The notes under the pieces were generated by a model that saw only the letters and a list, made by a program, of their open reading frames with translations, was not told where the DNA came from and did not search any database. Both the position numbers and the translations under genes were made by a program. From the sequence record OQ446694.1: a stretch of DNA of 64,000 nucleotides; one strand, given 5' to 3'. The stretch's first letter is position 1. The number at the start of each line of letters is the position of its first letter. The DNA comes from Escherichia phage Killian. Positions 1 to 64,000 of this stretch are shown here, in pieces.

Positions 1-2
1 CG

Positions 3-2966
3 GGGGAAAATCTCCCGAGTAATCAATATAGATGGATTAACTTAGGATATACTGCAAATAACAGCTTCTTTTTTGACGATGCTGACCCATTGACATCATA
101 CATTATTAGAGTAGCTACAGCTGCACAAGATTTTGAGCAGTCTGATTGGATTTATACCGAAGAGTTTGAAACTTTTGCTACAAATGCTTATACATTTCAA
201 AACATGATTGAAATGCAATTAGCTAATAAATTCATTCAGGAAAAATTTACTCTTAATAATTCTGACTATGTTAATTTTAATAATGACACTATAATGGCTG
301 CATTGATGAATGAATCATTCCAATTCAGCCCATCATATGCTGATGTTTCATCAATAAGTAATTTTATTATTGGTGAAAATGAGTATCATGAAATACAAGG
401 TTCTATTCAGCAAGTATGTAAGGATATTAATCGAGTTTATTTGATGGAATCAGAAGGGATTCTATATCTTTTTGAGCGTTATCAACCTGTAGTTAAAGTA
501 TCCAATGATAAAGGTCAAACCTGGAAAGCTGTAAAGCTCTTCAATGACCGTGTAGGATATCCTTTATCTAAGACTGTATATTACCAATCTGCGAGCACAA
601 CATATGTTCTAGGATACGACAAGATTTTCTATGGCCGCAAATCTACTGATGTTAGATGGTCAGCTGATGATGTCAGATTTAGTTCGCAGGACATAACATT
701 CGCTAAACTTGGTGATCAACTTCATTTGGGATTTGATGTTGAAATCTTTGGTACTTATGCTACATTACCTGCAAATGTGTATCGTATAGCTGAAGCTATT
801 ACTTGCACCGATGATTACATTTACGTTGTCGCCAGAGACAAAGTTAGATACATAAAAACGAGCAATGCACCTATAGATTCTGATCCATTATCTCCAACAT
901 ATTCAGAAAGGCTATTTGAACCTGATACAATGACTATAACTGGAAATCCTAAAGCAGTATGCTATAAAATGGATTCTATTGGTGATAAAGTTTTTGCTCT
1001 TATTATCGGTGAAGTTGAAACATTAAATGCTAATCCTAGAACGTCAAAAATAATTGATTCTGCTGATAAAGGAATATATGTTTTAAATCATGACACAAAA
1101 ACGTGGAAAAGAGTTTTTGGCAACACTGAAGAAGAAAGAAGACGTATTCAACCTGGGTATGCGAATATGTCAACTGATGGTAAATTAGTTTCTCTATCTT
1201 CGAGTAATTTTAAATTTTTAAGTGATAATATTGTTAATGACCCTGAAACTGTAGCAAAATATCAGTTAATCGGTGCCGTTAAATATGAATTTCCTCGTGA
1301 ATGGTTAGCTGATAAGCATTATCATATGATGGCATTTATAGCAGATGAAAAGTCTGATTGGGAAACTTTTACGCCTCAGCCGATGAAATACTATGCAGAA
1401 CCATTCTTTAACTGGTCTAAAAAGTCTAATACACGGTGCTGGATAAACAACTCTAATAGGGCTGTGGTAGTTTATGCAGATTTAAAATATACTAAAGTTA
1501 TTGAAAATTTTCCAGAAACATCGCCAGATAGATTAGTTCATGAATACTGGGATGACGGCGATTGCACTATAGTAATGCCAAACGTTAAATTCACGGGATT
1601 TAAAAAATATGCGTCTGGGATGCTTTTTTATAAATCCTCTGGTGAAATAATTTCTTATTATGATTTTAACTATCGAGTGAGAGACACGGTTGAAATAATT
1701 TGGAAGCCAACTGGAATATTTTTAAAAGCATTTTTACAAAACCAAGAGCATGAAACTCCTTGGTCACCAGAAGAAGAGCATGGATTAGCTGACCCTGATT
1801 TAAGACCATTGATTGGCACAATGATGCCTGATTCTTATTTACTACAAGATTCGAATTTTGAGGCATTTTGCGAAGCATATATTCAATATCTTTCTGATGG
1901 ATATGGAACTCAGTATAACAATTTACGAAATTTAATTCGTAACAAATATCCACGAGAAGAGCATGCATGGGAATATTTGTGGTCAGAGATATATAAAAGA
2001 AACATTTATTTAAATGCTGACAAACGTGATGCTGTTGCAAGATTTTTTGAATCACGTAGCTATGATTTTTATTCTACTAAAGGAATTGAAGCATCATATA
2101 AATTTCTTTTTAAAGTTCTTTATAATGAAGAAGTTGAAATTGAAATTGAATCTGGTGCTGGTACTGAATACGATATAATCGTTCAATCTGATTCTTTAAC
2201 TGAAGATTTGGTAGGACAAACGATTTATACAGCTACAGGAAGATGTAATGTTACTTATATAGAAAGAAGTTATTCTAATGGTAAATTGCAATGGACCGTA
2301 ACTATTCATAATCTTTTGGGAAGATTAATTGCTGGTCAAGAAGTTAAAGCAGAAAGACTTCCGAGTTTTGAAGGCGAAATTATTCGTGGTGTTAAAGGAA
2401 AGGATTTGCTTCAAAATAATATAGACTATATTAATAGAAGCCGATCATATTATGTAATGAAAATTAAATCCAATTTACCTTCTTCTCGCTGGAAATCTGA
2501 CGTTATTCGTTTTGTTCATCCAGTAGGATTTGGATTTATAGCAATTACCCTTTTAACGATGTTTATTAATGTTGGTTTAACTCTTAAACACACAGAGACT
2601 ATAATTAATAAATACAAAAACTACAAATGGGATTCTGGATTGCCTACTGAATATGCTGATAGAGTAGCTAAATTAACTCCAACTGGTGAAATTGAACATG
2701 ATTCAGTAACAGGAGAAGCAATTTATGAACCTGGCCCAATGGCTGGTGTAAAATATCCTCTTCCTGATGACTATAATGCTGAAAATAATAATTCAATATT
2801 TCAAGGTCAATTGCCTTCTGAACGACGCAAGTTAATGAGTCCTCTATTTGACGCATCTGGAACAACATTTGCACAGTTTAGGGATTTAGTTAATAAACGT
2901 CTAAAAGATAATATAGGAAATCCAAGAGACCCTGAAAATCCAACACAGGTTAAAATAGATGAATGA
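3..2966 (+). CDS. 7: baseplate wedge protein gp7, 5'-truncated at window edge
   Basis: 958-aa ORF; frame stays open to position 3, so the TTG at 90 in the track is internal; recalled T4 gp7 is ~1032 aa. Confidence 0.9.
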   Translation, partial: GENLPSNQYRWINLGYTANNSFFFDDADPLTSYIIRVATAAQDFEQSDWIYTEEFETFATNAYTFQNMIEMQLANKFIQEKFTLNNSDYVNFNNDTIMAALMNESFQFSPSYADVSSISNFIIGENEYHEIQGSIQQVCKDINRVYLMESEGILYLFERYQPVVKVSNDKGQTWKAVKLFNDRVGYPLSKTVYYQSASTTYVLGYDKIFYGRKSTDVRWSADDVRFSSQDITFAKLGDQLHLGFDVEIFGTYATLPANVYRIAEAITCTDDYIYVVARDKVRYIKTSNAPIDSDPLSPTYSERLFEPDTMTITGNPKAVCYKMDSIGDKVFALIIGEVETLNANPRTSKIIDSADKGIYVLNHDTKTWKRVFGNTEEERRRIQPGYANMSTDGKLVSLSSSNFKFLSDNIVNDPETVAKYQLIGAVKYEFPREWLADKHYHMMAFIADEKSDWETFTPQPMKYYAEPFFNWSKKSNTRCWINNSNRAVVVYADLKYTKVIENFPETSPDRLVHEYWDDGDCTIVMPNVKFTGFKKYASGMLFYKSSGEIISYYDFNYRVRDTVEIIWKPTGIFLKAFLQNQEHETPWSPEEEHGLADPDLRPLIGTMMPDSYLLQDSNFEAFCEAYIQYLSDGYGTQYNNLRNLIRNKYPREEHAWEYLWSEIYKRNIYLNADKRDAVARFFESRSYDFYSTKGIEASYKFLFKVLYNEEVEIEIESGAGTEYDIIVQSDSLTEDLVGQTIYTATGRCNVTYIERSYSNGKLQWTVTIHNLLGRLIAGQEVKAERLPSFEGEIIRGVKGKDLLQNNIDYINRSRSYYVMKIKSNLPSSRWKSDVIRFVHPVGFGFIAITLLTMFINVGLTLKHTETIINKYKNYKWDSGLPTEYADRVAKLTPTGEIEHDSVTGEAIYEPGPMAGVKYPLPDDYNAENNNSIFQGQLPSERRKLMSPLFDASGTTFAQFRDLVNKRLKDNIGNPRDPENPTQVKIDE

Positions 2967-3963
2967 TTCAAGTGTTATCTATCGTGCGATAGTTACTTCA
3001 AAATTTAGAACAGAAAAAATGTTGAATTTTTATAATTCAATTGGGAGTGGTCCGGATAAAAACACTATCTTTATCACATTTGGAAGATCAGAACCGTGGT
3101 CATCAAATGAAAATGAGGTGGGCTTTGCTCCACCTTATCCAACTGATTCTGTATTGGGTGTAACTGACATGTGGACTCATATGATGGGAACCGTAAAGGT
3201 TCTTCCATCTATGCTTGATGCGGTTATTCCTCGTAGAGATTGGGGAGATACTAGATATCCGGATCCATACACATTTAGAATTAACGATATTGTAGTATGT
3301 AACTCAGCTCCTTACAATGCTACTGAATCAGGCGCAGGCTGGCTAGTATATCGTTGTTTAGATGTTCCTGACACAGGAACATGCTCAATAACATCTTTGA
3401 CTGACAAGGATGAATGTATTAAGTTAGGTGGAAAATGGACTCCTTCTGTTAGGTCAATGACTCCTCCTGAAGGTCGAGGAGACGCGGAAGGAACAATCGA
3501 ACCTGGAGACGGATATGTTTGGGAATATCTTTTTGAGATTCCGCCTGATGTATCTATAAATAGATGCACAAATGAATATATCGTAGTTCCTTGGCCTGAG
3601 GAATTAAAAGAAGACCCTGCTAGATGGGGGTATGAAGATAATCTCACTTGGCAACAAGATGATTTTGGATTAATTTATCGCGTTAAGGCAAATACTATCC
3701 GTTTTAAAGCATATTTAGATTCAGTTTACTTTCCTGATGCTGCATTACCGGGAAATAAAGGATTTAGACAAATATCAATAATCACCAATCCTCTTGAAGC
3801 TAAAGTTCATCCAAATGACCCAAACGTTAAAGCTGAAAAGGATTATTATGATCCGGAAGATTTAATGAGGCATTCGGGCGAAATGATTTATATGGAAAAT
3901 AGGCCACCTATTATCATGGCAATGGATCAAACAGAAGAAATCAATATTCTGTTTACATTTTAA
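2959..3963 (+). CDS. 8: baseplate wedge protein gp8
   Basis: 334 aa, matches recalled T4 gp8 length and sequence; overlaps gene 7 stop. Confidence 0.93.
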   Translation: MNDSSVIYRAIVTSKFRTEKMLNFYNSIGSGPDKNTIFITFGRSEPWSSNENEVGFAPPYPTDSVLGVTDMWTHMMGTVKVLPSMLDAVIPRRDWGDTRYPDPYTFRINDIVVCNSAPYNATESGAGWLVYRCLDVPDTGTCSITSLTDKDECIKLGGKWTPSVRSMTPPEGRGDAEGTIEPGDGYVWEYLFEIPPDVSINRCTNEYIVVPWPEELKEDPARWGYEDNLTWQQDDFGLIYRVKANTIRFKAYLDSVYFPDAALPGNKGFRQISIITNPLEAKVHPNDPNVKAEKDYYDPEDLMRHSGEMIYMENRPPIIMAMDQTEEINILFTF

Positions 3964-3968
3964 ATTAA

Positions 3969-3996
3969 GGGAGCCCATGGGCTCCCTTTTTTTTCT
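3969..3996 (+). terminator. rho-independent terminator after gene 8
   Basis: gggagccc/gggctccc stem followed by a run of 8-9 T. Confidence 0.75.
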
Positions 3997-3997
3997 T

Positions 3998-4005
3998 TAT
4001 AAATA
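3998..4005 (+). promoter_or_regulatory. T4 late promoter (TATAAATA) for gene 9
   Basis: exact TATAAATA ~25 nt upstream of the gene 9 ATG. Confidence 0.75.
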
Positions 4006-4029
4006 CTATAAACTCATAAGGAAACCGCT

Positions 4030-4896
4030 ATGTTCATTCAAGAACCAAAGAAATTGATTGATACCGGCGAAATTGGTAACGCTTCTACTGGTGATATCTT
4101 ATTCGACGGTGGTAATAAAATTAATAGTGATTTTAACGCAATTTATAATGCGTTTGGCGATCAGCGCAAAATGGCAGTAGCAAATGGCACTGGAGCAAAT
4201 GGCCAAATTATCCATGCTACTGGATATTATCAAAAGCACTCTATAGCAGAGTACGCAACTCCAGTAAAAGTTGGCACTAGACATGATATTGATACCTCTA
4301 CTGTAGGTGTTAAAGTTATCATTGAAAAAGGCGAACTTGGCGACTGTGTTGAATTTATTAACTCAAATGGATCAATATCAGTTACTAATCCTTTAACAAT
4401 TCAGGCTATTGATTCAATCAAAGGTGTTTCGGGTAATTTGGTAGTAACTAGCCCATATAGTAAAGTTACTTTACGATGTATTTCATCTGATAATTCTACA
4501 TCTGTTTGGAATTATTCTATTGAAAGTATGTTTGGACAAAAGGAATCACCAGCTGAAGGTACATGGAATATTTCTACATCTGGATCAGTTGACATTCCAC
4601 TATTTCACCGTACTGAATATAACATGGCTAAATTGTTAGTTACGTGCCAATCGATAGATGGAAGAAAAATTAAAACAGCAGAAATAAATATTCTTGTGGA
4701 TAATGTTAATTCAGAGGTCATTTCTTCTGAATATGCTGTCATGCGAGTTGGGAATGAAACTGAAGAAGACGAAATCGCTAATATTGCATTTAGTATTAAA
4801 ACAAATTATGTAACAGCGACTATAAGTTCTTCAACTGTCGGTATGAGAGCAGCAGTTAAAGTTATCGCTACGCAGAAAATCGGGGTGGCTCAATAA
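4030..4896 (+). CDS. 9: baseplate wedge / long tail fiber socket protein gp9
   Basis: 288 aa, same length as recalled T4 gp9. Confidence 0.93.
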   Translation: MFIQEPKKLIDTGEIGNASTGDILFDGGNKINSDFNAIYNAFGDQRKMAVANGTGANGQIIHATGYYQKHSIAEYATPVKVGTRHDIDTSTVGVKVIIEKGELGDCVEFINSNGSISVTNPLTIQAIDSIKGVSGNLVVTSPYSKVTLRCISSDNSTSVWNYSIESMFGQKESPAEGTWNISTSGSVDIPLFHRTEYNMAKLLVTCQSIDGRKIKTAEINILVDNVNSEVISSEYAVMRVGNETEEDEIANIAFSIKTNYVTATISSSTVGMRAAVKVIATQKIGVAQ

Positions 4897-6701
4897 TGAA
4901 ACAAAATATTAATATCGGTAATGTTGTTGATGATGGTACCGGTGACTACCTGCGTAAAGGTGGTATAAAAATAAATGAAAACTTTGATGAACTTTATTAT
5001 GAACTTGGTGATGGAGATGTTCCATATTCAGCCGGTGCCTGGAAAACTTATAATGCTTCATCCGGTCAAACATTAAAAGCTAAGTGGGGAAAATCATACG
5101 CTATTAATACCTCTTCTGGAAGAGTAACTTTACAACTTCCTAAAGGAACTGTTAATGATTATAATAAAGTAATTAGAGCTAGGGATGTATTTGCAACATG
5201 GAACATTAATCCAGTTACTTTAGTAGCTGCTTCTGGGGATACAATTAAAGGGTCGTCATCGTCAGTTGAAATTAATATTCAATTTAGTGATTTAGAGCTC
5301 GTTTATTGCGCTCCAGGACGTTGGGAGTATGTCAAAAACAAACAAATTGATAAAATTATTAGTTCAGATATTAGTAATGTAGCTCGCAAAGAATTTTTAG
5401 TAGAAGTTCAAGGACAAACTGACTTTTTAGATGTTTTCCATGGAACTAGTTATAATGTCAATAACATCAGAGTAAAACACCGCGGTAACGAATTATATTA
5501 CGGCGATGTATTTAGTGAAAACAGTGACTTTGGCTCTCCGGGGGAAAATGAAGGAGAATTAATTCCTCTTGATGGATTTAATATTAGGTTAAGACAGCCT
5601 TGTAATATTGGCGACACTGTTCAAATTGAAACGTTTATGGATGGTGTATCACAATGGAGAAGTTCATATACAAGACGCCAAATAAAAGTACTAGATTCAA
5701 AACTAACATCAAAGACTTCTTTAGAAGGAAGCATTTATGTTACTGATTTATCGGCGATGAAATCAATTCCATTCTCTGCGTTTGGATTAATTCCTGGCGA
5801 ACCCATTAATCCTAATTCTCTCGAGGTTCGTTTTAATGGAATTTTACAGCAACAGGCTGGAACAGCTGGGTATCCTCTGTTTTTGTGCGAAGGCGCTAAT
5901 TCAGATACGCAAGAAGGATGTATATCTCTTGGTGGCGAATGGAAAGAATCAAACACAGATTATTCTATAGAATATGAAGATGGAAAACCTACCAGTCTTT
6001 TATTTGATAGAAAATTTGAATCAGGCGATATAATCGTTATAACGTGGTTCAATAATGATTTAGGAACTCTTTTAGAAAAAGATGACATCATTGAATTGAC
6101 TGATGACCGTTATGTTAGCAAAGGATCGTCTACCGAAGTTACTGGCGATGTAGCTTTAACAGATTTTGATAAAATTGGTTGGCCAAATGTTGAAAAAGTT
6201 GATTCTTATACTAGAACGTATAATTCAATATCATCTATTTTCGATAGCATTTATCCTGTAGGTTCAATTTATGAAAATGCTATAAACCCAAATAATCCGG
6301 TGACTTATATGGGGTTTGGTTCATGGAAATTATTTGGTAAAGGACAAGTTTTAGTAGGATGGAATGATGATGTTACGGATCCAAACTTTGCTTTAAACAA
6401 TAATGATTTAGATTCTAGTGGAAATCCTTCACACACTGCCGGTGGAACAGTTGGAACAACATCAGTAACGCTTGAAAACGCAAATCTTCCTGCGACTAAA
6501 ACTGATGAAAGAGTTTTAATTGAAGATGAAAATGGATCAGTTATTATTGGAGGTTGTCAATATGACCCAGATGAAACTGGTCCTATATATACAAAATATC
6601 GTGAAGACTATGCAACAACAAACTCTTCACATACTCCTCCTACTAATATTAGTAATATTCAACCGTCTATTACTGTATACCGTTGGATAAGGATTGCATA
6701 A
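4896..6701 (+). CDS. 10: baseplate wedge protein gp10
   Basis: 601 aa (T4 gp10 ~602 aa); start overlaps gene 9 stop. Confidence 0.93.
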
Positions 6702-7360
6702 TGAGTTTACTTAATAATAAAGCGGGAGTTATTTCCCGCTTAGCGGATTTTCTTGGTTTTAGAACTAAGAAAAATGATATTTCGATTATGAATAATCAGC
6801 CAGTAGGCGCTGTAACAATTTCACAAATATCAAAAGGTTTTTATGATTCAAATGTAGAATCTGCTATCAATGACGTTAGAAATATGGCAGAGCAGCCGGT
6901 TGGAGCTGTATTAGTTAATATAAGCGGCGTATCTCCTACTGGCGTGCAACAAACCGACTATTGGTCATTTGAAGGAACTGTTACTGATACTTCAGTCAAA
7001 TCAGGTGACCCAGTTATTGTTAACATGTTTGGTATTCCAGTTAAAGCTACTAATGGAATGACTTCAATTGAATTTACTAGTGCCGTTAGAATAGCTCTAC
7101 AGGAAATGGTTGTAAAATTTATTGCAATTGATTCATTTGAAGACCATCCTACCATAGGAAATAAAATACAAGTTAAGTATTTAGATAACCAAGAACATAT
7201 CTTAGAACAATACTCTGATAAAGGAATTACTTTCAAACAGGAAATAATTTCTCCTTCTAAACCTGGGTATGGAACTTGGCAATTATTAGGTGCGCAAACT
7301 GTTACGCTAGATAGTCACACACAACCTACAGTATTTTATTATTTTGAGAGAGTAGCATGA
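6701..7360 (+). CDS. 11: baseplate wedge protein gp11
   Basis: ATG at 6701 overlaps gene 10 TAA (TAATG) giving 219 aa as in T4; track ORF starts 6 codons earlier. Confidence 0.9.
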
Positions 7361-8907
7361 GTAACAATACATATCAGCACGTATCAAATGAATCAAAGTA
7401 TGTTAAATTCGATCCAGTAGGATCGAATTTTCCTGGCACTGTTACGACAGTACAGTCTGCATTATCAAAAATAAGTAATATCGGCGTAAATGGTATTCCT
7501 GATGCAACTATGGAAGTTAAAGGAATAGCAATGATTGCGTCAGAACAAGAGGTTTTAGATGGAACTAATAACTCTAAAATCGTTACACCAGCTACATTAG
7601 CAACAAGATTATTGTATCCAAATGCTACTGAAACTAAATATGGTTTAACGCGTTATTCAACAAATGAAGAAACATTAAAAGGCTCAGATAATAATTCATC
7701 AATAACACCACAAAAACTGAAATACCACACTGACGATGTGTTCAAAAATAGATATTCGTCTGAGTCATCAAACGGGGTTATTAAAATATCATCTACACCT
7801 GCAGCTTTGGCTGGAGTTGATGATACTACTGCGATGACTCCGCTAAAAACCCAAAAACTTGCAATAAAATTAATTTCGCAAATAGCTCCTTCAGAAGACA
7901 CTGCAACAGAATCGGTGAGAGGAGTAGTTCAATTATCTACTGTTGCACAAATTCGTCAAGGAACTCTCCGCGAAGGATATGCAATTTCCCCGTATACCTT
8001 TATGAATTCTGTTGCAACACATGAATATAGGGGTGTTATACGTCTAGGAACGCAGACTGAAATTAATAATAATTTGGGCGGTGTTGCAGTAACAGGTGAA
8101 ACACTAAATGGTCGAGGAGCTACCGGTTCTATGCGTGGAGTAGTTAAATTAACGACGCAAGCCGGTATTGCCCCTGAAGGTGATAGCTCTGGAGCATTAG
8201 CATGGAACGCAGATGTAATTAATACTCGTGGTGGACAAACTATTAATGGTTCTTTAAATTTAGACCATCTTACAGCAAATGGAATTTGGTCACGCGGTGG
8301 AATGTGGAAAAATGGCGATCAACCTGTTGCCACTGAAAGATATGCGTCCGAAAGGGTTCCAGTTGGAACTATTATGATGTTTGCGGGTGATTCAGCACCT
8401 CCAGGTTGGATTATGTGTCACGGTGGAACCGTGTCAGGTGACCAATTTCCTGATTATAGAAACGTAGTTGGATCAAGATTTGGTGGTGATTGGAATAATC
8501 CTGGTATTCCTGATATGCGAGGTCTTTTCGTCAGAGGAGCCGGTACTGGCGGTCATATTTTAAATCAACGAGGACAAGATGGTTATGGAAAGGATAGACT
8601 TGGTGTAGGATGTGACGGAATGCATGTTGGTGGTGTCCAGGCACAACAAATGTCATACCATAAACACGCCGGTGGTTGGGGAGAATATAACAGAAGTGAA
8701 GGCCCATTTGGCGCGTCAGTTTATCAAGGATATCTTGGAACTAGAAAATATTCCGACTGGGATAATGCTTCATACTTCACTAATGATGGATTTGAATTAG
8801 GTGGACCGAGAGATGCTCATGGTACACTTAATCGTGAAGGATTAATTGGTTATGAAACTAGACCATGGAATATATCATTAAACTATATTATTAAAATTCA
8901 TTACTAA
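7357..8907 (+). CDS. 12: short tail fiber protein gp12
   Basis: 516 aa; conserved C-terminal receptor-binding region ending ...[13 protein letters not shown]. Confidence 0.92.
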
Positions 8908-8916
8908 GGATTACAA

Positions 8917-10374
8917 ATGATTGAATTAAAAGAGTTACCTTTTGTTGATAGCGCTCCTGACGAAGGTCAAGAGCGTATTTCATGGATTAAAAATGGTGAA
9001 GAAATATTAGGAGCTAGTACTAAGTATGGAAATGATGGATCAATGAATAGACCTATTGTTTCCGTGTTTAAAAATGTCGAAGTTCTTGATGAAAATGTGG
9101 GAATTCTTAAAACTGCCATTGAAACATCGCAGAAAGATATTAAAACAATTCAAGGAGTTTTAGATGTATCAGGAGATATAGAAGCACTAGCACAGATCAG
9201 TGTTAATAAAAATGACATATCAAATTTAAAGACACTTACTAATGAACACACTGATATATTAACTGGAACTAATAATACAGTTGACAAAATTATTGCTGAT
9301 ATAGGTCCATTTAATGATGAAGAAAACTCTGTTTACAGAACAATTAGAAATGATTTATTGTGGATTAAACAGGAATTAGGACAATATTCTGGTCAAGACA
9401 TTAACGGTCTTCCTGTTGTTGGTAATGCTAGCACAGGAATGAAACACAGAATAATAACAAATAGTACGTTATTATCTTCACAAGGCATTCGTTTAAGCGA
9501 ATTAGAAACTAAATTTACTGAATCTGACGTAGGATCATTAACTGTTGAAGTTGGTAAATTACGCGATGAACTTGGTAATAAACCGGTAGATTTTGGGCCA
9601 AATATTTATAATAGATTAAACACCATAGATGATAAACAAACTTTAATAAATTCTGATATAGCAGAAATTAAATCTTCTATTGGATACCCAGAAAATGTTT
9701 CTATAATAACAGAAATTAATAATAACAAAAGTAGCATTGAAGCTATTAATAATGAATTAAATCAGAGTGAAGGTGTTAAACAACGCTTAACGGCTATTGA
9801 AACTTCTATCGGTTCAGATGATATTCCTTCTAGTATTAAAGGAAAAATTAAAAATCACACAACTTCTATTGAGTCTTTAAACGGAATTGTTGGTGAAAAC
9901 ACTTCGTCTGGTTTAAGAGCGAATGTTTCGTGGTTAAATCAAATTGTTGGAACTGACTCCAGCGGAGGACAACCGTCTCCTTCTGGATCTCTATTAAATA
10001 AAGTTTCAGTGCTTGAAGGAGAAGTTTCAGTTTTAAACAATAATGTTCAAAATATACAAGTTGAAATAGGAAATAATAGAACAGGAATTAAAGGTCAAGT
10101 TATTGAACTTACTTCACTTATAAATGGAAATAATCCTGACGGATCAACTGTTGAAGAACGAGGATTAACTAATTCTGTAAAAACGAATGAAACCAACATT
10201 GCGGCAGTTACACATGAAGTAAATACAGCTAAAGACAATATATCCTCTTTACAGAGCAGCGTTCAAGCTCTACAAGAAGCAGGTTATATTCCTGAAGCTC
10301 CAAAAGATGGCCAAGCTTACGTTCGTAAAGACGGCGAATGGGTACTACTTTCTACCTTTTTATCACCAGCATAA
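8917..10374 (+). CDS. wac: fibritin (whisker antigen control)
   Basis: 485 aa; coiled-coil repeats; C-terminal foldon [27 protein letters not shown]; N-terminus differs from T4. Confidence 0.93.
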
Positions 10375-10377
10375 CAT

Positions 10378-10393
10378 GGGGCCGCAAGGCCCC
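10378..10393 (+). terminator. hairpin after wac (terminator-like)
   Basis: ggggcc-gcaa-ggcccc tetraloop hairpin; T-tract not immediately adjacent. Confidence 0.4.
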
Positions 10394-10405
10394 AAAGGAT
10401 TTTAA

Positions 10406-12107
<1,702 letters not shown>

Positions 12108-12148
12108 TAAATATTATAAACTAATTAAAGCCCAGATTAGGAGAAATC

Positions 12149-15289
<3,141 letters not shown>

Positions 15290-15317
15290 TATTAAAGCAT
15301 ATTAAAGAGGATTAAAA

Positions 15318-17297
15318 ATGACTTTATTATCTCCGGGCATTGAGCTCAAAGAAACTACGGTTCAAAGCACCGTGGTTAATAACTCTACTGGTACAGCAGC
15401 TTTGGCCGGTAAATTCCAGTGGGGTCCTGCTTTTCAAATTAAACAGGTTACAAATGAAGTAGATTTAGTTAATACTTTTGGTCAACCTACAGCTGAAACT
15501 GCTGACTATTTTATGTCTGCAATGAATTTCTTACAATATGGAAATGATTTGCGAGTCGTGCGTGCTGTCGATAGAGATACCGCTAAAAACTCATCTCCGA
15601 TTGCCGGTAATATTGAATACACTATTTCTACCCCAGGTAGTAACTACGCGGTTGGAGATAAAATCACGGTTAAGTATGTTTCAGAAGATGTTGAAACAGA
15701 ATGTAAAGTTACCGAAGTAGATGCTGATGGAAAAATTAAGAAAATTAATATTCCTACCGCAAAAATTATCGCTAAAGCAAAAGAAGTAGGCGAATATCCA
15801 GCATTAGGTTCTAATTGGACCGCGGAAATTTCTTCGTCTTCCTCTGGTTTAGCTGCAGTAATAACTCTTGGAAAAATTATTACTGATTCTGGTATTTTAT
15901 TAGCTGAAATTGAAAATGCCGAAGCTGCTATGACAGCGGTTGAATTTCAGGCAAATCTCGAAAAATATGGAATTCCAGGAGTAGTAGCTCTTTATCCAGG
16001 TGAGTTGGGCGATAAAATTGAAATTGAAATCGTATCTAAAGCTGACTACGCAAAAGGGGCTTCTGCATTACTCCCAATTTATCCAGGTGGCGGAACACGC
16101 GCATCTACTGCCAAAGCAGTGTTTGGATATGGACCACAAACTGACTCGCAATACGCTATTATAGTTCGTCGCAATGATGCTATTGTTCAAAGCGTTGTTC
16201 TTTCAACAAAGCGTGGCGAAAAAGATATTTACGATAGTAACATCTATATTGATGACTTTTTCGCAAAAGGTGGTTCAGAATATATTTTCGCAACTGCACA
16301 AAACTGGCCAGAAGGCTTCTCTGGAATTTTAACTCTGTCTGGTGGATTATCATCAAATGCTGAAGTAACAGCAGGAGATTTGATGGAAGCTTGGGACTTC
16401 TTTGCTGACCGTGAATCTGTTGATGTTCAGTTGTTTATTGCGGGTTCTTGTGCCGGTGAATCTTTAGAAACAGCATCTACTGTCCAAAAACACGTCGTTT
16501 CAATTGGAGATGCTCGCCAAGATTGCTTAGTATTGTGCTCACCACCGCGTGAAACTGTTGTTGGAATTCCTGTAACTCGCGCTGTTGATAACTTAGTCAA
16601 TTGGAGAACCGCAGCAGGTTCATACACTGATAATAACTTTAATATCAGTTCAACCTATGCAGCAATCGATGGTAACTACAAGTATCAGTATGACAAATAT
16701 AATGATGTAAATCGTTGGGTTCCATTAGCAGCTGACATTGCTGGTTTATGCGCGAGAACTGATAACGTTTCTCAGACTTGGATGTCTCCAGCTGGTTATA
16801 ATCGTGGCCAGATTCTTAACGTTATTAAACTTGCTATTGAAACTCGCCAAGCTCAGCGCGACCGTTTATATCAAGAAGCTATCAACCCAGTAACTGGTAC
16901 AGGTGGTGATGGTTACGTATTATATGGTGATAAAACAGCTACTTCTGTTCCTTCTCCATTTGATCGTATTAACGTTCGTCGTCTGTTTAATATGTTGAAA
17001 ACGAATATCGGACGTAGTTCAAAATATCGTTTGTTCGAATTAAACAACGCGTTTACTCGTTCATCGTTCCGCACAGAAACTGCCCAATACTTACAGGGAA
17101 TTAAAGCTCTCGGTGGAATTTATGAATATCGTGTAGTTTGCGATACAACAAATAACACTCCGTCAGTAATTGATAGAAATGAGTTTGTTGCAACATTCTA
17201 CATTCAACCGGCTAGAAGCATTAACTACATTACCTTAAACTTCGTAGCAACTGCTACTGGTGCAGATTTCGATGAGTTAACTGGTCTTGCAGGTTAA
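15318..17297 (+). CDS. 18: tail sheath protein gp18
   Basis: 659 aa as in T4. Confidence 0.95.
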   Translation: MTLLSPGIELKETTVQSTVVNNSTGTAALAGKFQWGPAFQIKQVTNEVDLVNTFGQPTAETADYFMSAMNFLQYGNDLRVVRAVDRDTAKNSSPIAGNIEYTISTPGSNYAVGDKITVKYVSEDVETECKVTEVDADGKIKKINIPTAKIIAKAKEVGEYPALGSNWTAEISSSSSGLAAVITLGKIITDSGILLAEIENAEAAMTAVEFQANLEKYGIPGVVALYPGELGDKIEIEIVSKADYAKGASALLPIYPGGGTRASTAKAVFGYGPQTDSQYAIIVRRNDAIVQSVVLSTKRGEKDIYDSNIYIDDFFAKGGSEYIFATAQNWPEGFSGILTLSGGLSSNAEVTAGDLMEAWDFFADRESVDVQLFIAGSCAGESLETASTVQKHVVSIGDARQDCLVLCSPPRETVVGIPVTRAVDNLVNWRTAAGSYTDNNFNISSTYAAIDGNYKYQYDKYNDVNRWVPLAADIAGLCARTDNVSQTWMSPAGYNRGQILNVIKLAIETRQAQRDRLYQEAINPVTGTGGDGYVLYGDKTATSVPSPFDRINVRRLFNMLKTNIGRSSKYRLFELNNAFTRSSFRTETAQYLQGIKALGGIYEYRVVCDTTNNTPSVIDRNEFVATFYIQPARSINYITLNFVATATGADFDELTGLAG

Positions 17298-17332
17298 TAC
17301 GGTGCATTCTAAAGGCCTGTTTCGGCAGGCCA

Positions 17333-17340
17333 TATAAATA
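17333..17340 (+). promoter_or_regulatory. T4 late promoter (first of two upstream of gene 19)
   Basis: exact TATAAATA after hairpin ggcctg-tttcgg-caggcc. Confidence 0.6.
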
Positions 17341-17391
17341 CACTATATCCTTAATTCTTTAATTCTATATGCCCTAGGTTAAACATAGGGA

Positions 17392-17399
17392 TATAAATA
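17392..17399 (+). promoter_or_regulatory. T4 late promoter (second, proximal to gene 19)
   Basis: exact TATAAATA 14 nt upstream of gene 19 ATG. Confidence 0.7.
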
Positions 17400-17413
17400 C
17401 TACAGAGGCTAAT

Positions 17414-17905
17414 ATGTTTGTAGATGATGTAACACGAGCGTTTGAATCTGGTGATTTTGCTCGACCTAACTTATTCCAAGTAGAAATTTCTTATCTTGGA
17501 CAAAATTTTACGTTTCAATGTAAAGCCACTGCTTTACCAGCTGGTATTGTAGAAAAAATTCCAGTCGGTTTTATGAACCGTAAAATTAACGTAGCAGGCG
17601 ATCGTACATTCGATGACTGGACTGTTACAGTAATGAACGATGAGGCGCATGATGCTCGCCAGAAGTTTGTTGATTGGCAAAGCATTGCTGCTGGGCAAGG
17701 GAATGAAATTACTGGTGGAAAACCAGCAGAGTATAAAAAGAGTGCTGTTGTTCGCCAATATGCTCGTGACGCTAAAACTGTAACAAAAGAAGTTGAAATT
17801 AAAGGCCTGTGGCCTACTAACGTGGGTGAACTTCAATTAGATTGGGATTCAAACAATGAAATCCAAACCTTTGAAGTAACTCTTGCTCTCGATTATTGGG
17901 AATAA
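17414..17905 (+). CDS. 19: tail tube protein gp19
   Basis: 163 aa as in T4. Confidence 0.95.
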   Translation: MFVDDVTRAFESGDFARPNLFQVEISYLGQNFTFQCKATALPAGIVEKIPVGFMNRKINVAGDRTFDDWTVTVMNDEAHDARQKFVDWQSIAAGQGNEITGGKPAEYKKSAVVRQYARDAKTVTKEVEIKGLWPTNVGELQLDWDSNNEIQTFEVTLALDYWE

Positions 17906-17937
17906 AATGAATGGGGAGAAATCCCCATCCTGCTTAA

Positions 17938-19562
<1,625 letters not shown>

Positions 19563-19563
<1 letters not shown>

Positions 19564-19802
19564 TGGAAGGTTTAATTGAAGCTATTAAATCAAACGACCT
19601 CGTAGCCGCTCGTAAATTATTTGCTGAAGCCATGGCTGCAAGAACGATTGATTTAATTAAAGAAGAAAAAATCGCTATCGCTCGTAATTTCTTAATCGAA
19701 GGTGAAGAACCTGACGATGAAGATGACGAAGATAGCGATGATAAAGACGACAAAAAAGACAAAGACTCTGATGAAGATGACGAAGACGAGGATGATGAAT
19801 AA
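19563..19802 (+). CDS. 67: prohead core protein gp67
   Basis: 79 aa with extremely acidic D/E-rich C-terminal tail; position between 20 and 68. Confidence 0.88.
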
Positions 19803-20227
19803 TGCTTCTGATCCCTGAAACTCATGAATTAGTTCTCGAGAATGTCGAAGCACTTATTCCTGAAGCACAGGGTCGCTTTGACGAATTGTCTTCTGCTTTA
19901 AATAAAGACGATATAAATACAATTGTCGAGAATATGCTTGATGATGAAACTGATTTAGCGGTTGCATTAGCTTCTATTAATGAAGATATGCCGCTAAATG
20001 AATTCATCGTTAAACATGTTTCTGCTCGTGGTGAAATTACACGTACCAAAGACCGCAAAACGCGTGAACGTAATGCATTTCAAACCACCGGGCTGTCTAA
20101 AGCAAAACGTAGACAAATTGCTCGCAAAGCTACCAAAACGAAGATTGCCAATCCAGCAGGTCAATCTCGTGCTCAGCGTAAGCGTAAAAAAGCTCTTAAA
20201 CGCCGTAAAGCATTAGGATTAAGCTAA
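19802..20227 (+). CDS. 68: prohead core protein gp68
   Basis: 141 aa, basic C-terminus, position between 67 and 21. Confidence 0.88.
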
Positions 20228-20865
20228 TGAATGAACCCCAATTACTAATTGAAACTTGGGGTCAACCTGGCGAAATTATTGATGGCGTGCCAATGCTTGA
20301 ATCTCATGATGGAAAAGACCTAGGTTTAAAACCCGGTTTATACATCGAAGGAATATTCATGCAAGCGGAAGTCGTCAATAGAAATAAACGTCTTTATCCA
20401 AAACGCATATTAGAAAAAGCGGTAAAAGACTATATCAATGAGCAAGTTTTAACTAAACAAGCTCTCGGAGAATTAAATCATCCTCCACGCGCTAATGTTG
20501 ACCCGATGCAAGCCGCTATCATTATAGAAGATATGTGGTGGAAAGGAAATGACGTATACGGACGAGCTCGTGTTATTGAAGGTGACCATGGTCCTGGAGA
20601 TAAATTAGCAGCTAATATTCGTGCCGGATGGATTCCAGGAGTTTCTTCTCGTGGATTAGGTTCATTGACTGACACAAATAAAGGTTATCGTATCGTAAAC
20701 GAAGGATTCAAATTAACTGTAGGTGTTGATGCAGTATGGGGTCCAAGTGCTCCAGATGCATGGGTAACTCCTAAGGAAATTACCGAATCACAGACGGCGG
20801 AAGCCGATACAAGTGCCGATGACGCCTATATGGCTCTCGCAGAGGCCATGAAAAAAGCGTTATAA
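20227..20865 (+). CDS. 21: prohead core protease gp21
   Basis: 212 aa as in T4. Confidence 0.93.
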   Translation: MNEPQLLIETWGQPGEIIDGVPMLESHDGKDLGLKPGLYIEGIFMQAEVVNRNKRLYPKRILEKAVKDYINEQVLTKQALGELNHPPRANVDPMQAAIIIEDMWWKGNDVYGRARVIEGDHGPGDKLAANIRAGWIPGVSSRGLGSLTDTNKGYRIVNEGFKLTVGVDAVWGPSAPDAWVTPKEITESQTAEADTSADDAYMALAEAMKKAL

Positions 20866-20868
20866 ATA
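20861..20868 (+). promoter_or_regulatory. T4 late promoter for gene 22
   Basis: TATAAATA overlapping gene 21 stop. Confidence 0.7.
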
Positions 20869-20895
20869 TTATTATCTAAACAACAGGACTACAAA

Positions 20896-21705
20896 ATGCT
20901 TAAAGAACAACTGATTGCTGAAGCGCAAAAAATTGATGCTTCCGTTGCTCTTGATAGTATTTTCGAATCAGTTAATATTTCTCCGGAAGCAAAAGAAACT
21001 TTCGGCACTGTATTCGAAGCTACCGTCAAGCAGCACGCCGTTAAATTAGCTGAATCTCATATCGCTAAAATTGCTGAAAAAGCAGAAGAAGAAGTAGAAA
21101 AAAATAAAGAAGAAGCCGAAGAAAAAGCTGAGAAGAAAATCGCTGAGCAAGCTTCTAAATTCATCGACCATCTTGCGAAAGAATGGCTCGCTGAAAATAA
21201 ATTAGCAGTTGATAAAGGCATCAAAGCCGAACTGTTTGAATCCATGCTTGGTGGATTAAAAGAGCTCTTTGTTGAACACAACGTTGTTGTTCCAGAAGAA
21301 TCAGTTGATGTTGTAGCTGAAATGGAAGAAGAGCTGCAAGAACATAAAGAAGAATCAGCTCGTCTGTTCGAAGAACTCAATAAGCGTGACGCATATATCA
21401 ATTATGTGCAGCGTGAAGTGGCATTGAGCGAAAGTACTAAAGATCTGACTGAGTCTCAAAAAGAAAAAGTCTCTGCTCTGGTCGAAGGTATGGATTATTC
21501 AGATGCATTCTCAAGTAAATTGAGTGCCATCGTAGAAATGGTGAAGAAGTCTAATAAAGATGAAAGCACTATTACTGAGGGTATAAATACTCCTGATACT
21601 GAAGCAGCCGGACTGAATTTCGTCACTGAAGCTGTAGAAGATAAAGCTGCACCTGGTGCAGAAGATATTGTAAGTGTATATGCGAAAGTCGCATCTCGTT
21701 TCTAA
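20896..21705 (+). CDS. 22: prohead core scaffold protein gp22
   Basis: 269 aa, E/K-rich coiled coil. Confidence 0.93.
   Translation: MLKEQLIAEAQKIDASVALDSIFESVNISPEAKETFGTVFEATVKQHAVKLAESHIAKIAEKAEEEVEKNKEEAEEKAEKKIAEQASKFIDHLAKEWLAENKLAVDKGIKAELFESMLGGLKELFVEHNVVVPEESVDVVAEMEEELQEHKEESARLFEELNKRDAYINYVQREVALSESTKDLTESQKEKVSALVEGMDYSDAFSSKLSAIVEMVKKSNKDESTITEGINTPDTEAAGLNFVTEAVEDKAAPGAEDIVSVYAKVASRF
21582..21589 (+). promoter_or_regulatory. T4 late promoter inside gene 22 (gene 23 promoter)
   Basis: exact TATAAATA ~135 nt upstream of gene 23 ATG, within the gene 22 ORF. Confidence 0.65.
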
Positions 21706-21723
21706 TTTTAAAGGTTAACACAA

Positions 21724-23289
21724 ATGACTATCAAAACTAAAGCTGAACTTTTGAACAAATGGAAGCCATTACTGGAAGGTGAAGGTTTACCGGAAATTGC
21801 TAATAGCAAACAAGCGATTATCGCTAAAATCTTTGAAAACCAGGAAAAAGATTTCCAGACAGCTCCAGAGTACAAAGACGAAAAAATCGCTCAGGCGTTC
21901 GGTTCTTTCTTAACAGAAGCTGAAATCGGTGGTGACCACGGTTACAACGCTACTAACATTGCTGCTGGTCAGACTTCTGGCGCAGTAACTCAGATTGGCC
22001 CAGCTGTTATGGGTATGGTACGTCGTGCTATTCCTAACCTGATTGCTTTCGATATTTGTGGTGTTCAGCCGATGAACAGCCCGACTGGTCAGGTATTCGC
22101 ACTGCGCGCAGTATATGGTAAAGACCCAATCGCTGCTGATGCTAAAGAAGCATTCCACCCAATGTATGGTCCAGATGCAATGTTCTCTGGTCAGGGTGCT
22201 GCTAAGAAATTCCCAGCTCTGGCTGCTAGCACACAAACCAAAGTAGGTGATATCTATACTCACTTCTTCCAGGAAACTGGTACTGTATATCTGCAAGCTT
22301 CTGCTCAAGTAACAATTAGTTCTACTGCAGATGATGCAGCTAAATTAGATGCTGAAATTAAGAAACAAATGGAAGCTGGCGCATTGGTAGAAATCGCTGA
22401 AGGTATGGCTACTTCTATCGCTGAACTTCAGGAAGGTTTCAACGGTTCTACCGATAACCCATGGAATGAAATGGGCTTCCGTATCGATAAACAAGTTATC
22501 GAAGCTAAATCTCGTCAGCTGAAAGCTGCTTACTCTATCGAATTAGCACAAGACCTCCGCGCTGTTCACGGTATGGATGCTGATGCTGAACTGTCTGGTA
22601 TTCTGGCTACCGAAATCATGTTGGAAATCAACCGTGAAGTTGTTGATTGGATTAACTACTCAGCTCAGGTTGGTAAATCTGGTATGACCCTGACTCCGGG
22701 TTCTAAAGCTGGTGTATTTGACTTCCAGGATCCGATTGATATTCGTGGTGCTCGCTGGGCGGGTGAATCCTTTAAAGCTCTGTTGTTCCAGATTGACAAA
22801 GAAGCAGTTGAAATTGCTCGTCAGACCGGTCGTGGTGAAGGTAACTTCATTATCGCTTCCCGTAACGTAGTTAACGTTCTGGCTTCAGTTGATACTGGCA
22901 TTTCTTATGCTGCACAGGGTCTGGCTACCGGCTTTAACACTGATACTACCAAGTCAGTATTTGCTGGTGTTCTGGGTGGTAAATACCGTGTATATATCGA
23001 CCAGTATGCTAAACAGGATTATTTCACTGTAGGTTATAAAGGTCCGAACGAAATGGATGCTGGTATTTACTACGCTCCATATGTAGCTCTGACTCCGCTG
23101 CGTGGTTCCGATCCGAAGAACTTCCAACCGGTAATGGGATTCAAAACTCGTTACGGTATCGGTATCAACCCATTTGCAGAATCCGCTGCTCAGGCTCCGG
23201 CTTCTCGCATCCAGAGCGGTATGCCTTCTATTCTGAATAGCCTTGGTAAAAACGCTTACTTCCGCCGTGTATATGTTAAAGGTATCTAA
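21724..23289 (+). CDS. 23: major capsid protein gp23
   Basis: 521 aa, starts MTIKTKAELLNKWKPLLEGEG; higher GC and codon bias of a highly expressed gene. Confidence 0.97.
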   Translation: MTIKTKAELLNKWKPLLEGEGLPEIANSKQAIIAKIFENQEKDFQTAPEYKDEKIAQAFGSFLTEAEIGGDHGYNATNIAAGQTSGAVTQIGPAVMGMVRRAIPNLIAFDICGVQPMNSPTGQVFALRAVYGKDPIAADAKEAFHPMYGPDAMFSGQGAAKKFPALAASTQTKVGDIYTHFFQETGTVYLQASAQVTISSTADDAAKLDAEIKKQMEAGALVEIAEGMATSIAELQEGFNGSTDNPWNEMGFRIDKQVIEAKSRQLKAAYSIELAQDLRAVHGMDADAELSGILATEIMLEINREVVDWINYSAQVGKSGMTLTPGSKAGVFDFQDPIDIRGARWAGESFKALLFQIDKEAVEIARQTGRGEGNFIIASRNVVNVLASVDTGISYAAQGLATGFNTDTTKSVFAGVLGGKYRVYIDQYAKQDYFTVGYKGPNEMDAGIYYAPYVALTPLRGSDPKNFQPVMGFKTRYGIGINPFAESAAQAPASRIQSGMPSILNSLGKNAYFRRVYVKGI

Positions 23290-23304
23290 TCTTTGACGAT
23301 TTAA

Positions 23305-23335
23305 GGGACCTTCGGGTCCCTTTAGTTGTTTTTAT
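23305..23335 (+). terminator. rho-independent terminator after gene 23
   Basis: gggacc-ttcg-ggtccc then T-rich tract. Confidence 0.75.
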
Positions 23336-23337
23336 GG

Positions 23338-23345
23338 TATAAATA
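23338..23345 (+). promoter_or_regulatory. T4 late promoter for gene 24
   Basis: exact TATAAATA 27 nt upstream of gene 24 ATG. Confidence 0.7.
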
Positions 23346-23372
23346 AATCATATAAACCAAAAGGAAAGCGCA

Positions 23373-24656
23373 ATGGCTAAAATCAACGAACTTCTGCGCG
23401 AATCAACCACAACGAATAGCAACTCAATCGGTCGCCCAAATCTCGTTGCTTTGACTCGCGCTACCACTAAATTAATATATTCTGACATTGTAGCAACGCA
23501 AAGAACTAATCAACCTGTTGCTGCTTTTTATGGTATCAAATACCTTAACCCAGATAACGAATTTACATTTAAAACTGGTGCTACTTACGCCGGCGAAGCT
23601 GGGTATGTAGACCGAGAACAAATCACAGAATTAACAGAAGAGTCTAAATTAACTCTCAATAAAGGCGATTTATTCAAATATAATAATATCGTTTATAAAG
23701 TATTAGAAGATACACCATTTGCTGATATTGAAGAAAGCGATTTAGAATTAGCTCTTCAGATTGCAATTGTTCTTTTAAAGGTTCGTCTATTTTCTGATGC
23801 TGCAGTAACAAGCAAATTTGAAAGCTCTGATAGTGAAATTGCGGATGCTAGATTCCAGATTAATAAATGGCAAACCGCAGTTAAATCTCGTAAACTTAAA
23901 ACTGGCATCACAGTCGAATTAGCACAAGATTTAGAAGCAAATGGATTCGATGCTCCTAATTTCTTGGAAGATTTGCTTGCAACTGAAATGGCGGATGAAA
24001 TCAATAAAGATATTCTACAGTCTTTGATTACAGTATCAAAACGCTATAAAGTTACAGGAATTACTGATACTGGATTCATTGATTTGAGTTATGCATCTGC
24101 ACCTGAAGCTGGTCGTTCATTATACCGAATGGTGTGTGAAATGGTTTCACATATTCAGAAAGAATCAACTTATACAGCAACGTTCTGTGTTGCTTCAGCT
24201 CGTGCCGCTGCGATTCTTGCTGCATCAGGTTGGTTAAAACATAAACCAGAAGATGACAAATATCTTTCACAAAATGCCTACGGGTTCTTAGCTAATGGTT
24301 TACCGCTTTATTGCGATACCAACAGTCCATTAGATTATGTAATCGTTGGCGTAGTAGAAAATATTGGTGAAAAAGAAATTGTTGGATCAATTTTCTATGC
24401 TCCGTATACAGAAGGTCTTGACTTAGATGACCCTGAACATGTAGGTGCATTTAAAGTTGTAGTTGATCCAGAAAGTTTGCAGCCATCTATCGGTTTATTA
24501 GTTAGATATGCTTTATCTGCAAATCCTTACACTGTAGCAAAAGATGAAAAAGAAGCAAGAGTAATTGATGGTGGAGACATGGATAAAATGGCGGGTCGTT
24601 CAGATTTGTCTGTTTTATTAGGTGTTAAGTTACCAAAAATTATCATTGATGAATAA
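23373..24656 (+). CDS. 24: capsid vertex protein gp24
   Basis: 427 aa; paralog of gp23. Confidence 0.93.
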   Translation: MAKINELLRESTTTNSNSIGRPNLVALTRATTKLIYSDIVATQRTNQPVAAFYGIKYLNPDNEFTFKTGATYAGEAGYVDREQITELTEESKLTLNKGDLFKYNNIVYKVLEDTPFADIEESDLELALQIAIVLLKVRLFSDAAVTSKFESSDSEIADARFQINKWQTAVKSRKLKTGITVELAQDLEANGFDAPNFLEDLLATEMADEINKDILQSLITVSKRYKVTGITDTGFIDLSYASAPEAGRSLYRMVCEMVSHIQKESTYTATFCVASARAAAILAASGWLKHKPEDDKYLSQNAYGFLANGLPLYCDTNSPLDYVIVGVVENIGEKEIVGSIFYAPYTEGLDLDDPEHVGAFKVVVDPESLQPSIGLLVRYALSANPYTVAKDEKEARVIDGGDMDKMAGRSDLSVLLGVKLPKIIIDE

Positions 24657-24660
24657 AACA

Positions 24661-24688
24661 AAGGGACCGAAAGGTCCCTTTTTATTTA
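24661..24688. terminator. bidirectional terminator between convergent genes 24 and rnlB
   Basis: agggacc-gaaa-ggtccct hairpin flanked by A-run on one side and T-run on the other. Confidence 0.75.
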
Positions 24689-25690
24689 ACTTACCAATTC
24701 AATCCAAGCCGGACGAAGTACATCTTGTACCATTTTAACTAATTCCTTCTTAATCAAAGAAGGATTATCCGCTTGAGTTAGAGTAATACCTTCACGAGAA
24801 GTTTCTTCCAAAATATCTTGAACCGTTAGTCCCATCACCTTTCCAAAATCTTTTGGACCGATTTCGCCAATTTTAGAAATAACGTTATTTACTCGGTTCA
24901 GTGTAACGTAACAAGCTAAAATTCCAACCAATTTGTTATCAGCTTCTGACAGTTCAACTTTAGCTTTAATAGGCTTATCAGACTTTTTCTTTTCACTAAA
25001 TTTAGAGTTCTTGCATTTGATAGCTACGCGATTGCCATTAGGCATCCAAGAAGGATAACAAGGTTTCAATACATATCCTTCAGCGGTAAATACTTCGCCT
25101 TTTACTTCAGCATTCCAAACGCATTTATTCGCATCAACTAATCCAGCATGGTCTACTGTAAAATTATAATCTTGGACGACAGAATCTAAATCATTTGGCA
25201 ATTTAATAAGCTCTTCAAATTTACCGCGACCTAAAAGTGGAGCCATTTTAAATTTAAATGTATTACAGAATGATTCCATCATATAATCATCGACATAAGT
25301 CACATCACCACTTTCTGTAGTAACAATAATGTCAAATACATAAAAATCTTTATCGCCATAATCGACATTCTTCTGAATGCCAGGTCCGGCAAATTCACCG
25401 AAGACTTGATAAGATACAACCGCTGAAGTTTCCATAATATCTTGTACTGCTTTAATGGAATCAGCGTAATTCTTCAAAATAATTTCATACCCAAAGAAAT
25501 CTTCAGCAGGAAGAATAGGACCAGTTCGTTTAGCACAAGTTACTTTATCACGCTCAATAATCAATGAGAAATTTGTGCCATGAATCTTTTCACGAGCTAC
25601 CCATTCGCCACCAGTCAATCCTAAACTATAAAGTTTTTCAATGAATTTAGAATTGTAATGATTTTCAAGACTGCTATACTTTTTAAACAT
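24686..25690 (-). CDS. rnlB: RNA ligase 2
   Basis: 334 aa, starts [16 protein letters not shown], contains ligase KIHG lysine motif. Confidence 0.93.
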
Positions 25691-25699
25691 AATTAATCC

Positions 25700-25978
25700 T
25701 CAAAATGTAATTTCTAACCAATCACCATCACGCTGATCACTATTGACTTTAAAGCTAAATCCTTCTTTTCTCAGCCAATCACCAATTTCTTCAGTAATCA
25801 ATTTATCGCGAGCAGTACAATAATAACTAAAATATGTTTTACCTTGTTCAGCTGCTTTATTAGCAAGTTCCGAAAAATCTTTAATAAAACACTCTAACTT
25901 AAACTGTTTACTTTTAAGTGCTTTTTCACGTAATTGATTAGCAAAAGATTCATTTTCATAAAGATCATACTGTTCCAT
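25700..25978 (-). CDS. hypothetical protein (T4 24.2-like)
   Basis: 92-aa ORF in the T4 24.2 position. Confidence 0.6.
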   Translation of the reverse strand: MEQYDLYENESFANQLREKALKSKQFKLECFIKDFSELANKAAEQGKTYFSYYCTARDKLITEEIGDWLRKEGFSFKVNSDQRDGDWLEITF

Positions 25979-25981
25979 TTT

Positions 25982-26167
25982 TCACCTTTTATTAATATGT
26001 CTTTTTCTATAGACAACTTTTTCTCGAGTTTCAAATTTATTCTTAGCAGTCATAGCTCGAGCCCATAATACAGCCACTTCTTTCGCCTGTAAGTTTAATT
26101 CACGAGCAATTTCAATGAATGACTTTCCAGACTCATGAAGAGTAAACACCACAACCTCAGTTCTCAT
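25982..26167 (-). CDS. hypothetical small protein, possible HTH (T4 24.3-like)
   Basis: 61-aa ORF; helix-turn-helix-like segment SFIEIARELNLQAKEVA. Confidence 0.55.
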   Translation of the reverse strand: MRTEVVVFTLHESGKSFIEIARELNLQAKEVAVLWARAMTAKNKFETREKVVYRKRHINKR

Positions 26168-26245
26168 ATCAATCTCACGTTATCGAGTTGATGCCATTAT
26201 ATACATCATTTTCTGAGTATGTTTTGTGTGCTTTCAAAATGAAGA

Positions 26246-26263
26246 AAGGGGCCGAAGCCCCTT
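26246..26263 (-). terminator. terminator downstream of hoc
   Basis: aggggc-cgaa-gcccct hairpin; on the - strand followed by a T-rich tract. Confidence 0.6.
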
Positions 26264-26273
26264 ATGATTATGA

Positions 26274-27692
26274 TTATGGATAGGTATAGATGATACCAGT
26301 TTCTAAAGCAGTTTTATGAATGATGTATCCATTACGTGATTCTTGAACATCAACTTCTGGATAGTCTTTCATCATCTTCTGAAGAGTGTAACGATGCAGG
26401 TAGTATTTACTGTCTGGATCTTCAGTTTTCCAATCTTTACCTTCTTCGGTCATTTTTTGGATTTCATCCATAACCCACCAACCGCACCAGATATAAGCTG
26501 AAGTACGATGTGGAAGAGGATGAACATAAGGCAATTCACCTTCTGGTTCCGGAGCAACTTTATCAGTTACCTGAACTTGGCCTGTTGCTTTAACTGTTTT
26601 ACTATCATAGTCGGTTGCTGTAACGACAGCAGTAACTTCAATAGTTTGACTTCCAATAGATGAGGTGTCAACGGTGTATACGTTAGTTGACCCTTCTACA
26701 GGAGAAGAATCTTTCTTCCATGAGTATTCGATTTGTGCTTCTTCTGGAGCATCAGTGACATTAGCCGTAAATGTAGCCGAAGCATCTTGCTGAACGTTAA
26801 TAGAAGGAGGAGTCAATGTAACCTGCGGATTCATTGTCTTCTTATTAACTGTCAATGATACTTCATTAGAAGTAACTTCCTTTTCATTGTAATTTTCAGC
26901 CGTTACTTGGGCTACACACTTAACTGTTTTAGCTCCAACTGTGGTAGGAGTATAGTTAAATGTAGTAGTAGTTTCTCCATCGACCAGAGAACCGTCAACA
27001 TACCACTGATACGTAGCAGACGCTCCTGGTGGCTGTGAATCCAAGGCAGCAGTAAATTGAACTGGGGTTCCAATTACTCCGGCAGCAGGATTAGCAGGAG
27101 TTACGGCTAACGTAGTTGTCTGTGTTTTCTTATTAACTGTTAATGATACTTCATTAGAAGTAACTGTTTTTGCGTCATAATCTGTTGCTGTTACTTGAGC
27201 TACACACTTGATTTTTTTAACTCCGCTTGTGTCAGGAGTGTAATTGAATGTAGCGTCAGTTGCTTCGTCTACAGGAGAACCGTCAACGTGCCATTGATAC
27301 GTAGCGTTTGCACCTGATGGCTGTGAAGCTAAGGCAGCGGTAAATTCAATTGGAGTTCCAATCACTCCAGCATCAGGGCTACCAGGAGTTACAGCTAAAG
27401 TAGTTGTTTGTGTTTTATTTTTGACTGTGATAGTTGTCGTAGTTTCTGCTGTTTCAGGATCAGCTTCTGGAACTGTATTTGTTGCAACCACCTTAATAGT
27501 CTTTTGACCTGCAGGTCCTTTTAGTACATAGCTAAAAGTTGCTTCAGCTCCATCCTGTGGAACATTATCTACACTCCAAGCATAGGTAATAGTTCCACCT
27601 TCAGTTTGACCACTGGGTGTAGCAGTAAACTGCTTGGTTTCATCAATAACTCCTGTTGGGGTTTTAGGAGTTATATCAACTGTAAAAGTCAT
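26274..27692 (-). CDS. hoc: head outer capsid protein Hoc, with an extra tandem Ig-like domain
   Basis: 472 aa (recalled T4 Hoc 376 aa); two ~96-aa near-identical internal repeats. Confidence 0.88.
   Translation of the reverse strand: MTFTVDITPKTPTGVIDETKQFTATPSGQTEGGTITYAWSVDNVPQDGAEATFSYVLKGPAGQKTIKVVATNTVPEADPETAETTTTITVKNKTQTTTLAVTPGSPDAGVIGTPIEFTAALASQPSGANATYQWHVDGSPVDEATDATFNYTPDTSGVKKIKCVAQVTATDYDAKTVTSNEVSLTVNKKTQTTTLAVTPANPAAGVIGTPVQFTAALDSQPPGASATYQWYVDGSLVDGETTTTFNYTPTTVGAKTVKCVAQVTAENYNEKEVTSNEVSLTVNKKTMNPQVTLTPPSINVQQDASATFTANVTDAPEEAQIEYSWKKDSSPVEGSTNVYTVDTSSIGSQTIEVTAVVTATDYDSKTVKATGQVQVTDKVAPEPEGELPYVHPLPHRTSAYIWCGWWVMDEIQKMTEEGKDWKTEDPDSKYYLHRYTLQKMMKDYPEVDVQESRNGYIIHKTALETGIIYTYP
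26841..27416 (-). repeat. tandem direct duplication (2 x ~288 bp) inside hoc
   Basis: 26841-27128 and 27129-27416 are near-identical in DNA and encode repeats TQTTTLAVTP...SLTVNKK. Confidence 0.85.
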
Positions 27693-27701
27693 AAGTTATC
27701 C

Positions 27702-28382
27702 TTATTTTAATGTTACGAAAGAAGAATTGCGTGTTTCACGAATTAGAACTGATCCGTCACGATTAATGTAGTAAATTAAGCTAAATAAAGTTTGATGCGC
27801 AGACGCATGTTCAAAACTGGTTGGGCGAGATTTCCAATCTGGAGTTTCAGCAATCCATTGGTAAATCCACCAAGGAACAGTGCAGAATCCTGGATTTTTT
27901 CCAATCAGCTGAAGATTTGGGCTAAAGTTTTCCGGAAGAGTAAATACAGACGGCTTTTCAGATTCAATAATCTCAGCTACAGCCTGTTCGAATTTTTCTT
28001 CAACAAAAGGAGTATCTTCAATCAAAACATCGGTATTTTCAGGAATTTTATCCGTTTCTACTACTTCAATTTTAATGTCAGATTTAACCGGAGAATCAAT
28101 CAGAAGTGCTGCCTCTGGATTGACTTCTTCATCGTCATATTTTAATCCGTCTGCGGCATCAGCAGCATCGATTAAGTCTTTAATAGATAACCCATCAGTC
28201 TCTGGCATAGGTTCACTAGCGAGCTTCTGGAGGGCTTCTTCAATATCATTAACGATATTATCAAAAGATTTATTCTTTTTGACCTTTATACCAAACTGTT
28301 CAGCATATTCAGCTAATTTAGCTTTAGCTTCTTTATTATCATCAAGAGCCTTCAGCTTTGCAATATAATCTTTATCTATCAT
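27702..28382 (-). CDS. inh: inhibitor of prohead protease
   Basis: 226 aa as in T4 Inh; position between hoc and uvsW. Confidence 0.85.
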   Translation of the reverse strand: MIDKDYIAKLKALDDNKEAKAKLAEYAEQFGIKVKKNKSFDNIVNDIEEALQKLASEPMPETDGLSIKDLIDAADAADGLKYDDEEVNPEAALLIDSPVKSDIKIEVVETDKIPENTDVLIEDTPFVEEKFEQAVAEIIESEKPSVFTLPENFSPNLQLIGKNPGFCTVPWWIYQWIAETPDWKSRPTSFEHASAHQTLFSLIYYINRDGSVLIRETRNSSFVTLK

Positions 28383-28395
28383 AATATTTCCTCAG

Positions 28396-28403
28396 TATAA
28401 ATA
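28396..28403 (+). promoter_or_regulatory. T4 late promoter for uvsW
   Basis: exact TATAAATA 30 nt upstream of uvsW ATG. Confidence 0.65.
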
Positions 28404-28432
28404 TAGATATATTTATTACATGGTATTTAAAC

Positions 28433-29944
28433 ATGACTGACATTAAAGTACATTTTTATGATTTTAGTCACGTGAGAATTGATTGCGAAGAAAGTACATT
28501 TCATGAACTCCGTGATTTCTTTAGCTTTGAAGCTGATGGGTATCGTTTTAATCCGAAATACAAATATGGCCACTGGGATGGACGAATTCGTCTTTTAGAT
28601 TATAATCGCCTTCTTCCATTCGGTTTAGTCGGGCAAATTAAAAAGTTCTGTGATAACTTTGGCTATAAAGCCTGGATTGACCCGCAAATTAACGAAAAAG
28701 AAGAATTATCAAGAAAAGATTTTGATGAATGGCTTTCTAAATTAGAAATCTATTCAGGAAATAAAAGAATTGAACCGCATTGGTATCAAAAAGATGCAGT
28801 GTTCGAAGGATTAGTTAATCGTCGTAGAATTCTTAATCTTCCAACATCCGCAGGTAAATCTTTAATTCAAGCTTTGCTCGCTCGGTATTATTTGGAAAAT
28901 TATGAAGGCAAAATTCTTATCATTGTTCCAACAACTGCTCTGACAACTCAGATGGCTGATGACTTTGTTGACTATCGTTTATTCAGTCATGCAATGATAA
29001 AGAAAATCGGCGGTGGAGCATCAAAAGATGATAAATATAAAAATGATGCACCGGTCGTTGTTGGTACATGGCAAACTGTAGTAAAACAACCAAAAGAATG
29101 GTTCTCACAGTTTGGAATGATGATGAATGATGAATGTCATCTTGCTACAGGAAAAAGTATTTCATCTATCATATCAGGTTTAAATAACTGTATGTTTAAA
29201 TTTGGTTTGTCTGGTTCATTGCGCGATGGCAAAGCTAATATCATGCAGTATGTTGGAATGTTCGGTGAAATATTTAAGCCAGTAACGACCTCTAAATTAA
29301 TGGAAGATGGACAAGTAACTGAGTTAAAAATTAATAGTATTTTTCTTCGCTATCCCGATGAGTTCACTACTAAATTAAAGGGAAAAACTTACCAAGAAGA
29401 AATAAAAATTATTACTGGGCTCAGTAAAAGAAATAAATGGATCGCTAAATTAGCTATTAAGCTTGCGCAAAAAGATGAAAATGCTTTTGTCATGTTTAAA
29501 CACGTATCGCACGGTAAAGCTATTTTCGATTTAATTAAAAATGAATACGATAAAGTTTATTACGTATCAGGGGAAGTTGATACCGAAACCCGCAATATAA
29601 TGAAAACCTTAGCTGAAAACGGTAAAGGAATAATTATAGTAGCTAGTTATGGTGTATTTTCTACCGGTATTTCAGTTAAAAATCTGCATCACGTTGTTTT
29701 AGCACACGGTGTTAAATCTAAAATTATTGTATTGCAAACAATAGGTCGCGTATTACGTAAGCATGGTTCTAAAACAATCGCAACAGTCTGGGACCTCATA
29801 GATGACGCGGGCGTAGTTTCTAAATCAAAAACATCTTCTAAAAAATACTCGCATTTAAACTATCTTTTAAAACATGGACTTGATCGTATTCAGCGTTATG
29901 CTGATGAGAAGTTTAATTATGTGATGAAAGAGGTTAAACTTTGA
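28433..29944 (+). CDS. uvsW: UvsW DNA/RNA helicase (SF2)
   Basis: 503 aa; Walker A PTSAGKS and DECH box. Confidence 0.95.
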   Translation: MTDIKVHFYDFSHVRIDCEESTFHELRDFFSFEADGYRFNPKYKYGHWDGRIRLLDYNRLLPFGLVGQIKKFCDNFGYKAWIDPQINEKEELSRKDFDEWLSKLEIYSGNKRIEPHWYQKDAVFEGLVNRRRILNLPTSAGKSLIQALLARYYLENYEGKILIIVPTTALTTQMADDFVDYRLFSHAMIKKIGGGASKDDKYKNDAPVVVGTWQTVVKQPKEWFSQFGMMMNDECHLATGKSISSIISGLNNCMFKFGLSGSLRDGKANIMQYVGMFGEIFKPVTTSKLMEDGQVTELKINSIFLRYPDEFTTKLKGKTYQEEIKIITGLSKRNKWIAKLAIKLAQKDENAFVMFKHVSHGKAIFDLIKNEYDKVYYVSGEVDTETRNIMKTLAENGKGIIIVASYGVFSTGISVKNLHHVVLAHGVKSKIIVLQTIGRVLRKHGSKTIATVWDLIDDAGVVSKSKTSSKKYSHLNYLLKHGLDRIQRYADEKFNYVMKEVKL

Positions 29945-30633
29945 ATTATAAATTAATATATGATAATTTAATTAATAGAGCCCAGAATCGGGCTCGCCTT
30001 AATGGATACACTGAAACTCATCATATAATTCCTAGATGTATGGGTGGTACAGATGATAAGTGTAATTTGGTAGAACTAACAGCTGAAGAGCATTTTATAG
30101 CTCATAAACTTTTAGCTAAAATTCATCCAAACCATTACGGTATAATTAAAGCCGTTATATGTATGGGAATGAATTCAAATACTCATGAAAGACACGTTAA
30201 TAAATCTTACGCCTGGGAACGTCGTAAAATGGCAAAACTTCAATCAGGTGAAGGTAATCCATTTTACGGAAAACACCATACGGAAGAACATAAACAATAT
30301 ATGTCAAAACTCATGAAAAATCGTCCAATTACGTGGGGAAGTAAAATTAGTAAAACTAAAAGAATGAACCCAACAAAATGGACTGAAGAAGCTAAAAGAT
30401 TGCATTCTATCAATCAATCAGGTAAAAATAATGGCATGTATGGAAGGAAACATTCCGCTAAATCTATTCAGAAAATTAAAGATAACATGCCAGATAATTC
30501 AGGAGCTAATAACCCAGCTGCTAAACCTATAGAAGTAAATGGTGTTAAGTATAAATGCATGAAAGATGCTTCTAAAGCTACTGGATTATCAATGTACAAA
30601 CTAAGAATACTTAGAAAAACAGTTAATTTATAA
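29941..30633 (+). CDS. free-standing HNH homing endonuclease (NUMOD3 repeats, C-terminal HTH)
   Basis: 230 aa; ETHHIIPRCMGG...NLVELTAEEHFIAH HNH motif; start is TTG overlapping the uvsW stop. Confidence 0.8.
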   Translation: MNYKLIYDNLINRAQNRARLNGYTETHHIIPRCMGGTDDKCNLVELTAEEHFIAHKLLAKIHPNHYGIIKAVICMGMNSNTHERHVNKSYAWERRKMAKLQSGEGNPFYGKHHTEEHKQYMSKLMKNRPITWGSKISKTKRMNPTKWTEEAKRLHSINQSGKNNGMYGRKHSAKSIQKIKDNMPDNSGANNPAAKPIEVNGVKYKCMKDASKATGLSMYKLRILRKTVNL

Positions 30634-30658
30634 GGGCTTCGGCCCTTTGGAGAAAAAG

Positions 30659-30889
30659 ATGTTACTAGAATTTAAACAATTTCTTTATGAAGCTTCTATT
30701 GATGAATTTATGGGTAAAATTGCCTCTTGTCAAACAATAGAAGGTCTAGAAGAACTTGAAGCTTATTATAAGAAAAGAGTTAAAGAAACTGAATTAAAAG
30801 ATACTGATGACATCTCAGTCAGAGATGCTTTGGCAGGAAAAAGAGCTGAATTAGAAGATTCAGACGATGAAGTAGAAGAAAACTTTTAA
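30659..30889 (+). CDS. uvsW.1: UvsW.1 small acidic protein
   Basis: ATG at 30659 preceded by GGAG gives 76 aa starting MLLEFKQFLYEASIDEF; track start 30647 is a TTG. Confidence 0.85.
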   Translation: MLLEFKQFLYEASIDEFMGKIASCQTIEGLEELEAYYKKRVKETELKDTDDISVRDALAGKRAELEDSDDEVEENF

Positions 30890-30944
30890 ATTAAAAAAGG
30901 CCCAACCAAAAAGGAAGGGCCAAAACTATAGACTAAAGGTCACA

Positions 30945-31112
30945 CTATAGCAAAAGTTGAGTTTCATTTAATTGTTCTTCCGAACTTTCTGAAACTGGTA
31001 GTTCTTTAATGTAATTATAACAAGGCCCAGGATGTACAGGACCTTTGTCTGTTTCAACAACCAATGCAGAATCGATTGGAGTTTTACAGACAACGCAAAT
31101 CTTATCTGACAT
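30945..31112 (-). CDS. small zinc-ribbon-like protein (T4 uvsY.-2-like)
   Basis: 55-aa ORF absent from the track, found by hand: MSDKICVVCKTPIDS...PGPCYNY; AGGAG 6 nt upstream. Confidence 0.65.
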   Translation of the reverse strand: MSDKICVVCKTPIDSALVVETDKGPVHPGPCYNYIKELPVSESSEEQLNETQLLL

Positions 31113-31140
31113 GATTGTCTCCTCTAAATTATATATCTAT

Positions 31141-31365
31141 TTATATAACTCTCATATGCATATCAATGCCCATATCTTTAGAATAAAAATATTCATCAAG
31201 ATATCCGGCAAATTTTCCTTTAACATAAAGTACATCTTCACCACATGGATGATCGGCCAGGATACGAATATCCTGACGCTTGAGATTATACTTTTTCATT
31301 AAGAATTGAATTTCCGTTTCGAATTCTTCTTCATAATTAAAAGCATCATCAATGCTATATTTCAT
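31141..31365 (-). CDS. hypothetical protein (T4 uvsY.-1-like)
   Basis: 74 aa; start overlaps uvsY stop. Confidence 0.75.
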   Translation of the reverse strand: MKYSIDDAFNYEEEFETEIQFLMKKYNLKRQDIRILADHPCGEDVLYVKGKFAGYLDEYFYSKDMGIDMHMRVI

Positions 31366-31778
31366 TATTTTCCAGCCTCAAATGCTCGCATGTCTTGAAT
31401 ATGCTTAATAGCAAATCCGCGTGATTTAATAGCATCAAGAGCTCCGCTACAGAAATCCAATAAAATTCCCCAATACTGCAATGAAGTATCAACTTTTAAA
31501 ACATCCTTATCAGCTGATAGAACTGTCTTCATTTCTGATTTCTCATAACGGTCCATACTAAATTCATCACCATCTCCTCGTCCCGAGTAGTAGTCTAATT
31601 TAGCTTTAAGAGCAACTTTTTTCTGTGCTTCAATTCTAAGCATTTCCTTTTTAATACTTGAATGCTTATTGAGCCATTTACTATATAACATCACATTATT
31701 AGCTGCTTCATACTGTAATTTAGTCGAATCTATAAACACATCTTTCTTCAATTCTTCTTGAAGATCTTCTAATTTCAT
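31365..31778 (-). CDS. uvsY: UvsY recombination mediator
   Basis: 137 aa as in T4 UvsY. Confidence 0.93.
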   Translation of the reverse strand: MKLEDLQEELKKDVFIDSTKLQYEAANNVMLYSKWLNKHSSIKKEMLRIEAQKKVALKAKLDYYSGRGDGDEFSMDRYEKSEMKTVLSADKDVLKVDTSLQYWGILLDFCSGALDAIKSRGFAIKHIQDMRAFEAGK

Positions 31779-31818
31779 ATTGTTCTCTATTCAATTGTTA
31801 TTGGATGGACTTAGATTC

Positions 31819-31846
31819 ATTATACCACGTTTATACGTGAAGCATT
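31819..31846 (-). promoter_or_regulatory. MotA-dependent middle promoter for uvsY
   Basis: on - strand: TGCTTCA MotA box, 13 nt, TATAAT, ~40 nt upstream of uvsY ATG. Confidence 0.6.
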
Positions 31847-32243
31847 ATACTCTGTTACTGGAAGCCAGTTGTAGTTTTATCTGCTCAATATCATCAGGGT
31901 TATCAATGACTGAAAAGCGTATTTCTACTATCAGAGTATAATCATCATAAACCGGTATTACATTAACTGCTAATTTATCAATACGTGGCTCGTAGTTTCT
32001 TACTGCGCTTTCAATGTTACGCTCAACAGTATCAGCAGTAAGAGGAGTCATATTCTCAAAAAGCTGATCAGATAAATCGCATCCAAATTCTGGGTCAAAT
32101 GGCCTTGACCCTTTCCTGGTTGTAATAATTCCTAAAAGGCTATTTTTAATTGACCTTAATCCAAGGGATCTAGAAACATCTTTATCCCAATCCATTTTCA
32201 TTTCTGGGTCAATGTCAGAATAAAGCTTATTAATATTTGCCAT
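31845..32243 (-). CDS. 25: baseplate wedge protein gp25
   Basis: 132 aa as in T4. Confidence 0.92.
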   Translation of the reverse strand: MANINKLYSDIDPEMKMDWDKDVSRSLGLRSIKNSLLGIITTRKGSRPFDPEFGCDLSDQLFENMTPLTADTVERNIESAVRNYEPRIDKLAVNVIPVYDDYTLIVEIRFSVIDNPDDIEQIKLQLASSNRV

Positions 32244-32869
32244 TACAATAGCTCAAAGAATTCTTTGAGTCCTCTTATTACATGAGCGTGAGTTTTTCCA
32301 CACTCTGGACACTTAATTGGAACAGCCAAATAAACAGTAGGCTTTAAAAGCATATCTTTTATAGCTACAATATCTGACTCTGTGATGATAGAATATAAAT
32401 CTTCCAGTTCTTTTTCATTTAAGTCTTCAACTGGAATGCTTTCACCGTTAGCATGAATCGTTTCTATACATGATACTATCATGTGGGCTATATTTTTATC
32501 ATCAAAAATTTTAGGGTAATGGAACTTAATTTTAATGTCACCCAGTGTATACCAGAGGTCTTCTGGTGCATCTATTTGTGTATGTAATAGATTTATATGG
32601 GTTGGTATTTCAGCTCCACAGGTGCACTTCCAGGAGTTTTCATGATTAACTTCTCCAAGAGAATGCGCCCATAAATGAATCAGCAGTAGTTCTGATTCTT
32701 GACGGTTTAAATCTTTTGCATTTGTGCATTCTTTGATTAGCTTTTTAACGATCTCTTCTACTGAACCGTTCTTTTTAGCAGTAATAAGCTCTAGATATTC
32801 TTTAAGAGTAAATGCGCGACAGTTGATTATTTTAGAACCAACTCTCACATCAAATTTGTATTCATACAT
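32243..32869 (-). CDS. 26: baseplate hub protein gp26
   Basis: 208 aa as in T4. Confidence 0.9.
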
Positions 32870-32890
32870 ATTTAGCTCCTTTATTTATCA

Positions 32891-32902
32891 TATTTATAAA
32901 TA
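32891..32902. promoter_or_regulatory. overlapping divergent late promoters for genes 26 and 51
   Basis: TATTTATAAATA: TATAAATA on + (32895-32902) and on - (32891-32898). Confidence 0.65.
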
Positions 32903-32919
32903 GAATAAAAGGAGCATCT

Positions 32920-33672
32920 ATGGCAAACATTATTCGTTGTAAATTACCAGATGGTGTTCATCGTTTTAAACCATTTACGGTAGAAGATTATCGAGATTTT
33001 TTGTTAGTTCGAAACGATATAGAACATCGGTCACCACAAGAACAAAAAGAAATAATTGCTGATTTAATTGCCGATTATTTTGGAGACTATCCGAAGACTT
33101 GGCAACCATTTATATTTTTGCAGGTATTTGTAGGGTCAATAGGTAAAACTAAAGTACCGGTCACATTTGCATGTCCAAAATGCAAAAAAGAAAAGACAGT
33201 TCCATTTGAAATATATCAAAAAGAATTAAAGGAACCTGTTTTTGATGTAGCTAATGTTAAAATTAAATTAAAGTTTCCTTCTGAGTTTTATGAAAATAAA
33301 GCAAAGATGATTACTGAAAATATTCATTCCGTTCAAGTAGATGAAATGTGGTATGATTGGAAGGAAATTAGCGAATCGAGTCAAATAGAACTTGTTGATG
33401 CCATCGAGATAGAAACATTAGAAAAAATTCTCGATGCAATGAATCCTATTAATTTAACATTGCATATGTCGTGTTGTAATAAGTATGTAAAAAAATACAC
33501 TGATATAGTAGATGTGTTTAAGCTATTAGTTAATCCAGATGAGATATTTACTTTTTATCAAATTAATCACACACTTGTAAAAAGTAATTATAGCTTAAAT
33601 TCAATAATGAAAATGATTCCTGCTGAGCGCGGATTCGTATTAAAACTGATTGAGAAGGATAAACAACAATGA
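32920..33672 (+). CDS. 51: baseplate hub assembly catalyst gp51
   Basis: 250 aa (T4 gp51 ~249 aa). Confidence 0.9.
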
Positions 33673-34844
33673 GTATGTTGCAACGCCCCGGATATCCAAA
33701 TCTCAGCGTTAAATTATTTGAGAGTTATGACGCTTGGAGTAATAATAGATTTGTTGAATTAGCTGCTACTATTACCACATTAACTATGCGGGATTCTCTT
33801 TATGGTCGAAATGAAGGAATGCTGCAGTTTTATGATTCTAAAAATATCCATACAAAAATGGATGGAAATGAAATAATTCAGATTTCTGTAGCTAATGCAA
33901 ACGATATTAATAATGTTAAAACACGAATTTATGGATGTAAGCACTTTTCCGTATCGGTAGATTCAAAGGGTGATAACATCATTGCTATTGAATTGGGAAC
34001 TATTCATTCTATAGAAAATCTTAAATTTGGCAGACCGTTTTTCTCTGATGCAGGTGAATCTATAAAGGAAATGCTTGGTGTCATTTATCAGGATCGCACG
34101 TTATTAACTCCAGCAATAAATGCCATAAATGCCTATGTTCCTGATATTCCATGGACTAGCACATTTGAAAACTATTTGTCGTATGTCAGAGAAGTTGCTC
34201 TAGCTGTAGGAAGTGACAAATTTGTATTTGTATGGCAAGACATCATGGGAGTTAACATGATGGACTATGATATGATGATAAATCAAGAACCATATCCAAT
34301 GATTGTCGGTGAGCCATCTTTAATAGGTCAATTCATCCAAGAATTAAAATATCCATTAGCATATGATTTCGTTTGGTTGACTAAATCGAATCCTCATAAA
34401 CGCGACCCAATGAAAAATGCTACTATTTATGCTCATTCATTTTTAGATTCTTCATTGCCAATGATTACTACAGGAAAGGGCGAAAACTCTATTGTAGTGT
34501 CAAGGTCAGGTGCTTATTCTGAAATGACTTATAGGAATGGCTATGAAGAAGCTATTCGTCTTCAAACTATGGCACAATACGATGGCTATGCTAAATGTTC
34601 TACTGTCGGTAATTTTAACTTGACTCCTGGCGTTAAAATTATTTTTAATGATAGTAAAAACCAATTTAAAACAGAATTTTACGTTGATGAAGTTATCCAT
34701 GAATTATCCAATAATAATTCAGTAACTCATCTATATATGTTCACTAATGCAACGAAACTGGAAACAATAGACCCAGTTAAGGTTAAAAATGAATTTAAAT
34801 CTGATACTACCACTGAAGAAAGTAGTTCTTCCAATAAGCAATAA
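33669..34844 (+). CDS. 27: baseplate hub protein gp27
   Basis: 391 aa as in T4. Confidence 0.93.
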
Positions 34845-35322
34845 AGAAGTTTCTATTCCTAAAATGGGTCTTAAACATTATAACATTTTAAAAGATGTTA
34901 AAGGTCCTGATGAAAATTTAAAACTTCTTATTGATTCTATTTGTCCGAATTTATCACCGGCAGAAGTTGATTTCGTTTCTATTCATTTATTGGAATTTAA
35001 TGGAAAGATTAAATCTCGTAAAGAAATAGATGGTTATACTTATGACATTAATGATGTTTATGTATGCCAAAGATTAGAATTTCAATACCAAGGAAATACA
35101 TTTTATTTTAGACCTCCTGGAAAATTTGAGCAATTTTTGACAGTAAGCGATATGTTATCTAAATGCTTGCTTAAGGTCAATGATGAAGTTAAAGAAATTA
35201 ATTTTCTTGAGATGCCAGCATTTGTATTAAAATGGGCAAATGATATTTCTACAACTTTAGCAATTCCTGGCCCTAATGGTCCAATAACTGGAATTGGCAA
35301 TATTATTGGATTATTTGAATGA
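34789..35322 (+). CDS. 28: baseplate hub distal protein gp28
   Basis: 177 aa; ATG start overlapping the 3' end of gene 27. Confidence 0.88.
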
Positions 35323-37091
35323 AAAAGCCACAAGAAATGCAAACGATGCGTAGAAAAGTTATTTCAGATAATAAACCAGTTCAGGAAGCGGCTAAATCCG
35401 CTTCTAACACTTTATCTGGGCTTAATGACATTTCTACAAAATTGGATGATGCTCAAGCTGCTTCTGAATTAATAGCTCAAACCGTTGAAGAAAAATCGAA
35501 TGAAATAATTGGAGCAATTGACAATGTAGAAAGCGCAGTGAGTGATACTACTGCTGGTTCTGAGTTAATTGCTGAAACTGTAGAAATTGGCAACAATATT
35601 AATAAAGAAATCGGTGAATCACTCGGAAGTAAATTAGATAAATTAACGAGTTTACTAGAACAAAAAATTCAAACAGCTGGAATTCAACAGACAGGAACCA
35701 GCTTAGCTGTAGTCGAAAGTGCTATTCCCGTTAAAGTTGTCGAGGATGATACAGCTGAATTTGTTGGTCCATTATTACCAGCTCCTGAAGCAGTTAATAA
35801 TGATCCTGACGCTGATTTTTTCCCTGCCCCTCAACCAGTTGAACCTAAGCGAGAGTCACCGGAAGAAAAACAGAAAAAAGAAGCATTTAATTTAAAATTA
35901 TCTCAAGCTTTAGATAAATTAACAAAGACTGTTGATTTTGGATTTAAAAAATCCATTTCAATTACTGATAAAATATCAAGCATGCTATTTAAGTATACTG
36001 TCAGTGCTGCTATTGAAGCTGCTAAAATGGTTGCATTAATAATGGCTGTTGTTATTGGAATAGACCTACTGATGGTTCATTTTAAATATTGGTCAGATAA
36101 ATTTTCAAAAGCCTGGGATTTGTTTAGCACTGATTTTAAAACTTTTTCAAGCGAAACCGGAACTTGGGGTCCTTTATTACAGAGCATCTTTGAATCTATT
36201 GATGAAATTAAAAAGTTCTGGGAAGCGGGAGATTGGGGCGGTTTGACGGTAGCTATTGTAGAAGGGCTTGGAAAGGTTCTTTATAATTTAGGAGAACTTA
36301 TTCAGCTTGGAATGGCTAAATTATCAGCAGCAATTCTTCGAGTTATTCCTGGTATGAAAGATACTGCTGACGAAGTAGAAGGAAGAGCACTAGAAAATTT
36401 CCAAAATTCTACTGGAGCATCTCTCAATAAAGAAGACCAGGAAAAAGTTGCAAATTATCAAGATAAACGAATGAACGGAGACCTTGGTCCGATAGCAAAA
36501 GGATTAGATAAAATTGCTAATTGGAAAACTCGTGCATCTAACTGGATTCGTGGCGTTGATAATAAAGAAGCACTAACTACCGATGAAGAACGCGCAGCAG
36601 AAGAAGAAAAATTAAAGCAACTTTCACCTGAAGAAAGAAAAAATGCTTTAATGAAGGCTAATGAAGCGCGCGCCGCGATGATTCGCTTTGAAAAATATGC
36701 TGATTCGGCTGATATGAGTAAAGACTCAACAGTTAAATCAGTTGAAGCTGCCTATGAAGACCTTAAAAAACGGATGGATGACCCGGATTTAAATAATTCA
36801 CCGGCAGTTAAAAAAGAACTTGCTGCTAGATTTTCTAAAATTGATGCTACTTATCAAGAGCTCAAGAAAAATCAGCCTAATGCCAAACCTGAAACTTCTG
36901 CTAAATCGCCAGAAGCAAAACAAGTCCAGGTAATAGAAAAGAACAAAGCACAGCAAGCTCCTGTTCAACAAGCATCTCCTTCAATCAATAATACTAATAA
37001 TGTTATTAAGAAAAATACTGTCGTTCATAATATGACACCCGTAACGAGCACAACTGCTCCTGGTGTATTTGGCGCGACTGGAGTTAATTAA
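35319..37091 (+). CDS. 29: tail tape measure / baseplate hub protein gp29
   Basis: 590 aa as in T4. Confidence 0.92.
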   Translation: MKKPQEMQTMRRKVISDNKPVQEAAKSASNTLSGLNDISTKLDDAQAASELIAQTVEEKSNEIIGAIDNVESAVSDTTAGSELIAETVEIGNNINKEIGESLGSKLDKLTSLLEQKIQTAGIQQTGTSLAVVESAIPVKVVEDDTAEFVGPLLPAPEAVNNDPDADFFPAPQPVEPKRESPEEKQKKEAFNLKLSQALDKLTKTVDFGFKKSISITDKISSMLFKYTVSAAIEAAKMVALIMAVVIGIDLLMVHFKYWSDKFSKAWDLFSTDFKTFSSETGTWGPLLQSIFESIDEIKKFWEAGDWGGLTVAIVEGLGKVLYNLGELIQLGMAKLSAAILRVIPGMKDTADEVEGRALENFQNSTGASLNKEDQEKVANYQDKRMNGDLGPIAKGLDKIANWKTRASNWIRGVDNKEALTTDEERAAEEEKLKQLSPEERKNALMKANEARAAMIRFEKYADSADMSKDSTVKSVEAAYEDLKKRMDDPDLNNSPAVKKELAARFSKIDATYQELKKNQPNAKPETSAKSPEAKQVQVIEKNKAQQAPVQQASPSINNTNNVIKKNTVVHNMTPVTSTTAPGVFGATGVN

Positions 37092-37099
37092 GGAATAAT

Positions 37100-38194
37100 A
37101 TGGCAATTGTTAAAGAAATAACTGCTGATTTAATTAAAAAGTCCGGTGAGAAAATTTCAGCCGGACAGAGTACTAAATCAGAAGTAGGAACTAAAACATA
37201 CACAGCCCAGTTTCCAACTGGGCGTGCTAGTGGTAATGACACTACAGGGGACTTCCAGGTAACAGATCTATATAAGAATGGATTATTATTTACTGCATAC
37301 AATATGTCATCTAGGGATTCTGGAAGTCTTAGATCGATGAGATCTAACTACTCTTCTTCATCTTCGAGTATTTTAAGTACAGCTAGAAACACTATTAGTA
37401 GTACAGTATCAAAACTATCAAATGGATTAATATCAAACAATAATTCAGGAACAATAAGTAAAGCTCCTGTCGCAAACATTCTTTTACCGAGATCTAAATC
37501 TGATGTTGATACATCATCACATAGATTTAATGATGTTCAAGAAAGTCTTATCAGCAGAGGCGGAGGTACTGCTACTGGTGTGTTAAGTAATATTGCTTCA
37601 ACTGCAGTATTTGGGGCACTGGAAAGTATAACACAAGGTATAATGGCTGATAATAATGAACAGATTTATACGACAGCCAGAAGTATGTATGGCGGTGCTG
37701 AGAATAGAACTAAAGTGTTTACATGGGATTTGACGCCACGTTCAACAGAAGATTTGATGGCTATTATTAATATCTATCAATATTTTAACTATTTTTCTTA
37801 TGGTGAAACGGGCAAATCTCAATATGCTGCTGAAATAAAGGGGTATTTAGATGATTGGTATCGTTCTACGTTAATTGAACCTTTATCTCCGGAAGACGCA
37901 GCTAAAAATAAAACACTATTTGAGAAAATGACATCGAGTTTAACTAACGTTCTAGTAGTTTCAAACCCGACAATTTGGATGGTGAAAAACTTTGGTGCAA
38001 CATCTAAGTTTGATGGAAAAACGGAAATATTTGGCCCATGCCAAATACAAAGCATCAGATTTGATAAAACACCTAATGGTAACTTTAACGGATTAGCTAT
38101 TGCTCCAAACCTCCCTAGTACATTTACTCTCGAGATTACTATGAGAGAAATTATCACGTTAAACCGTGCTTCTTTATATGCGGGGACTTTTTAA
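37100..38194 (+). CDS. 48: baseplate tail tube cap gp48
   Basis: 364 aa as in T4. Confidence 0.92.
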   Translation: MAIVKEITADLIKKSGEKISAGQSTKSEVGTKTYTAQFPTGRASGNDTTGDFQVTDLYKNGLLFTAYNMSSRDSGSLRSMRSNYSSSSSSILSTARNTISSTVSKLSNGLISNNNSGTISKAPVANILLPRSKSDVDTSSHRFNDVQESLISRGGGTATGVLSNIASTAVFGALESITQGIMADNNEQIYTTARSMYGGAENRTKVFTWDLTPRSTEDLMAIINIYQYFNYFSYGETGKSQYAAEIKGYLDDWYRSTLIEPLSPEDAAKNKTLFEKMTSSLTNVLVVSNPTIWMVKNFGATSKFDGKTEIFGPCQIQSIRFDKTPNGNFNGLAIAPNLPSTFTLEITMREIITLNRASLYAGTF

Positions 38195-39159
38195 TGTATT
38201 CTTTAGAGGAATTTAATAATCAAGCAATAAACGCAGATTTTCAACGTAATAATATGTTTAGCTGCGTTTTTGCGACAACTCCATCAACTAAAAGCTCTTC
38301 GTTGATAAGTTCAATTAGCAACTTTTCTTATAATAATTTGGGTCTAAATTCAGACTGGTTAGGATTGTCTCAAGGCGATATTAATCAGGGAATTACCACG
38401 CTAATTACTGCTGGCACACAAAAACTGATAAGAAAATCAGGGGTTAGTAAATATCTTATTGGTGCCATGAGTCAACGTACAGTTCAAAGTTTATTGGGCT
38501 CATTTACAGTTGGTACATATTTAATTGACTTCTTTAACATGGCATATAACTCGTCTGGATTGATGATATATTCTGTAAAAATGCCAGAGAATAGATTATC
38601 CTATGAAACTGACTGGAACTATAACTCTCCTAATATTCGTATAACTGGGAGAGAATTAGACCCTTTGGTTATTTCATTTAGAATGGATTCAGAAGCTTGT
38701 AACTATCGTGCAATGCAAGACTGGGTTAACGCTGTTCAAGACCCAGTAACTGGACTGCGTGCTTTGCCACAAGATGTCGAGGCAGATATTCAGGTTAATC
38801 TTCATGCTCGTAATGGATTACCTCATACTGCAGTGATGTTCACCGGATGCATTCCAGTGTCAGTGAGCGCTCCTGAGTTATCATATGATGGAGATAACCA
38901 AATAACTACATTTGATGTTACTTTTGCGTATAGAGTCATGCAGGCTGGAGCAGTTGATAGACAAGCTGCCCTTGAATGGCTTGAATCTGCTGCTATAAAC
39001 GGTATTCAAAGCGTTCTCGGAAATAGTGGAGGTGTCACTGGATTATCTAATTCGCTTTCACGACTTAGTAGATTAGGGGGAACTGCTGGAAGCATTTCAA
39101 ACATTAATACTATGACGGGAATTATCAACTCGCAAAGTAAAATATTAGGAGCAATATAA
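38194..39159 (+). CDS. 54: baseplate tail tube initiator gp54
   Basis: 321 aa (T4 gp54 ~320 aa). Confidence 0.92.
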   Translation: MYSLEEFNNQAINADFQRNNMFSCVFATTPSTKSSSLISSISNFSYNNLGLNSDWLGLSQGDINQGITTLITAGTQKLIRKSGVSKYLIGAMSQRTVQSLLGSFTVGTYLIDFFNMAYNSSGLMIYSVKMPENRLSYETDWNYNSPNIRITGRELDPLVISFRMDSEACNYRAMQDWVNAVQDPVTGLRALPQDVEADIQVNLHARNGLPHTAVMFTGCIPVSVSAPELSYDGDNQITTFDVTFAYRVMQAGAVDRQAALEWLESAAINGIQSVLGNSGGVTGLSNSLSRLSRLGGTAGSISNINTMTGIINSQSKILGAI

Positions 39160-39163
39160 CAAT

Positions 39164-39193
39164 GGGGACCTTTCGGTCCCCATGTTTTTATTT
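39164..39193 (+). terminator. rho-independent terminator after gene 54
   Basis: ggggacc-tttc-ggtcccc then T-rich tract. Confidence 0.75.
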
Positions 39194-39478
39194 ACGGAAT
39201 GAAATAAAAGCAGCAACTGAAGCAACTAAACTGTCTTCAATATAAACTTCAATTTTTACCGGAGCTTCTGATTCAAATTTACCTGTTACTACACCCTGGA
39301 AAATGCTTTCAGTCTGTTCTGGCTTTGAAAAATTTTCAGAAGGAAAAATTCCGAACTTTTTATCTGTTCCAAAAATTTTGATAAATTCATCATAAACTGC
39401 TTCATTAAAAGCGTTATCAGCAGGAATAACGCCTTCAACTACAAGTTCTTGACCTAAAAAGCGTAAAGAAGATTTCAT
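39188..39478 (-). CDS. hypothetical protein downstream of the alt genes (T4 alt.-x-like)
   Basis: 96-aa ORF with GAGG RBS, directly downstream of an early-type promoter. Confidence 0.65.
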   Translation of the reverse strand: MKSSLRFLGQELVVEGVIPADNAFNEAVYDEFIKIFGTDKKFGIFPSENFSKPEQTESIFQGVVTGKFESEAPVKIEVYIEDSLVASVAAFISFRK

Positions 39479-39509
39479 TTTGTGTTCCTCATGTTATGTC
39501 AGTAAGATT

Positions 39510-39539
39510 ATTATAACACAGCACGAGGGACTTGTAAAC
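39510..39539 (-). promoter_or_regulatory. T4 early-type promoter (GTTTAC -35, TATAAT -10)
   Basis: on - strand GTTTAC, 18 nt, TATAAT; second copy of this cassette at 55028-55057. Confidence 0.6.
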
Positions 39540-41596
39540 TACATCTTGAACTTTTTAGACATTCCGTTGATGTTAACCAAAGAAGCCAAGATTTGAGAAA
39601 CTTCGTTTTCCTCTTCTTTTGATTCTTCTACAAGGAATTGATTAAATCCAGCCATTGGACGAACTTCACCAGTTTCCATCAGATGATCGCCATCATATAC
39701 CGATTCTTCTAATTGTTCAGAAGGAGGAACGATTGTACCTTCGATTAAATACTTGTTATAAGCAGTTTCTTTCATCATGTACGTGCTCACTTTATTAATC
39801 TTCAGCAAAATTCCACGTGGTAAAATAACTTCAGCTTCTGACGGAAATCCTGATAAATGACCCGGAACGATAACTTTGATTCGCTCAGCTCCTTTTATTA
39901 CCATACCTACGCTAGTTTCAGCATCTTCATTCGCATAAGCAGAGTGACTGCCCATATGCATCAAATCTTCTGCGTCAACAGAACCTTCTCCTTCACCAGA
40001 AAATACTGCACTGGAATCATCTAGAGCCATATAGTTTTTACCATACTCACCGAAGATATTTGGTTTAAGCGATGTGGATACGAAGTTCTTAAAATAGAAC
40101 ATTTTATTTTCAATATTATGACGTAAAGTTTTAAAGGTAACTTCTTGGCCACGGTAAAGCGTAGTTCCTGGAGGAAGAACTGATCCTTTGGCAAAAGCAG
40201 AATCCATCGTCTCGATGTGTTTAATAGCTCGTTCCATATATTCTTCACGAGTAGAATCCGGTTTACCTAAAAGGAACGAGTTCATTTCAACATATGAATC
40301 CGCGCAATAATCTTCAATTACATCAGACTCAGCCTGAGTTAATCCTTTTGGGGGTACTTCAGTACTTGCATATTCATACGCTTGAGAAGCAGACTCATTA
40401 ATCAATTTATAAATGCCATTCATGACAAATTGAACAATAGCTACCTTTTCGTCTGGCGTGGCTTTAGAACCTTTAACTAAATCATTGATAATTTTCTTAA
40501 TAACATCAAAGCTATTAGAAATATTAATGTCAGCGAGATCGCTCAAAATTTTATCGGTTTTATAATCAAAGAATTCTTTATTCTTTAAATATTCTTGAGA
40601 ACCTTGATATGTTATATCGCTCTGCAGTCTGATAGACGGATCACGTAAACGTGCATGGGCCAATGCAATATGATTTCGGAAGCTTTCTAGTTCATAATCG
40701 TTAGATTTAAAACGAGAAGCACTTCTCATACCACCGATAGCTCCTTTGCTGAAGTTTGAACCAATCTGAATAACGCCAGAGTTCATTGGTCCTTCTGCTT
40801 TATATACCGGAACTTTAGATTCAAACTCTTGATATTTCTTGGCAGCGAAGCTATCACCCTGTAGCGAAGCATCGACAGTAGAATATTGAGCTTGTGCTGC
40901 TAATCGACGACTAATTTTAGTTTTCTGAATAACAGCTTGATCCGTGCGCTTATCATTTTCTAAAGCAATAGAAGCAGCAACAGCAACAGCTTTAGGAACA
41001 GCATTACCTGTTTTAACATCTACATAAACATCACCAACCTTTGATTCAACTTTTGTGAATAACTCAGTTGAAATAGGAGGTACACCTGGAATGTCTTCTA
41101 AATTGGCATTTTTACGGTAAACCATAATATATGCATACTTTTTATCATAGTCCCAGATTTCCTTTAAAAGAACATATCGACCTGCTCCTTTAGTACGTAC
41201 TAAACGGTCAGCAATAACTTGCATTTGACGAGCAGCGCCATTTGTTTTACTTTTTAGTACGCGGAATAGGCATGCGTCAATTTTATACTGTTTCATTGTT
41301 TGAAGAGCAGTATCAAAAACCGCATTAATGACACCAATTGGATTTCCACCCAAGTTTTTAAGTTTAACTAATGATAGTTTCTCATTGACACCTATCATTA
41401 CGATATGCATCATTTTATCGCCTGGCTTAACGTTTTTATTTGTATCACCACCGGAGGTGTATGTACAAAATCTAAATCCAGGAAGCACGCTTTCTTCACC
41501 GGCTTGAATAGCAAAAATTTGAGGTATTTTATGCTTAGGATTTAAGTTAACAACCGGCGCCGAAGCGCCGTCAAATAATTCTGTAATAAGTTCCAT
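39539..41596 (-). CDS. Alt-family ADP-ribosyltransferase, copy 1
   Basis: 685 aa; R-S-ExE ART motifs (YRG, FVSTSL, SEAEVILPRG); paralog of the adjacent ORF. Confidence 0.85.
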   Translation of the reverse strand: MELITELFDGASAPVVNLNPKHKIPQIFAIQAGEESVLPGFRFCTYTSGGDTNKNVKPGDKMMHIVMIGVNEKLSLVKLKNLGGNPIGVINAVFDTALQTMKQYKIDACLFRVLKSKTNGAARQMQVIADRLVRTKGAGRYVLLKEIWDYDKKYAYIMVYRKNANLEDIPGVPPISTELFTKVESKVGDVYVDVKTGNAVPKAVAVAASIALENDKRTDQAVIQKTKISRRLAAQAQYSTVDASLQGDSFAAKKYQEFESKVPVYKAEGPMNSGVIQIGSNFSKGAIGGMRSASRFKSNDYELESFRNHIALAHARLRDPSIRLQSDITYQGSQEYLKNKEFFDYKTDKILSDLADINISNSFDVIKKIINDLVKGSKATPDEKVAIVQFVMNGIYKLINESASQAYEYASTEVPPKGLTQAESDVIEDYCADSYVEMNSFLLGKPDSTREEYMERAIKHIETMDSAFAKGSVLPPGTTLYRGQEVTFKTLRHNIENKMFYFKNFVSTSLKPNIFGEYGKNYMALDDSSAVFSGEGEGSVDAEDLMHMGSHSAYANEDAETSVGMVIKGAERIKVIVPGHLSGFPSEAEVILPRGILLKINKVSTYMMKETAYNKYLIEGTIVPPSEQLEESVYDGDHLMETGEVRPMAGFNQFLVEESKEEENEVSQILASLVNINGMSKKFKM

Positions 41597-41599
41597 GAT

Positions 41600-43696
41600 T
41601 TATCCTTGAATGAACTTGTAAGGCATGTTTGCAATATCTATGCAAGATGCAATAATTCCAAGAGATGATTCTACTTTTTGTTTAACATTTGATGAAACAA
41701 ATGATGCAAAGTCAACTCTGTCTTCTATTTCAATATCACCTGCCATTGCAACTACTTCACCAGTTTCCATTAGACGGTCACCGTCATAAATTACTGATTC
41801 AGTGAGTTCTTCCGTAGTCATAACTTCAGCTTGAATGAGTTTTGTATTATTAGATGTTGTTCCGTCATTATTAGAAGCATCAGTTATTTTATTAACTTTG
41901 ACCATCAATCCGCGTGGTAGAATAACTTCAGCTTCTGTTGCTATTCCGAGGCTTCCTGGATATACAACATTAACTTTATGAGCTCCATCAATTGCCCATC
42001 CTATTTGAACTTTAACGTATTCGGGATTTTCTTTATACGCTCTTATTTCGTTTGAATTAATAGTTATTCCTTCTTCATTTTTATCAACTGTCAATTCATT
42101 ACGAGCTTCTGGTTCTAAAAGACCAATACCAGCATGTGTAATTCCAAAACGTCCAAAAATGATAGGAGTTAAAGAAGTAGATACAAAATTTCTGAAATAG
42201 AACACTTTATTTTTAACTAGTGCTTCGTATATAGGAGCAGTCATGCTTTGAGCACGATAAACTGTAATGCCTTCTGGTATACGGTCACCATTTTCAAAGG
42301 CTGAATCTAAATTATTTATCGCAGATTCAATTTCTTTTTCACTCATTACCTCATATCGTTCTGGATTGTAGCGACCTAAAAGAAGATTATTGATGTCAGT
42401 ATATCCTGAACCACAATACTCTCTAATGCCGCGCTTTTGTGATGGAGTATATTTAGAACCATCACGAGCAATAGTAATATCAATCATTGGACCTGCACCA
42501 ATTCCAGAAAAACTATAAATCATTCTTTTGAGGAATTTAGTTTTTGCTGCGTTCCAGGAATTTTTAGTTATTTCTTCCCAGACTTCATCTGGCTGTCCTT
42601 TACGGGTTTTATTATGTTTATCAAGCCAATTATCTTTATATTCTTCAAATAATTGATTAACAGCTGCTGCGTATTTCTCTAAACATTTTATTGAAGTAGT
42701 TGGTTCATTTTTAATCGCATTAAGAATTACATCTTTAATTTTTTCAGAAACTTCATTAACCTCACTTTTTGAAAAGAATTTATAGTCATAATGAAGTTCA
42801 TCTGCAGTTCCTTCAGCAATAATTTTTGCTGCCTTAGTTTTAGAAGCTAATGAATTAATTCCAAGCTTCATTTCTTCCGCTTCGGGAATTAAAGGAGCGG
42901 TAGCAGGTTTATTGAAATTAGCTGCGGTAGATTCATACTTCTGGAATAATTCACTTTCAAATCTAGAAGATTCTAATGACTGACTTTGCGCAATTGCTCT
43001 ACGGGAAATTTTAACTTTAACGATTACAGCTTGGTCAGAACGTTTATCATTTTCTTGTGCAATAGATGCTGCAATTGCCTCATTTTTAGTTACTTGAGCT
43101 CCAGTATCTTTATTGATATAAACATCACCGACTTTCGATTCAACTTTAGTAAAGAGCTCGGTACTAATTTCTGGAACTCCTGGAATGTCTTCTAATGATA
43201 CATTTTTGCGATGTATAAGAATATATGCGTACTTTTTATCGTAATCCCAGAGTTCCTTAAGAAGGACGTATCTGCCACCTGAACGACTGCGGATAAGTCT
43301 ATCAGCAATAAGTTGAATTTGTCGAGCTTGACCAGCAGTTTTAGACTTAAGAATACGGAGCATGCAGGCATCAATTTTATACTGACGCATCGTTTGCATT
43401 GCAACTGTAAAAACTGAATTGATATAATTAATTGGGCTTGGACCGAGACCTTTTAATTTAGCAATTGAACCTTTAGCAGTTAATGTAAAAGGAACAATAT
43501 GCATCATTTTATCGCCCATCTTTAAATCGCGATTAGTATCACCTCCAGATGTATAGGTACATAAACGAAAGCCTGGTTGTTCAATTGCGTCATCAACGTG
43601 AACTGAAAAAATTTGCGGTATTTTCTTCTTTGGATTTAAGTTTGTAATCGGAAGAGTAGTATCTTCGTCAAATAATTCTGTAATGAGTTCCATCAT
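41600..43696 (-). CDS. alt: Alt-family ADP-ribosyltransferase, copy 2
   Basis: 698 aa; same N-terminus MELITELFD and ART motifs; late promoter immediately upstream. Confidence 0.8.
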   Translation of the reverse strand: MMELITELFDEDTTLPITNLNPKKKIPQIFSVHVDDAIEQPGFRLCTYTSGGDTNRDLKMGDKMMHIVPFTLTAKGSIAKLKGLGPSPINYINSVFTVAMQTMRQYKIDACMLRILKSKTAGQARQIQLIADRLIRSRSGGRYVLLKELWDYDKKYAYILIHRKNVSLEDIPGVPEISTELFTKVESKVGDVYINKDTGAQVTKNEAIAASIAQENDKRSDQAVIVKVKISRRAIAQSQSLESSRFESELFQKYESTAANFNKPATAPLIPEAEEMKLGINSLASKTKAAKIIAEGTADELHYDYKFFSKSEVNEVSEKIKDVILNAIKNEPTTSIKCLEKYAAAVNQLFEEYKDNWLDKHNKTRKGQPDEVWEEITKNSWNAAKTKFLKRMIYSFSGIGAGPMIDITIARDGSKYTPSQKRGIREYCGSGYTDINNLLLGRYNPERYEVMSEKEIESAINNLDSAFENGDRIPEGITVYRAQSMTAPIYEALVKNKVFYFRNFVSTSLTPIIFGRFGITHAGIGLLEPEARNELTVDKNEEGITINSNEIRAYKENPEYVKVQIGWAIDGAHKVNVVYPGSLGIATEAEVILPRGLMVKVNKITDASNNDGTTSNNTKLIQAEVMTTEELTESVIYDGDRLMETGEVVAMAGDIEIEDRVDFASFVSSNVKQKVESSLGIIASCIDIANMPYKFIQG

Positions 43697-43716
43697 ATCC
43701 TCTCTAGTGTTTATTC

Positions 43717-43724
43717 TATTTATA
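43717..43724 (-). promoter_or_regulatory. T4 late promoter for the alt genes
   Basis: TATAAATA on - strand ~20 nt upstream of the alt ATG, followed by GAGAGGA RBS. Confidence 0.6.
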
Positions 43725-43730
43725 AAATTA

Positions 43731-43746
43731 AAGGCCCGAAGGCCTT
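43731..43746 (-). terminator. hairpin between the 62-aa ORF and alt
   Basis: aggcc-cgaa-ggcct tetraloop hairpin. Confidence 0.45.
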
Positions 43747-43934
43747 TAATAATCTATTGGTAAGAGAGTACGATATATTTCAAACTTTGGGCCTTTTTCA
43801 TAGGCATCAAATGTTTCTGTGAATTTATTATAAGCATATGCATCTATAAATTCAATCATAATTTGTGATACAGAAGTAGAAACATCTCCACCTTCTTTTT
43901 GAGCCACGACAATTGTTTCTAAGTAAGCTTTCAT
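43746..43934 (-). CDS. hypothetical small protein
   Basis: 62-aa ORF; start overlaps ligase stop. Confidence 0.55.
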   Translation of the reverse strand: MKAYLETIVVAQKEGGDVSTSVSQIMIEFIDAYAYNKFTETFDAYEKGPKFEIYRTLLPIDY

Positions 43935-45391
43935 AGACCAGTTACCTCATGAAAATCACCAAATACATCCTCGAATGTATTAGCTTTAGTTTTATCTTCA
44001 CGCAAACGAATCGCAATCGGAAGAAATAATTTAACGTAATCAGTGCGGCCATCAGATTTTAACCAACCATTACATTCGCACTCTAGAATTTTTCCAATAT
44101 AATAATTTTGGTTTTCCATAATGCGAGTACGGTCAAGTTCATGCGATTTTACACCGGCTTTATCTTTTAAGCCTGAACCAGCATTTACTTTAATTTTTCC
44201 ACATTCTGATTCAAGAATAAATCCACCCGCTTTAGTAGGGTCTTTACGGTGAGGATAAATTCCTACAATTTTTAAATCAACATCAATTACTTCTTTAAAT
44301 TTATAGAGATTTTTTGAACGAGCATTTTCCCATAATCCATCGATATTTTTGAGAATAATACCTTCAAGACCTTGGTCAATATACTTTTTATAAATTACCT
44401 TAGCTTCATCTAGGTTATTTACTATCTGGTTTTCAATTAAAATTACTTTATCATATCCTGATGTCATTTGTTCTAGTTTAGAAAAACGTACATCATATTT
44501 TAAACGAAATGCTGGAAGACCGTATATTTCTACCAACGGGACATAATCCCAGACCTGAAACTTCATGCATTTGGCTTCTTTTTCTGAAATAGTTCCCTTT
44601 AAAGATTTATTGGCGATTCCATTAGAAGCAGTACGCGATTCAGCTACTTCGGAAAACTCTTTAGCTTTACTGATTTCAGGAGCATCAAAAAGAAAATCTA
44701 GGCCTTCTGGCTCCTTTTCAACTTGCTCATGGTATACCAATTCGCCATCAATTAACACGCCTTCTGGATGAATCTGGCGAGCTTCAGCAGTCATTTTGAT
44801 TAACTCTTCCTTAAGAAGATCTAATCCTAGATATTCATTACCAGCTCGTGATAAAAGACGAACATCATCTAATTCATCGCCTCGGACTTCAGCAAAACAC
44901 CGAGCTCCATCTGCTTTTAACTGTGCAAAAGCTGGAAATTTGATATTCTTACTAATGCCTTTTTCATCATAAGAACTTGCCAGCATTTGAGGTTGTTCAG
45001 GAATTAAACCTGGCCAAACTTTATTTGCGATAGATACTGAAGCACCGCATTCAAGATCTCGCATCATAACTCGACGCAAAACTTCAACATCATCCTTTTT
45101 ACCATCAGTGATATATCCAGTTAATTCCTCAATTGCAGCATTTCCAGTCAATTTCCGAGTAGCTAACGTGAATTCAATGAAGTCAAGCATATCGGTAATA
45201 GTCAGCATTCCAAAACTCTGGGTAGCAATACCAGGTTTAGGCCATTTCTTGATATAATACTGTAACCCACGAGAATAAGTCAGACGATATACTCGTTTAA
45301 GCAATTCATTATCTTTATTCTTTTCAAGAATTGCTTGCTTCTGCTTAGTTGATCCAATAGATGCTATTTCATTCAGAATTTTAAGAATCAT
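43931..45391 (-). CDS. 30: ATP-dependent DNA ligase
   Basis: 486 aa; near-identical to recalled T4 DNA ligase (MILKILNEIASIGSTKQKQAIL...; KADG adenylation lysine motif). Confidence 0.97.
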   Translation of the reverse strand: MILKILNEIASIGSTKQKQAILEKNKDNELLKRVYRLTYSRGLQYYIKKWPKPGIATQSFGMLTITDMLDFIEFTLATRKLTGNAAIEELTGYITDGKKDDVEVLRRVMMRDLECGASVSIANKVWPGLIPEQPQMLASSYDEKGISKNIKFPAFAQLKADGARCFAEVRGDELDDVRLLSRAGNEYLGLDLLKEELIKMTAEARQIHPEGVLIDGELVYHEQVEKEPEGLDFLFDAPEISKAKEFSEVAESRTASNGIANKSLKGTISEKEAKCMKFQVWDYVPLVEIYGLPAFRLKYDVRFSKLEQMTSGYDKVILIENQIVNNLDEAKVIYKKYIDQGLEGIILKNIDGLWENARSKNLYKFKEVIDVDLKIVGIYPHRKDPTKAGGFILESECGKIKVNAGSGLKDKAGVKSHELDRTRIMENQNYYIGKILECECNGWLKSDGRTDYVKLFLPIAIRLREDKTKANTFEDVFGDFHEVTGL

Positions 45392-45657
45392 TGCTCATCC
45401 TTCAAGGTTTGGTTTACAGCTCTATTATAAATCAATTCATCATTAAGCTCAGGCAAAGACCTATGATATGTAGTTCTAACTTTATTTCCTTGCATCCAGT
45501 GCTTAACGTAAATGAAACCTTGCTCTACACATTTTTTAAAAATTCGTTCGTCTTTTTGAGCTCGGAATTTTGGATTACATCTAAAAAATTGATTTACGTG
45601 ACCGTAATCACGTGTAGTATTACCTTCATTTTCATAAATAGTGTGAACGACAAACAT
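45388..45657 (-). CDS. hypothetical protein (T4 30.1-like)
   Basis: 89-aa ORF in 30.1 position. Confidence 0.6.
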   Translation of the reverse strand: MFVVHTIYENEGNTTRDYGHVNQFFRCNPKFRAQKDERIFKKCVEQGFIYVKHWMQGNKVRTTYHRSLPELNDELIYNRAVNQTLKDEQ

Positions 45658-46496
45658 TAGAATGCTCCTTGGAAAATATTATCACCGCTAGTAGGTCTAT
45701 TATACAAATACTCTATGCCACCAGGTTTAATATAGTTCCATGTCTGAAATGGATGTGTCTGATATGGATGATATAGATGATTATAAGGATTAAATCCAGG
45801 CGTTCTCCAGGTAGTGTTCCAAGGAAAAGAATCGTTTTTAACCATCTTCTCAATTAAATCTTTTACAGCTTTTTCACTATCAAAACTTTCTTTATTTTCC
45901 TTCGGCGAAAAAAGCTTATTTTCTACATCATTCCATGTATAAACTCGCTGAGCAGTTTTTGGAATATTGTCACGCTCTCCTCGAGCCATCCAATAAACAG
46001 GAACATTTAATATTTCACTCGCATGATCGCAGTGATGAGCGAGATCGTCAATATAACAAATTACGTTATATTTCTCTTTTGCCTTTTTAAACAACTCTTC
46101 TTTTGAAGAATCATGACCACACATCATTACTTCTGAGAAGGCACCAGGAAAAAGAGCATTCAAATTAAATTGACGATTCAACAGAGCGTCAATAGAATCA
46201 CCCAATGCTGTGACAGCTACAAAATTATAATCTTCTTTTAATTTGTTAATTACACACAGTGCATCTTTATATGGAGACAAGTAACGAATAAAATCTGATC
46301 GATTATATTTTTCAATTAGCTTGACACCGAGTTCTTCATCACAATTAAAGAGTTTACCTGGAGAAATAAATTTCTCATCTTGGATCATTTTTAAAATATG
46401 TTCTAACGGAAGATTATATTTCTGAGCAAAATAAGGAAGACCTGATTGCCAGCTTAAACATACTCCATCAATATCAGTTAAAATAGTAGGCTTCAT
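45657..46496 (-). CDS. HAD-superfamily hydrolase-like protein (T4 30.2-like)
   Basis: 279 aa; N-terminal ILTDIDGV resembles HAD motif I (DxDG). Confidence 0.65.
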   Translation of the reverse strand: MKPTILTDIDGVCLSWQSGLPYFAQKYNLPLEHILKMIQDEKFISPGKLFNCDEELGVKLIEKYNRSDFIRYLSPYKDALCVINKLKEDYNFVAVTALGDSIDALLNRQFNLNALFPGAFSEVMMCGHDSSKEELFKKAKEKYNVICYIDDLAHHCDHASEILNVPVYWMARGERDNIPKTAQRVYTWNDVENKLFSPKENKESFDSEKAVKDLIEKMVKNDSFPWNTTWRTPGFNPYNHLYHPYQTHPFQTWNYIKPGGIEYLYNRPTSGDNIFQGAF

Positions 46497-46957
46497 AGAG
46501 AGTCTCTTAATAGGTTTAACACATCAATAAATTCAGCTTCGGTTAGTATTGTATCATCTTTTGTTAGACCACTAGCCATGCTGTGCTTCAAAACTTTTCC
46601 TTTCGAGGCTTGTAATGCATCACGAAAGCCCCTGTTTTGGAACGCTGCTTCAAAATATGCATTTGTGTATAATTCTTTCCACGCTGGAGAGTATCTTGAA
46701 AACTGAACTCCAAGCCAGAAGAGGGTCCCACGGTCCTGAGCTCTAGCATAAGCTCGTCCAGCTTGTTGGGCGGCAAGCCCGGATAACCCAAATATACGAT
46801 GTTGCTGTTCAACATTTTTCACCTTGCATCCTTGGAGGAATCCTTCGAGACCTCCAAATTGGATACCATCCATAACAAAAGGCCATTGGGCGAAATTACT
46901 TAATGCACATGATGGCCATCTAAAATTGCTTCTAATCTCTAACTCAGACATTTTCAA
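46493..46957 (-). CDS. NADAR/YbiA-family protein (T4 30.3-like)
   Basis: 154 aa; LSNFAQWPF..DG..F...EGFLQGCK resembles the NADAR (DUF1768) core. Confidence 0.65.
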   Translation of the reverse strand: MKMSELEIRSNFRWPSCALSNFAQWPFVMDGIQFGGLEGFLQGCKVKNVEQQHRIFGLSGLAAQQAGRAYARAQDRGTLFWLGVQFSRYSPAWKELYTNAYFEAAFQNRGFRDALQASKGKVLKHSMASGLTKDDTILTEAEFIDVLNLLRDSL

Positions 46958-47159
46958 TACTTATAATTTCAACATCAGCCCAATGACCGTAACTTGGTAA
47001 ACGGTCTTCAATAGATAATCCGCCATCATATTTAAGCATTTTAATTGTCATAATATATGGCTCTAAATGGTCTTCAGTGAGCGGAGAGACATCAGTCACA
47101 CGATAAGTAACTTCGACCATTTCCGTGCCCAGTAATTTCTTGATTAATTTCTTAAACAT
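46944..47159 (-). CDS. hypothetical protein (T4 30.4-like)
   Basis: 71-aa ORF. Confidence 0.55.
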   Translation of the reverse strand: MFKKLIKKLLGTEMVEVTYRVTDVSPLTEDHLEPYIMTIKMLKYDGGLSIEDRLPSYGHWADVEIISIENV

Positions 47160-47163
47160 TTTA

Positions 47164-47451
47164 TTAGAACCTCATCTGAAAACCGTGCGATTTAACACTA
47201 CCGCCGCCAATATCAGAAATATTAATTTCACGCGCAATTGAAGGGTCAATGTCAATTTCACGATTGAGTTTAGTGATAGCTAAAGTATCGCGGCCATTTA
47301 CAGTACGGAACTCTAAAGGGCAGACTACATTAACATAGTTTTTAATCGATTCACTGGTAGGTTGCAAATGAGCAGGAAGGTCTTTAGGCGCCTTAGAGAA
47401 AACCACTTCACAGAAATTTTTGCGGGTATCAAAATAAGTAGTCATAAACAT
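47164..47451 (-). CDS. hypothetical protein (T4 30.5-like)
   Basis: 95-aa ORF with GAGG RBS. Confidence 0.6.
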   Translation of the reverse strand: MFMTTYFDTRKNFCEVVFSKAPKDLPAHLQPTSESIKNYVNVVCPLEFRTVNGRDTLAITKLNREIDIDPSIAREINISDIGGGSVKSHGFQMRF

Positions 47452-47468
47452 AGTATTTTCCTCAGTAA

Positions 47469-47482
47469 GGGGCCGAAGCCCC
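47469..47482. other. GC-rich tetraloop hairpin between 30.6 and 30.5
   Basis: ggggc-cgaa-gcccc; T-tract follows on the + strand although flanking genes are on -. Confidence 0.6.
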
Positions 47483-47492
47483 TCATTTTATT

Positions 47493-47858
47493 TTAAATAT
47501 CAAATTCGTTAAGAACTACATCAAAGATTGCTTCAAGATGCTCAGGTTTAGCTCTGTTACTCAGAATATGACGAATCCAAGTTTTAACCAGAAGCTTGCG
47601 ATTAACACCATTCCAGCAAGGATGAGTCCCTAAATCGCGTTGACGAAAATCATCATCCAAAGCGATTTTGAAGTTGGAACCTTCCATTGTGATTGAAACC
47701 GTGATGCCATTTTCAAATCGCATATAAACGTAGTTAGGAGTCATATACTGTTCAATTTCGCATACTGATCCATTTTGATGTTTCCAAAGGCAAATAGTAT
47801 CAATAGAACCTGCAATACCATTAGAAACATATTTACGTTCAAAGTTGATGTAGTTCAT
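47493..47858 (-). CDS. hypothetical protein (T4 30.6-like)
   Basis: 121-aa ORF. Confidence 0.6.
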   Translation of the reverse strand: MNYINFERKYVSNGIAGSIDTICLWKHQNGSVCEIEQYMTPNYVYMRFENGITVSITMEGSNFKIALDDDFRQRDLGTHPCWNGVNRKLLVKTWIRHILSNRAKPEHLEAIFDVVLNEFDI

Positions 47859-47926
47859 TTTTATTCTCCGAGCTGTTTAATTGCGGTACAGGTATATAAT
47901 ATCATATCCTGTACCAAAGTAAACAA

Positions 47927-48259
47927 TTATTTTACTACTTTCCAGTGCTGCATGTCAAGTTTACCAACTTTTTTCATCTTCTCAATTAAGCGTTCGGCGC
48001 GTTGGCGAGCTGTAACATAATACCATTCACCCAATTCATTTTGTTCAATTTTTCCAACGATTACTGTATTCAATTCATAAATCCAACCAGTAAAGAAATT
48101 ATGAACTTGAATTGTAAAGGTGAAATCTGTTCCCATACCTTCTGTTGTTTCTACTTCAATAATATCACCTTCAACTGCCATTAAGAACCACATAGTTTCA
48201 TCATATTTACCATTGAAGCATTTAGTTTTAACTGCAGCGTTCAGATTAATCGTTTTCAT
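47927..48259 (-). CDS. hypothetical protein (T4 30.7-like)
   Basis: 110-aa ORF. Confidence 0.6.
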   Translation of the reverse strand: MKTINLNAAVKTKCFNGKYDETMWFLMAVEGDIIEVETTEGMGTDFTFTIQVHNFFTGWIYELNTVIVGKIEQNELGEWYYVTARQRAERLIEKMKKVGKLDMQHWKVVK

Positions 48260-48345
48260 TTTATTCTCCTTTGTTTGTGTAAGATAATACTATCACAAAG
48301 GAACCATACTGTAAACAACTTTGTGCAGTCTTTGGAAAATAAAAA

Positions 48346-48363
48346 AGGACTCCCGAAGGAGTC
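48346..48363 (-). terminator. rho-independent terminator (- strand)
   Basis: ggactcc-cgaa-ggagtcc; on - strand followed by TTTTTT. Confidence 0.7.
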
Positions 48364-48369
48364 CTCAAC

Positions 48370-48588
48370 TTATGCTTTCTGCTTACCAAAACGAGAAGCA
48401 TCATCTCGAAGAACCGCACGTGCTCGGCGCATGATCTTCTCAACAGTTTGATTGATACGAGAGTTCGACCCACGCTTGTAACCAGCGCGTTTAGAATCAC
48501 CAACTTTCTTTTCAACTGCTTTCTTTGCTTTAGCTTGTTTTGCCATTATAAATTCTCTTTTAAATGAAAATGCAGGACTTATTGGCAT
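48370..48588 (-). CDS. small basic protein (T4 30.8/30.9-like)
   Basis: 72-aa Lys/Arg-rich ORF, possibly starting at internal MAKQAKAKK; terminator immediately downstream. Confidence 0.55.
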   Translation of the reverse strand: MPISPAFSFKREFIMAKQAKAKKAVEKKVGDSKRAGYKRGSNSRINQTVEKIMRRARAVLRDDASRFGKQKA

Positions 48589-48666
48589 TGCCTGCGCAAG
48601 CCCTCAAGGGGAACATAGGTTTTTGAATATTTAACGACCAGGATAACCATAAACCCGTCATCATAC

Positions 48667-48915
48667 TTACTTCAGTGTTACCACAAAATGACGAACTGCT
48701 TTTCGTGCAGCAGAAGCCAGTGGCTTAGCATATTTAAGTTCATCTTTTTCCTGAAGCTCAGCAGCTAATGCAGTTTGAGCAGGATTTAGATGTTTGAAAT
48801 AACGCAGGATTTCAAGAGCTTCGGCTTCAACATCAATAGATGCGCCATAGTTTTCGTGACCATTATTCCATGCGTTTCGTTGCAGTTCAAGAGCGTGTTG
48901 TAATTGTTTAATCAT
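48667..48915 (-). CDS. rIII: rIII lysis inhibition accessory protein
   Basis: 82 aa as in T4 rIII; position next to gene 31. Confidence 0.85.
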   Translation of the reverse strand: MIKQLQHALELQRNAWNNGHENYGASIDVEAEALEILRYFKHLNPAQTALAAELQEKDELKYAKPLASAARKAVRHFVVTLK

Positions 48916-49054
48916 TTAAAAATTCTCGTTAGAGATTAAAACTCGGTAGTCACGTTCTTCTGAATTTCATCTTCTTTCGACAGATCTCTCAGTTGTAGAC
49001 TACCACATAGAATTGTTCGGTTAACTTATTATTCCGACACCCAATTCATATTAT

Positions 49055-49062
49055 TATTTATA
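49055..49062 (-). promoter_or_regulatory. T4 late promoter upstream of rIII
   Basis: TATAAATA on - strand abutting the gene 31 stop, ~140 nt upstream of rIII. Confidence 0.5.
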
Positions 49063-49398
49063 TCACTTATAAAGACACGGAATAGCTTTATAGTGACAGG
49101 TAACGAATTTTTGTTTAATTTCTTTTGGCTGCTTAAGACCCAGAGCTACAAAAGGATGCGGAACGTTTCGAATTTGACCAACTGGAAGAGAAGTCAAATC
49201 ACCAACTTCACAGAAACCTTCAGGAACATCAGGACCAACAGAGTGAACTACACACAGTTCAGGAACTTCACCTTGAACACGTTTACCGATAATAAGTCCT
49301 GATTCTGTAACTTCTTCATCACCGGCTTGTGCAGGTTCAGAAACTAAAATAACATATTCACCGACAGCACGAATTGGTAGCTGTTGTACTTCAGACAT
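49063..49398 (-). CDS. 31: co-chaperonin gp31 (GroES-like)
   Basis: 111 aa, starts [22 protein letters not shown]. Confidence 0.93.
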
Positions 49399-49428
49399 CG
49401 TTTTTCCTTTTTGTTAACAGATGAATTA

Positions 49429-49455
49429 ATAATAACAAATAATTCTTAAAGCATT
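49429..49455 (-). promoter_or_regulatory. candidate MotA-dependent middle promoter for gene 31
   Basis: on - strand aaTGCTTtA, 12 nt, TATTAT, ~30 nt upstream of gene 31 ATG. Confidence 0.4.
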
Positions 49456-49763
49456 TATTTACCAATAAATTGAAGCAAATGCTCAGCTTTCATACCATTA
49501 ACGGAAATCAATTTGTCAATAGAAAAACCTCGCCATGCACCAAGCTCAACATCAAATACTGGAATCATATCAGTAGATTCTTTCCGAGCAGATTCAGTCA
49601 ATTTACCAGTTTGCATGGTTGGCATAAAGTCCGCATCACGAGTGCCTTTCATAGTACGAATAGTACCATCAGACTTTTCAAAAACTACGTTTGAAATCCC
49701 CATGGACAATTTAGTTTTCAAAATTTCACGAATTGCTACTTTTTGTTCAGTCGTTAGTTTCAT
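49455..49763 (-). CDS. hypothetical protein (T4 31.1-like)
   Basis: 102-aa ORF. Confidence 0.6.
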   Translation of the reverse strand: MKLTTEQKVAIREILKTKLSMGISNVVFEKSDGTIRTMKGTRDADFMPTMQTGKLTESARKESTDMIPVFDVELGAWRGFSIDKLISVNGMKAEHLLQFIGK

Positions 49764-50000
49764 TTATTTACCTATTACAGTTTTAATATGGGTTGTTCCA
49801 CGTTCTTTAAGAGTGGAAAGCAATTTTTGGCATTTTTCTAAATCAGATTTCCAACTATACGGCCTATCAATACAAACCCATTCTGACTTATAATACTGCT
49901 TCCATTTAGAGAAAAAATATTTCTTATACTCTACAGCAAATGAAATGTTCTCGTTAGAATAAGAACTAATTGCTGTGAGCTGTACCAAACGAAATTTCAT
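49764..50000 (-). CDS. hypothetical protein (T4 31.2-like)
   Basis: 78-aa ORF. Confidence 0.55.
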   Translation of the reverse strand: MKFRLVQLTAISSYSNENISFAVEYKKYFFSKWKQYYKSEWVCIDRPYSWKSDLEKCQKLLSTLKERGTTHIKTVIGK

Positions 50001-50581
50001 TATTCACCACAGAATTCGTTGATGTTTTCCCAGTTTAACTTATTCAAGTTTTTCTTAGGAACATTAAACACTTCAATACCTGCATTTCGCAGAATATCAT
50101 CCCAGCCAGGTTTATTTTTATCGTATGTTTCGCAATAAACCAGCTTTTTAATACCAGATTGAGCTATCGCTTTTGCGCAATCTGGGCAAGGAGAAAGTGT
50201 TACATACATAGTAGCACCTTCAATTGAAGAACCATTTCGTGCAGCAAACAAAATCGCATTTAGTTCAGCATGAATTTCATTTTTAGACGACCATTCAGAG
50301 TGAGCACTACGGTGTTCTTTCGCTAAGACAAAACGATCAGTTGAACCAAACGATACACATTCAGGCTTATGGCCTTGAATGATAGTATGTTTAGGCTTAT
50401 TCAGCAACCAACCTTGCTCAGCAGCATAATCACAACAGTTCACACCCCCGGCAGGTGAACCATTATATCCGGTAGAAATAATACGTCCATTCTTTTCAAT
50501 TACTGCTCCTACCTTCCAGGAGCAACATTTTGATTCTTGCGATACTAAATATGCAATTTGAAGTACTGTACTCGCTTTCAT
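50000..50581 (-). CDS. cd: dCMP deaminase
   Basis: 193 aa; zinc-binding cytidine/dCMP deaminase motifs (H-x-E ... CPDCAKAI). Confidence 0.93.
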   Translation of the reverse strand: MKASTVLQIAYLVSQESKCCSWKVGAVIEKNGRIISTGYNGSPAGGVNCCDYAAEQGWLLNKPKHTIIQGHKPECVSFGSTDRFVLAKEHRSAHSEWSSKNEIHAELNAILFAARNGSSIEGATMYVTLSPCPDCAKAIAQSGIKKLVYCETYDKNKPGWDDILRNAGIEVFNVPKKNLNKLNWENINEFCGE

Positions 50582-50916
50582 TTCATAATCACCAGATAAG
50601 CAGATTTAGCAGTTTCAACACGATAAATTTCGTGACGAAGTTTAGTTATACTTTTAATAACAGAACTAATTATATTCTGCCCATCTTTAAAGCGGTTTTT
50701 CTTATCAATAAAAATTGCGCCAACAATCTTTTTGTGAAGCTCAACTGGATACTTCGTCACAATAATAGCATCATACACAGAAGGATGAATACTATTCACT
50801 AGAGTGTCATTCATTAAAGTTATTCTAATGAACTGTGCTGTTTCAGAATCAAGCGCTCTATGATCGCCAGTATCATTTTCAAGACAATTATCAATTATAT
50901 CAGTTAAATTCATCAT
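50578..50916 (-). CDS. hypothetical protein (cd.1-like)
   Basis: 112-aa ORF. Confidence 0.55.
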   Translation of the reverse strand: MMNLTDIIDNCLENDTGDHRALDSETAQFIRITLMNDTLVNSIHPSVYDAIIVTKYPVELHKKIVGAIFIDKKNRFKDGQNIISSVIKSITKLRHEIYRVETAKSAYLVIMK

Positions 50917-51149
50917 AGTACGCCATACACCCTTTGTGCTTCAACTAATCCATCAAAATCCAGTTTAAGATGTGTTATTTGGTCACCATCACCTGGATTC
51001 ACAATTACTAATACTGAACGAGGAGTTTCGGTAATAACACGAACCGATGTTTCAGGAAATCGTTCAGAAACCTTATTTACCAATTCCTGAGCAAATAGTT
51101 TAACTTTTTCTTGGAATTCTTTAACAGTAATTGGTTTTTCACTTAGCAT
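50913..51149 (-). CDS. hypothetical protein (cd.2-like)
   Basis: 78-aa ORF. Confidence 0.55.
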   Translation of the reverse strand: MLSEKPITVKEFQEKVKLFAQELVNKVSERFPETSVRVITETPRSVLVIVNPGDGDQITHLKLDFDGLVEAQRVYGVL

Positions 51150-51673
51150 GTTGATCCCAGCTCCTTACTTTCAACGTTTTTAACTAATTTGACAGAAACT
51201 AATTCAGCATCTTGTGTAATCATTACCGGGCCTTCTTCATACTCTTCAAGATATTCTAGAGCTTTCTTTTTAGCTTCTTCCTTCGTATCAGTTTGAGCAT
51301 AGATATAAAACATGCAACCACCAGTAATACCTACTACTTTCCACTTAATTTCTTTATCAGTTTTAATTTCAAATTTACTGACAGAATCATCTTTTTGAAC
51401 TTCTTCGAAAAAAGAATATTCTAACATATAAGCAATTGAAAATAGCGGGCTAACTTTATAGGATTCGCCCATTACATCAACAGCTTTATACCAGCGGTCA
51501 TCAATTTCGCGTTTAATGCTAATAACATTTTTCGCAGGATCTATTTTTACTTTAAATGAATTTTCCCCAATAAACTGGGCAATTCGTTTATTAGCCCCGC
51601 AAGTTTCATTAAAAATATCTTTATATCCAGCTTTAAAGCGATAAACCTTATCTTCTTCAAACCATTCGCTCAT
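51143..51673 (-). CDS. hypothetical protein (cd.3-like)
   Basis: 176-aa ORF. Confidence 0.6.
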   Translation of the reverse strand: MSEWFEEDKVYRFKAGYKDIFNETCGANKRIAQFIGENSFKVKIDPAKNVISIKREIDDRWYKAVDVMGESYKVSPLFSIAYMLEYSFFEEVQKDDSVSKFEIKTDKEIKWKVVGITGGCMFYIYAQTDTKEEAKKKALEYLEEYEEGPVMITQDAELVSVKLVKNVESKELGSTC

Positions 51674-51735
51674 TTCAATTTCCTCATTTGTTTTGGTAGA
51701 GCTATAATATCACAACTCTACCATAAAGTAAACTA

Positions 51736-52011
51736 TTAAATTGCTTTGAATTCTGATGTCTGCGATTCAAAACGAATATCACCTTTGATGACTAGCTCAG
51801 CGTCAAGACCGAATACGACAATGATATGCGCGGAACCTGGATACAGCGTAATGGCAATAGAATCCACCTGGTCTGGAAGCAAAGTGTTCAATACATGAGT
51901 CACTTGAGCATGAATTCGAAGCTCGGCAGCGTTATCAAGCTTTTCAAACATATTATTAGCAATAATTTGGCTAAACACTACTTCTACGATTTTAGAATAA
52001 GTCGGAAACAT
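51736..52011 (-). CDS. hypothetical protein (cd.4-like)
   Basis: 91-aa ORF. Confidence 0.55.
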   Translation of the reverse strand: MFPTYSKIVEVVFSQIIANNMFEKLDNAAELRIHAQVTHVLNTLLPDQVDSIAITLYPGSAHIIVVFGLDAELVIKGDIRFESQTSEFKAI

Positions 52012-52013
52012 AT

Positions 52014-52206
52014 TTACCTCACATAATTTTCTTCAAGCCAATCAATAACATCCAATGCATTATCAAAAGTTGAACCATCTACTTTATCTTCTGTTTCATA
52101 ATCAAGAACATCTAAGCCTACTCTTCCATCAACAATAGGCCATAAACAAAATAGATATTTCTTTTCTTTTTCAATTTTATCACAAAGTCGATAAATCTTT
52201 TCTATG

Positions 52207-52214
<8 letters not shown>
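52014..52214 (-). CDS. hypothetical protein (cd.5-like)
   Basis: 66-aa ORF. Confidence 0.5.
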
Positions 52215-53625
<1,411 letters not shown>

Positions 53626-53629
<4 letters not shown>

Positions 53630-53862
53630 TTATTTTTCTCAACCAATGATTGAATATAATCATGCAGGTCTTTAGATGCTTTACCCCACTTATTTTGGTA
53701 TTCATTTTTAAGATTAGCACGTGATTGAGCTAATAAAACATCATTAGTTGGAGGTAAAGATTCTAATCGTTGAATCTGGCGTCCATAAATCATTGCAGCC
53801 ATCTCAGATTCATAAATCAATCCTTTGAGATGTTCAAATTGATGCCATGAAATCATTTGCAT
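53626..53862 (-). CDS. hypothetical protein
   Basis: 78-aa ORF. Confidence 0.45.
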
Positions 53863-54152
53863 TTATCCTCTTTTAGCTCTTGACGATAATAACATATCAT
53901 AGTTTTCTGATCATGTACATATCGTTTTACATCATTAAGCCAAATACGAAATTCCTGGGAATCTTCAAATGGCATACCGACCCAAGCTTTACCATCAATA
54001 ACTTTAACTTGCCAAGATAGTTTAGCTTCATCGTATGACTTTATTTGTACTGGCCAATTAGGATGAACTGTTTCTTTCTTTACTTCTAGAGGCTTTGTCG
54101 AACAACCAACTAGAAGACCAATAGATAATATTACTGCTGATAGTTTAATCAT
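53853..54152 (-). CDS. pseT.2: outer-membrane spanin (o-spanin lipoprotein, Rz1-like)
   Basis: 99 aa; signal peptide with lipobox LLVGC; C-terminal Cys residues. Confidence 0.65.
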   Translation of the reverse strand: MIKLSAVILSIGLLVGCSTKPLEVKKETVHPNWPVQIKSYDEAKLSWQVKVIDGKAWVGMPFEDSQEFRIWLNDVKRYVHDQKTMICYYRQELKEDKCK

Positions 54153-54502
54153 TTAGAAAGGTCCTGGATGTCTTCTGCGAACTTATTGAAGGAGTTGTTG
54201 ATTTGTTTTTCAACCAATCCTGGCTTATGAGCCACCACATCCGCCTTCTTTGCGTCTTTGCGCAGTTTTTCATTTTCACGCTCAATAGCAGCAATTGCCT
54301 CACGATTTTTATTATTCATCGCATCAATATAATTATACTGAATTCGCAAATTATTTAATGCTAAAGCGTTTTCATTGGCCGTTTTTGTAATTTCAGTAAC
54401 CGATGTTTCTAATCTTTCTACCTTATTTTTTAAAATAATAGATGTTCCGCCAAATGCTATTACAAGTAATAGCAATCCAGCTGTAAAATTACTTACATGC
54501 AT
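54149..54502 (-). CDS. pseT.3: inner-membrane spanin (i-spanin, Rz-like)
   Basis: 117 aa; N-terminal TM helix then coiled coil; overlaps o-spanin gene start. Confidence 0.65.
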   Translation of the reverse strand: MHVSNFTAGLLLLVIAFGGTSIILKNKVERLETSVTEITKTANENALALNNLRIQYNYIDAMNNKNREAIAAIERENEKLRKDAKKADVVAHKPGLVEKQINNSFNKFAEDIQDLSK

Positions 54503-54999
54503 AAAGTTTTAATAACCTCTACAATATCGTCTTGAGAAAGACCGTTAATTAAAATGTGATGTTCAGCCGGAGATTTAGAAATTTTAAAGCATGCCTCAAC
54601 ATCTTCTGCCATATCTGACGCGTTACGATTTGGATTACTAATTCCAAGACGATGTTTTCCAGTTAAAGGATTAACGATGATATAGCATTTACAGTTGTTA
54701 ATATGAACATTAGGTTGAGTCTGATTAATGAATACATCACAATCATATTTCGCAAGCTGATTTTCTAAAAAGACTTTCATCTCCTCAACTGCATCAGGAA
54801 GCATATCACGGGCTTGCTCAAGACGACGATTTCGATATTCTTTAATGGTCGTTTTCCGCTTGACTTGCTTAGCTAAATCTTTCTTAAGATCGGTGATATA
54901 TCCAACTCGACGATTTCCTTTAAATACAGAAATCCCATCTGTAGTATCACCGTATGCTTCAACGACCATTTCAGTAGTAATAAGCTGTAAATCCATCAT
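54493..54999 (-). CDS. alc: Alc, inhibitor of host transcription
   Basis: 168-aa ORF (167 aa from second Met), position between spanins and rnlA; early promoter directly upstream. Confidence 0.75.
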   Translation of the reverse strand: MMDLQLITTEMVVEAYGDTTDGISVFKGNRRVGYITDLKKDLAKQVKRKTTIKEYRNRRLEQARDMLPDAVEEMKVFLENQLAKYDCDVFINQTQPNVHINNCKCYIIVNPLTGKHRLGISNPNRNASDMAEDVEACFKISKSPAEHHILINGLSQDDIVEVIKTLCM

Positions 55000-55027
55000 A
55001 AAGTCCTCATGTTATGTCAGTAAGTCT

Positions 55028-55057
55028 ACTGTAACACAACATGAGGGACTTGTAAAC
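55028..55057 (-). promoter_or_regulatory. T4 early-type promoter upstream of alc
   Basis: on - strand GTTTAC, 18 nt, TACAGT; shares -35 block and 20-nt leader with 39510-39539. Confidence 0.55.
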
Positions 55058-55060
55058 AGC

Positions 55061-56648
<1,588 letters not shown>

Positions 56649-56654
56649 AATAAA

Positions 56655-56669
56655 ATGGGCCTTGCGGCC
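56655..56669 (-). other. hairpin between nrdB stop and denA start codon
   Basis: gggcc-gcaa-ggccc located between an AAGGA Shine-Dalgarno-like element and the denA ATG. Confidence 0.55.
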
Positions 56670-56675
56670 CACTCC

Positions 56676-57854
56676 TTAAAAATATTTTTTAAAACTCATC
56701 ATAACTTTATCATCAACATCATTATCAATCTGTGCAACAAGGTAAGATGACAGTTCTACTTCTTGTGGCGCGGATTGAACATTATCAGAATTAAGATATT
56801 CACGAATCCAAGGATATGGATGTTTAACCGGAGCATCGGTAATTGGGCATGGAAGACCGCACTGTTTCATACGAGATACAGTTAAGTAATCAATAAAGCT
56901 CCGCATGCTATTTGTATTTAATCCAGGAACATCACCATCTTTAAATAAATGAACTGCCCAGTCTTTTTCTTGACGGTTAACTTCCATGAAAATATCAACT
57001 GCTTCTTGTTCACACTCTTGAGCAATTTTAACCCATTCATCGCCATCAGTACCGGATTGAAGTTGACGAATAATATATTGGGTGCCTTTAAGGTGAAGCT
57101 GCTCATCACGTGCAATGAACTTCATAATCTTGGCATTACCTTCCATGATTTCCATGTTCTTATGGAAGTTAAAGGTACATGCAAAAGATACATAAAAACG
57201 AATAGCTTCTAAGGCATTAATAACGTGCAAACAGAGGTAAAGAGATTTCATTAGTGCTCGTTTAGCTTCGGCTTCTTGTTTAATAGCTCGATTTAAACGA
57301 AAAACAGCATCAGGAGATTCTTTAGCTAGTTCTGTAAATTCTTTAGCATTTTCCCATTCACGGGTTTTAGTCAGAACATCATCATAATAGCGACCGATAG
57401 ATTCAGCACGTTTCATGATAGCTTCATCTAGTACAATCTCATCAAATACCTTCGATGGATCAGTATAAAGATTTCGCATGATATGAGTATATGAACGACT
57501 GTGAATAGTTTCACTAAAAGTCCATGTAGCAACCCATGTATCAAGACTTGGGTCTGAAATTAATGACATAAGTACAGCAGATGGCGCACGACCCTGAATG
57601 CTATCTAGAAGTGATTGATACTTCAGGTTATTAGTAAAAATATCTTGCTGATACTGAGGAAGCTTGTTAAATTGTGCAGCATCCATCATCAAGTTTACTT
57701 CTTCAGGACGCCAAAAAAATGATAAAGATTTCTCAATAAGTTCTTCAAATACTCTATGCCGTTGAATATCATATCGAGCTAAACCCAATCCAGAACCAAA
57801 AAACATCGGCTCAGTTAAAATATTAACAGGGGATGTATTAAAAACTGTACTCAT
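56676..57854 (-). CDS. nrdB: ribonucleotide reductase small subunit, uninterrupted (no intron)
   Basis: 392-aa continuous ORF. Confidence 0.93.
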   Translation of the reverse strand: MSTVFNTSPVNILTEPMFFGSGLGLARYDIQRHRVFEELIEKSLSFFWRPEEVNLMMDAAQFNKLPQYQQDIFTNNLKYQSLLDSIQGRAPSAVLMSLISDPSLDTWVATWTFSETIHSRSYTHIMRNLYTDPSKVFDEIVLDEAIMKRAESIGRYYDDVLTKTREWENAKEFTELAKESPDAVFRLNRAIKQEAEAKRALMKSLYLCLHVINALEAIRFYVSFACTFNFHKNMEIMEGNAKIMKFIARDEQLHLKGTQYIIRQLQSGTDGDEWVKIAQECEQEAVDIFMEVNRQEKDWAVHLFKDGDVPGLNTNSMRSFIDYLTVSRMKQCGLPCPITDAPVKHPYPWIREYLNSDNVQSAPQEVELSSYLVAQIDNDVDDKVMMSFKKYF

Positions 57855-58492
57855 TTAGAATCCTTAAATTTACATTTATCATAATGCCATCTTAAAGCAT
57901 TGCCTTTATTAACTTTCTTGCCACAATGCGGACAAGGCGGATACTCTGTACCTTGCTTAGTTCTCAAAGAGATCAAATCACGAGTTTCTTTAGTATGAGG
58001 AACATCTCTTGTCGGAGAGATTGTACCATACATCGGATTAAGCACGCCGACTTTAGCAGCAGCTATATTCTTTTTAGCTTCTTCGGTTTTAGGTTTTCTC
58101 ATGCGAGCTAAATGCTCTTTGGTAAATTTCCTTCCTTTAAGAGCTCTACTTATCTTTTCTCTGGTTTCTATAGAAACTTCACGTCCTATAGCAGCTTCAG
58201 ATAAACGTCGTCTACCTAATTCGTATAGTTGAGAAGAAATTTTATATGAGCGATTTTTACCAGTCAAGCACATTAAACCAAAAGCTTTCTTTAATCCTGG
58301 CGTGTCATATATTTTACATAAAAGCCAATGAGCTATAAAATGCTCTCTACCTGTTAATTCAACTAAATTTTCTTTATCATCAGAACCTCCCATACATCTA
58401 GGGATTATATGATGAGTCTCTTTATATCCTAATAAAGGTTCCCGGGTTTTAGCCCGGGAAATTAAACTATTATATACGTTTTGATAATTCAT
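57851..58492 (-). CDS. mobE: HNH homing endonuclease between nrdA and nrdB (mobE-like)
   Basis: 213 aa; ETHHIIPRCMGG HNH motif, NUMOD3-like repeats, C-terminal CPHCGKK...C zinc finger; ATG overlaps nrdA TAA. Confidence 0.7.
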   Translation of the reverse strand: MNYQNVYNSLISRAKTREPLLGYKETHHIIPRCMGGSDDKENLVELTGREHFIAHWLLCKIYDTPGLKKAFGLMCLTGKNRSYKISSQLYELGRRRLSEAAIGREVSIETREKISRALKGRKFTKEHLARMRKPKTEEAKKNIAAAKVGVLNPMYGTISPTRDVPHTKETRDLISLRTKQGTEYPPCPHCGKKVNKGNALRWHYDKCKFKDSK

Positions 58493-60756
58493 TACAATTT
58501 ACACGCTGCGCAATCTTCAGCTTTTGGAGTTTCTATTTCATAATCATCAGTACCAGAACCATCGCGGGTATTATGATAATAGAAATTTTTTCCGCCAAAA
58601 TACCAAAAGTACAAAAGGTCATCAATCATTACAGACATTGGAACCTTTCCTTTTGGAAAAATCTGCGGGTCATAATATGTATTCGCTGAAGCTGATTGAC
58701 ATACCCATTTCAGCATAATAGCTACCTGCGTAAGATAAGGTTTATTACCTTTCTTAGCTAATTTCCACGTATAATCATAGAGGTCTATGTTATGTTCAAT
58801 ATTGGGCACGACTTGATTAAAGGAACCCTCTTTTGATTCTTTAACCGAGACTGGTCCACGTGGAGGCTCGATACCGTTTGTGCTGTTAGAAACTTGGGAA
58901 GATGACTCACATGGCATAAGTGCTGATAATGTGCTATTACGGATGCCAAAGAGCTTAAGGTCTTCCCGCAGCGACGACCAGTCACAAACGTATTTTGGAG
59001 CTGCGATTTGGTCAATCTTTTTATTGTACCAGTCGATAGGTAATTCGCCTCGAGACCAACGAGTGTCTGAATAATATTCGCAAGGTCCTTTTTCTTTGGC
59101 GAGCTTAATGGATGCTTTAATGAGTCCATACTGCAATCTCTCAAATAGTTCATGTGTTAAATCGTTAGCATCTTCATAAGAAGCAAAGTTACTTGCCAGC
59201 CAAGCTGCATAGTTAGTAACACCTACGCCAAGGTTTCGACGCTTTTTAGCTTTTTCTGCTTCAGGAACTGGATATCCTTGGTAATCCAACAGATTATCAA
59301 GAGCGCGAACTTGAACTTCTGCCAATTCATTAATTTTATCTTGGTCTTGCCAATCGAAGTTATCCAACACAAATGCAGATAACGTGCACAATCCAATTTC
59401 AGCATCAGGACTATTCACATCATTTGTTGGAATAGCAATTTCACAACACAAGTTACTCTGACGAATAGGTGCCTTTTCACGAATAAACGGAGTATAGTTA
59501 TTCGTATTATCAATGAACTGTACATAAATCCTTGCTGTTCCTGATCGTTCAGTCATGAGCAATTCAAATAGTTCACGGGCTTTAATACGCTTTTTACGAA
59601 TATTAGGATCTTTTTCTGCTGCTTCGTATAATTCACGGAAACGGTCTTGGTCTTTAAAATAAGAATAATAAAGTTCGCCACCCATTTCATGCGGACTAAA
59701 CAAAGTAATGTAATCGTTCTTTCCGAATCGTTCCATCATTAGGTCATTCAGCTGAACACCATAATCCATATGACGGATACGGTTTTCTTCTACGCCTTTG
59801 TTATTTTTCAAAACGAGAAGATTTTCAACTTCCAAATGCCAAATAGGATAATAAGCAGTAGCAGCGCCGCCACGAATTCCGCCCTGTGAACATGATTTAA
59901 CAGCAGTCTGAAAATGTTTCCAAAAAGGAATAACACCAGTATGACGCACTTCACCTGTGCCAATCTTAGAACCTTCGGCACGAATCATACCAACGTTAAT
60001 ACCAGTTCCAGCGCGTTTGGAGATATATTCAACAATTGAAGCAGAAGCTTTGTTAATAGACTTCAGCGAATCACCTGCTTCAATAACAACGCATGAACTA
60101 AACTGCCGAGTTGGAGTACGGCAACCAGCCATAATAGGAGTTGGTAATGAAATCTGTCGAGTAGATACTGCTTCATAAAAACGAATAACATGTTTTAATC
60201 TATCAACAGGTTCATCTTGATGCAGTGCCATTCCAATAGTCATAAATGCAAACTGCGGAGTTTCATAAATTTGACCAGTGGTTTTATCTTTAACTAGATA
60301 TTTTTCTTTTAATTGCATTGCCCCGGAATAAGTAAATTCCATATCCCGCTCATGCTTAATTTTTGATTCTAAAAATGTAATTTCTTCGGCAGAATATTTT
60401 GACAACAATTCAGGGTCGTATTTACCTTCATTTACACAGTAAGAAATATGGTCAATAAATGAACGGGGCTCATACTGCCCGTAAACATGCTTACGAAGAG
60501 CGAACATTAAACAGCGTGCAGCTACATATTGATAATCAGGCTCTTCAACTGAAATAGAATTCGCGGCAGCCTTAATTACAATAGTTTGAATGTCATCAGT
60601 GGTCATTCCATCACGGAGATATGATTTAATATTTTCATATAATTCATAAGGATCTACAGATGTTCCTTCAGCTGCCCAAGATAAAACTTTAATAATTTTT
60701 TGCGGGTCAAAGCTCTGAGAAACACCACTACTTTTGATAACATTAATTAATTGCAT
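58492..60756 (-). CDS. nrdA: ribonucleotide reductase large subunit
   Basis: 754 aa; N-terminal ATP-cone and class I RNR catalytic region. Confidence 0.95.
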   Translation of the reverse strand: MQLINVIKSSGVSQSFDPQKIIKVLSWAAEGTSVDPYELYENIKSYLRDGMTTDDIQTIVIKAAANSISVEEPDYQYVAARCLMFALRKHVYGQYEPRSFIDHISYCVNEGKYDPELLSKYSAEEITFLESKIKHERDMEFTYSGAMQLKEKYLVKDKTTGQIYETPQFAFMTIGMALHQDEPVDRLKHVIRFYEAVSTRQISLPTPIMAGCRTPTRQFSSCVVIEAGDSLKSINKASASIVEYISKRAGTGINVGMIRAEGSKIGTGEVRHTGVIPFWKHFQTAVKSCSQGGIRGGAATAYYPIWHLEVENLLVLKNNKGVEENRIRHMDYGVQLNDLMMERFGKNDYITLFSPHEMGGELYYSYFKDQDRFRELYEAAEKDPNIRKKRIKARELFELLMTERSGTARIYVQFIDNTNNYTPFIREKAPIRQSNLCCEIAIPTNDVNSPDAEIGLCTLSAFVLDNFDWQDQDKINELAEVQVRALDNLLDYQGYPVPEAEKAKKRRNLGVGVTNYAAWLASNFASYEDANDLTHELFERLQYGLIKASIKLAKEKGPCEYYSDTRWSRGELPIDWYNKKIDQIAAPKYVCDWSSLREDLKLFGIRNSTLSALMPCESSSQVSNSTNGIEPPRGPVSVKESKEGSFNQVVPNIEHNIDLYDYTWKLAKKGNKPYLTQVAIMLKWVCQSASANTYYDPQIFPKGKVPMSVMIDDLLYFWYFGGKNFYYHNTRDGSGTDDYEIETPKAEDCAACKL

Positions 60757-61073
60757 AAGTCCTCAACTTGAAAATCGTCTTTAAACAATCGGTTAACTAT
60801 ATGAGCTATTATATCACCATGACACGGCTTTGGTTTACATGTGCATCCTAGCCTCATTCCACGTAAAGGCTCTAAATGTGCTTTAGTTATTTCTCCGGAT
60901 TTAATTCGACGTATAAAATCTTTTTTGAATAATTCAATGGCAGCCTCCCGGCTGCCAGCATCTTTACCGACGTAATTTCCCCAAAATGTACCACGGTGAA
61001 TATTAACATCAAAGTCGGATTTATATTTATTCACTACCTGGCATAGACGGCCCGCGCGGTGATAATTCGTCAT
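60747..61073 (-). CDS. hypothetical Cys-rich protein (nrdA.1-like)
   Basis: 108-aa ORF with [13 protein letters not shown]. Confidence 0.6.
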
Positions 61074-61290
61074 ATTGTTTTTCCGTTAAAACAGTAATAT
61101 CATAGTAACAATCTGAAGAAGTTTTAACTGTAGAAATTTTATTATCAAAATACTCACGAGTCATTTTATGAGTATAATATTTTTTGCCGTAAATGATAAT
61201 AGGCTGATTTGGTCCTGGAACTTCTAACTCACTTGGGTTAGGAAGTGTAAAAAGAACTGCACCAGAAGTATCTTTAAATCGTAAAATCAT
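61027..61290 (-). CDS. hypothetical protein (nrdA.2-like)
   Basis: 87-aa ORF. Confidence 0.55.
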
Positions 61291-61313
61291 ATATCCTCAC
61301 AATTGATAATTAA

Positions 61314-62174
61314 TTACACCGCCATTTTTCCTTTAATAGGAGGGTGTGATTCGTAACCTTTAAGAACGAAATCTTTAGGCCTGAGTTTAAGAACATATTC
61401 CAATTGTTCTTTAGTAGAAAGATAGCGGAATTTATAAGGCAATCCGCCTATTACCAGTTCACAAAGCTCTTTAGGTTCACGACGTAAAATTTCTTTACAT
61501 TGTTCTACGTGATTCATATAGATATGAGTATTACCACCAGAAAATATCAAATCTCCTGGAATAAGATTACACATCTTAGCTACAATATGAACTAACGCAG
61601 CATATGATGCAATATTAAATGGAAGACCGAGGAAAACATCTACTGATCGTTGATACCACTGCAAATCCAAATAGCCATTACGCACATTAAACTGATAGAA
61701 CATATGACAAGGCGGTAATGCCATATATTTAAGTTCAGCTGGATTCCATGCTGAAACAATTTGACGTCTATCATTTGGCAGTTTTTTAATACGATTAACA
61801 ACTTCTACAATTTGGTCTACACCGCCAAAATCACGCCATTGTTTTCCATAAATTGGACCAAGTTCACCGCTATGATATCCTAAATCTTTTGCTTGATTTT
61901 CGTAATTTTCGTCCCAGACTGTTTTGCCTTGAATTAATGAATCATGCTGAATTAATCGTAAATCATTGACATTTGTGCTTCCTGATAAAAACCAAAGTAG
62001 CTCAGCAATGCAAGCTTTCCAGGCGAGCTTCTTAGTTGTTACTGCAGGAAAACCTTTACTTAAATCCCAACGTAATTTAGTACCGAACAAAGCAATTGTT
62101 CCTGTGCCTGTTCGGTCATCAGTTTCATAGCCATTTTCAAAAATGTCTTTAATTAAATCTTGGTATTGTTTCAT
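61314..62174 (-). CDS. td: thymidylate synthase, uninterrupted (no group I intron)
   Basis: 286-aa continuous ORF; T4 td intron position maps to 61625/61626 and is unoccupied. Confidence 0.95.
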   Translation of the reverse strand: MKQYQDLIKDIFENGYETDDRTGTGTIALFGTKLRWDLSKGFPAVTTKKLAWKACIAELLWFLSGSTNVNDLRLIQHDSLIQGKTVWDENYENQAKDLGYHSGELGPIYGKQWRDFGGVDQIVEVVNRIKKLPNDRRQIVSAWNPAELKYMALPPCHMFYQFNVRNGYLDLQWYQRSVDVFLGLPFNIASYAALVHIVAKMCNLIPGDLIFSGGNTHIYMNHVEQCKEILRREPKELCELVIGGLPYKFRYLSTKEQLEYVLKLRPKDFVLKGYESHPPIKGKMAV

Positions 62175-62219
62175 TTAGTACCTTATATAAATTATAATAC
62201 ATTTTATGAAGCTAAATAA

Positions 62220-62582
62220 TCAATACGGTTTAGCGTCAAATTTTCTTTCAATTTCAGGCGTAAAATACAATTCTTTACCACGCTTGGAAAAGCGACCAAT
62301 AATATGATAATTATTCTCATCAAACGTGATATTGCCAATATCCATAGCTTTCAACCAAATATCGATATTTCTATCCAGCTTTATATCAAAATTCCAATAC
62401 GGAGAACTATTACCAAAAATACTGCAAGCGGATTCAGTGCAATAACTGCTGCTATAAATCTTGTCTTTGGGAACTACTAATTGATAGACGCCTTTAATAA
62501 ACTGAGGACCCTGCCATTTTGGTTGTTTCGCGTCTTTTTCTAATAGAATAGGGTAATAATTAAAGTTCATATTTTCCGCCAC
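62220..62582 (-). CDS. hypothetical protein between frd and td
   Basis: 120-aa ORF with no recognisable motif, filling a position where T4 frd and td overlap. Confidence 0.6.
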   Translation of the reverse strand: MAENMNFNYYPILLEKDAKQPKWQGPQFIKGVYQLVVPKDKIYSSSYCTESACSIFGNSSPYWNFDIKLDRNIDIWLKAMDIGNITFDENNYHIIGRFSKRGKELYFTPEIERKFDAKPY

Positions 62583-62590
62583 GCGTTATT

Positions 62591-63175
<585 letters not shown>

Positions 63176-63418
63176 TCAAAACCCCCTTTCAATAAACCAT
63201 TCAGTGGCTTTATTAGCATCAAAGAATAATTCTTCATATGTCTTTTCTTTGTTTTCAAAGACTGTCACACAAACGCGTTGACATTCTCCGCAGTATTCTT
63301 CTGACATACTCAAAGCGTCAGAAAACATTTCATTAAATTCATTTAAATCAGGATTATACAAAGCGTTAAAAATTGCATAATCGAATTCATCATTCATAAA
63401 TTCAAATACAAAAATCAT
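63176..63418 (-). CDS. hypothetical protein (frd.1-like)
   Basis: 80-aa ORF. Confidence 0.55.
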   Translation of the reverse strand: MIFVFEFMNDEFDYAIFNALYNPDLNEFNEMFSDALSMSEEYCGECQRVCVTVFENKEKTYEELFFDANKATEWFIERGF

Positions 63419-63426
63419 ATTATCTC

Positions 63427-63762
63427 CTAATATAAAGGATCGGGAACATATCCACTGGCTTTAATCATTTTAATTAACGTTAACATTCCTTTATTAACTG
63501 CTCGTGAGATTTCATCAAAAACTTCATCACTAAAAAGTTCTAACACACCCTTCTGAACTTTTAATTTACATCCAACAATTTCGTCATCACCTATAGTAAA
63601 TTCGTTTCCGCCAATTCCACCGAAAAACTTAATTACGCCAGTTAACTGTCTTCCACGAGAATATGGGTCGTGTGATAAAGTAATATGAGTCACCCCAGGT
63701 ACAGTTTTAAATTGGCAGCGGATATTTACTTGGGCAATTCCAGTTACGTGAATGTCAGACAT
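63427..63762 (-). CDS. hypothetical protein (frd.2-like)
   Basis: 111-aa ORF with GAGG RBS. Confidence 0.6.
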   Translation of the reverse strand: MSDIHVTGIAQVNIRCQFKTVPGVTHITLSHDPYSRGRQLTGVIKFFGGIGGNEFTIGDDEIVGCKLKVQKGVLELFSDEVFDEISRAVNKGMLTLIKMIKASGYVPDPLY

Positions 63763-63772
63763 AATATTTTCC

Positions 63773-64000
63773 TCAAACAGACTTTTTCACAATTTTCCAA
63801 TCAGCTTTAAACTGATTGACGTCAGAATGGTAAATCCAGAATCCTGCGCTTTCTCCATCCTCATAAAGAGGGCATCCATCGCATTCATCTTCCCATCCCA
63901 TATCACGTAAAAGTTGTTCAGCTTTTTCAACAAGTTCAGAATCTTTACCGATGATATTAAAATACCACTTACCTCTAACTTCTGAATCTTTAATGCTCTG
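63773..64000 (-). CDS. hypothetical protein, 3' part only (5' end beyond window; frd.3-like)
   Basis: hand translation of - strand gives an open frame ending ...DWKIVKKSV-stop at 63773-63775. Confidence 0.45.
   Translation of the reverse strand, partial: QSIKDSEVRGKWYFNIIGKDSELVEKAEQLLRDMGWEDECDGCPLYEDGESAGFWIYHSDVNQFKADWKIVKKSV

Follow-up and report, generated by a model that had tools for sequence, protein, structure and literature searches.

The closest described counterparts of the gene analyzed here are mobE of phage T4 (Wilson & Edgell 2009, PMC2790892) and its allele in phage LZ7 (DQ178119, protein ABA03236); published work has already described mobE, its allele in LZ7 and the way in which such enzymes are assembled from modules (PMC2790892, PMC2988022). 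In T4, mobE is driven by the nrdA promoters (PMC2790892) and is joined to nrdA through a UAAUGA sequence, which is a translational-coupling arrangement (PMC2988022). A hairpin within the gene has been mapped as a weak terminator, of which LZ7 and RB15 carry a variant with a shorter stem and a longer loop (PMC2790892). What has been observed of T4 MobE is a mobE-dependent nick in vivo only: in vitro activity was never obtained, and the authors left it possible that the protein acts via another nuclease (PMC2790892). The nick sites lie at nt 122-126 of T2 nrdB. The nrdB of mobE carriers differs from that of mobE-less phages around nt 114-131, with AAA, AAG, CGG or CGA as codon 42, and self-protection has been put forward (PMC2790892).

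Two intron-encoded enzymes resemble MobE in their general plan. I-TevI, from the td intron of T4, is modular like MobE: an extended linker, which includes a minor-groove helix and a zinc finger, connects its catalytic head to a DNA-binding module at the end of the protein. Its catalytic family is GIY-YIG rather than HNH. The I-TevI zinc finger is of the Cys4 type and lies in the linker. The same type and placement are given in PMC2988022. I-HmuI of phage SPO1 (PDB 1U3E), which unlike the free-standing MobE is encoded by an intron, shares with it an HNH head followed by an extended DNA-binding region and the nicking of one strand (PMC2790892 and general knowledge), a likeness of architecture only.

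We analyzed a window of 64,000 nucleotides from Escherichia phage Killian (OQ446694.1), in which an open reading frame lies between nrdA and nrdB, all three on the minus strand:

58492..60756, minus strand: nrdA, 754 aa, upstream neighbor of mobE (ORF list and annotations of matching records)
58489..58494, minus strand: TAATGA, the junction of the nrdA stop and the mobE start (sequence)
57851..58492, minus strand: coding sequence assigned here to mobE, LZ7-type allele, 213 aa, ATG start (ORF list)
56676..57854, minus strand: nrdB, 392 aa, downstream neighbor of mobE, intronless (uninterrupted ORF)

The original prediction described a 213-aa frame that fills the gap and overlaps both neighbors; the frame is intact, and both overlaps can be read directly from the sequence. 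At the upstream junction, AAATTGTAATGAATTAT, the nrdA TAA (58494-58492) and the mobE ATG (58492-58490) have one base in common, and within TAATGA a second in-frame nrdA stop comes after the TAA. At the downstream junction, TCTAAATGAGT, the mobE TGA (57853-57851) overlaps the nrdB ATG (57854-57852) as ATGA. The locus and both overlaps are the same in T4. Unlike T4, the phage analyzed here has no nrdB intron or I-TevIII that could be carried along with mobE; in HY03 and SHFML-26, this mobE allele is accompanied by an nrdB intron. We also considered a 144-aa GIY-YIG frame 3' of nrdB (56238-56672), suspected of being a seg-type homing endonuclease, which PHROG 1111 and the annotations of matching records identify as denA (endonuclease II).

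By tblastn, the encoded protein is 99.1% identical to LZ7 mobE, whose GenBank label reads 'mobE putative homing endonuclease', and 68.5% identical to T4 MobE, in both cases over the full length. It also matches PHROG 655 'homing endonuclease' (E = 3e-65), and 1,122 phage records match it in tblastn. With LZ7 the gene shares position, overlaps, hairpin variant and nrdB target-region sequence; five synonymous and two non-synonymous changes, corresponding to two protein differences, separate the two genes, and nothing else is of note. The DNA alignment with T4 mobE is nearly identical over the first approximately 230 nt and the last approximately 250 nt, the final 85 nt or so up to the nrdB start being fully so, whereas approximately 270 nt in the middle are strongly diverged. 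At the protein level the HNH head and the C-terminal 85 residues are nearly identical to those of T4. We therefore identify the frame, with a probability of roughly 0.88, as mobE, which encodes a free-standing homing endonuclease of the HNH family and lies between nrdA and nrdB of Tequatrovirus (T4-like) phages, in the allele first sequenced from LZ7. The placement of an HNH endonuclease at the position of T4 mobE, proposed from the sequence, thus turns out to reflect orthology. Several database records carry this frame as 'hypothetical protein'.

The protein can be divided into three parts:

58328..58423, minus strand: HNH catalytic motif, residues 24-55, KETHHIIPRCMGGSDDKENLVELTGREHFIAH (Pfam PF01844 and alignment)
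57953..58192, minus strand: linker of NUMOD3-type repeats, residues ~101-180 (Pfam NUMOD3 and alignments)
57872..57934, minus strand: CCHC zinc-finger-like motif, residues 187-207 (motif position and alignment)

The head scores above the cut-off of the Pfam HNH model (PF01844; 23.1 bits, cut-off 21.4 bits). As expected if the HNH histidines and asparagine are conserved, H27, H28, N42, H51 and H55 are invariant in an alignment of nine members with homologues from six phage genera. When the profile of this alignment was searched against the PDB, it returned the HNH domains of 6ME0 (E = 4.9e-5) and 6GHC (E = 0.003). All PDB matches of the protein or of the family profile were generic HNH domains (group II intron maturase, McrA-like and Cas8-HNH), and no I-HmuI chain was found among the matches at E <= 1 with either query. 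The comparison with I-HmuI that had been suggested is therefore not backed by sequence similarity in these searches. The same five residues bear on the idea that MobE is not itself a nuclease and is instead a DNA-binding cofactor that steers another phage nuclease to nrdB, a formal possibility raised for T4 because no in vitro activity was obtained (PMC2790892). Their invariance in distant homologues from six genera is what would be expected of a catalytic site, and deletion of the HNH motif abolished nicking in T4 (PMC2790892). We consider such a cofactor role very improbable.

The linker passes the threshold of the Pfam NUMOD3 model (PF07460) with 35.5 bits over two stretches (cut-off 20.4 bits). 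Protein and DNA alignments both show that it has one repeat fewer than that of T4 MobE (19 aa, 57 nt). The C-terminal motif, CPHCGKKVNKGNALRWHYDKC, reads C-x2-C-x12-H-x3-C and is made up of cysteines 187, 190 and 207 together with the conserved histidine 203. With three cysteines and one histidine it is of the CCHC type, and not the C4 zinc finger that had been anticipated. The pattern CPHCG...RWH..(N/K)C is kept in eight of the nine family members, from six phage genera, and is absent from the copy linked to uvsW described below. Pfam zinc-finger models match the protein only below threshold (E ~0.2). A single-sequence AlphaFold2 model had a mean pLDDT of 42.4 and a pTM of 0.26, too low for fold comparison.

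A second gene of this kind is found elsewhere in the window:

29941..30633, plus strand: paralogous gene for a free-standing HNH endonuclease, inserted where uvsW ends (3' side), with a TTG start, NUMOD3 repeats and an I-TevI-like HTH tail

When both proteins were compared with the whole window by tblastn, just these two copies were found. On formal alignment they are clearly paralogous, as had been claimed: in BLASTP they are 38% identical over 183 aa (E = 2e-32), and they agree at 42 of the first 60 residues (70%). The resemblance had been placed in the N-terminal 60 aa or so, where it indeed exists, but it is not confined there and runs through the NUMOD3 linker to residue ~170-180. Likewise, the NUMOD3-like repeats noticed in mobE are present, but they do not set it apart from the uvsW-linked protein, which scores 51 bits with the same model (cut-off 20.4 bits); since they occur in both, they are no distinguishing feature. 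The similarity between the two proteins also disposes of the notion that the mobE frame is a chance opening in the spacer and that its likeness to the other frame is coincidental. Nothing more than the AT-rich composition of the genome speaks for this notion, and the BLASTP E value, the 1,122 matching records, the Pfam and PHROG matches and the purifying selection described below refute it, so that it can practically be dismissed.

The two proteins differ in their tails. The HTH that the original prediction had assigned to the uvsW-linked copy receives weak support, from a match to the DNA-binding domain of I-TevI (PDB 1I3J, E = 0.0058) and from matches to PF20987 (E = 0.03) and TIGR01453 (E = 5e-7) that are each below the cut-off of the model. 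The gene further differs from mobE in its TTG start and its insertion site. In both genes the start overlaps the upstream stop, a hairpin lies at the same codons and the distribution is patchy. The uvsW-linked gene corresponds to a 689-nt presence/absence polymorphism, found in 48 of 501 matching records, among them HY03, EC121, W143 and others, and absent from T4 and T2. It presumably has a different target, with the same head and linker joined to another terminal DNA-binding module. A third combination occurs in phage U115, where a 243-aa endonuclease occupies the same nrdA-nrdB site as mobE. Its HNH head is 59% identical to that of MobE over 100 aa, and its C-terminal two-thirds are unrelated and have no NUMOD3 or CCHC tail. 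Sandegren et al. 2005 are reportedly the source both of Hef and of the LZ7 sequence, and we take this enzyme to be probably of their Hef type. At the MobE site, U115 nrdB has the T2-type (mobE-less) sequence, so that a target other than that of MobE is implied for the U115 endonuclease. The proposal that a single nuclease head is combined with various DNA-binding tails is thus well founded at these loci, given heads that are 70% identical, a CCHC motif in one copy, an I-TevI-like HTH in the other and U115 as a further example. Shuffling of DNA-binding tails is established as a modular mode of homing-endonuclease evolution.

Several expression signals lie within mobE:

58429..58460, minus strand: terminator-like hairpin and T-rich tract in the 5' coding region of mobE (terminator scan and RNA fold)
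58020..58044, minus strand: candidate MotA-dependent (T4 middle) nrdB promoter, TGCTTAA-N12-TACAAT (consensus match)
57851..57865, minus strand: nrdB ribosome-binding site AAGGA (57865-57861) and ATGA overlap (sequence; identical in T4)

The hairpin lies approximately 30 nt into the coding region, as against approximately 27 nt in the general description of mobE, and is formed by TTCCCGGG-CTAAAA-CCCGGGAA (stem-loop at 58460-58439), followed by the T-rich tract CCTTTATT; its predicted fold energy is -16.5 kcal/mol (z = -2.3). It aligns with the internal 5' terminator hairpin of T4, TTCCCGAGC-TCAG-GCTCGGGAA. Both arms have changed and the pairing of the stem is kept, with 8 bp and a 6-nt loop here versus 9 bp and 4 nt in T4. 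A pattern search for MotA-type promoters returned 6 matches in the window versus 2.75 expected; the candidate at 58044-58020 has the same sequence in T4. The MotA-box-like AATGCTTTA at 57901-57893, also identical in T4, was examined as an nrdB promoter and rejected: it has no TAnnnT at the canonical 11-13 bp spacing, and the site at 58044-58020 is the better candidate. A sigma-70 scan of the region gave 9 matches versus 3.7 expected and is uninformative for T4 middle and late promoters.

We looked at the nrdA-nrdB junction in 60 records, taken as a spread sample from 519. The span is approximately 550 nt, that is, with no insert, in most of them; the other spans are approximately 1,135 nt, corresponding to the mobE allele found here, and approximately 1,230 nt, corresponding to another endonuclease. 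In this survey, the query matched records that carry T4-type mobE over its nrdA half only. When the tblastn matches are divided by protein identity, 38 records have at least 90% and hence the allele found here, and 68 fall between 60% and 80%, the band that holds T4 mobE. The presence of mobE among close relatives is sporadic. All nine LZ7-type alleles that we examined keep the full 213-aa frame; this includes VEc20, whose annotation suggested a truncated copy and whose frame we found to be intact. Across the nine alleles, dN/dS of mobE is 0.04-0.23, compared with 0.03-0.18 for the adjacent nrdB. The gene is intact and under purifying selection.

These data can be set against the reading of mobE as a domesticated or decaying remnant, a dead nuclease kept for the nrdB promoter or ribosome-binding site and for a terminator keeping the expression of nrdA and nrdB in balance. 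The ribosome-binding site and a promoter-like site of nrdB do sit inside the frame, an embedded promoter has been argued to select against deletion of mobE (PMC2790892), and defunct endonucleases do occur at the nrdA/nrdB locus, T4 I-TevIII being an example. However, a remnant fits poorly with nine full-length frames out of nine and a whole-gene dN/dS near that of nrdB, with catalytic H/N/H residues and a CCHC motif that are intact, and with relatives that mostly lack mobE and yet have nrdB signals of their own. We regard it as improbable that mobE is such a remnant, and we retain the identification of the gene as one for a homing endonuclease.

The part of nrdB in which T4 MobE nicks T2 DNA is also found in the window:

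57724..57741, minus strand: nrdB nt 114-131, region of T4 MobE nicking in T2 nrdB (sequence and alignment)

Codons 41-45 read GAG AAA TCT TTA TCA here, with AAA as codon 42. In all nine phages with LZ7-type mobE, nrdB encodes EELIEKSLS, and the haplotype GAGAAATCTTTATCA is common to the nine, with A/G variation at two positions. It differs from that of the mobE-less T2, RB27, Shfl2 and teqdroes, whose nrdB encodes EDLTEKQLS; in T4 the corresponding residues are EELIERQIS. Linkage of LZ7-type mobE to one particular form of nrdB, in the region nicked by T4 MobE, is therefore complete. It could stem solely from co-conversion (hitch-hiking) and not from self-protection.

By analogy with T4 (PMC2790892), mobE would have no promoter of its own and would be read from nrdA transcripts, with the internal terminator attenuating its transcription and with low-level translation arising through coupling to nrdA termination. 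In a mixed infection, MobE would nick (or cut) the non-coding strand near codon 42 of nrdB in mobE-less phages, and repair on the mobE-carrying template would bring mobE, along with adjoining nrdA/nrdB sequence, into the recipient genome. The nrdB of the carrier would escape via substitutions in nt 114-131. The details may differ from those of T4. In its middle third the gene differs strongly from that of T4 and is one NUMOD3 repeat shorter, so nick position and specificity could both differ, and the DNA-binding tail is expected to be spaced differently from the catalytic head. Since each allele also has its own linked nrdB haplotype (K-S-L for the LZ7 type found here, R-Q-I for the T4 type), the two may nick differently and possibly attack the carriers of each other. 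A functional non-equivalence of this kind, with different nick positions or sequences, mutual attack on carriers and an allelic arms race at one locus, is a rather unlikely extension.

The correct annotation of this gene is mobE (LZ7-type), a free-standing HNH homing endonuclease, and it has little importance beyond annotation. The locus shows what is known of selfish endonuclease genes: they lodge within signals through which essential genes are expressed, move together with target-site variants that protect against cutting, and diversify by joining one head to various DNA-binding modules.

The 213-aa ORF between nrdA and nrdB is an already described gene, mobE; a near-identical allele is in the databases and has been discussed in print. 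The minus strand has a T4-like gene order (nrdA, the 213-aa ORF, nrdB, denA, rnlA; window ORF list), and the ORF fills the nrdA-nrdB gap and overlaps both neighbors, as originally noted.

Genes at the mobE locus
58492-60756, minus strand: nrdA, 754 aa
57851-58492, minus strand: mobE ORF, 213 aa
56676-57854, minus strand: nrdB, 392 aa, uninterrupted

At the nrdA/mobE junction (TTGTAATGAATT), one base is common to the nrdA TAA and the mobE ATG, and a second in-frame nrdA stop directly follows this overlap. At the mobE/nrdB junction (TCTAAATGAGT), the mobE TGA overlaps the nrdB ATG. Like nrdB, td (286 aa, 61314-62174, minus strand) is uninterrupted. The GIY-YIG ORF 3' of nrdB (56238-56672, minus strand) resembled a seg-type homing endonuclease at first glance and is denA (endonuclease II). 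Its listed GTG start is probably eight codons too early; from the ATG it has 136 aa, the same size as T2 denA.

We compared the mobE protein with 50,697 phage records by tblastn. In phage LZ7 (DQ178119, an nrdA-mobE-nrdB fragment), the protein annotated 'mobE: putative homing endonuclease' is 99.1% identical. The T4 gene in the same position is 68.5% identical, and in Krischvirus JSE a mobE-like gene with 51% identity occupies the nrdA-nrdB interval (2149-3315 of the JSE segment). Overall, 38 records carry the window allele at 90% protein identity or more, and 68 are 60-80% identical, the range into which T4 mobE falls. The protein also matches PHROG 655 'homing endonuclease' (3e-65), Pfam HNH (23.1 bits, cut-off 21.4) and Pfam NUMOD3 (35.5 bits, cut-off 20.4). 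In an alignment of nine family members from six phage genera, the invariant positions include M1, N2 and P31 as well as the HNH His and Asn residues (H27, H28, N42, H51, H55), and the alignment profile matches solved HNH structures (group II intron maturase, E = 4.9e-5; McrA-like enzyme, E = 0.003). Orthology to LZ7 and T4 mobE and the domain matches support the original prediction of an HNH endonuclease at the T4 mobE position, which was correct and, in its interpretation, essentially right. Some public annotations of this region are in error: the T2 record AP018813 (5785-9279) calls nrdB 'thymidylate synthase' and nrdA 'single stranded DNA-binding protein', and HY03 (KR269718) calls nrdA 'putative capsid vertex'. 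The VEc20 record starts mobE at an internal codon, and the full frame there is intact.

A paralogous free-standing HNH endonuclease gene lies directly 3' of uvsW (29941-30633, plus strand), and whole-window tblastn with both proteins detected no further copies. The paralogy is real and far beyond chance (BLASTP, 38% identity over 183 aa, E = 2e-32). Of the N-terminal 60 residues, 42 are identical, and the similarity is not confined to these ~60 aa, as had been proposed, but reaches approximately residue 180 because the HNH head and NUMOD3 repeats are common to both proteins (Pfam). What does differ is the terminal module. Residues 187-207 of mobE (CPHCGKKVNKGNALRWHYDKC) have the pattern C-x2-C-x12-H-x3-C, so the predicted zinc motif is of CCHC type and not C4 as first read; all four ligand positions are kept in the eight motif-bearing members of the nine, one of which has two copies. 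The paralogue ends in a putative HTH-type module: its region 157-216 matches the DNA-binding domain of I-TevI (PDB 1I3J, E = 0.0058), with sub-threshold matches to PF20987 (E = 0.03) and TIGR01453 'group I intron endonuclease' (5e-7). A third tail, unrelated to these two, occurs in phage U115, where the nrdA-nrdB site hosts a 243-aa endonuclease (550-1281 of the U115 segment) with a MobE-like HNH head (59% over 100 aa); we take it to be probably of Hef type. Where MobE nicks, the nrdB of U115 is of the T2 (mobE-less) type. Different terminal modules on a shared head thus support the modular reading, a build that is textbook for such endonucleases (PMC2988022).

As a 689-nt block, the paralogue is cleanly either present or absent; 48 of 501 matching records have it. 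In the region 29925-30650 (plus strand) it is inserted within the last five uvsW codons, and its TTG start overlaps the uvsW stop (TTGA). Its last codons (AAAACAGTTAATTTATAA, KTVNL*) and the next hairpin (GGGCTTCGGCCC) are identical to the T4 and T2 uvsW end, and the window uvsW ends in substitute codons (...MKEVKL*) contributed by the inserted element.

At the DNA level, the window gene is nearly identical to T4 mobE over its first ~230 nt, which encode the HNH head, and over its last ~250 nt, which hold the tail and the nrdB signals. The middle ~270 nt are strongly diverged and lack 57 nt of the T4 gene, corresponding to one NUMOD3 repeat; JSE has the same shorter form. Among nine alleles of the LZ7 type, the variant first sequenced from LZ7, differences cluster in the first 90 nt, where there are two haplotypes, one of them T4-like. 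This indicates, from sequence comparison, recombination between mobE alleles.

T4 mobE has no promoter of its own and is transcribed together with nrdA. Weak intrinsic termination occurs at a hairpin that lies 27 nt into mobE, whose variant in LZ7 and RB15 combines a shortened stem with a larger loop, and the nrdB middle promoter lies in the mobE 3' region (PMC2790892). A terminator scan of the window found the corresponding hairpin at 58460-58429 (minus strand; TTCCCGGG-CTAAAA-CCCGGGAA, then CCTTTATT; -16.5 kcal/mol, z = -2.3). It aligns with that of T4 (TTCCCGAGC-TCAG-GCTCGGGAA), and changes in both arms preserve stem pairing. A candidate MotA-type promoter, by consensus match only (TGCTTAA-N12-TACAAT, 58044-58020, minus strand), and the nrdB ribosome-binding site (AAGGA, 57865-57861, minus strand) are both identical in T4. 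A hairpin ~30 nt into the gene, at the same codons (R-A/G-x-x-R), recurs in four genes: window mobE, T4 mobE, the uvsW-linked paralogue and the Entb_43 homologue.

Hairpins at shared codons in the window
58439-58460, minus strand: mobE stem-loop, same codons as the paralogue hairpin
29970-29995, plus strand: paralogue hairpin, GAGCCC...GGGCTC, without T tract

It is absent at these codons from the five other family members; one branch of the family may have inherited it as an ancestral regulatory feature.

In T4 x T2 crosses, mobE inheritance is super-Mendelian and depends on the HNH motif (Wilson & Edgell, PMC2790892). Nucleotides 114-131 of nrdB differ between mobE-carrying and mobE-less phages, differences that the authors propose protect the carrier; mobE-less phages have AAG at codon 42, and carriers have AAG, AAA, CGG or CGA (PMC2790892). 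In the window, codon 42 is AAA within EELIEKSLS, compared with EELIERQIS in T4 and EDLTEKQLS in the mobE-less T2, RB27, Shfl2 and teqdroes. The K-S-L haplotype is linked to the LZ7-type allele in nine of nine carriers. This mobE allele is found both in phages whose nrdB has an intron (HY03, SHFML-26) and in phages whose nrdB has none (the window, a48, others). JSE NrdB also reads EELIEKSLS, although the genera are distant.

The distribution of mobE is patchy. A chimeric query joining the nrdA 3' end to the nrdB 5' end matched 519 records; in a spread sample of 60, most had no insert (span ~550 nt), and others had LZ7-type mobE (~1135 nt) or the 243-aa endonuclease (~1230 nt). Records with T4-type mobE (such as T4 and RB55) matched the nrdA half of the query only. 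All nine extracted LZ7-type alleles are intact, and pairwise dN/dS is 0.04-0.23 in mobE, similar to the 0.03-0.18 of adjacent nrdB, the pairs not being independent. The MobE protein is clearly maintained by purifying selection.

By analogy with T4, mobE would be co-transcribed with nrdA, translationally coupled to it and attenuated at the internal hairpin. MobE would nick nrdB near codon 42 in mobE-less phages, repair would copy mobE, and the nrdB polymorphisms would be self-protection of the carrier. It is conceivable, though unlikely, that T4-type and LZ7-type mobE have diverged in specificity, each linked to its own immunity haplotype; this is the single reading here with some novelty.

Follow-up and report, generated by a model that had tools for sequence, protein, structure and literature searches.

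The td gene of Escherichia phage Killian, a T4-like phage of the genus Tequatrovirus, seems to be an ordinary intron-less td of this genus, with an empty and probably cleavable I-TevI site of the kind found in phage T2. The silent differences that separate it from T4 at the junction would be standing polymorphism, in which the bases at -6 and -4 (-1 being the last base of exon 1 and +1 the first of exon 2) are characteristic of alleles without the intron. We give this reading, which is drawn from comparison of sequences, a probability of about 85%. An intron-less td with an empty homing site is already known biology, and the invasion of such alleles by the td intron of T4 has been a textbook example from the late 1980s onwards.

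The td junction of Killian and its I-TevI site

In the window (the whole stretch of DNA analysed, 64 kb), both the list of open reading frames (ORFs) and the sequence itself give td as a single ORF of 861 nt on the minus strand (Table 1). Read on that strand from 61652 to 61600, the junction is CAACGATCAGTAGATGTTTTCCTCGGT on the exon-1 side and CTTCCATTTAATATTGCATCATATGC on the exon-2 side, and it is translated as QRSVDVFLG/LPFNIASY (the slash marking the insertion point). When td is aligned to that of T4, exon 1 ends at 61626 and exon 2 starts at 61625 with nothing in between, and the T4 insert, of 1017 nt according to the annotation of its record (NC_000866), falls at this point. The continuous 286-residue frame, the 53-nt junction with its peptide and the empty insertion site had all been described in the original prediction, and they were recovered here exactly. 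The same alignment revealed no insert starting with TAATT[G/T/A]AGGCCT after the exon-1 end GGT of Killian td, and no I-TevI homologue was found in the window by tblastn with the T4 protein. A scan of the whole window with Rfam at gathering thresholds returned no group I intron; this result is uninformative, because the T4 positive control failed in the same scan, and ORF continuity is relied on instead. In that control (T4 positions 138000-148000), Rfam at gathering thresholds was blind to the known td and nrdB introns, so that a negative scan of this type is uninformative for ORF-containing phage introns. The nrdB gene of Killian is likewise uninterrupted.

Table 1. Coordinates of td, of the I-TevI site elements and of neighbouring or related ORFs in the window; base changes are written from T4 to Killian.
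Feature	Position	Strand	Remarks
td (thymidylate synthase) CDS	61314..62174	-	uninterrupted, 286 aa plus stop codon
38-bp I-TevI homing-site equivalent (-27 to +11)	61615..61652	-	from T4 junction alignment; 5 positions differ
CAACG cleavage motif	61648..61652	-	intact, same as T4 -27..-23
20-bp primary I-TevI binding-region equivalent (-10..+10)	61616..61635	-	16/20 identical to T4
Empty intron insertion site	61625..61626	-	from T4 td alignment
Exon heptamer CCTCGGT (-7..-1)	61626..61632	-	holds -6 T>C (61631) and -4 G>C (61629)
Span with the other four differences from T4	61608..61647	-	-22 C>A (61647); +3 A>T (61623); +6 G>A (61620); +18 G>A (61608)
frd	62591..63172	-	
120-aa ORF	62220..62582	-	between frd and td
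nrdA	58492..60756	-	
213-aa ORF	57851..58492	-	between nrdA and nrdB
nrdB	56676..57854		uninterrupted
230-aa HNH-like free-standing ORF	29941..30633	+	starts at the stop codon of the 503-aa ORF
503-aa ORF	28433..29944		

The I-TevI endonuclease recognizes a site of 38 bp, with a 20-bp binding region centred on the insertion site, and cuts 23 and 25 nt upstream of the latter at 5'-CA^AC_vG-3' (PMC2988022). The first and fifth bases of the cleavage motif, C1 and G5, are critical (5'-CNNNG-3', CAACG being the native motif; PMC5009752), and the linker of the enzyme prefers a T at position 7, the second base of the DNA spacer (PMC12774661). In Killian, CAACG is found at -27 to -23 with no insertion or deletion up to the insertion site, i.e., 23/25 nt upstream as in T4, and nicks are predicted from the sequence between 61649 and 61648 on the coding strand and between 61651 and 61650 on the other strand. 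Position 6 differs (CAACGAT in Killian versus CAACGCT in T4), and position 7 (61646) is still T. The T4 junction is thus like that of Killian in its peptide, in the place of its CAACG, in its T at position 7 and in its spacing; the T4 genome is itself immune to I-TevI cutting, because the intron occupies its site.

Compared with the spliced exons of T4 (NC_000866), 47 of the 53 junction bases of Killian are identical. Five synonymous changes had been predicted for this stretch; synonymous they are, without exception, but the alignment with the T4 exon junction gives six. Five of the six are placed within the 38-bp site if its limits are -27 and +11, as we infer from the description of the site in a review (PMC2988022), and those inside the 20-bp binding-region equivalent are at -6, -4, +3 and +6, with T2 having five differences from T4 in the same region.

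Phage T2, the natural recipient in crosses with T4, is one of the closest known systems; its td is also uninterrupted and has the same gene neighbourhood, including an extra small ORF between frd and td. Over the homing-site stretch, T2 and Killian are identical at 51 of 53 positions and share -22A, -6C, +3T, +6A, +18A and CAACG, the two exceptions being -7T and -4T in T2 (TTT CTT GGT), where Killian has C and C (TTC CTC GGT); in all, the T2 site has seven differences from T4, and 40 of 861 positions differ between T2 and Killian over the whole td. In crosses of T4 with T2, the ratio at which I-TevI was inherited was 2.0 +/- 0.3 times that of the input (PMC2790892). Since Killian td has no intron, carries CAACG at its native distance and has a site nearly identical to that of T2, which is invaded by the T4 intron, we consider it a likely recipient for td-intron homing, by analogy and from sequence, and the role of potential recipient proposed in the original prediction is plausible. 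A more distant parallel is I-BmoI, likewise a GIY-YIG intron endonuclease, which acts on the homologous and functionally critical thymidylate synthase stretch in thyA of Bacillus mojavensis (PMC5009752). This system differs in host gene, intron and cleavage motif (GCCCG, with only G5 critical), and it serves as an analogy only.

The substitutions at the junction are no denser than elsewhere in the gene. Killian and T4 differ at 53 of 861 td positions, with identities of 95% in exon 1 and 92% in exon 2 and 12 amino-acid differences. Clustering of substitutions at the homing site was considered and rejected by a sliding-window count, as 156 of the 809 53-nt windows of td (19%) have at least six differences from T4 (binomial P 0.11). 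The suggestion that the silent substitutions tune cleavage thus finds no support, because their density at the site equals that of the rest of td; four of them, besides, are found beside resident introns, and the remaining two are explained by intron pairing and co-conversion (see below). From the sequences, the six silent differences are best taken as standing synonymous polymorphism, normal population variation with no special adaptation.

Distribution of the junction alleles among related phages

The region 58000-64000 of Killian is approximately 94-96% identical to phages a48, T6, RB3 and others, and the closest database match to its td is that of phage BF15 (97.0% identity, none being higher). 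The exact 53-nt junction is present in 11 phage records, among them Sf21, CM8, vB_EcoM_SP1, phage 132, S1P5QW, ESh28, SH-2, Ptacy1496 and UoN_LDJ77_1. Phages with this identical stretch also have an intron-less td and differ slightly from Killian in the rest of the gene (e.g., 30 of 861 positions in SP1). A further 109 records, including T2, are one or two positions away. Taking records as they stand, with RefSeq/GenBank duplicates counted and the records phylogenetically related, td is in one piece (at least 80% at one place) in approximately 428 of the 612 that bear it, the full-length td intron is present in 197 and the exon-1/intron junction in 188. The intron-less td is the commonest state in the related phages, at roughly two thirds of records.

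The allele comparison is based on 22 alleles that were read and on probe counts, with the GenBank phage collection as the population base. Fourteen of the alleles bear an intron, which is of full length in nine (T4, a48, T6, ECO07P3, Lv5cm, AV115, CGG4-1, Ursula and one IMG/VR genome) and devoid of an ORF, with 262-445 nt, in five (e11/2, C2-3, BYEP01, PD112 and 215Ecol030PP); the other eight are intron-less Tequatrovirus alleles (Killian, SP1, BF15, T2, RB27 and three IMG/VR contigs). In IMG/VR, a degenerate junction scan based on the peptide gave, among the matches listed, mostly unrelated thymidylate synthases and few close relatives, and a more specific junction pattern gave two loci.

Among the six differences from T4, only -6C/-4C (Leu CTC versus TTG in T4) tracks intron absence. 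The bases -22A, +3T, +6A and +18A are found in most sampled intron-less alleles and, in a48, C2-3 and BYEP01, around a resident td intron, so that it is T4 that has the minority state at these positions. Exon 1 ends in TTC TT[G/A] GGT in all 14 intron-bearing alleles (heptamer CTTGGGT or CTTAGGT), whereas -6C together with C or T at -4 occurs in 8/8 intron-less Tequatrovirus alleles and in 0/14 intron-bearing ones. The intron-bearing C2-3 differs from Killian only at -6 and -4 within -99 to +27, and the same two bases are the only differences in BYEP01 within -36 to +29 and in T6 within -51 to +2. As a side observation, exon 1 ends in GGC rather than GGT (-1C) in RB27 and in another intron-less allele, a change that would abolish the U.G wobble pair at the 5' splice site, kept by 14/14 intron-bearing alleles.

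Database probes gave the same picture. With a chimeric probe made of the exon-1 end of Killian and the 5' end of the T4 intron, the search for an intron-bearing CTC allele returned 186 full-length matches, the best of them with 2 mismatches (two unlisted matches in the band of at least 99% identity being presumed to be the two partial matches), and a 36-nt probe with no possible match other than an intron-bearing CTC allele had zero hits in 50,697 records. Within Tequatrovirus td, the exon-1 end thus serves as a marker, TTG/TTA-GGT indicating presence of the intron and CTC/CTT-GG[T/C] its absence. The marker is valid in this genus only, because intron-less alleles with TTG or TTA occur in more distant T4-like genera.

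P1 pairing and explanations of the exon-1 end

In group I introns in general, the 5' splice site is defined by the helix P1 (PMC3984707). In the td intron, the last seven bases of exon 1 (CUUGGGU) pair with intron positions 9-15 (GCCUGAG), and all seven pairs are standard in each of the five exon/guide haplotypes represented by the 14 intron-bearing alleles. In Lv5cm and AV115, -4A in the exon is coupled with changes in the guide sequence that leave P1 fully paired. The exon end of T4, TTGGGT, pairs with the intron guide, whereas CTCGGT of Killian does not: the Killian heptamer (CCUCGGU) opposite the T4 guide has 5/7 pairs, two being lost, the in-register helix goes from -6.4 kcal/mol to +1.2 kcal/mol, and the best fold is then one that pairs out of register. 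The covariation, at 100% pairing, consists of one-sided changes only (wobble to Watson-Crick), and its shuffle control gave no information; the case for P1 is therefore made mainly by what is established for group I introns, and we take our pairing data as consistency with P1, short of proof. The exon-end marker described above is, at the sequence level, consistent with a P1 pairing constraint and with co-conversion. Separately, position +3 of exon 2 and base 6 of the intron often fit the third pair of a possible P10 helix (A6:U in Ursula, U6:A in CGG4-1 and AV115, G6:U in the a48 type), with a mismatch in T4, T6, PD112 and Lv5cm; +3T of Killian would pair (G.U) with the T4 intron.

Two processes would then account for the exon-1 end. 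For splicing, the last seven exon-1 bases of intron-bearing alleles would have to pair with the internal guide sequence, which would hold these alleles at TTG/TTA-GGT and leave the intron-less ones free to use other leucine codons. In addition, flanking exon sequence is co-converted on homing (PMC2988022), and, as -6 and -4 are located downstream of the I-TevI cut (-23/-25) and upstream of the insertion site, donor sequence would replace them. The P1 constraint and co-conversion together explain the association of these bases with intron absence without selection on cleavage. In a co-infection of Killian with an I-TevI-positive phage, the enzyme would be expected to bind around the 20-bp region (61616-61635) and to cut CAACG at 61648-61652, and repair would copy the donor intron together with TTGGGT.

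We considered whether the Killian allele might be partly or fully resistant to I-TevI, the silent changes, and above all -6C/-4C, having been selected for lower binding or cleavage and so keeping the intron out of the phage. That -6C and a -4 pyrimidine are associated without exception with intron absence in the alleles read, in agreement with the database probes, would be equally expected if these bases lowered I-TevI activity; four of the 20 primary binding-region bases differ from T4, and Killian has -4C where T2 has -4T. Nevertheless, T2, which carries -7T, -6C and -4T together with the same -22A, +3T, +6A and +18A, was efficiently invaded in the T4 x T2 crosses (PMC2790892), and a review describes I-TevI as tolerating base changes in its site in general, and as binding with comparable affinity an operator that matches the homing site at only 15 of 20 positions (PMC2988022). 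C1, G5, the T at position 7 and the spacing are, moreover, intact in Killian, the substitution density is that of the gene average, and the association itself is fully accounted for by the P1 constraint and co-conversion; resistance selected in this manner therefore seems very unlikely. A somewhat less improbable idea, to which we still give little credence, is that the leucine codons CTC and CTT act as a partial barrier to invasion, being incompatible with P1 and maybe lowering I-TevI binding, and are thus more than a passive marker. As alleles with these codons cannot form P1, co-conversion would have to extend over at least the final six bases of exon 1 for homing to leave a td that can be spliced.

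The empty site could also have arisen by precise loss of a former td intron, e.g., by recombination with the cDNA of a spliced mRNA, rather than by the gene never having been invaded. Related phages commonly carry td introns of 262-445 nt without an ORF, which shows that decay of the element does take place in this group. A precise loss would, however, leave the intron-linked TTGGGT behind, and Killian has CTCGGT; furthermore, a converse probe of the a48 type, in which TTGGGT is joined to exon 2 of Killian, retrieved 130 intron-less records and no exact match. Loss through recombination with an intron-less phage would, for its part, look identical to the never-invaded state. We regard precise loss as the least probable of the explanations considered, with hardly any weight, and retain the reading of Killian td as an ordinary intron-less allele with an empty, probably cleavable site of the T2 kind.

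Gene neighbourhood and meaning of the allele

Along the minus strand, frd is followed by the 120-aa ORF, td, the homologues of nrdA.2 and nrdA.1, and nrdA (Table 1). The 120-aa ORF lies where frd and td overlap in T4. As a candidate homing endonuclease it had no Pfam match, its only assignment being to phrog_1928, a family of unknown function. A hypothetical-protein ORF of similar size is present at the frd-td gap in T2, T6, RB27, BF15, SP1 and a48, and the one at this place in phage Ursula is labelled phrog 1928.

Two further ORFs resemble the T4 HNH endonuclease MobE. In the 213-aa ORF between nrdA and nrdB, the first ~127 residues are 56% identical to T4 MobE and the last 83 are 98.8% identical to T4 NrdB.1, one ORF spanning two genes annotated in T4; the annotations of T6 and a48 have a mobE/homing endonuclease of 642 bp at this position. 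The 230-aa HNH-like ORF is 51% identical to T4 MobE over its N-terminal 105 residues.

Among the intron-bearing phages, the td introns of 262-445 nt are located at the T4 position, have the I-TevI ORF deleted or truncated and are still preceded by the exon-1 end TTGGGT (e11/2, C2-3, PD112, BYEP01 and 215Ecol030PP); they look like a decayed stage of the homing-endonuclease cycle. Exon 1 of td in phage 215Ecol030PP also has an in-frame tandem duplication of 141 nt, by which residues QHDSLIQ...GGVDQI occur twice, and which may be real or an assembly artefact.

The significance of the Killian allele in itself is small, as it is shared exactly or nearly so with many sequenced phages. In Tequatrovirus td, the exon-end marker could separate never-invaded alleles from precise intron losses. 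If the leucine-codon barrier were true, it could be part of the reason why about two thirds of the sequenced Tequatroviruses lack the intron and why the I-TevI cut is placed upstream of where the intron inserts.

Follow-up and report, generated by a model that had tools for sequence, protein, structure and literature searches.

Bacteriophage T4 carries its dihydrofolate reductase gene (frd) and its thymidylate synthase gene (td) with a 4-bp ATGA overlap (...GTATATAAATGAAACAATACC...). In Escherichia phage Killian, an additional open reading frame (ORF) lies between the two. It has to be asked whether this ORF is a gene, whether Killian or T4 is the exception, how the two junctions arose from one another, and what the protein may do. 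An earlier reading, made from the sequence alone, had stated the T4 overlap, which is borne out by the T4 sequence. It took the Killian ORF for a small accessory insertion in an otherwise fixed gene junction. The DNA examined is a 64,000-nt stretch of the Killian genome (OQ446694.1), called the window throughout. All three genes are encoded on the minus strand, in the order frd, ORF, td, and the junction comprises the following elements.

62591..63172, minus strand: frd (dihydrofolate reductase), 193 aa, ending ...TESVYK*, assigned from the ORF list and labels in matching phage records
62586..62597, minus strand: left repeat copy TAAATGAAATAA, overlapping the frd stop, with a possibly vestigial td start, ATG AAA TAA
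62220..62582, minus strand: frd-td ORF as first read, GTG start, 120 aa, MAENMNFNYYPILLEKDAKQPKWQ...
62571..62581, minus strand: TGGCGGAAAAT, a purine-rich stretch resembling a ribosome binding site, immediately 5' of ATG 62570
62220..62570, minus strand: frd-td gene as corrected here, ATG start, 116 aa, PHROG 1928 'A-type', TGA stop at 62220-62222
62175..62219, minus strand: spacer between the ORF and td, 45 nt, non-coding
62191..62212, minus strand: candidate MotA-type middle promoter for td, tttaGCTTcA, 10 nt, TATAAT (or 12 nt to TAATTT)
62166..62177, minus strand: right repeat copy TAAATGAAACAA, the functional td start
61314..62174, minus strand: td (thymidylate synthase), 286 aa, without a group I intron, assigned from the ORF list and matching records

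The gene between frd and td

The coordinates and translation of the first reading stand, as do its gaps of 8 bp to frd and 45 bp to td, but its GTG start at 62582 does not. This GTG is not conserved (RB51 has GCGCGG in its place), many tblastn matches start only from query residue 4, and the database homologues are 115-116 aa long. By these comparisons, the true start of the ORF is therefore ATG 62570, which gives a protein of 116 aa and a gap of 20 nt from the frd stop. On the other side, the 45-nt spacer is almost identical across T2, T6, PST, RB51 and Bas39. An Rfam search of the window gave no intron match in td and no RNA family anywhere, and td is followed on its 3' side by nrdA.2-like (DUF5496) and nrdA.1-like (DUF4326) genes and by nrdA.

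In T4-like phages, the ORF is an accessory gene that genuinely codes for a protein. Its product matches phrog_1928 with an E-value of 1.3e-33 (residues 8-116 on profile positions 2-125 of 126), a family that has neither a functional annotation nor a Pfam assignment. It lies, moreover, directly 3' of frd on the same strand of a T4-like genome, as is usual for PHROG 1928. A tblastn search over 50,697 phage records located the ORF in 580, including 362 at 90% amino acid identity or more, among them T2, T6, RB3, RB14, RB27, RB51, AR1 and PST. Within Tequatrovirus, the protein is 96-97% identical to the window copy, compared with 91-92% for Frd (92% for window Frd against T2 Frd). Pairwise Nei-Gojobori comparison of seven alleles yielded dN/dS values of 0.02-0.06 at dS of 0.2-0.9, and the ORF is thus under strong purifying selection. 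That the ORF is open by chance within a non-coding spacer, for which nothing speaks except that no database domain is found, can be ruled out. The profile match, the low dN/dS and the presence of homologues in several genera, with conserved motifs down to about 27% identity, all argue against it, as does a confident AlphaFold model.

Neither is the gene special to Killian, as hundreds of genomes already carry an annotation for it and PHROGs includes it. It is named RB32ORF229c in the GenBank records of RB14 and RB51, and is the same gene as the 'hypothetical protein' between frd and td in T2, T6, RB3, RB14, RB27, RB51, AR1, PST and others. These genes share 95-99% amino acid identity with the window ORF, and the position, the 9-12-nt repeat and the 45-nt spacer are alike. 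In the RB51 entry, the gene is even described as 'flanked by 9 bp repeat'. With 362 records carrying it, the ORF cannot be regarded as unusual. Against T2, the window ORF has one additional codon and otherwise no difference. The peptide differs locally around this codon, at 62439-62456 (minus strand; ...IYSSSYCTES..., compared with ...IYSSCFTES... in T2, T6 and RB51), and falls in a variable segment that is modelled with low confidence.

Six records (NC_054937, PQ571308, MZ501066, MZ501067, MZ501089 and OK272484) give the product conflicting names, namely 'putative glucose-1-phosphate adenylyltransferase', 'putative homing endonuclease' and 'putative dihydrofolate reductase'. Profile searches back none of them, and the adenylyltransferase label was rejected for want of profile support. 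In the literature on the ORF and the frd-td junction, including PMC2993671 and PMC2790892, we found no mention of the ORF, and no report of its expression in any phage.

The gene, PHROG 1928 and the flanking repeat noted in GenBank were thus known before. The present analysis adds the conserved start codon, the presence of a paralogue pair and of a 68-aa ORF at the same junction in other phages, evidence for a probable re-insertion of the Tequatrovirus copy from a relative, the rejection of two record labels, and a fairly confident model of an OB-like fold. What emerges is a strongly conserved orphan gene family that is tied to the frd-td junction in the best-studied group of phages, with T4 as a natural null.

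Junction states in T4-like phages

The first reading would have failed if T4 had the same ORF at this place. When all six frames of the full T4 genome were searched with the family HMM, no member was found (best E 0.83). Since T4 is without any family member, the gene is dispensable for lytic growth. A paralogue elsewhere is absent from both the window and T4.

The proposed comparison of frd-td junctions across T-even genomes was carried out, and it showed the ORF to be common and the junction to be polymorphic. An 80-bp probe spanning the T4 junction matched 501 records, and an evenly spread sample of 60 was examined. The uninterrupted T4-type junction was present in only 4 of the 60 (two T4 records, FL12 and FL18), whereas in 34 the halves of the probe were about 496 bp apart, as expected when the ORF is present. 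In a single record, Shigella phage SP21535 ('Tequatrovirus lutter'), the distance was 286 bp. The remainder were one-sided matches, including T6, which carries the ORF. The ORF-containing junction is thus the majority state in Tequatrovirus, and T4 belongs to the minority. In other words, the ORF is a normal and widespread gene of T-even phages, and the frd/td overlap of T4 is the exception in this genus.

SP21535 represents a third allele. In place of the Killian-type ORF, it has a basic 68-aa ORF (1539-1745) that overlaps both neighbours. The encoded protein is 69-79% identical to the product of the ORF directly 5' of td in an Enterobacter phage (L003) and a Klebsiella phage (L008). Since Tequatrovirus genomes hold the A-type ORF, the 68-aa ORF or nothing at this place, and other genera hold two or three ORFs, the junction cannot be called otherwise fixed. 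In Mosigvirus, 134 of 139 records have a direct frd/td junction, as in RB69. An exception is PHB12, a Mosigvirus that carries the ORF. Its frd has 86-90% nucleotide identity to Tequatrovirus and 64% to RB69, and its td is 96.7% identical to that of RB69, with a mosaic switch at the td start. It therefore appears that frd and the ORF were imported together in a recombination event that crossed over where td begins. PHB12 has a 15-nt spacer in place of the 45-nt spacer between the ORF and td.

Beyond these genera, the family is small. Across 1.84 billion representative proteins, an exhaustive search with the HMM yielded only 41 family clusters, of which 39 are full-length members of 95-139 aa and two are short fragments; a word-indexed protein search had returned only 3 and then 10 relatives, so that the exhaustive search was needed. 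All 39 representatives match PHROG 1928, and Pfam yields no domain in any of them. The family is limited to small stand-alone proteins of Straboviridae. Wherever the context was checked, which covers the window and loci L003-L009 and L011-L016, its members lie directly 3' of frd, and a remote homologue takes this place in at least eight other T4-like genera. Examples come from Enterobacter phages, Jiaodavirus, Gelderlandvirus, Kagamiyamavirus, Winklervirus, Klebsiella phages and two metagenomic contigs. In six annotated phages (Enterobacter vB_ECC_MY742, Klebsiella JD18, Salmonella S16, Escherichia EcS1, Erwinia Gravdalen and Klebsiella kv_tblp2), the homologue is 27-46% identical to the window protein, lies immediately 3' of frd and mostly overlaps its stop codon. 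In the two metagenomic contigs (L011 and L012), a homologue at 61-65% identity also follows frd directly. Even in Providencia, Morganella and Pectobacterium phages, whose members diverge most, the annotated neighbour is dihydrofolate reductase.

In most genera other than Tequatrovirus, the A-type gene is followed by a tandem paralogue (B-type), which has an insert of about 20 aa (PTIxEYKxNP) after a conserved Trp. The two types are related with 99.3% probability and an E-value of 1e-20 according to hhalign. B-type genes were located at the following positions of the compared loci.

L003, 2832-3191: B-type paralogue
L005, 2809-3159: B-type paralogue
L006/L007, 2814-3185: B-type paralogue
L008, 2790-3143: B-type paralogue
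L011, 4332-4673: B-type paralogue

The tandem pair indicates an old duplication at the frd-td locus, as judged from the sequence comparison. In MY742, kv_tblp2 and the metagenomic contig L011, the pair is followed before td by a well conserved ORF of 68-69 aa ('C'), so that the fullest arrangement found is frd-A-B-C-td. The distant members (S16 gp155/gp154, JD18_224, EcS1 ORF255/254, and proteins of Enterobacter, Erwinia and Providencia phages; 27-61% identity) belong to the same family as the window ORF. They share with it the location after frd, the size, the residues W19, G92, K96 and G98, and a hairpin with the motif IGRFxKxG. Their genes, however, overlap the frd stop and are usually followed by the paralogue with the 20-aa insert and by the 68-aa ORF, whereas Tequatrovirus has the A-type copy only, placed between non-coding spacers.

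Additional ORFs are also found on the other side of frd. Two small ORFs lie immediately 5' of it on the minus strand, at 63176-63418 (80 aa, no Pfam match) and 63427-63762 (111 aa, DUF7247). T4 lacks both at that place, with frd.1 (DUF5417) adjoining frd, while T6, PST and the metagenomic contigs L011/L012 have comparable additional ORFs. The surroundings of frd thus vary on both sides.

Origin of the Tequatrovirus copy

The ORF of the window is flanked by a direct repeat. The two copies, TAAATGAAATAA and TAAATGAAACAA, agree in 11 of 12 nt (92% identity) at a spacing of 420 bp, and share an exact 9-mer, TAAATGAAA, which is found at 62589-62597 in the left copy. The left copy is also present in T2, T6, PST, RB51, Bas39 and PHB12, and the T4 and RB69 junctions have a single copy of the sequence. 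In the left copy, ATG AAA TAA corresponds to the first two codons of td followed by a stop, where td has CAA. No terminal inverted repeats surround the ORF segment, and its sole ORF has no transposase, integrase or recombinase domain. A transposon-like insertion, suggested by the direct repeats, was therefore rejected.

The arrangement could have arisen by gain or by loss of the ORF. An old insertion from a related phage is the probable origin of the Tequatrovirus copy, and to this extent the insertion proposed by the first reading is upheld, though not its fixed junction. The left repeat copy resembles what an earlier overlap junction would leave behind; were the gene an ancestral resident, a td-like start at the frd stop would be a coincidence. 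The 11 nt 5' of the ORF (TGGCGGAAAAT) resemble the frd 3' tails of the closest outgroups, the metagenomic contigs L011/L012 (TGGTGAAAAgcg or TGGTGAAAAGCG / TGGTGAAAAAC), a weak similarity of 8/11 nt; Frd of these contigs ends in ...VYGEKR*, compared with ...VYK* in the window. The identities of the ORF and of its flanks also disagree. The A-type protein of the window is closer to that of L011 (61%) than the latter is to its sister L003 (50%), and the reverse is true for Frd (48% and 59%) and Td (79% and 90%). In addition, the outgroup genes overlap, whereas the Tequatrovirus ORF lies between non-coding spacers, and RB69, with an frd that is only 64% identical, has the same overlap junction as T4. 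The right spacer of 45 nt is not similar to the B-type gene of L011/L012.

Alternatively, the gene may have been retained vertically since the ancestor of the Tevenvirinae, and the T4 and Mosigvirus junctions would then be precise deletions between the 9-12-nt repeats. This would reverse the polarity assumed by the first reading. We consider it the less probable course of events, though one to be taken seriously. It would fit with the homologues directly 3' of frd in at least eight other genera, with the T4 junction consisting of exactly one repeat copy, with the rarity of T4-type junctions in Tequatrovirus (4/60), and with flanks that are 100% identical to those of T4 over 80 bp in some carriers of the ORF. 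The similarity to the outgroup frd tail, at just 8/11 nt, also carries little weight against it. Furthermore, the 9-mer TAAATGAAA (stop TAA, then ATG AAA) is frequent as a stop/start junction motif, with 10 copies in the window against 3.9 expected. As a recurrent gene-junction motif, it could also supply the microhomology by which other parts of the genome lose or gain segments.

According to the insertion model, the Tequatrovirus copy would have been re-acquired long ago from an L011/L012-type relative, by illegitimate insertion into an frd/td junction with the ATGA overlap. The td start would have been duplicated over 9-12 nt in this event, and the new 45-nt spacer would have come in with it. 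The ORF-containing allele may then have spread by recombination, for example into the Mosigvirus PHB12 together with a Tequatrovirus-type frd. The empty site of T4 would be either a surviving ancestral allele or the result of a secondary, precise excision.

Expression, predicted fold and possible roles

A sequence resembling a MotA box, followed by TATAAT, had been pointed out in the 45-bp gap upstream of td. In the T4 middle promoters that depend on MotA and AsiA, the MotA box follows the pattern (a/t)(a/t)(a/t)TGCTTtA and is centred near -30, and the -10 element, TAnnnT, comes 11-13 bp after it. The string is indeed present, but the match is weak: the site falls outside the strict TGCTTNA/11-13 pattern and fits only a relaxed one, which matches 32 times across the window, about 1.7-fold more than the 18.4 +/- 4 of shuffled sequences. 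It is kept in T2, T6, PST, RB51 and Bas39, and absent from the 15-nt spacer of PHB12. Judged by its sequence, it is possibly a middle promoter for td and a reasonable candidate for one. A scan for sigma-70 promoters gave results at chance level. As no terminator-like site is present between 61000 and 64000, read-through from promoters 5' of frd is the default expectation. The ORF protein may share its prereplicative transcripts with Frd and Td.

The first reading recognised no motif in the protein, and searches of Pfam, NCBIfam and PDB sequences agree. When Pfam, NCBIfam and PHROG were scanned with the ORF and its 39 relatives, the only match was the unannotated PHROG, and PDB sequence profiles returned only noise. 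The family alignment shows invariant W19, G92, K96 and G98 and near-invariant Q16, G27, Y29, F94 and F103, and a C-terminal motif IGRFxKxGxxxxF; the window protein has all conserved residues. AlphaFold2 models improved from a pLDDT of 79.5 and a pTM of 0.75 with 10 sequences to a pLDDT of 86.6 and a pTM of 0.80 with 39. Both predict strands at 6-12 and 27-34, a variable segment of low confidence at 35-62, a strand at 63-65, a helix at 69-77, a strand at 81-83 and a long hairpin at 87-97/100-105. In these models, the order of elements is that of an OB fold (three strands, helix, two strands). The predicted small barrel shares its strand order with the OB folds of SSB, RPA, PriB, S1, cold-shock, HIN and Teb1 proteins, and the lists of structural matches, which are weak, contain nearly only OB folds. 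Matches in BFVD were limited to uncharacterised proteins of Straboviridae, including some from Aeromonas phages with borderline scores.

The family pI is mostly 7.8-9.5, the aromatic content is high, and aromatic and basic residues are among those conserved. The protein may be a non-enzymatic binding module, a mildly basic, aromatic-rich beta-barrel that is made with Frd and Td and whose conserved residues would bind a nucleotide, nucleic acid or another protein as partner; this is the reading we prefer, though with low confidence. A narrower version, in which the family is a previously unrecognised OB-fold partner of the thymidylate-cycle enzymes Frd and Td, appears improbable. The translation of the family gene would be coupled to frd in most genera. 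The link to frd may only mirror the generally conserved gene order of T4-like genomes. If the narrower version were true, the protein might anchor the synthesis of dNTPs to DNA or RNA, or shield it from host defences that target nucleotides. It could also underlie some of the phenotypic differences between T2 or T6 and T4, and that the model phage T4 lacks it would explain why it has escaped study. Finally, the protein may be a counter-defence or host-takeover factor, unrelated to nucleotide metabolism like many small and variable early genes of T-even phages, and placed after frd by historical accident. Presence or absence varies among close relatives, the protein is small, without an enzymatic motif and encoded in a region with other variable small ORFs, and purifying selection combined with dispensability in T4 is typical of conditionally useful genes. 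However, the protein matches no known family of any kind, the gene keeps its place across genera to a degree unusual for one related to defence, and no literature in support was found, and we rate this role, too, as rather unlikely.

It is very improbable that the protein is a free-standing homing endonuclease or what remains of a degenerate one, although three records from the BASEL collection (MZ501066, MZ501089 and MZ501067) bear this label. The flanking direct repeats, the patchy distribution and a 'GVYQL' string similar to a GIY motif might be taken in its favour. Like the seg, mob and hef homing endonuclease genes, the ORF is an intergenic extra compared with T4, sits in a nucleotide-metabolism cluster and is patchy among relatives; unlike them, it encodes no nuclease or DNA-binding domain, keeps one locus across genera and is under strong purifying selection. 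Pfam searches gave no match to GIY-YIG (PF01541), HNH (PF01844) or NUMOD in the ORF even at E 10, and no nuclease domain in 39 family members, whereas the same search detects HNH/NUMOD3 at 57851-58492 and, in the ORF that takes the denA position (56238-56672), a GIY-YIG domain. The hhalign comparison with I-TevI gave 0.8% probability over 12 residues, which marks 'GIYQ' as a coincidence. The family conserves no His/Asn/Glu catalytic set in the required order, the models predict a beta-barrel and not the alpha/beta fold of GIY-YIG enzymes, 116 aa are too few for a nuclease and a DNA-binding domain, and terminal inverted repeats are absent. With no nuclease profile, next to no similarity to I-TevI and the wrong predicted fold, the identification is effectively refuted.

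A real free-standing homing endonuclease gene is nevertheless present in the window, 4 kb from the ORF. It is the 213-aa ORF with HNH and NUMOD3 domains at 57851-58492 (minus strand), between nrdA and nrdB, where T4 has mobE and nrdB.1. The adjoining nrdB (56676-57854, 392 aa) is apparently intronless.
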